Shown here: piece after piece, positions 1 through 28,667 of the stretch
How the letters are laid out: every line of letters starts with the position of its first letter
Position numbering within the stretch: the first letter of the stretch is position 1
Sequence record: SRR20825006_498
Strand: one strand, 5' to 3'
Length of the DNA stretch: 28,667 nucleotides
The notes under the pieces: generated by a model
What the model was told of the DNA's origin: nothing
Database searches by the model: none
The model's input: the letters and a program-made list of their open reading frames with translations, nothing else
Translations under genes and position numbers: made by a program

Positions 1-311
1 TTGAAGCATCGGTGCGCTATCTGGCAAGCGACTATGGTCCGCACGGCATCCGCGTCAACGCGATTTCGGCCGGGCCGGTGCGTACACTTGCCGGGGCCGG
101 CGTATCGGATGCCCGGTTGATGTTTTCCTGGCAGCAAAAGAACGCACCGCTGCGTCGCTCGACGACGATCGAGGATGTCGGCGGCTCGGCCCTCTATCTG
201 CTTTCGGACTTGTCTTCCGGCGTGACCGGCGAAGTTCATTTTGTCGATAACGGCTACAACATACTGTCGATGCCAATACCGGAAATGATGCGCCGCGGCG
301 ATCCGCAGTAA
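1..311 (+). CDS. fabI: Enoyl-ACP reductase FabI, C-terminal part (5' end outside the window)
   Basis: Frame reads EASVRYLASDYGPHGIRVNAISAGPVRTLA...VTGEVHFVDNGYNI, the typical FabI C-terminus. The frame is open from the window edge and stops at TAA 309-311. Confidence 0.93.
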   Translation, partial: EASVRYLASDYGPHGIRVNAISAGPVRTLAGAGVSDARLMFSWQQKNAPLRRSTTIEDVGGSALYLLSDLSSGVTGEVHFVDNGYNILSMPIPEMMRRGDPQ

Positions 312-349
312 AGAACACCGGCAAGGCAGAGCAAGAACAGACCTGCAGC

Positions 350-379
350 AAGCGTCGCTTTTTTTAAAAGGCGGCGCTT
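350..379. terminator. Hairpin downstream of fabI, probable intrinsic terminator
   Basis: AAGCGTCGCTTTTT/AAAAGGCGGCGCTT inverted repeat (with G-U pairs), followed by T-rich GTGGTTTTGTTTT. Confidence 0.6.
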
Positions 380-1024
380 CGTGGTTTTGTTTTGGCCACA
401 AACCGGCGTAACAGCCTTTCTCCCGCCCAAGCGGTCCGCTGCAAGGTCTCCCGCACTGCTCCGACCAAAGCAAGGCCCGGTTTTATGCTCGACCACGCCG
501 AAAACTCTGCGCCGGTATCATCGCACTCAACCTGCAATACGAGCCGGGCCAGTGTGATCACATCACCGCATTTTTGGCTCAAGCCCCATAGACAGCCAGA
601 GCGCCGTGCGTGCGTTCGGACGTACCAAGGACGCTCGAACCTATTGAACCGACGCATCTTGCTTGCCGAAAAACGATTCCGCTTCTCGGACCGATAGGCT
701 AAACGAATCTGCATATCCTATTTTAGTCATTCGATTGCTTTAATTAATCATCTATTTATCGACGCACACCTGATCGCTCTCTTTAGTGGATTTTTATCCC
801 AGTTTCTCGTAAAAATAGGGGAAATTTCGACAATTTGTGGCATTTTAGCAACTCATATTTCTTAATCAACCGTATGATTGATTTTATCGAGTATACACCC
901 CTTGCTGGACAAAGGGCTTATCTGGCTTATAGAGGCCAGACGACGAGGGACCCTGCCCGAACGTCTTTTAACTGCCCGCGCGGACCTATCTACCCGCCTT
1001 TTATGACCAAATGAGGTATACATT

Positions 1025-2098
1025 ATGAAGTTGAGAGGCCTTTTTCTTGGCACAACCGCTGTGATCGCAGCTGCCACCGGCGCTAATGCTGCAGATCCTG
1101 TCGTTGTTGTTGAACCGCAACCCACCAACAATTACGTTGAAGCTTGCGACGCATTCGGCGCAGGCTATTTCTACATCCCCGGTACGGAAACCTGCCTTGA
1201 TATTGGCGGTTATGTCCGTTTTCAGGTTGATGCCGACGACGATAACTGGGGCGTAATGACCCGTGGTCATCTTGATATTACGGCAAAGTCCGACACCGAA
1301 CTCGGCGTTCTGACCGGCGATATCCAGATCAACGCCAACGCTTACAGCGACGGTCGTGAAAATGATGTTGTTCTCGACAATGCCTATATCGGCCTCGGCG
1401 GCTTCCAGGCTGGTTACTTCGATACCTATTGGGACGAAGGTCTGACGGGCGAAGTTGACGATCTGGCAGGCAACACCAAGATCACCGAATTGCGTTACAT
1501 CTACGCAGCGAACGGCTTCATCGCCGCCCTGGCTCTTGATGCACTCGAAGCTGACATGGTTAGCGGTCTGGGCAACGGCTCCACCAACATGAACAAGCTT
1601 GGTGTCGCTGGCCGTATCGGTTTCAATGCAGGTGGCGTCAACGCCAAGCTGGACGTCGGCTACGATACATATAACGAAGAAGCAGCATTCCGCGCTCTTG
1701 GTGAAATCGCTGCCGGACCCGGCAGCATCCTGATTGGTGGCCTCTACAACACCGGTGCAAGTGCCTATGCCAAGACCTGGGATGTTGATTACATGGGTCA
1801 GAGCGATGCGTACTACGGCTACAGTGAATGGGCTGTTGCTGCGGGTTACCGCATGAACGTTACCGACAAGTTCCGTGTAACCCCGATGGTTCAGTACACG
1901 CAGCTGAAGACCGACAACTCCCTCGGCCTCGGCAACGATCCGGACGGCTGGACCGGCGGTGCCTACTTCGAATACGAATTGGTCAAGGACTTCTGGGCCA
2001 AGCTCAACGTTCAGTACACCGATTACAACAGCGACCTGTCCAACTATGCCGACAAGTCCGACTGGGCCGGTTACTTCCGTCTGCAGCGCGACTTCTGA
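1025..2098 (+). CDS. Alphaproteobacterial porin (Omp2/RopA, Porin_2 family)
   Basis: Signal peptide ending ANA-AD; hallmark motif YVEACDAFGAGYFYIPGTETCLDIGGYVR; C-terminal beta-signal RLQRDF; GAGG RBS upstream. Confidence 0.93.
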   Translation: MKLRGLFLGTTAVIAAATGANAADPVVVVEPQPTNNYVEACDAFGAGYFYIPGTETCLDIGGYVRFQVDADDDNWGVMTRGHLDITAKSDTELGVLTGDIQINANAYSDGRENDVVLDNAYIGLGGFQAGYFDTYWDEGLTGEVDDLAGNTKITELRYIYAANGFIAALALDALEADMVSGLGNGSTNMNKLGVAGRIGFNAGGVNAKLDVGYDTYNEEAAFRALGEIAAGPGSILIGGLYNTGASAYAKTWDVDYMGQSDAYYGYSEWAVAAGYRMNVTDKFRVTPMVQYTQLKTDNSLGLGNDPDGWTGGAYFEYELVKDFWAKLNVQYTDYNSDLSNYADKSDWAGYFRLQRDF

Positions 2099-2119
2099 TC
2101 GACGCAAGACAAGCATTTC

Positions 2120-2185
2120 GACACCCGGCCCCTCCCGGGTGTCCACCTGAACGCGGAGATGCATCTGGCATCCCCGCGTTTTTTT
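2120..2185 (+). terminator. Tandem hairpins after the porin; the second is an intrinsic terminator
   Basis: GACACCCGG-N6-CCGGGTGTC (2120-2143, perfect 9 bp), then AACGCGGAGATGC-N5-GCATCCCCGCGTT plus T run (2150-2185). Confidence 0.8.
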
Positions 2186-2196
2186 CTGTTTAATGC

Positions 2197-2227
2197 TTGA
2201 CCTGAAGTGTGCTCCAGCCCCTAAGAG
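2197..2227 (+). promoter_or_regulatory. MerR-type promoter/operator
   Basis: -35 TTGACC (2197-2202), 19-bp spacer, weak -10 TAAGAG; dyad CTGAAG-TGTG-CTCCAG (2202-2217) lies in the spacer. This is the classic MerR-family geometry. Confidence 0.7.
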
Positions 2228-2256
2228 AGGTATCGTCGAGCCGAAAGGACAAGGCG

Positions 2257-2637
2257 ATGAAGATCGGAGACCTCTCCGCAATAACCGGGTTATCTGTCGA
2301 TACGATACGCTACTATGAACGTATCGGCCTGTTGCCGCCGGCTGACCGAAATGCGGCCGGTCAGCGTGATTATGACCGCGCCATTCTCGAATGGATTGCT
2401 TTTCTTAAGCGTCTAAAAGAAACCGGTATGCCGATTGCCAGAATGCGGCAATATGCCTTGCTGCGTGATGAAGGCGATGCGACCATTGCAGCGCGCCAGA
2501 CAATTCTGGAAGAACACCGGGTTCAGGTGCAACAGAAAATCAACGCCCTTCAGACTGCCCTTTCAGCGCTCGACGCCAAGATTGAAACCTACAAGGAAAT
2601 GGCGAAAAGCGATGACAGACACAACGAAGACGAATGA
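2257..2637 (+). CDS. MerR-family transcriptional regulator (AdhR/NmlR/YyaN-like)
   Basis: MKIGDLS...SVDTIRYYERIGLL HTH plus coiled coil. Start moved to ATG 2257, which follows AAAGGACAAGG. Confidence 0.92.
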   Translation: MKIGDLSAITGLSVDTIRYYERIGLLPPADRNAAGQRDYDRAILEWIAFLKRLKETGMPIARMRQYALLRDEGDATIAARQTILEEHRVQVQQKINALQTALSALDAKIETYKEMAKSDDRHNEDE

Positions 2638-3058
2638 AACACGCCTCGAACGCGGCAAACGCACACTGGCCGCAATTGATGGCGAAGCGGGCGAGAATGT
2701 GATTAAAAGCCTTGCCGAAATCGCGCCGGATTTTGCGACCTATCTTCTCGAATTTCCCTTCGGTGATATCTATAGCCGTCCGGGCCTCGATTTCCGCGAC
2801 CGAGAAATCGCCACCGTCGCCGCGCTGACAGCGATGGGAACCGCAGAACCGCAGTTAAAAGTTCACATCGAAGCTGCGCTCAATGTCGGCGTCTCCCGTA
2901 GCGAGATCGTCGAAATCATTATGCAAATGGCGGTTTATGCCGGTTTCCCGGCAGCACTGAACGGGCTGTCGACAGCGAAATCTGTTTTTGCGCTCCACCA
3001 GTCCGGAGAACCATCGTCACCGGTCGAAAAATTCGACCAGATGCGCTCCACCGCCTGA
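2612..3058 (+). CDS. Carboxymuconolactone decarboxylase (CMD/AhpD-like) family protein
   Basis: FPFGDIYSRPGLDFRDREIATVAAL...LKVHIEAALNVG...YAGFPAALN. Start ATG 2612 overlaps the end of merR. Confidence 0.9.
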   Translation: MTDTTKTNETRLERGKRTLAAIDGEAGENVIKSLAEIAPDFATYLLEFPFGDIYSRPGLDFRDREIATVAALTAMGTAEPQLKVHIEAALNVGVSRSEIVEIIMQMAVYAGFPAALNGLSTAKSVFALHQSGEPSSPVEKFDQMRSTA

Positions 3059-4606
3059 GCAATTGGCGATCGCTTCAATCAGCTCGCTTGTGCTTTTGGC
3101 GGAGTGGAATGACAATCCATAAGCTTTGGCAAGATATGCCATATCCGGAGGCGTCGGTTTGACGCCTTCGGGCTCAATACCGGCGTCCAGCATGTAATTT
3201 TCAATTTCCTGATAACCGTGATTGTTCCAGACGACAAAAACCACATTGACGCCTTCATCAACCGCCGTGCCCAGTTCGGCCAGCGAGAATTGCAACCCGC
3301 CATCACCGATAATGGCAATCACCGGGCGGGACGGATCACCAAGTGCCGCACCAATAGCACCGGGAGGAAGGTAGCCCAGAGATCCAAAGCCTGTCGCGGA
3401 ATTGAACCATGTGGCAGGGGCGGATGCCTCGAAGTACAGATTTCCGGCATAAACAAGCTGTGTTGAATCCCCCACGAACCGGGCACCGGCAAACTCACTG
3501 CGCAGTTGATGCAGCAGATTGACTTCGCTTTTGATCTTTTCCGAAAGGCTTTCCCATGCGGCCTTGCGCGTGGCAGCGGCACGATGGAAACCGTCACGGC
3601 GCTCGCCGTCCGGGCAATGCGCCAGCAGCCTTGAAAGAGCCGAAGCAGCATCCTCGACAATCGAGACATCGGCTTTTGGCCCGACGGCAATCTGCTCCGC
3701 GCTCAGATCAATGCGAATCAGTTTCTGCAGGTTTGGAAAGCCGTGATCAACATACATATCGTAGTCGGTCATACCGAACTCAGTTCCGACTGCGATCACA
3801 CAATCGCTCTGACCGATCAAGGACCGTACAGCAGCCAGGCTGGGACTTGCCGGAACCTGAAGCGGATGATCAGCCAGAAGCCCGCGACCATTGACGGTCA
3901 GCACCACAGGTGCATCGATCTGCCCGGCCAAAGCCCGGAGCGCCTCATCGGCCCGGACAGCACCGCCACCGGCCAGTATCACCGGGGCGCGGGCTGCAGC
4001 AATCAGACGCGCAGCCGCTTCGATGGTTGCCGCATCTGCTGTTGTCAACGGTCTGGCTGAAGCCTGCGGCCTCACAGCCTCGATGCGCTCAACCATCACA
4101 TCGGTTGGAATTTCCAGATGGACCGGTCCGGGACGGCCCGAATAAAGCGCTTCAAAACACTCGGCCAGAACAGCAGCAAGGTCACCACCGCGCATCAGTG
4201 TGACCGATTTTTTGACAAAACTTTTGATCAGCGCACTCTGGTCAGGAAGTTCATGAAGACACCCCTGCCCCTTGCCAAGGGTCGCGCGGGAATTCACACC
4301 GGAAATTACCAGCATAGGAATGGAATCTTCACGCGCCTGCGCCATCCCGGTCACAGTATTCGTCAGCCCCGGTCCGGTGATCACAAAGCAAACGCCGGGC
4401 TTGCCGGTAACACGGGCATAGCCATCGGCCATGAAGCCCGCTCCCTGTTCGTGCCGCGGCGTCACATGCCGGATTTTCGAAGCGGCAAGCCCACGGTAAA
4501 GCTCTGCTGTATGCACGCCGGGAATACCGAAAACGGTATCGACATCATAGGCTTCCAGCATGTCGACCAACGTTTCGCCAACGGTTTTCATGCCAGCAAC
4601 ACTCAC
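3017..4606 (-). CDS. aruI: ThDP-dependent decarboxylase, 5-guanidino-2-oxopentanoate decarboxylase (AruI)-like
   Basis: VFGIPGVH, RHEQGAGFMADGYAR and the ThDP motif GDGG...NN; adjacent to an AruH-like gene. Start is GTG 4606 (GTGA overlap with the upstream stop) or ATG 4591. Confidence 0.82.
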   Translation of the reverse strand: MSVAGMKTVGETLVDMLEAYDVDTVFGIPGVHTAELYRGLAASKIRHVTPRHEQGAGFMADGYARVTGKPGVCFVITGPGLTNTVTGMAQAREDSIPMLVISGVNSRATLGKGQGCLHELPDQSALIKSFVKKSVTLMRGGDLAAVLAECFEALYSGRPGPVHLEIPTDVMVERIEAVRPQASARPLTTADAATIEAAARLIAAARAPVILAGGGAVRADEALRALAGQIDAPVVLTVNGRGLLADHPLQVPASPSLAAVRSLIGQSDCVIAVGTEFGMTDYDMYVDHGFPNLQKLIRIDLSAEQIAVGPKADVSIVEDAASALSRLLAHCPDGERRDGFHRAAATRKAAWESLSEKIKSEVNLLHQLRSEFAGARFVGDSTQLVYAGNLYFEASAPATWFNSATGFGSLGYLPPGAIGAALGDPSRPVIAIIGDGGLQFSLAELGTAVDEGVNVVFVVWNNHGYQEIENYMLDAGIEPEGVKPTPPDMAYLAKAYGLSFHSAKSTSELIEAIANCSGGGAHLVEFFDR

Positions 4607-5799
4607 ACTGAAACCACCCTGTCGGCAGATGAAAGCGCGCTGGCAAAGCGGACGATCCGGCCTGCTGCTTCTTCCAGCACGATATCAGGCACTGTCAGCC
4701 CCAGACGGATAAAGCCGTCAGCCTCCTCACCAAATGACGAGCCCGGCATCACGGCCACATGCTCGCTTTCCAGAAGCCGAAGAGCGAAATCCTCGCCCGA
4801 CAAGCCAGTGGCCGAAACGTCCACAAACATGAACATACCGGCCTCCGGCATATAATAATGCAGAGACGGGGCACCGGCAAAGCATCCGGCAAGCAGTTCT
4901 GCACGCCTTTTCAGGGCTGCGCGCATAACCGCCGAGACACCGCTTGGATTGCGGACAGCCTCTGCCGTAGCATCGGCGATAAACGGCTGATTGCCGAACA
5001 ACATACTTTCAGCCACCGGCAAAAGTTTTTCGCAAAACTCCGCCGGACCGATGGTCCAGCCGCTGCGATAACCAGGCGCGGCATGAGATTTCGAGATCGA
5101 AGAAACCGTAATAGCGCGCTCCGCCAACGTCTGCTGAGCAAGGGGGGAGGCAAACTCACCATCGAAAATCAGCTCTTCATAAACCTCATCCGCCACAATC
5201 CAGAGGTCATGCTTGCGGCAGACTTCACCAATGGCGGTAATATCATCAGCAGTTAAAACGGCCCCGGTTGGATTATGCGGCGTATTCAAAAGCAGCACCC
5301 GCGCATTCGGTGTGATCGCCTGCTCCAGCAGATCGGCACGCATATGAAACCCGTCTTCCGGCTTCAGCGGAACGGAGACCATCTGCGCACCGGTTGCGCG
5401 GATCACCGCTTCATAGGTGGCATAAAGCGGATCGCCGACGAGCACGGCATCACCTTCTTCCACCAGCGTCAGCATCACGGCAAAAAGTGCGGTCTGGGTA
5501 CCGGGGAAACAGACGATGTTCTCGTGTCCGATCTTTCGCCCAGTGCGTGCGGAATAACGTGCGGCCAGTGCATCAAGGATCGGCGTTTCGCCGCGACCAT
5601 TGGAATAGCCAACCCGTCCGGCGGCCAGCGATTTCGCCACCGTTTGCGCCAGAACCGGGTCCGGCGCAACATCGGGCTCGCCGATGGTCAGTTCCAGAAT
5701 ATCGTGACCGGCATCCTTCAGCGCCCGCGCCTTCAAATGAACGGCCCATTTATCGGACCCCAGTCCCGCCAGCCGTTTTGAAATCTTTGCATAATGCAT
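4603..5799 (-). CDS. aruH: Class I/II PLP aminotransferase, arginine:pyruvate transaminase (AruH)-like
   Basis: NTPHNPTG, DEVY and PLP-lysine motif SISKSHAAPGYRSGW; N-terminus RLAGLGSDKWAVH resembles AruH; coupled to an aruI-like gene. Confidence 0.8.
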   Translation of the reverse strand: MHYAKISKRLAGLGSDKWAVHLKARALKDAGHDILELTIGEPDVAPDPVLAQTVAKSLAAGRVGYSNGRGETPILDALAARYSARTGRKIGHENIVCFPGTQTALFAVMLTLVEEGDAVLVGDPLYATYEAVIRATGAQMVSVPLKPEDGFHMRADLLEQAITPNARVLLLNTPHNPTGAVLTADDITAIGEVCRKHDLWIVADEVYEELIFDGEFASPLAQQTLAERAITVSSISKSHAAPGYRSGWTIGPAEFCEKLLPVAESMLFGNQPFIADATAEAVRNPSGVSAVMRAALKRRAELLAGCFAGAPSLHYYMPEAGMFMFVDVSATGLSGEDFALRLLESEHVAVMPGSSFGEEADGFIRLGLTVPDIVLEEAAGRIVRFASALSSADRVVSV

Positions 5800-5809
5800 G
5801 GTGTTGTCC

Positions 5810-6436
5810 TCAGCCTTTCAGCCGCAGCCCCGTAATCGCTTCAACCGACTGAATGCCGGTTTCAAGCAACTCATCATTTTCAAACAGATCGTCCGCCAGG
5901 CAGCCCTCAAGCCAGAGCCCGTCAAGTGCGGCATTGATCGCAATCGCCTGCCGCCGGATCTCTGCCGGATTGTCCGGCTGCCCCTCTACCCTGAAAACGT
6001 CTTTCAGAAGGTTCTCGATAAGATCCCGGAATTCGAGATACCCCTCCCGATGGATCGCCCCCATCGCCGGATCAATCCGGGCAATCGCAATGAAGGCGGC
6101 CCAGAGTGAAAGTCGCCTTGCATCAACCATGGGCTGTGTCAGGCAGGCGATAACAAGCAGTAGAAGACGCTCCCTCGGCTTTTTATCCCTGTCCGCCGTC
6201 GCTGCAGCTGTGATGCCCGTCATCTCGCCCATGGTCCGGCGATAGGCGGCCTGCAGAAGCTGGTCCTTGGTCTCGAAATAATGCCGGATCAGCCCACCGC
6301 TGACACCGGCCCGTTCCGCCACTTCACGCACTGTCGCGTTCTGGATGCCACCTTCGGCAATGCAATCCAGCATCGCGGCAATCAGATCGGCACGCCGTTC
6401 GGCATCGCTGGCGCGGCGGAAGGGCTTGCGGCTCAT
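5810..6436 (-). CDS. TetR-family regulator with BetI-like C-terminal domain
   Basis: HTH ATVREVAERAGVSGGLIRHYFETKDQL; C-terminal ALDGLWLE typical of the BetI-like subfamily. Confidence 0.9.
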   Translation of the reverse strand: MSRKPFRRASDAERRADLIAAMLDCIAEGGIQNATVREVAERAGVSGGLIRHYFETKDQLLQAAYRRTMGEMTGITAAATADRDKKPRERLLLLVIACLTQPMVDARRLSLWAAFIAIARIDPAMGAIHREGYLEFRDLIENLLKDVFRVEGQPDNPAEIRRQAIAINAALDGLWLEGCLADDLFENDELLETGIQSVEAITGLRLKG

Positions 6437-6437
6437 A

Positions 6438-7307
6438 TCAGCCCCGATAGAAAGGACGGGTCAGGCAGGTCGGCCCGCCCTCGCAGGCAATGCAAAGGGC
6501 ATCGGCTTCAAAAGTGTGAACCGTGCAACCAGCCGCTTCCATGGCGGCTCTGGTCTTGTCAAAACCGGCAACGGCAATCACATCGTTCGGGTTGGTCGGC
6601 AAGACGTTGAGGTTCAGACCGTTCGACGCCATGAATTCATCCGTCGGCGCTTCAACGAGCGTGTAGCCCTTTTCCTTCAACAACTGATAGAAGGGCGCGG
6701 GCAGAAGCGGCGCATAAACCAGCGCCAGTCTGTCCGCCAGCGGCGAAATCACGCTCATCAGATGCAGACAGGCTTCTTCGCCATGCCACAACGGCAGATC
6801 GAAGCTCAGAACTTCGACACCATGGGGAGCCAGAATGTGACGGACCTGGGCGATACCTTCAGCATTGGAGCGAACGCCGCGACCGATGCAGAGCGTCTTT
6901 TCATCCACCCAGACGCAATCGCCGCCCTCAACCGTGCCATCGCCTTCCAGGCGGCCAAGAACCGGCACGCCAGCAGCCTCGTAAAGCGCGGCATGGCCAT
7001 CCACTTCTCCCTTGCGCAACGGCTTGCCCATGTTGAGCAGGATGGCCCCGTGATCGGAGCAAAGCGATGGATCATGCGTGAACATCGCATCGGCGAGCCC
7101 ATCGTCGTGATCCTCATACCAGACGATCTCCGCGCCAGAAGCAGCCACCAGCTCGGCAAAGCGACCGTATTGCTCTATCGCACGTTCGGCATTGAAGGTT
7201 TCACCATAATGCCAGACAGCCGGGTCTGCTTTCAAAAGGCTCGCGCCCGGCTTGCGCATGATCACCCGCTTGATGGGTTGCGCCATTGTTTGCGCTCCGA
7301 ATGCCAT
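6438..7307 (-). CDS. Amidinotransferase/DDAH/arginine deiminase (pentein) family guanidino-modifying enzyme
   Basis: DAMFTHD, VEGGD, LHL and C-terminal GGPTCLTRP (catalytic Cys) motifs; 289 aa, DDAH-sized. Confidence 0.88.
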   Translation of the reverse strand: MAFGAQTMAQPIKRVIMRKPGASLLKADPAVWHYGETFNAERAIEQYGRFAELVAASGAEIVWYEDHDDGLADAMFTHDPSLCSDHGAILLNMGKPLRKGEVDGHAALYEAAGVPVLGRLEGDGTVEGGDCVWVDEKTLCIGRGVRSNAEGIAQVRHILAPHGVEVLSFDLPLWHGEEACLHLMSVISPLADRLALVYAPLLPAPFYQLLKEKGYTLVEAPTDEFMASNGLNLNVLPTNPNDVIAVAGFDKTRAAMEAAGCTVHTFEADALCIACEGGPTCLTRPFYRG

Positions 7308-7346
7308 CCCTGTTCAACTCCATATTGATCTGTGTATGGCGCGTAG

Positions 7347-7378
7347 TTATACACTTGCATAATAACTCTGCAAGTGTA
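7347..7378. promoter_or_regulatory. Divergent promoter/operator region with inverted repeats (candidate TetR operator)
   Basis: Perfect 10-bp inverted repeat TACACTTGCA-N9-TGCAAGTGTA (7350-7378) and overlapping dyad TTATACA-CT-TGCATAA (7347-7362), between the two divergent operons. Confidence 0.6.
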
Positions 7379-7476
7379 GTAATGGCGCCACTGAACAAAT
7401 TTTCATCGTCAGCCGCCAGTGCCTGAAATAAGAGCGTCACACCGGCTGACCTACCGGAGTCGGCAGAAGCATTTTT

Positions 7477-8274
7477 ATGAAGGCTGAGCAAAAATCGCGG
7501 GATGATGACCCCGCAGAAGCAGTCGCGGTTGAAGACCTGCACAAGTCTTTCGGCGATCTGGAAGTGTTAAAAGGCGTATCGCTAAGCGCACGTCAGGGCA
7601 ATGTTATCGCTATTATCGGCGGCAGTGGCTCGGGCAAGTCTACGCTGCTGCGCTGCATCAATATGCTGGAATTTCCGACACGTGGAAAGATCAGGGTTCA
7701 TGGCGAGGAGATCGCCCTGAAAGATGATGGTCATGGCGGGCTGATGCCCGCCAACCGCCGGCAGATCCAACGCATCCGCACACGCCTTGCCATGGTTTTC
7801 CAGAACTTCAATCTGTGGCAGCATATGACACTGATGCAGAATGTGATCGAAGTGCCGGTGCATGTGCTCGGCGTCAAACGTGACGAAGCCATCGCCGAAG
7901 CCGAAACCCTGTTGAAGCGCGTCGGTCTTTTCGACAAGCGCGAGGCCTATCCTTCGTTTCTGTCTGGCGGACAGCAGCAGCGCGCCGCCATTGCCCGCGC
8001 ACTTGCCATCCAGCCGGAAGCGATGCTTTTCGACGAGCCGACATCCGCGCTTGACCCGGAACTTGTGGGCGAAGTGCTGACGGTTATCCGCGATCTGGCC
8101 GAGGAAGGCCGGACCATGCTTCTTGTTACCCATGAAATGAAATTTGCCCGCGAAGTCGCCAGCGAAATCGTGTTCCTGCACAATGGCCGTGTTGAGGAGC
8201 AAGGTGCGCCGGAAGTCCTGTTCGATAATCCTGAATCCGAACGGCTGAAGAAGTTTATCAGCTCCGTTCAATAA
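7477..8274 (+). CDS. Polar amino acid ABC transporter ATP-binding subunit (HisP/AotP/OccP family)
   Basis: Walker A GGSGSGKS, signature LSGGQQQR, Walker B MLFDEPTSALD, VTHEM. Confidence 0.95.
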   Translation: MKAEQKSRDDDPAEAVAVEDLHKSFGDLEVLKGVSLSARQGNVIAIIGGSGSGKSTLLRCINMLEFPTRGKIRVHGEEIALKDDGHGGLMPANRRQIQRIRTRLAMVFQNFNLWQHMTLMQNVIEVPVHVLGVKRDEAIAEAETLLKRVGLFDKREAYPSFLSGGQQQRAAIARALAIQPEAMLFDEPTSALDPELVGEVLTVIRDLAEEGRTMLLVTHEMKFAREVASEIVFLHNGRVEEQGAPEVLFDNPESERLKKFISSVQ

Positions 8275-8341
8275 AGACTGAAGGCCGTTTTTCTGCGGTT
8301 TTCTGCCAACCGTTCAATGCAATAAGAGGGAACCAAATCAC

Positions 8342-9127
8342 ATGAATAAGCTGAAATCCGCAATGATCGGCGCCGCAGCCACCGCTGCCCTGATAGCCGG
8401 TGGCGCGCAGGCTGCCGAAACCGTCAAGATGGGCGTCGCCGCCGAACCCTACCCGCCTTTCACCGTGCCGGATGCCCAGGGCAACTGGTCAGGCTGGGAA
8501 ATAGAAATTGCCGAGGCCGTGTGCGCTGTCGAAGGTCTCGATTGCGTCATCACGCCGGTCGCATGGGATGGCATCATTCCGGCGCTGACCTCCGGCAAGA
8601 TCGACATGATCGTTGCATCGCTTTCGATCACCGATGCCCGCAAGAAGATCATCGACTTCTCCGACAAATACTACACCAGCCCGACCGTGGTGATTGAAGC
8701 CAAGGGCGCCGGCATCGACGCCCCGACCAATGAAGCCCTCAACGGTATGCTTCTGGGCGTTCAGGGCGCGTCGATCCACGAAAAATACGCGCGCAAGCAC
8801 TTCCCCGATGCGACGATCAAGATCTACGCAACACAGGATGAGGCCAATCAGGATCTTTATTCCGGGCGTCTTGATGCCGTCCAGGCTGACGGTCTGGCAC
8901 TGGATGAGTTTTTGAAATCGGAAGACGGCACGGCCTGCTGCGAGCTTGTCGGCACAGTTGCACCTGACCCGAGCGTTATCAGCGCCGATGTCGGCTTCGG
9001 CATTCGTCAGGACGATGGCGAACTGAAGGATAAACTCAACGCCGGGATTGCCGCTATCCTTGAGAACGGCACCTATGAGGAGATTTCGGCCGAGTATTTT
9101 GACTTCGACATTTACGGCGGCAAGTGA
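8342..9127 (+). CDS. Polar amino acid ABC substrate-binding protein (HisJ/ArgT family)
   Basis: Signal peptide AQA-A; EPYPPF, WDGIIPAL, SITDARKKIIDFSDKYY. Confidence 0.93.
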   Translation: MNKLKSAMIGAAATAALIAGGAQAAETVKMGVAAEPYPPFTVPDAQGNWSGWEIEIAEAVCAVEGLDCVITPVAWDGIIPALTSGKIDMIVASLSITDARKKIIDFSDKYYTSPTVVIEAKGAGIDAPTNEALNGMLLGVQGASIHEKYARKHFPDATIKIYATQDEANQDLYSGRLDAVQADGLALDEFLKSEDGTACCELVGTVAPDPSVISADVGFGIRQDDGELKDKLNAGIAAILENGTYEEISAEYFDFDIYGGK

Positions 9128-9143
9128 TCGCCAGGATCAACCG

Positions 9144-9171
9144 GTCGGAAGTGGAAACGCTTCCGGCTTTT
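9144..9171 (+). terminator. Intra-operon hairpin after the binding-protein gene
   Basis: GTCGGAAGTG-GAAA-CGCTTCCGGC-TTTT with a GNRA loop. Confidence 0.6.
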
Positions 9172-9212
9172 CCCGTCTGCCCGGCGGGTAAACAAGGATC
9201 TTTCAGCATAAA

Positions 9213-9926
9213 ATGATCAGCTGGGAACTTCTCGCACTGTCTCCGCCCGGATGGGGCGGCGTTCTGCTCCGCGGCCTCTTGACTTCGCTTCAGGTGGCAG
9301 CCGGCGGCTATATCGTCGGCCAGATTATCGGCGTTTTCGGCGCCGCTGGAAAACTTTATGGTGGACCGGTTATCCGCGACCTGATGGAAATCTACACGAC
9401 CGTCATCCGCGCCGTTCCCGAAATGGTGCTGATCGTGCTGCTTTACTATGCGGGCACAAACGCGCTGAACAACGCTCTCGCCTCATTCGGTTACGATGCT
9501 ATGGACATTTCCGGCATGCTGGCAGGGATCATGGTGATCGGGCTGGTGCAGGGCGGCTATTCCACAGAGGTTCTACGCGGTGCCATTCAGGCAATTCCAC
9601 CCGGACAGATCGAGGCCGCGCGTGCCTATGGCATGGCACCGGGCAAGATCATGCGCCGGATCACTCTGCCTGCCATGCTGCCGCACGCCATTCCCGGCCT
9701 TGCGAACCTCTGGCTGATCACCACCAAGGATACCGCTCTTCTGGCGGTCGTCGGCTTTACAGAACTGACACTTGCCACCCGGCAGGCCGCCGGCGTGACC
9801 AAGGATTATCTGCTGTTTTTCTCCGCTGCGGGCGTTCTCTATCTGATCGTAACGCTCATCTCCAACATCGCCATCCACTTCATCGAAAAACGCGCCCGCC
9901 GCGGCATCACAAGGCCGCAGATATGA
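9213..9926 (+). CDS. ABC transporter permease (HisQ-like)
   Basis: Hydrophobic; YTTVIRAVPE; EAA loop GQIEAARAYGM. Confidence 0.92.
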   Translation: MISWELLALSPPGWGGVLLRGLLTSLQVAAGGYIVGQIIGVFGAAGKLYGGPVIRDLMEIYTTVIRAVPEMVLIVLLYYAGTNALNNALASFGYDAMDISGMLAGIMVIGLVQGGYSTEVLRGAIQAIPPGQIEAARAYGMAPGKIMRRITLPAMLPHAIPGLANLWLITTKDTALLAVVGFTELTLATRQAAGVTKDYLLFFSAAGVLYLIVTLISNIAIHFIEKRARRGITRPQI

Positions 9927-10762
9927 CCAACCAGAACGACGAACACGCTGCCGATCTGCAGGATATTGCTGCCCCACCGCCTCTGCCCGGTTTTCATGCG
10001 CTTTTGAAGCCGCACCGGCTGGTGATGATGGCGGTTGCCATCGCGCTGGTTATCTGGATGGCCATTTCGATGCGATGGGACTGGCTGCCTGACTATGCAG
10101 GCGTTCTGCTCTCCGGCCTGTGGGTCACATTCCTGCTGCTGGTTGTCACGTTCACGCTGGGCTTCCTGCTGTCTATCCCCATCGGCCTGGTTCAGGTCAC
10201 CGGGCCGCGCTTTCTGGCATGGCCCGCCAAGGTTTTCTGCACAGTCATTCGCGGCACTCCTCTGCTTTTACAACTGTGGTTGCTTTACTATGGTCTCGGC
10301 TCACTATTCCCCGGCATTCCCGATATCCGAGATTCGTTTCTCTGGCCTTATCTGCGGGTTGCCTGGCCCTATGGTGTTCTGGCGCTGACGCTTTCCTGCG
10401 CTGGCTATGAAGGTGAGGTGATGCGCGGAGCTTTCGCCGGTGTTCCCAAGGGCGAGCTTGAGGCAGCCCGGGCATACGGCATGGGCCGGTTCACCATTCT
10501 CAGGCGCATCTGGCTGCCCCGCGCCATTCACCGTGCCCTGCCGACGCTCAACGGCGAAATGGTGATGCAACTGAAATCAACACCACTGGTGGCAACCATC
10601 ACCGTGGTTGATCTGTTCGCCGCGATTTCGCGCGTCAGACAGGACACCTACCTCACCTATGAACCTCTCCTGTTTCTGGCATTCCTCTATTTGTGCCTGA
10701 CCGGTATCCTCGTCGCCCTGTTCCGTTATTTCGAACGGCGCATACCGACACGCGGTGCATGA
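9923..10762 (+). CDS. ABC transporter permease (HisM-like)
   Basis: Likely start ATG 9923 (ATGA overlap with the upstream stop); IRGTPLLLQ and GELEAARAYGM. The first 224 codons of the 503-aa track ORF overlap hisQ and are spurious. Confidence 0.92.
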   Translation: MTNQNDEHAADLQDIAAPPPLPGFHALLKPHRLVMMAVAIALVIWMAISMRWDWLPDYAGVLLSGLWVTFLLLVVTFTLGFLLSIPIGLVQVTGPRFLAWPAKVFCTVIRGTPLLLQLWLLYYGLGSLFPGIPDIRDSFLWPYLRVAWPYGVLALTLSCAGYEGEVMRGAFAGVPKGELEAARAYGMGRFTILRRIWLPRAIHRALPTLNGEMVMQLKSTPLVATITVVDLFAAISRVRQDTYLTYEPLLFLAFLYLCLTGILVALFRYFERRIPTRGA

Positions 10763-10776
10763 CCTGAAAGTAATTC

Positions 10777-11940
10777 ATGACTGAACTTAAAAACTTCGAC
10801 GAAGAGCTCGTTGCTATCCGCCACGACATGCACCGGAATCCCGAGCTTGGGCTGGATGAACTCTGGACCTCCGATTACGTCGCGAAAAAGCTGAAAGCCA
10901 TGGGCTATACCGTGCATCGCGGGCTGGCGAAAACCGGGATTGTGGCGCAGATGAAATGCGGCGCCAGCGATAAGGCCATCGGCATTCGCGCTGATTTTGA
11001 CGCTCTCCCGATACAGGAAGAAACCGGTAAACCCTATCAGAGCACCATCGATGGCAAGATGCATGCCTGCGGCCATGATGGCCACACCGCCATGCTTTTG
11101 GGCGCGGCCAAGATGTTGGCCGAGCGGAAGAATTTCGACGGCACGCTGAACCTGATTTTTCAACCAGCCGAGGAAAATTTCGGTGGCGCAAAGATCATGG
11201 TCGATGAAGGGCTGTTTGAGCGCTTCCCCTGTGACGCCGTTTTTGGCCTGCACAACGAGCCAGCCCTGCCCTTCGGCGAATTCTGGTTCCGTGACGGACC
11301 GATCATGGCAGCAGTCGACGAAGCGAAAATCATTATCACAGGCTTTGGCGGCCACGGTGCGCATCCCGAAAGCTGCTCCGATCCGATGGTGACCGCTGCC
11401 AGCATCGTCATGGCGCTGCAAACCATTGTTTCGCGAAATGTCAGCCCGCATGAAAAGGCGGTCGTGACCGTTGGTTCAATCCATGGAGGCTCGGCCAGTA
11501 ACATCATTCCGGAAACGGCGGAAATCGTTATCGGCATCCGCTCCTTCACTCCTGAAACCCGTGACCTCCTGGAACAACGTATTCGCGAGATCGCCGATTT
11601 CCAGGCGAAAAGCTTCGGTCAAACGGCAGAGGTCATTTATGAACGCAGCTATGACCCAACGATCAACGATGCCGGACAGACCGCTTTCGTGCGCGATCTG
11701 GCGAAGCGCTTTGCCGGAGAGGACAAGGTGAAAGATCTCGAAAACCCGTTTATGGGAAGCGAGGATTTCGCCTATTTCCTCAATGAACGGCCAGGTACAT
11801 ATTTCTTCCTCGGTGCACGCCAGTCTAACGACGACAAGCCGCTGCACCACCCGCAATATGATTTCAACGATGGGCTATTGCCAATCGGCGCAAGCTTCTG
11901 GACCGAACTGGCAGAAGCGTTCCTGCCTGTGAAATCCTGA
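10777..11940 (+). CDS. M20D-family amidohydrolase (aminoacylase/hippurate hydrolase-like)
   Basis: HRNPELG, IRADFDALP, MHACGHDGH, FQPAEE, GGHGAHP, SEDF, LHHP. Confidence 0.93.
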   Translation: MTELKNFDEELVAIRHDMHRNPELGLDELWTSDYVAKKLKAMGYTVHRGLAKTGIVAQMKCGASDKAIGIRADFDALPIQEETGKPYQSTIDGKMHACGHDGHTAMLLGAAKMLAERKNFDGTLNLIFQPAEENFGGAKIMVDEGLFERFPCDAVFGLHNEPALPFGEFWFRDGPIMAAVDEAKIIITGFGGHGAHPESCSDPMVTAASIVMALQTIVSRNVSPHEKAVVTVGSIHGGSASNIIPETAEIVIGIRSFTPETRDLLEQRIREIADFQAKSFGQTAEVIYERSYDPTINDAGQTAFVRDLAKRFAGEDKVKDLENPFMGSEDFAYFLNERPGTYFFLGARQSNDDKPLHHPQYDFNDGLLPIGASFWTELAEAFLPVKS

Positions 11941-11945
11941 AACAG

Positions 11946-11974
11946 AAAAGCCGCGTGGCAAACATGCCGCTTTT
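11946..11974. terminator. Bidirectional terminator-like hairpin between convergent genes
   Basis: AAAAGCCGCGTG...CATGCCGCTTTT, imperfect stem flanked by A and T runs. Confidence 0.5.
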
Positions 11975-12003
11975 AGAGCACCGTGCTTTCCGTTCGGCTT
12001 GCT

Positions 12004-12756
12004 CTAATCGTCATCGTCAATAGCCGGGCGTGTTCCCCACACACCTTCAAACCGCAGGACCAGCGCATAAAGCACCAGTGTGCCAAGTGCCATGGCAAAC
12101 CATGTAAGCGCATAGCTTAAATGCGCATTGCGGAATTTCACGATCGTCAGTCCGCCGATGGGATAGCCACCGGCATTGGCCTTGCTGTCAGCGTCAATAA
12201 AATAAGGCGCGTAGGGTGCAAGGCCTTTTGTGGACATGATGGATGCCACATCGCGGCGATACCATTTCCCCTCTTCCGGCTCGTTCTTGCGTGAGAACAG
12301 CCAGCCCTTGTCTTCCGACATTCTAAGCAGGCCGGTCACGGTAACCTCGCCTTCGGGTGCGTCCCGTGTTGAAGGTTCGCGCTTTTCTTCCGGCACAAAG
12401 CCACGATTGACAAGCACATAAGTACCATCCGGTCGCAAAAGCGGCGTCAGCACGAAATAACCAGGCCCAAGCTCGGTCGGATAATAAATCTGAACTTCCT
12501 CACTGTTGAGAAATTTCCCCGTCACCTCGACATGGCGATAGGCATCGTTTTCCCGCGTGATTTTATCCCACATATCCGGTCCGGGTGCCGGAACCGCGGG
12601 GGCTTCGACACGTGTATTCACAGCCTCGATCAGGTCCAGCTTCCACTGAAGACGGTAAAGTTGCCATGTACCAAGAGCCACGAAACCGGCAAACAGTACT
12701 GCGGCAATGCCGGTGATAATCGAAATGCGGAACCAGTTTCGCGAGGCAGCGGTCAT
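12004..12756 (-). CDS. SURF1/Shy1-family oxidase assembly protein
   Basis: LGTWQLYRLQWK, VLVNRGFVP, NAHLSYALTWF; downstream of cyoD. Confidence 0.93.
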   Translation of the reverse strand: MTAASRNWFRISIITGIAAVLFAGFVALGTWQLYRLQWKLDLIEAVNTRVEAPAVPAPGPDMWDKITRENDAYRHVEVTGKFLNSEEVQIYYPTELGPGYFVLTPLLRPDGTYVLVNRGFVPEEKREPSTRDAPEGEVTVTGLLRMSEDKGWLFSRKNEPEEGKWYRRDVASIMSTKGLAPYAPYFIDADSKANAGGYPIGGLTIVKFRNAHLSYALTWFAMALGTLVLYALVLRFEGVWGTRPAIDDDD

Positions 12757-12854
12757 TTACAAAACCTTCAATGGGAGCCAGATCGCACCAGAAAATGGGC
12801 TGAACCCGTAATTACAGGTTCTCGCGGATAAAAACACCGCGACACACTGGCGCA

Positions 12855-12899
12855 AAACAAATGCGCCTCCCTCCGGCAACAACCAAAGAGAGGCGCATT
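12855..12899 (-). terminator. Hairpin/terminator between cyoD and surf1
   Basis: Minus strand AATGCGCCTCTC...GGGAGGCGCATT followed by TGTTTT. Confidence 0.6.
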
Positions 12900-12917
12900 A
12901 CATCTTCACATCGGTCC

Positions 12918-13367
12918 TTACTGATTCTGGATCACGATATTGCCCGTCACCCCGGCATTACGAAGCTGCTCGGCGATTTCCGGTGTGGCACAGACAATCG
13001 TACCGTCATCAAGGATCGTGTAACCACTTTCCGGCAATGGCATCATATACTTGTTCATGTTGTGCATGACCCAGAGCGAACCGGCCAGGACAATCAGAAG
13101 AAGGATCAGCGCCAGAAGCGCAGAGGCCATGGTAAAGCCGTGCTCCTGCTCCGACGTCAACAGCAGGAAGTAACGCAGATGTACAAGGATCTGTGCAACC
13201 GCGCAGATCATGATGATCGAGATCAGAAGCGTCTTGCTGGTAATCACGTCGGCCATCACCAACCCGAACGGGATGATGGTGAGAATGGCCGCCAGCACGA
13301 AACCGGTCATCAGGGTCTTTACGGTACCATGACCCTCATGGCTTGCATGTTCGTTGGCTGAACTCAT
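12918..13367 (-). CDS. cyoD: Cytochrome bo3 ubiquinol oxidase subunit IV
   Basis: GFVLAAILTIIPF, QILVHLRYFL, GSLWVMHNMN; operon position. Confidence 0.93.
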   Translation of the reverse strand: MSSANEHASHEGHGTVKTLMTGFVLAAILTIIPFGLVMADVITSKTLLISIIMICAVAQILVHLRYFLLLTSEQEHGFTMASALLALILLLIVLAGSLWVMHNMNKYMMPLPESGYTILDDGTIVCATPEIAEQLRNAGVTGNIVIQNQ

Positions 13368-13975
13368 AGGACGACTCCCGTAAGATAAACGAGTGAGAAG
13401 ACGCCGATCCAGATCAGATCGAGGAAGTGCCAGAACATCGAAAGCGTCGAAACGCGACGACGCATCGCAGTGTCCATGTCACGACGGGAAACCTGGACCA
13501 TCAGCACGATCAGCCAGATACAGCCAAAGGTGACATGCAGACCGTGCGTGCCGACAAGTGTGAAGTAGGCCGACAGGAAGGCCGAACGGTCCGGACTGGC
13601 ACCGATTTCCAGAAAGTGATGGAATTCATAGATTTCCATCACCAGAAAGCCGATGGCAAACAAACCGGCAACGGCCAGCCAGCGCAAAAGACCGGCCTTG
13701 TCGCCTTTTTCCATACGCAGCATTCCGAAGCCGAATGTGACTGAAGAAAACAACAGAAGTGCCGTTTCGATCAGCGCGAAATCCAGCTCGAACAGATCCT
13801 GCGGTGACGGCCCGCCCGCATAGGCACGGCCAAGCACGGCATAGGTTGCAAACAGCGTGCCAAAGATCAGGCAGTCGCTCATCAGATAGATCCAGAACCC
13901 CAGCTGGGTCGGGCTATCGTGATGCTCTTCATGATCCGCGTGATGCGTCTCGTTAGTCGTTTCAGCGACCGTCAT
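13364..13975 (-). CDS. cyoC: Cytochrome bo3 ubiquinol oxidase subunit III
   Basis: [28 protein letters not shown]. Confidence 0.96.
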
Positions 13976-15957
13976 GCATAGGTCTCCTTGGCCTTTTCCA
14001 TGTCGCTTTTCACCTGTTCGGCAGGGACATAGTAATCACGATCGAAGTCGAAGGTATGGAAGATGATGGAGCCGACAGCGGCAACGAAGCTGACCACAAC
14101 AAGCCACCAGATATGCCAGACCAGAGCGAAGCCGAGAATCAGGCAGATGCCCGCTGGAACGATACCGGCCCATGTGTATTTCGGCATATGGATCGGCTTG
14201 TAATCCGTCGACCACTTGAAGCCTTCCTTCTTCATCTGCCACCAGGCATCGCGCCCGTGAACAACGATATCCTGCGGGAAGTTGTAGGGAAGAACCGGAG
14301 ACGTCGTTGCCCATTCCAAAGTACGGCCGTTCCAGGGATCGGGTCCGCATTTGAGTTTGTCACGGTTCCTGATCGTAACAACAAGCTGGATAACCGTGCT
14401 GGCGATACCGGCGCCGATGACCAGCATACCAATGCAGGCAACGACGAAGTAGATCTGCCAACCGACATCCGAATAGCTCTGCAGACGGCGCGTCACACCC
14501 ATCAGACCGAGAATATAAAGCGGCATGAAAGCAAGGTAGAAGCCGATAAACCAGCACCAGAATGAACGGCGGCCCCACTTGTCATCAAGTTTGAAACCAA
14601 ACACTTTCGGCCACCAGTAGGTGTAGCCGGCCATCAAGCCAAAGACCACGCCGCCGATAATCACGTTATGGAAGTGCGCAATCAGGAACAGCGAGTTGTG
14701 CAGCTGGAAATCAGCCGGCGGCACAGCCAGCATAACACCCGTCATGCCACCGATCGTGAAGGTAACCAGAAAGCCGACCGTCCAGTACATCGGCGTTTCG
14801 AAACGGATCTTGCCGCGATACATCGTGAACAGCCAGTTGAAAATCTTGGCACCGGTTGGCACCGCAATAATCATCGTCGTGATCCCGAAGAAGGTATTCA
14901 CACTTGCGCCGGAGCCCATCGTGAAGAAGTGGTGCAGCCACACGACAAACGACAGGACCATGATACATGCTGTCGCATAAACCATGGAACGGTAACCGAA
15001 GAGCGGTTTGCCGGAGAAGGTGGACACCACTTCGGAAAAGATGCCGAAACAGGGCAGGATGAGGATGTAGACTTCCGGGTGACCCCAGATCCAGATGAGG
15101 TTCACATACATCATCGGATTGCCGCCCATGTCATTCGTGAAGAAATGCATGCCGAAGTAACGGTCAAGGGCGAGCATGGCCAGCGTGGCAGTCAGCACCG
15201 GAAAGGCGGCGACGATCAGAACGTTGGCGCAAAGTGTGGTCCAGGTGAAAACCGGCATCCGCATCAGCGTCATGCCTGGCGCACGCATCTTCAAGATGGT
15301 GGCAACCATGTTCACGCCGGAAAGCGTGGTGCCTATCCCCGCGATCTGTAGCGACCATATGTAATAGTCGACCCCCACATCGGGCGAGTATGCAATTCCC
15401 GAAAGTGGCGGCATGGCAAGCCAGCCTGTGCGACCCAGAAGGCCGATGAACAGCGATACGTTCAGCAGGATTGCGCCGGAAACCGTCATCCAGAACGAGA
15501 AGTTGTTCAACCACGGGAAAGCCACATCGCGCGCGCCGATCTGAAGCGGCATGGCAATGTTCATCACGCCGACCAGAAAGGCCATCGCGAAGAAGAAGAT
15601 CATGACCGTGCCGTGCGCGGTAAAGATCTGGTCGAAGTGGTGCGGCGGCAGATACCCCTGCGCCCCGCCTGCGGCAAGCGCCTGCTGGGTGCGCATCATG
15701 AAAGCATCGGTGAAACCACGGAACAGCATCACCAGCGCCAGCACAATATACATTATGCCGATCTTCTTGTGGTCGACCGAGGTAAACCACTCATTCCAGA
15801 GATAGGCCCATTTGCGATGATATGTGATCAGACCGAAGATGGTCAGACCGGCGATCGCCACCGCGGCGAAGGTGACGTCGAGGATCAGGACGTCATAGGG
15901 GATATCATCCCAGCCCAGCTTTCCGAACAGGAAGCTCGTAGTGCTATCAGCTGCCAT
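13972..15957 (-). CDS. cyoB: Cytochrome bo3 ubiquinol oxidase subunit I
   Basis: [18 protein letters not shown] quinol-site residues, WGHPEVY, WLHHF, AHFH. Confidence 0.97.
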
Positions 15958-17075
15958 TATTGCCTCACAGTATCAGATGCGTCCGACTCAGTGTCGTCGC
16001 CGTTCAGGTTCACGACCTTCTGATCAGGGTTCTTGACGTTGACCGGTCCTTTTTTCGGCTCGTCTTCATTGCCATGAAGAACGCCGTCGAATTCATGCTG
16101 GTCGAACCCCTCGCCCGGCGGAAATTCGTCATAAAGATACTGATCTTTCGTTTCGATGCCCTTGAGGCCACCGCCACCCATCATATCCTGCATCATCATG
16201 TCACCGATGCAGACCTTGCCGGGTTCGACGCAAAGGCCAACGGCCCTGTCAAACAGGCCTTCGGAAACGCCATTATAATAAGTAACATTATCGGCGACAG
16301 TCGGCTTGCTGAGATCAAGATACACCTGATCTGTCAGCTTGGAGCCTTCGGCGCGGACCTTGTTAACCCAGTTTTCGTATTCCTGATCGGCAACAGCGAA
16401 GGTCTCGAAATCCATGTGCGCATAGCCGGGACCGGAATAATTTGCCGAACGGCCATAATACTTGCCTGCATCATCAGCAACCAGATGCAGCTTCGTTTCC
16501 ATGCCGGCCATGGTGTAAATCATGCCGGAAAGCGCGGGCACAAAGAAAGTATTCATCACAGATGTGGATGTCAGACGCAGATTAACCGGCCGGCCTGTAG
16601 GCACGACCAGTTCATTCACAACCGCGATATTTTCTTCCGGATAGATGAACAGCCATTTCCAGTCCATCGACACGACGTCGATCTCAAGCGGCTCACCGGC
16701 AATGTGATCGAGCGGCTTATAGGGATCGAGACGATGGGTATAGATCCATGTCAACGCACCAAGTGCGATGATGATCATCACCGGCACGCCCCAGATAAAA
16801 GCCTCGAACAAGGAAGAATGCTCGAATTCAGGATCGTAGTCATCAGTCTTGTCGCGCGAGGCGCGATACCGCCACGGCATGTAGACTGACATGATCAACA
16901 CCGGAACGATGATGAGCAGCATCAAAATGGTTGAAACGACCAACAGATCGCGTTCCTGCTCTGCAACCCAGCCAGCCGGGTCCAGAAGAACGAGCTGACA
17001 GCCCGACAAAAAAAGCGCCAATGGAAAAAGCAGCGCAAGTTTCCATAACTTGAGAAGGTTCACAATCGTCTTCAT
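15957..17075 (-). CDS. cyoA: Cytochrome bo3 ubiquinol oxidase subunit II (lipoprotein)
   Basis: Lipobox [22 protein letters not shown]; no CuA ligands; TAATG overlap with cyoB. Confidence 0.96.
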
Positions 17076-17276
17076 TCTCTAGTCTCTCGTCCGAATTGCG
17101 CGGATCTCACGGACTGGGTTGTCATTGATATGTCCGAAGGTCACCGGCCCCAAAGTCCCGCGACGACCGTTCCCTTGCCCAGACATTCTCGTATGAACAT
17201 GTTGGACTCTGCCACGCAGTCGCCCAAATCATCAGTTGCATTACCGCATTTTGGACACAGATTTTAGTCCCCGCCC

Positions 17277-17293
17277 TGTGGCATTTTGGCACA
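17277..17293. promoter_or_regulatory. RegR/ActR/PrrA-like binding site upstream of cyoA
   Basis: TGTGGCATTTTGGCACA loosely resembles the GNGRC-N5-GNCRC imperfect palindrome of this regulator family. Confidence 0.5.
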
Positions 17294-17605
17294 AGGGCAG
17301 CGGCCCGTCACCTTGGCAGGCGATTTTTTACACCAAATAAGTGAAATTTTGTGCAGACCTGGCAATCATCAACCTCCCCCACAGCCGAAAACCATTACTC
17401 AAAGCATATCGCATTGACTTCGCTCAAATGTGGCGATTTCAAAAAAACAGGCGATCTTTCCTGCGCCGCCAGAAAAACGGGCCATTTCAAAGCGAACCAT
17501 TCTGACAGCTCAAGCGTATTGTTTTTCAGGAATATATGATGGCCGTCTCCTGCCGATACGAAATGGTTGCGATGCAACGACTGGTTAGACAGTTCGATTT
17601 TTTTA

Positions 17606-17638
17606 TGCGACAATCCGCCACATGCGACAAAATGCGCA
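17606..17638. promoter_or_regulatory. Tandem RegR/ActR/PrrA-like boxes
   Basis: TGCGACAATCCGCCACA (17606-17622) immediately followed by TGCGACAAAATGCGCA (17623-17638). Confidence 0.5.
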
Positions 17639-17663
17639 TGTGTCGTTTTGAGGAGGAAACGAA

Positions 17664-18071
17664 ATGACAGGCCTGTTTTTCTTTCCCTATGTAACAAGCG
17701 CCATTGGCGTTTTGTTGGGGGTATATCTGACCAATTCAAACCGAACCTATGACCGTCGGGACTATTTCCTGCGCGCCTGCTTCATCTTTCTGATCAATCT
17801 TGTGATCTCCTATCTTCTGGAGTTTGCATTTCCTCTGGAAGCCGGCACCAATACCGATATTGCGCTGTCAACGGCATATTACATGGGTCTTGCAACCTAT
17901 GCTGTTGTTCCGGGTCTGGCCTTTGGCCGCTTCACAGCCTTTCGCGCCCGCGACATGGGCCACGACAAATCGGTCGCCTACTGGAGCGCAATCCCGTTTG
18001 TCTTCATTTATTTCATGGTCGTTCCCAGCAAGCGCGGTGACCACCACCCCTCCGCCCATCCTGCGGCCTGA
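17664..18071 (+). CDS. Small membrane protein, DUF805 (YhaH)-like
   Basis: Strong RBS GAGGAGG; several TM segments; RRDYF and RARDMG...IPFV...PS resemble the DUF805 pattern. Confidence 0.7.
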   Translation: MTGLFFFPYVTSAIGVLLGVYLTNSNRTYDRRDYFLRACFIFLINLVISYLLEFAFPLEAGTNTDIALSTAYYMGLATYAVVPGLAFGRFTAFRARDMGHDKSVAYWSAIPFVFIYFMVVPSKRGDHHPSAHPAA

Positions 18072-18108
18072 AACGATCAACATCAACCTATGAATGAGTC
18101 GCGAACAC

Positions 18109-18134
18109 GCCGGTAAAGCCCTTGCTTTACCGGC
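18109..18134. terminator. Perfect 11-bp hairpin, probable terminator
   Basis: GCCGGTAAAGC-CCTT-GCTTTACCGGC followed by ATTCTT. Confidence 0.65.
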
Positions 18135-18448
18135 ATTCTTCTGCCTGCAACCGCGCCAGGGCGGTGCCTCACCGCCGCGTTTAACCTCAGTCAGTCAGAG
18201 CGGTTGCTTTTTCTGCCGACCGGCCTTTCAATGGCATCGATGAATGCGATATCCGAGCATCGTCTGGCAAAAAACCATTTAATCGTTTTAAAAAGGGATT
18301 ATAGTTGCGCCGATGGAAAGCCGCTGCTTTTCCGTTTTAATCGGTTCACGAAACTGCTCTATCGTTTCGCCATTTCGCCAAAGGACGGCGGGCAAGGCAT
18401 CCGCCTTTCGCCGGAAAGACGCTTCAAGATTTACAGGGAGCCACAGAT

Positions 18449-20074
18449 ATGAATGCCACCCTTCAGGACATCCGGGCCGCAGCTGACAGAACCAGCGCGA
18501 CCGACCTTCGCGCCGCTTTCGACGCCGATCCCGATCGTTTTTCTCACTTCAGCCTGCGCTTCGAAGACCTGCTGATGGATTTTTCAAAGACGGCGATCAA
18601 CAGCGAGGTTCTGGCGCTTCTGATGAAGCTTGCCAGGGAAACCGGCGTTGAAGAGAAACGTGAAGCCATGTTCTCCGGCGAGAAAATCAACATCACCGAA
18701 GATCGCGCGGTATTGCATACCGCGCTGCGCAACCGGGCCAATACGCCAGTTATGGTGGACGGCAAGGACGTCATGCCCGACGTCAATGCCGTGCTGGAAG
18801 CGATGGGCGCATTTGCAGAAGGCATCCGCTCCGGGACAACCAAAGGCGCGACCGGCAAGGCGTTTACCGATGTCGTCAATATCGGTATCGGCGGCTCGGA
18901 TCTCGGCCCGGCAATGACGACGCTGGCACTGGCGCCCTTCCATGACGGCCCGAAGCTGCATTATGTCTCCAATATCGACGGCGCCCATATCGCCGATACG
19001 ATCAAGGATCTCGATCCGGCAAAGACGCTGTTTATCGTCGCGTCGAAAACCTTCACCACCATTGAAACCATGACCAACGCCCGGACCGCACGCAAATTCA
19101 TTGCCGATGCGCTTGGCGAGGATGCGGTTGGCCACCACTTCTGTGCAGTGTCGACAGCACTCGACAAGGTTGCCGATTTCGGCATCGACAGCACCCGTGT
19201 TTTCGGGTTCTGGGATTGGGTCGGCGGTCGTTACTCCATCTGGTCGGCGATCGGCCTTCCGCTGATGATTGCCGTCGGTGCGGATAATTTCGGCAAGTTC
19301 CTTGATGGCGCTCATGCCATCGACAAGCACTTTCAGGAAGCACCGATCACCGAAAACCTGCCCTTCATGCTCGGCCTGATCGGATATTATCAGCGCGTTG
19401 TGCTGGATTATCCCTCGCGCGCGGTCATTCCCTATGACCAGCGCATGGCACGTTTTGCCGCCTATCTGCAGCAGCTCGACATGGAGAGCAACGGCAAGTC
19501 GGTCACGATCGGCTCCGAAGACGTGACCACGCCGACCGGGCCGATTGTCTGGGGTGAACCGGGCACCAATGGTCAGCACGCTTTCTTCCAACTTCTCCAT
19601 CAGGGCACCAATGTCATCCCGATCGAATTCATGATTGCCGCCAATGGCCACGAGGCAGACCTGCGTCACCAGCATCAGCTTTTGATGGCCAATTGCCTGG
19701 CCCAGTCCGAAGCGCTGATGAAAGGTCGCACACTGGAAGAGGCCAGGGCACAGCTTCTGGCCAAGGGCGCTGATGAGGCAGAAGCAGACAAGATCGGGCC
19801 GCACCGCGTCTTCACCGGCAACCGCCCGTCGATCACATTTGTCTATGACAGCCTGACGCCCTACGCGCTTGGCCGGATGATCGCGCTTTATGAGCACCGC
19901 GTGTTCGTCGAAGGCGCTCTGTTCGGCATTAATTCGTTTGACCAGTGGGGCGTGGAGCTTGGCAAGGAACTGGCGACAGGTCTGCTGCCGGTTGTCTCCG
20001 GCCAGGAAAGCGCTGATGGCCACGATTCCTCGACTGCTGGCCTTGTTTCGACCCTGCTTGGCATGGCGACGTAA
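18449..20074 (+). CDS. pgi: Glucose-6-phosphate isomerase
   Basis: [46 protein letters not shown]. Confidence 0.98.
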
Positions 20075-20096
20075 AGTCTGCTCGTCAGGACAGATC

Positions 20097-20136
20097 AAAC
20101 GCCGCGTCTATCTTTATAGGCGCGGCGTTTTTTATT
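20097..20136. terminator. Intrinsic terminator of pgi, probably bidirectional
   Basis: AAACGCCGCGTCTA-N6-TAGGCGCGGCGTTT followed by TTTATT. Confidence 0.85.
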
Positions 20137-20153
20137 GATCTCAAAAGGTATTT

Positions 20154-20408
20154 TTAATTGTTCTGCTGATTGGCCAGTTCATACTGATAAATCAGCTTCA
20201 GGGATTTGTCTGGCTGAACCTGAAATACATTCGCGTATTTTGTGCCGAATTTGCCCGTCGTATCGATTGTGACCTTGCTGCCGACAGGTGACTTCACAAG
20301 CTTGCCGGTCTTCGGAACGGCTGTTGGATCCTTGATATATGGCTCTGCGAAAGAGGGCATTGCAGCAACGGCAACCAGAATAGCGGTCGCAATTGTCAGT
20401 TTCTTCAT
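20154..20408 (-). CDS. Small secreted hypothetical protein, array copy D (84 aa, basic)
   Basis: Start ATG 20408 after GGAGAAG; signal peptide MKKLTIA...PSFA; homologous to its three neighbours (VPKTG...PVGS.V.I...FG...N...V..D.SL). Confidence 0.85.
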   Translation of the reverse strand: MKKLTIATAILVAVAAMPSFAEPYIKDPTAVPKTGKLVKSPVGSKVTIDTTGKFGTKYANVFQVQPDKSLKLIYQYELANQQNN

Positions 20409-20534
20409 TCTACTTCTCCAAGTTTTAAAGAACATACGACCTTTACGAAACATCAAGGATTCCAGTTTCAATTAAAACGTGGTTTTGCTGTGATCGCACC
20501 GCTCACTTTGTCTTGAAGTTCTTGTGAAGACAGA

Positions 20535-20771
20535 TCAGTTCTCGTTCGTGTTCACGGGATACTGAGCGACAAGCTTCAAAGTGCGATCCGGCTGAACGCG
20601 AAAGACATTTTGATATTCCCCACCGAACTTGCCGGTACCCTGAATGGTGACTGTACTGCCAATCGGCGCTTTACTGACCTTTCCGGTCTTTGGAACTGCC
20701 GAATAGTCAATCGCATAGGCTCCAGGTGCAACCAGCAAAGCCATAGCCATGAAGATAGCCAACAATCGCAT
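20535..20771 (-). CDS. Small secreted hypothetical protein, array copy C (78 aa, basic)
   Basis: AGGAG RBS 7 nt before ATG 20771; signal peptide ending AYA; shared family motif. Confidence 0.87.
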   Translation of the reverse strand: MRLLAIFMAMALLVAPGAYAIDYSAVPKTGKVSKAPIGSTVTIQGTGKFGGEYQNVFRVQPDRTLKLVAQYPVNTNEN

Positions 20772-20795
20772 CACGTTTCTCCTTTTTATGATCGC

Positions 20796-20827
20796 AAAAA
20801 AAGCGGGCGGCCCGAGCCACCCACTTT
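20796..20827 (-). terminator. Intrinsic terminator inside the array, between copies B and C
   Basis: Minus strand AAAGTGGGTGGC-TCGG-GCCGCCCGC-TTTTTTT. Confidence 0.8.
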
Positions 20828-20857
20828 ATAATCCGTATCCGATCAAAAGAAGGCCGA

Positions 20858-21091
20858 TCAGTTACCGACGCTGTCCTGGAAAACGAAATTCAGTGTTCCG
20901 TCTTCACCCACACGGTAGTAGTTCACGTGCTTCGTACCGAACTGGTCAGTGGATTCGATGGTAACGGGGGAACCGGCCGGTGCCTTGGTCAACGTGCCGG
21001 TCTGCGGAAGAGCGTTCGGCTGGACAGCAAAGGCTGCAGGCGCAACGGCGAGACCGGCGACGACGGCAGTGATTGCAAAAAGATTTTTCAT
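20858..21091 (-). CDS. Small secreted hypothetical protein, array copy B (77 aa, acidic)
   Basis: AAGGA RBS; signal peptide ending AFA; 61/77 residues identical to copy A by manual alignment. Confidence 0.9.
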   Translation of the reverse strand: MKNLFAITAVVAGLAVAPAAFAVQPNALPQTGTLTKAPAGSPVTIESTDQFGTKHVNYYRVGEDGTLNFVFQDSVGN

Positions 21092-21186
21092 GGTGTGTTT
21101 CCTTGATGCCAGCCGTTTTGATTTTTTAGGAGGCTGGCCTGGTTGTTTTTAATTTATTTGATCATGCTTCAGCAAAGATCGCCCGA

Positions 21187-21420
21187 TCAGTCGCCAGTGC
21201 CTTCCTGGAATACGAATTCCAGCGAACCATCTTCAGCAACGCGGTAGTAATTCATGTACTTCGTGCCAAACTGGTCGCGCGCTTCGATATTGACCATGGA
21301 TCCAGCCGGAGCCTTGGTCAGTGTGCCGGTGTCCGGCAGAGCGTTGGGCTGAACTGCGAAGGCTGCAGGGGCGGCAGCGAGACCGGCAGCAACAGCGGTG
21401 ATTGCAAAAAGATTTTTCAT
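21187..21420 (-). CDS. Small secreted hypothetical protein, array copy A (77 aa, acidic)
   Basis: AGGAG RBS 6 nt before ATG 21420; signal peptide ending AFA; first 23 nt identical to copy B. Confidence 0.9.
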   Translation of the reverse strand: MKNLFAITAVAAGLAAAPAAFAVQPNALPDTGTLTKAPAGSMVNIEARDQFGTKYMNYYRVAEDGSLEFVFQEGTGD

Positions 21421-21468
21421 CATTCTCTCCTGTGAACAGAAACTCTGTCTGTTGTTCGATGACCGGGA

Positions 21469-21496
21469 GATATGATTTGATCGAATGATTAACAAG
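21469..21496 (-). promoter_or_regulatory. Candidate promoter of the array with a dyad in the spacer
   Basis: Minus strand CTTGTT-N16-CATATC, resembling rhizobial sigma70/sigma32 promoters; imperfect palindrome TTAATCA-TT-CGATCAA (21477-21492). Confidence 0.45.
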
Positions 21497-21815
21497 TCTC
21501 AGAATGACGAATTTAGTGTTCGTTTTTCGTTGACAATAAACCTCTTGAAATCATAGCAACACTTCGTATGCAGATTGAAAATCATTATTTTTCAATAACT
21601 TCATGACCCTGTCCAATCGCCGGAAAGTCTCCCTAAACAAACCACTTTCCAGGGTATCACGTCGAAGTTATCGGCTTTTTTTTTACCTTCAACCTGCCTT
21701 GACGGTTCCAGGTCATCATGCAAAACCGACCTTCCAATACGTTACTGCGCATATTTGCAGATTATGGATTGTTGAACACTAGGCTCAATGTGTGATGCCG
21801 ACATACCGCACATAC

Positions 21816-21840
21816 AAAAAACCCGGCGCTTGGCGCCGGG
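21816..21840 (-). terminator. Intrinsic terminator of tal
   Basis: Minus strand CCCGGCGC-CAA-GCGCCGGG-TTTTTT. Confidence 0.85.
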
Positions 21841-21878
21841 CTTTGAGAAAAAGTGGTCCTGATACAAATTTCCAAGAA

Positions 21879-22835
21879 TCAGACGTCGAGTTTTTCTGCA
21901 ACGATGGTGCGCAGTTTGCCAAGATCCTTGGCAAAATTACGGATACCTTCGGCAAGCTTTTCCGTCGCCATGGCATCTTCGTTCATCATCCACCGGAAAG
22001 TTTGTTCGTCCATCTTGATCTTCGGTTCCGGCTCGAATGTTTCAGGCGAAAGCTTGCGCTCCAGCGGGCCTTCATCATTGGCCAGCTCTTCCAGCAGGTT
22101 CGGCGAAATAGTCAGGCGGTCACAACCGGCCAGACCTTCGATTTCACCTGTGTTGCGGAACGACGCGCCCATGACAACCGTATCAATGCCATTTGCCTTG
22201 TAATAATTGTAGATCGAACGAACGGAAACAACGCCCGGATCCGTTTCAGATGTGTATTCTTCGCCGGTGGCATTCTTGTACCAGTCAAGGATACGACCTA
22301 CGAACGGCGAGATCAGGAACGCGCCCGCATCGGCGCAGGCAATAGCCTGGCACTTGGAGAACAGAAGCGTCAGGTTGCAGTCAATGCCTTCCTTCTGCAG
22401 CACTTCACAGGCTCGGATACCTTCCCATGTGGAAGCGAGTTTGATGAGAATCCGTTCACGGCCGATGCCGCGCGCTTCATAAGCCTTGATGATTTCGTGC
22501 GCCTTGGCAATCGAGCCTTCCATGTTGAAGGAAAGATCGGCGTCGACCTCTGTGGAAACGCGTCCGGGAACAATATCGACAAGTGCCGCGCCAACATCAA
22601 TGGCCAGACGGCTGGCAACGGCATCGACAACGGCTTCTTTCGAACCGGACTGGGCTTTGCCCCATTTGATCGCTTCTTCGATCTTGTCATCAAACATGTC
22701 GGTCGACAGCGCTTTGAGAACAATCGATGGATTGGTCGTGCAATCGACGGGTTTCAGTTTTGTAACGGCTTTGATATCGCCGGTATCGGCCACAACCGTG
22801 GTCATTTCGCGCAATTGGTCAAGTTTGGAAGCCAT
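21879..22835 (-). CDS. tal: Transaldolase
   Basis: [25 protein letters not shown] (Schiff-base Lys), [15 protein letters not shown]; start ATG 22835 after AAGGA. Confidence 0.97.
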
Positions 22836-23173
22836 GATATTCATCCTTCGTAATCTGGGCCATTTCCGTTTCCTCCGCGAAGTGGAAAGAAAGGCCACAC
22901 TGCTTGAATAACGCCCGGCGGCAAAAGAGCCACCTCCCGCGCATTTGGAATTACCGATATCGCGCCGCGATGATATTTCAATGACTGTTCGCAAACATCG
23001 ACGCGGGAAGCAAGCCCGAAACCGATCGCTATCGTACGTACCGGCACGTCCGGACGCCTATTCGGGCTGTTTCACCTTATCAATCGATTTAGGTATTACC
23101 TTGATGGCGCTCAACCCGCAGTCAAAAAAAGTGATCGGTCACGCATCCGGCATCGGCATGACCGAAGCGCCGG

Positions 23174-24058
23174 TCAGCTTCGCCCGGCTTCCCAGCCCAG
23201 CATGGCGCGCTTGCGCGTCAGTCCCCAGTGATAGCCCGTCAGCGCGCCGGATTTGCCGAGCGCACGGTGGCACGGCACGACAAAGGAAAGCGGGTTCCGG
23301 CCAACGGCGGCCCCGACCGCGCGCGATGCCTTGGGCTTACCGATTGCAGCGGCGATATCGGAATAGGTTTTGGCCCGGCCCATGGGGATATTCAGAAGGC
23401 TCTCCCAAACCTGAACCTGAAAATCCGTTCCGATCAGAACCAGCTTAAGGGGTTGTTCAGCGCACCACAGATCCGGATTGAAAATACGGCTGGCATAGGC
23501 GGCGGTGGCGGCGGTGTCTTCCATATAGTCCGCTTCCGGCCATCGGGCAGTCATATCGTCAAAGGCAGCTCGCTCTTCGTTCGCATCGGCAAAGGCAAGG
23601 CCTGCAAGCCCGCGCTCCGTGATCATCACAAGCGCAACCCCAAATGGCGAAGGATGAAAGCCATAACGTATAGCCAGACCAGCACCACGGGCCTTCCATT
23701 CCCCCGGCGACATGGCCTCATGCGTCACGAACAGATCATGCAGCCTTCCCGGCCCGGAAAGCCCCAACTCATAAGAAGCTTCCAGTAACGGCAACTGTTC
23801 AGGCCCAAGAAGGCGCTTGGCATGATCGAGCGTCACAGCCTGCAGGAAAGCTTTTGGCGAAAGCCCGGCCCAGCGTGAAAAGGTTTTTTGCAAACTGGTC
23901 GGTGACATGTCCAACCGCGCGGCAATCGTCTCCAGCCCCGGTTGTTCGCGATAATCTTCGCTGATCATGGTGATTACCGCCCGAATGATCTCATAGTCTG
24001 CCCCGCAAGGGGTCATGTTAACGGCATTGGCGGCGATATCGTCAAAAATTACGGACAT
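23174..24058 (-). CDS. ada: Ada-like protein: AraC-type HTH plus O6-methylguanine-DNA methyltransferase
   Basis: N-terminal HTH (LQKTFSRWAGLSPK) and active site VPCHR. No N-terminal Zn domain. Start ATG 24058 after AAAGGAG. Confidence 0.85.
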   Translation of the reverse strand: MSVIFDDIAANAVNMTPCGADYEIIRAVITMISEDYREQPGLETIAARLDMSPTSLQKTFSRWAGLSPKAFLQAVTLDHAKRLLGPEQLPLLEASYELGLSGPGRLHDLFVTHEAMSPGEWKARGAGLAIRYGFHPSPFGVALVMITERGLAGLAFADANEERAAFDDMTARWPEADYMEDTAATAAYASRIFNPDLWCAEQPLKLVLIGTDFQVQVWESLLNIPMGRAKTYSDIAAAIGKPKASRAVGAAVGRNPLSFVVPCHRALGKSGALTGYHWGLTRKRAMLGWEAGRS

Positions 24059-24125
24059 GGCATTCGCGCTCCTTTGGAAGGTAACGAAACCATGCATCGC
24101 CCATCCGAACCACCCGTTTTATGCA

Positions 24126-24680
24126 TCATATACGCTGTTTTACACGTGCAAGCGCGGCGCGAAGCGCCTTTGCAAAGCTTTCGCGGTCGTCAGGGTTCAA
24201 AAAAGTGCCGATTTCTACCAGTTCACCGCCGCTTGCAAGGCGCATACCGGTAATACCTAATTCGGAATGCTCGTCGACAATAAAGCGCGTCCAGAACGGG
24301 TTAAACACCGCTTCACGGATGCGCCCGGAAGGAGAAACCTTTAACACACGGACCTGCATTCGCGATACCCAGACATGCTCACGCACTTGTGCTGACCGAT
24401 AAGACAGGCGAAAAGCGCCATAAAGACCGATAAAGGTGAGGCCGCAGAAAAGCGCAATCGGCCAGGCCCCTTTGGCCGCAAAATAGACGACATTGGGCAG
24501 AAAACCGAACGCCGCCAGCCCGAGCATCACACGAAAGCCCTTGCGCCCCAGCGAGCGATGGGGGAAAAGTTGTGCCGAAAACACCGGCCGATCTTCGGGC
24601 GTATTGCTACTTCCGGCAACCGGCTGCAAACCTTTTACCGCTCTGTCCGATCCTGATTGCAACACTTCTGTATCGGCCAT
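24126..24680 (-). CDS. DUF2244-family membrane protein
   Basis: FSAQLFPHRSLGRKGF, two TM helices, FNPFW, EIGTFL...R..FA. Confidence 0.82.
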   Translation of the reverse strand: MADTEVLQSGSDRAVKGLQPVAGSSNTPEDRPVFSAQLFPHRSLGRKGFRVMLGLAAFGFLPNVVYFAAKGAWPIALFCGLTFIGLYGAFRLSYRSAQVREHVWVSRMQVRVLKVSPSGRIREAVFNPFWTRFIVDEHSELGITGMRLASGGELVEIGTFLNPDDRESFAKALRAALARVKQRI

Positions 24681-24707
24681 TGTGCCCGTGCCATAGGTGA
24701 AAAGAAA

Positions 24708-25460
24708 ATGACAAAAGCCAGATCATCAGTGAGCACCCAAAGAGCAAAAAAGTCAAATATGGCCGCACCGCGCAAGCGCGTCACCGCCCGTTCCGCCTAT
24801 TCCAAAGACGAGATCCGGGAGATCTTTCGGCGCTTCTCGGTGCAAAGGCCGGAGCCGAAGGGCGAACTGGACCACACCAACGCCTTCACGCTTCTCGTTG
24901 CCGTGGTATTGTCGGCGCAGGCGACCGATGTAGGCGTCAACAGAGCGACAAAGGATTTGTTCGTTGTCGCAGATACTCCGCAGAAGATGTTTGATCTCGG
25001 TGAGGAGCGGCTGACCGGCTATATCAAAACGATCGGTCTTTATCGCAACAAGGCGAAGAATGTGATCGCGCTCAGCGAAAGGCTGATCAAGGATTTCGGC
25101 AGCGAAGTCCCCAGAACACGTGACGAACTGGTGAGCCTGCCCGGCGTTGGCCGCAAAACCGCCAACGTGGTGATGTCGATGGCCTTTGGCGAGGCGACGA
25201 TTGCCGTCGACACACATATTTTCCGCATTGCCAATCGCATCGGCCTTGCGCCCGGCAAAACGCCGGATGAGGTGGAGGCGAAACTCGAAAAGATCATCCC
25301 GCCGGATTATCTGTTTCACGCCCACCACTGGCTGATCCTGCATGGCCGCTACTGCTGCAAGGCCCGCAAACCGGATTGCCCGGCCTGCGTGATCGCCGAT
25401 ATCTGCAAAGCGGCAGAAAAAACCAGCGAAATGCCCGCTCCGCTGGTCCCGTTGACATAA
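24708..25460 (+). CDS. nth: Endonuclease III
   Basis: LSAQATD, HhH LPGVGRKTA, AVDTH, 4Fe-4S motif C-X6-C-X2-C-X5-C. Start 24708 (alternative 24759). Confidence 0.96.
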   Translation: MTKARSSVSTQRAKKSNMAAPRKRVTARSAYSKDEIREIFRRFSVQRPEPKGELDHTNAFTLLVAVVLSAQATDVGVNRATKDLFVVADTPQKMFDLGEERLTGYIKTIGLYRNKAKNVIALSERLIKDFGSEVPRTRDELVSLPGVGRKTANVVMSMAFGEATIAVDTHIFRIANRIGLAPGKTPDEVEAKLEKIIPPDYLFHAHHWLILHGRYCCKARKPDCPACVIADICKAAEKTSEMPAPLVPLT

Positions 25461-25472
25461 AGCCCCCGCCGA

Positions 25473-26330
25473 TCAGATGGCGTTGGCGCGTCGATCCGCG
25501 ATATAAAGATCGCGCAGCCTGAGGCTGAGTGCTCCCGGCTTGCCATCACCGATGGGGTGACCGTCAATCACGGTGACCGGCGTCACGAAATTGCTGGCGG
25601 AAGTATAAAACGCTTCCTTCGCCGCCTTGACCTCATCGACCGAAAATGCGCGTTCCTCAACCTTGATGCCGTTTTTTGCCGCGATTTCAAGCGCCGAAGC
25701 GCGTGTAATTCCCGGCAGGATTTCATGGCTGAGCGGGCGTGTAACGACAACATCATCCTGTGTCACGATATAGGCCGTTGCCGAAGACTGTTCGGTTACA
25801 AGTCCGTCACGCACCAGCCAGGCATCATCGGCTCCTTTTTCATGGGCTTCCATCTTGGCAAGGCTTGGATAGAGAAGCTGCGTCGTCTTGATATCGCACC
25901 GGCCCCAGCGCAAATCCTCGACACTGGCAACGGTGATGCCGTTCTTGCCGGTCTTGGTGTCGATCACGTTTTTCTTCTGGGTGAACATGAAAAAGGTCGG
26001 CGTCATGTCATCGGTAAACATGAAATCGCGGTCGCCGGGGTTTCCGCGTGAGACCTGAAGATAGATCAACCCTTCCGTCATCTCATTGCGCCTGGCGATT
26101 TCACGGTGAAGCGACAGCAGTTCTCCGTCATCCACCGGCATGTTGATGCCAATCGCACCGGTCGAGCGTTTCAGACGCGCCGAGTGCCCTTCATAGTCTA
26201 AAAACTTGCCATCCAGAACACAGGTCACTTCATAGATCGCGTCAGAAAAGAGATAGCCTCTGTCAAATACGGAAACCTTTGCTTCCGCTTCCGGCAACCA
26301 TTCCCCGTTCAGGTAGACGATACGGCTCAT
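25473..26330 (-). CDS. dat: D-amino acid aminotransferase (class IV PLP)
   Basis: SVFDRGYLFSDAIYEV, RWGRCDIKT, ILPGITR; start ATG 26330 after GGAG. Confidence 0.9.
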   Translation of the reverse strand: MSRIVYLNGEWLPEAEAKVSVFDRGYLFSDAIYEVTCVLDGKFLDYEGHSARLKRSTGAIGINMPVDDGELLSLHREIARRNEMTEGLIYLQVSRGNPGDRDFMFTDDMTPTFFMFTQKKNVIDTKTGKNGITVASVEDLRWGRCDIKTTQLLYPSLAKMEAHEKGADDAWLVRDGLVTEQSSATAYIVTQDDVVVTRPLSHEILPGITRASALEIAAKNGIKVEERAFSVDEVKAAKEAFYTSASNFVTPVTVIDGHPIGDGKPGALSLRLRDLYIADRRANAI

Positions 26331-26465
26331 CGGCCTATTCTCCAGTCTTGTCATTGACGTTTTTCACCTTATCTTTGGTGATAACCTGATAAAGACTTCG
26401 ACACAATAGTCTTTTTATCGTCAATAATTGCGCATAATCGGCATATTTCCGCAGAAAATAATGAG

Positions 26466-27167
26466 TCAAGCCTGACGGATCGGCAAACGCTTGAAGATAT
26501 GGATCATGAAGGCGGTCGCGAACAGAGGTGTTGCCAGATTAACAATGGGGATCGCGACGAATGCGGCAATCACCAGACCGCCCAGAAAGATCCGAAAACC
26601 GTGCCGCCGCCGCAACGCTCTTGCAGATTCCGGCGACATGAACCGCATGGCTGCGAACTCAAAGAACTCGCGCCCCAGAAGGTACCCGTTCACAAGCAGA
26701 AATGCGACGAGATTAACGCCGGGGATCAACAACAGGAGCAATGCCAGAATGTTGCCCGCGATGACCACGCCGAAGAACTTCAGCGCCAGAAACAGCGACT
26801 GCATGACCGGCATGGCCTCACCTGGCGGATCATGCGGGTAATCGTTGCGCTCGACGTGCTCGGCCGCCTCATCCAGAAAGATACCGGCAACAAAAGCCGA
26901 AACAGGCGCCATCAACAACGCCAGCCCCAGCGCCAGACCGACAGCCGCAAAGATCAGCAAGACGAATGTAATCCAGCCAGTCTATTCCGGCATTGTCGGG
27001 AAAAGATGCGCCAGCCACGGCACTGCCAGCCAGACGAACAGCGTGCGGATAAAAAACCACAATGCAACAAGACAGAGCAGCGAAAGCCCCAGCACCTTCC
27101 ACAAGATACCACGCATTTTCGGGTCAATCAGGTCTTTAAGCGCTTCGCGGGCGGCGACAATCAGCAT
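26466..27167 (-). pseudogene. CysZ/EI24-family membrane protein interrupted by an in-frame TAG at codon 62
   Basis: Track ORFs 26982..27167 and 26466..26960 are in the same frame and join as ...FPTMPE*TGWITFVLLIF...; family motifs FLDEAAEHVE, NGYLLGREFFEFAAMR, IPIVNLATPLFA. Confidence 0.8.
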
Positions 27168-27296
27168 GAAAGGCTCCGGTTTATCCGTATCAATCGCGGA
27201 TTTTCTGTTTTACGTGATGTAGGAGCACGAGCCGGGCCGCACAAGCATCGATCCGGATCACCGGGATAGGAATGATCGACAGCCATGTTGAACCGC

Positions 27297-27331
27297 AAAA
27301 GACAAAGCCCCCGCCGTGTAGGCGGAGGCTT
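27297..27331 (-). terminator. Terminator of glcB
   Basis: Minus strand AAGCCTCCGCC-TACAC-GGCGGGGGCTT-TGTCTTTT. Confidence 0.75.
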
Positions 27332-27359
27332 GAGAAATCTTTTATAGTCACACCAGACT

Positions 27360-28667
27360 TCAGGCAGCGTCTTTCGCCTTTCGCTCCAGACGGCGGGCAT
27401 GAAGAACAGGCTCGGTGTAACCGCTTGGCTGCTCACGGCCTTTCAGCACCAGATCCAGCGCCGCCTGAAACGCGACAGAATCATCGAAGTGTCCGGCCAT
27501 CGGGCGATAGCTCGGGTCGCCTTCATTCTGGCGATCAACGACGGCAGCCATCTTCTTCATCGTTTCAATAATCTGCTCTTCGGAAACAATGCCATGATAA
27601 AGCCAGTTGGCCATGTGCTGCGAGGAAATACGAAGCGTGGCGCGGTCTTCCATCAGACCGATATCATTGATATCCGGCACCTTGGAGCAGCCAACGCCGT
27701 GATCGATCCAGCGAACCACATAACCAAGAATGCCCTGCGCATTGTTATCAAGCTCGGACTGGATGTCTTCCGGGCTCCAGTTCGGGCGAACGGCAACCGG
27801 AACCGACAGAATATCCGTCAGACTGGCACGTTCACGGTTGACGAGGTTCTTCTGCACCGCCCGCACATCCACAGTGTGATAATGCGTGGCATGCAGCGTA
27901 GCCGCGGTCGGTGACGGCACCCATGCTGTATTGGCACCGGCTTTGGGATGTCCGATCTTGGCCTCCAGCATACCGGCCATAAGATCCGGCATGGCCCACA
28001 TGCCCTTACCAATCTGCGCATGACCGGCCAGACCGCATTCAAGGCCAATATCGACATTCCAGTTTTCATAAGCCGAGATCCAGGCGGCGGACTTCATGTC
28101 CCCCTTTCGGATCATCGGTCCCGCTTCCATCGAGGTGTGGATCTCATCGCCGGTGCGATCCAGGAAGCCTGTATTGATGAAGACAACGCGGTCCTTTGCG
28201 GCGCGGATGCACTCCTTCAGGTTCACTGTGGTGCGTCGTTCCTCGTCCATGATGCCCATTTTCATGGTGTTGGGCTTCATGCCGGTGTTTTTTTCAACGC
28301 GGGCGAACAGTTCGCTGGCAAAGGCCACTTCTTCCGGACCGTGCATCTTCGGCTTGACGACATACATAGACCCGGCGCGCGAATTCATGTGGCAACCACC
28401 CTCACCGATATCGTATAGCGCGATCAGCGCCGTGATTGCGGCGTCCATGATGCCTTCCGGCACTTCGCGACCGTCCTTGTCGAGGATCGCGGGGTTGGTC
28501 ATCAGATGGCCGACATTCCTCACCAGCATCAATGAACGACCGGGAATGCTGGCAGCCGAACCATCCGGCGCAGTGAATGCGACATCGCTGTTCAGCTTGC
28601 GGGTAAATGTCTTGTCGCCCTTGGAAACCTCTTCCGTCAGATCGCCCTTCATCAGGCCCAGCCAGTT
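27360..28667 (-). CDS. glcB: Malate synthase G, C-terminal part (5' end outside the window)
   Basis: NWLGLMKG at the window edge, [54 protein letters not shown]. Confidence 0.97.

Follow-up and report, generated by a model that had tools for sequence, protein, structure and literature searches.

Four very small genes lie side by side between pgi and a transaldolase gene, and their products were described in the original prediction as paralogous secreted proteins of unknown family. The question raised by this locus is whether these proteins stand alone or belong to something larger, and what role a set of such proteins could have in the cell. The DNA analyzed is a single stretch of 28,667 nucleotides (sequence record SRR20825006_498), for which we will use the term "the window".

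Organization of the Array

The array is flanked by pgi (18449–20074, plus strand) on one side and by tal, a TAL_FSA transaldolase gene (21879–22994, minus strand), on the other. The gene content of the window is ordinary chromosomal and includes, besides pgi and tal, a porin, amino-acid ABC transport, and quinol oxidase subunits, together with an Ada-like gene, a DNA glycosylase, and malate synthase. According to the window gene annotation, no transporter, chaperone, usher, or modifying enzyme is found near the array, in agreement with the original description. Near-identical DNA is also present in other samples, namely in contigs of four public runs, an observation that concerns the DNA level only.

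Four co-oriented open reading frames of 77–84 residues have been found, all on the minus strand and each preceded by a Shine-Dalgarno site of the GGAG/AGGA type, as had been claimed. Copy A (21187–21420) encodes 77 residues, has a mature part of 55 residues with a pI of 4.4, and is preceded by a second possible ATG three bases upstream. Copy B (20858–21091) is also 77 residues long, with a mature part of 55 residues and a pI of 4.8. Copy C (20535–20774) starts with GTG and encodes 79 residues, or 78 if the adjacent ATG at 20771 is used, and its mature part has 58 residues and a pI of 9.5. Copy D (20154–20408) is the longest, with 84 residues, of which 63 form a mature part with a pI of 9.5. 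The four copies are thereby split by charge, A and B being acidic (pI 4.4–4.8) and C and D basic (~9.5).

The relationships within the array are those given in the original prediction. In the alignment, copies A and B are identical at 61 of 77 positions, while C and D are more diverged and resemble each other (45 of 76), either of them sharing ~40–48% identity with A and B. The 20 invariant columns of the four-sequence alignment agree with the residue pattern described previously, and the absence of Cys from the mature parts, which was part of the same description, is also borne out. His is absent from mature copies A, C, and D, and mature C also lacks Met. Copies C and D end in N/Q-rich C-terminal tails.

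Candidate Promoter and Terminator Signals

An alignment of 14 array upstream regions, including those of arrays located away from tal, shows a common promoter-like block with the form CTTGTT(A/G)ATC-N4-GAT(C/T)AAA. In the window, this element is found at 21476–21496 on the minus strand, 56 nt upstream of the copy A ATG. It is composed of a -35-like CTTGTT, a palindrome, T(A/G)ATC-N4-GAT(T/C)A, and then a -10-like box, ATATCT or CATATC. From this arrangement, we infer a sigma-70-type promoter with a palindromic operator in its spacer. The element is the single site in the window at three or fewer mismatches, and in five Martelella genomes all exact matches of the block are at arrays. Since exact matches occur only at arrays, they give no clue to a wider regulon.

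Several terminator-like hairpins divide the region. One hairpin, with a 12-bp stem and a U7 run, follows copy B (20796–20827, minus strand; -22.4 kcal/mol, z -3.8). None of 200 shuffled sequences folds as well, and this hairpin was not listed by the consensus terminator scan. No comparable terminator is present in the A–B and C–D spacers. A terminator after B and none between A and B suggest that these two genes are probably cotranscribed, from the upstream promoter-like element to the hairpin after B. A further hairpin of 15 pairs, 8 of them GC, lies in the convergent gap between pgi and copy D (20097–20130, scored on the plus strand) and, in our reading, would also end the copy D transcript. 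A third hairpin, identified by the consensus scan, ends tal (21818–21844, minus strand) and bounds the control region of the array upstream. A search of positions 19900–22000 against Rfam gave nothing below an E-value of 0.17.

A possible link to stress regulation, the only hint as to function, has been considered through the RpoE2/EcfG-type promoter, which has the form GGAAC-N16-17-CGTT as printed in PMC6180224. The motif GAAC-N16-17-CGTT occurs upstream of 5 of 40 relatives of the array proteins and once on the reverse strand, and none of 500 shuffles reaches five. Two of the five are canonical GGAAC-N17-CGTT sites, at -70 and -52. The motif is absent in and upstream of the window array, and also upstream of the ten copies scanned from the window and Martelella mediterranea. 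Because the upstream regions examined in Martelella lack it, a link to stress is supported only by a minority of distantly related members.

Export Signals and Predicted Structure

The N-termini of all four proteins read as signal peptides, as had been proposed. Each has a basic start (MKN, MKK, or MR), a hydrophobic core of 12–15 residues, and a small-x-A site, so that the features expected for Sec export and signal peptidase I (a basic n-region, a hydrophobic h-region, and small residues at -3 and -1) can be read from the sequence of every copy. The cleavage-like sites are AFA in A and B, AYA in C, and SFA in D; in copy A, the signal-peptide-like segment covers residues 1–22 (..AAFA|VQ). The proteins are predicted to be exported by Sec and cleaved to ~6–7 kDa, with mature parts of 55, 55, 58, and 63 residues that match the 55–63 residues originally estimated. 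Many relatives carry a different signal. A simple lipobox pattern is present in 24 of 40 located relatives, an L-x-x-C is visible by eye in some others, and the Pfam lipobox model LPAM_1 matches 34 of 147 aligned members.

The small beta-sheet domain suggested in the original prediction is favored by two AlphaFold2 runs, with 37 and 147 aligned sequences, which place the same three strands at residues 42–48, 54–61, and 67–74. The mean pLDDT is 69 with 37 sequences and 66 with 147, and ~75–83 across the strand region; residues 23–41 are poorly modeled in both runs. One run has no helix in the mature domain, and the other has a three-residue helical turn at 25–27. The mature domain is accordingly modeled as a three-stranded beta-meander, a prediction of moderate confidence. 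The homodimer prediction, run without the alignment, scores 0.02 against a mark of 0.32, a value that bears on binding in neither direction.

Sequence variation among 50 Martelella copies follows the predicted sheet. The conserved residues V43, I45, N57, Y/F59, V61, L67, and L/F69 alternate on one face, while positions 42, 44, 46, 48, 54, 56, and 68, the turns, and the C-terminal tail are variable. No His, Cys, or Met is conserved among the Martelella copies. Searches for a similar fold have been negative: a sequence profile search of the PDB gave a best E-value of 0.058, Foldseek against the PDB gave no match at E <= 0.001, in an exhaustive VIA-align comparison with 48,161 chains the highest Z was 3.6, with no chain reaching 5, and the neighbors in the ESM Atlas carry no Pfam family.

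An Unnamed Family in the Rhizobiaceae

Pfam and NCBIfam scans of copies A–D gave sub-threshold noise only, and no Pfam family was found in 11 distant relatives. When all 147 aligned members were scanned against Pfam at E <= 10, LPAM_1 was the sole family accepted. In these scans and the fold searches, no characterized family has been matched.

Relatives in other genomes are nevertheless readily detected, with E-values of 1e-19 to 1e-46, a likeness that, judged by these scores, is far beyond chance. A word-indexed search finds little, copy A retrieving 5 proteins among 18 candidates and copy D only itself. A 9-sequence profile searched with HMMER against 1.84 billion representatives identified 33 clusters at E <= 0.001. 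About half of these are exported proteins of 75–92 residues; the others, long and repetitive, are of Ig-like or beta-propeller type, their scores adding up 5–20 weak repeats, and we read them as motif-level likeness only. A scan of genomes of the same GTDB family added relatives of 79–103 residues with the core 'EPIPGSITYGGQPRTKLTKAPVGS..H.F.D.FG...ETY.I.PDRSL.LV.R'. With a 37-sequence profile, the search reached 1328 clusters at 90% identity, among which Rhizobium, Shinella, Ensifer, Pararhizobium, Neorhizobium, Pseudorhizobium, and Ciceribacter are named. Their annotations hardly go beyond hypothetical protein, lipoprotein, and transmembrane or membrane protein. Stray annotations in the family include "opacity protein-like surface antigen" and "DUF1236 domain-containing protein".

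In the 147-sequence alignment, which includes copies A–D, P38, G40, and S41 are invariant, and P25, G32, L34, K36, G52, Y59, D64, S66, and L67 are conserved in at least 90% of the members. Profile comparisons of the Martelella copies with distant members give E-values of 1e-11 to 1e-7. The features that define the family are a length of 75–103 residues, a signal peptide or lipobox, a K-x-P-x-G-S segment, an F/Y-G turn, and a D-x-S-L turn, and all of them are found in copies A–D. On the evidence of these alignments, the four proteins are a soluble, Martelella-specific branch of an unnamed Rhizobiaceae family of 75–103 residues, for which we will use the term "K-x-P-x-G-S family". A literature search at the level of listings and abstracts found no paper on it. 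The original view of an unknown family thus holds to the extent that Pfam, NCBIfam, PDB, and fold searches gave no match; it does not hold in the sense of an isolated group, the array being one branch of a widespread family.

The Martelella branch and the wider family have in common the K-x-P-x-G-S segment, the FG turn, the D-x-S-L turn, the length, and the export signal. The Martelella copies differ in that they have no lipobox and no "PGSITY" segment. Positions 45 and 57, which are I/V and N in Martelella, are often His and Glu in the wider family. Also unlike the wider family, the Martelella copies are acidic in most arrays and amplified genus-wide under their own promoter element. Tandem pairs and arrays are not exclusive to this branch, since they also occur in Sinorhizobium meliloti and at locus L052.

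Distribution and Selection

The deep profile matches 21 of the 121 genomes belonging to the same GTDB family at E <= 1e-5. In a class sample in which fewer candidates per genome were scored, none of the 300 other genomes matches, only the center genome G001. On these searches, the K-x-P-x-G-S family is confined to part of the Rhizobiaceae.

All 14 genomes of the genus Martelella carry tandem arrays, with 2–6 copies per array, and two of them have several arrays (12 and 9 matches). In a survey of 14 loci (13 retrieved loci and L001), tal adjoins the array at 10, of which 7 are flanked by pgi on the other side, and the remaining 4 are sited away from tal. At the loci of 14 relatives, no neighbor gene is conserved, kinase and regulator genes included, and no transporter, metal-resistance, or outer-membrane secretion gene has been found next to them. 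Some Martelella arrays contain identical or near-identical copies (L038, L036/L037). Outside the genus, L052, from an unrelated genome, has four near-identical copies with a 300-bp period, and in S. meliloti two lipoprotein members lie in tandem. The presence of tandem copies in Martelella, in S. meliloti, and at L052 indicates that tandem amplification arose repeatedly in the family. Most Martelella arrays contain acidic or near-neutral copies only; the idea of an acid/base heteromer as a general feature has been rejected, because most arrays lack basic copies.

The closest public genome is that of M. mediterranea strain 175.2. The locus between tal and pgi is the same there and contains six copies: four are of the A/B type, and C and D are represented once each. 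Orthologues from the window and M. mediterranea have been compared by the Nei-Gojobori method. The dN/dS is 0.06 for copy A (dS 0.64, dN 0.038), 0.074 for copy B (dS 0.73, dN 0.054), and 0.096 for copy C, for which dS is near saturation (1.66; dN 0.159). For copy D, dS is saturated and dN/dS is not computable (dN 0.22). The paralogues A and B compared with each other give a dN/dS of 0.126 (dS 1.06, dN 0.134). The array is under purifying selection, with orthologue values of 0.06–0.10 for A–C rather than the value near 1 that the original prediction regarded as an argument against function. In the same comparison, the flanking genes have a dN of 0.050 and dN/dS of 0.038 (pgi) and a dN of 0.027 and dN/dS of 0.030 (tal). 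The dN of A and B (0.038–0.054) is similar to that of pgi and tal, suggesting that the protein-level constraint on these two copies is about that of their housekeeping neighbors. Copies C and D have evolved several-fold faster at the protein level than A and B.

Possible Functions

The reading we prefer, with a probability of roughly 40%, is that copies A–D are abundant, non-enzymatic periplasmic envelope proteins of a stress or homeostasis type. In the proposed mechanism, the proteins would be exported by Sec, cut to ~6–7 kDa, and folded in the periplasm as a three-stranded beta-meander. The tandem repetition of the genes would provide both dosage and surface variants. The conserved hydrophobic face (V43, I45, N57, Y/F59, V61, L67, L/F69) would be covered by the N-terminal K-x-P-x-G-S segment or by a partner, and the variable face of the sheet would contact an envelope component, giving the proteins a role in protecting the envelope. 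The near-identical copies at L038 and in the four-copy array at L052 fit selection for dosage. Several points count against this proposal. The models are of moderate confidence, and the stress link comes from a minority of relatives. A lone three-stranded sheet is not obviously a stable fold, dosage alone does not explain diverged and charge-split copies, and variation on the surface may fit a role in immunity or binding specificity equally well.

The original prediction had suggested a set of inhibitor or immunity proteins, beside a polymerizing subunit and a ligand or metal binder. In the first of these ideas, each copy is a periplasmic inhibitor or immunity protein directed at a different enzyme or toxin, for instance a lysozyme or protease, or an effector of interbacterial or phage origin. 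Small paralogues with export signals that have diverged mainly in the turns, the tail, and one face of the sheet would suit such a role, and so would the turnover of copy number between genomes. The family also has soluble and lipoprotein-signal forms, as do the PliC/MliC lysozyme inhibitors, which occur in soluble and lipid-anchored forms. We nevertheless consider an immunity role unlikely. No toxin, effector, or mobile-element gene is present within the window, and none recurs beside the 14 relatives. The occurrence of arrays in every genome of the genus, mostly at one housekeeping locus (beside tal at 10 of 14 loci), weakens the immunity option, as it is core-like rather than accessory. Strong purifying selection on A and B argues in the same direction, and the identical or near-identical copies of several arrays point to dosage, not to different specificities. 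A related suggestion, which appears rather improbable, is that the proteins are small periplasmic binders of a ligand that they would buffer or carry, for example an envelope glycan (peptidoglycan, periplasmic glucan, LPS) or a metal ion. The conserved K36, S41, N57, Y/F59, D64, and Q72 would suit sugar binding, and the cross-strand pair at positions 45 and 57, often His and Glu in the wider family, could form a metal site between the subunits of a dimer. A weak lead to metal binding is also given by a sub-threshold match to CopK (NF033793), a periplasmic copper binder with Met and His as copper ligands. This match was obtained with copy C only and scored 13.6 bits against a cut-off of 123, and mature C has neither Met nor His; CopK has been rejected as a homologue. 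The metal option is disfavored by the lack of conserved His, Cys, and Met in the Martelella copies (A, C, and D having no His at all), and the binder idea in general is not helped by the neighborhood, in which no transporter or metal-resistance gene adjoins the array, or by the fold searches, which matched no binding domain.

Two further proposals assign the proteins a partner or a polymer. As modulators, they would bind the periplasmic sensor domain of a signaling protein, such as a two-component kinase, and adjust its output. A precedent for this is DbfQ, a small periplasmic protein of similar size described in PMC12714742 as binding and tuning a sensor, and the operator-like palindrome upstream of the array suggests regulated expression. 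A kinase or regulator is, however, neither adjacent to the array in the window nor conserved beside the relatives, and modulators of this kind do not usually occur in multi-copy arrays or as lipoproteins, which makes the proposal highly unlikely. The proposal that the proteins polymerize into a surface or matrix fiber, amyloid-like or pilus-like, draws on the amphipathic predicted strands, the N/Q-rich tails of C and D, and the number of paralogues. It seems barely credible given that neither the window nor the surroundings of relatives contain an usher, a CsgG/FapF-type channel, or any other gene for secretion through the outer membrane, and the lipoprotein signal of many family members is unsuited to fiber subunits.

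Returning to the envelope proposal, a more specific version can be put forward tentatively, and we regard it as doubtful in its full form. The proteins may be founding members of a new family of exported beta-meanders of ~55 residues with a K-x-P-x-G-S clasp, for which the Pfam, NCBIfam, PDB, and fold searches gave no relative. The Martelella branch would have lost its lipid anchor, expanded into arrays throughout the genus under a promoter with an operator of its own, and diverged into acidic and basic forms. The module would act stoichiometrically in envelope shielding or glycan binding and would be specific to the Rhizobiaceae.

Major symbionts and pathogens of plants belong to the Rhizobiaceae, a group whose envelope biology is understood only in part. 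The analysis delimits an unnamed family of tiny proteins with at least 1328 clusters, confined to part of this group and with both soluble and lipoprotein-signal members. The conserved motifs, the predicted fold, the genus-wide amplification, and the candidate operator provide concrete targets for further work. If the proteins protect the envelope or bind glycans, they would represent, in this lineage, the equivalent of the small stress proteins of enterobacteria. If they do not, the curated alignment can still serve as the seed from which a new domain family is defined.

Comparison with Known Systems

The closest parallel in working style is the DUF1471/YhcN group of Enterobacteriaceae, which includes BhsA, McbA, and YdgH. 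Proteins of this group have a mature domain of ~55 residues, a Sec signal, and several paralogues per genome, of which some are adjacent; their taxonomic range is restricted, some members have links to stress, and no enzymatic motif is present. The array proteins and their family resemble them in size, predicted export, paralogues, narrow range, a stress link of some members, and the lack of an enzymatic motif, and no homology has been found. The McbA model (NF040473) scored 15.3 bits with copy A and 16.8 bits with copy B against a cut-off of 110, in alignments that begin inside the signal peptide and consist of it to a large extent, and it has been rejected. The DUF1471 fold is alpha/beta, in contrast to the all-beta fold predicted for the array proteins.

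PepSY, a small exported domain with a beta-meander, comes into consideration because the M. endophytica member bears this name in UniRef. The array proteins are like PepSY in being predicted small exported beta-meander domains and differ from it in having no predicted helix in the mature domain beyond the three-residue turn. The PepSY model (PF03413, 24-bit cut-off) matched none of the 14 Martelella genomes at E <= 0.001, while five control genomes were positive. By hmmscan, PepSY was not found on copies A–D or on the M. endophytica member, and PepSY_2 was touched by 1 of 147 members at an E-value of 2.7. DUF1236, the UniRef name of two relatives (P0057 and P0086), gave no hmmscan match on them at E <= 10, nor does it appear among the 25 families that were listed in the scan of the 147 members. 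Both assignments have been rejected.

The last comparison is with Ig-like adhesin repeats (Lap, PDB 6xi3; Big_13 and Big_6), which have in common with the array proteins the strand-turn-strand motif "S.V.v..tD..G....t.tV.aDGS..L". The likeness to Lap is motif-level, the E-value of 0.058 against PDB sequences including no single significant stretch, and Big_* models match 0 of 147 members. A complete beta-sandwich domain of this kind has ~80–100 residues. A mature array protein of 55 residues is too short for such a sandwich, and the similarity seen in these searches is at the level of a motif.

Charge and divergence of the copies

The four paralogs of the window array (A to D, 20154-21420, minus strand) carry different charges in their mature parts. 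Mature A and mature B are acidic, with pI values of 4.4 and 4.8, whereas the mature parts of C and D have a basic pI near 9.5. In the other Martelella arrays, nearly all copies have an acidic or near-neutral pI.

The synonymous divergence between the window and M. mediterranea has been compared for A and B (20858-21420), pgi (18449-20074), and tal (21879-22841). The dS values of A (0.64) and B (0.73) are lower than those of pgi (1.30) and tal (0.90), which could be due to codon bias from high expression or to gene conversion. In the crude-oil metagenome run X6, one contig joins position 21431 back to 21185. This junction, observed in a single contig with only 44 letters on one side, would fit, albeit weakly, a population that has an additional A-like copy.

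In the family alignments A3/A4, the cross-strand pair formed by positions 45 and 57 (copy A numbering) is often His and Glu across the wider family of unnamed Rhizobiaceae proteins, but the Martelella branch has Ile/Val and Asn there. Judging from the residues at these positions, the Martelella branch may have lost a ligand or metal site.

Tandem copies in other genomes

Tandem family genes have also been identified in other genomes. Four near-identical signal-peptide-type family genes with a 300-bp period occur at locus L052 (4871-6021, minus strand), in a genome that is unrelated but belongs to the same GTDB family. According to a by-eye reading of the translations, this array is flanked by a 141-aa ORF on one side and, on the other, by a further ORF and then an ilvC-like gene. 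The four-gene set looks like an independent recent amplification. In Sinorhizobium meliloti Ak57, LZK74_26965 and LZK74_26970 form a tandem pair (locus L033, 3626-4228, plus strand); both are family members of the lipoprotein type and carry the annotation hypothetical. The record of this pair, CP090106.1, is titled pSymB but its length of 3.72 Mb is the size of a chromosome.

Upstream regions

A promoter-like block containing the palindrome T(A/G)ATC-N4-GAT(T/C)A is conserved upstream of the first gene in Martelella arrays and is located at 21476-21496 (minus strand) in the window. Exact matches to the block are confined to the arrays, in five genomes. On the other side of pgi, the interval of ~1.4 kb (17076-18448) that separates it from the quinol-oxidase subunit gene contains no ORF of at least 150 aa.

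Among the distant relatives, the motif GAAC-N16-17-CGTT, which is of the EcfG/RpoE2 type, is found upstream of family genes in 5 of 40 cases (L019, L029, L072, L075, and the S. meliloti locus L033). The occurrence of this motif hints that some family members are part of the general stress response.
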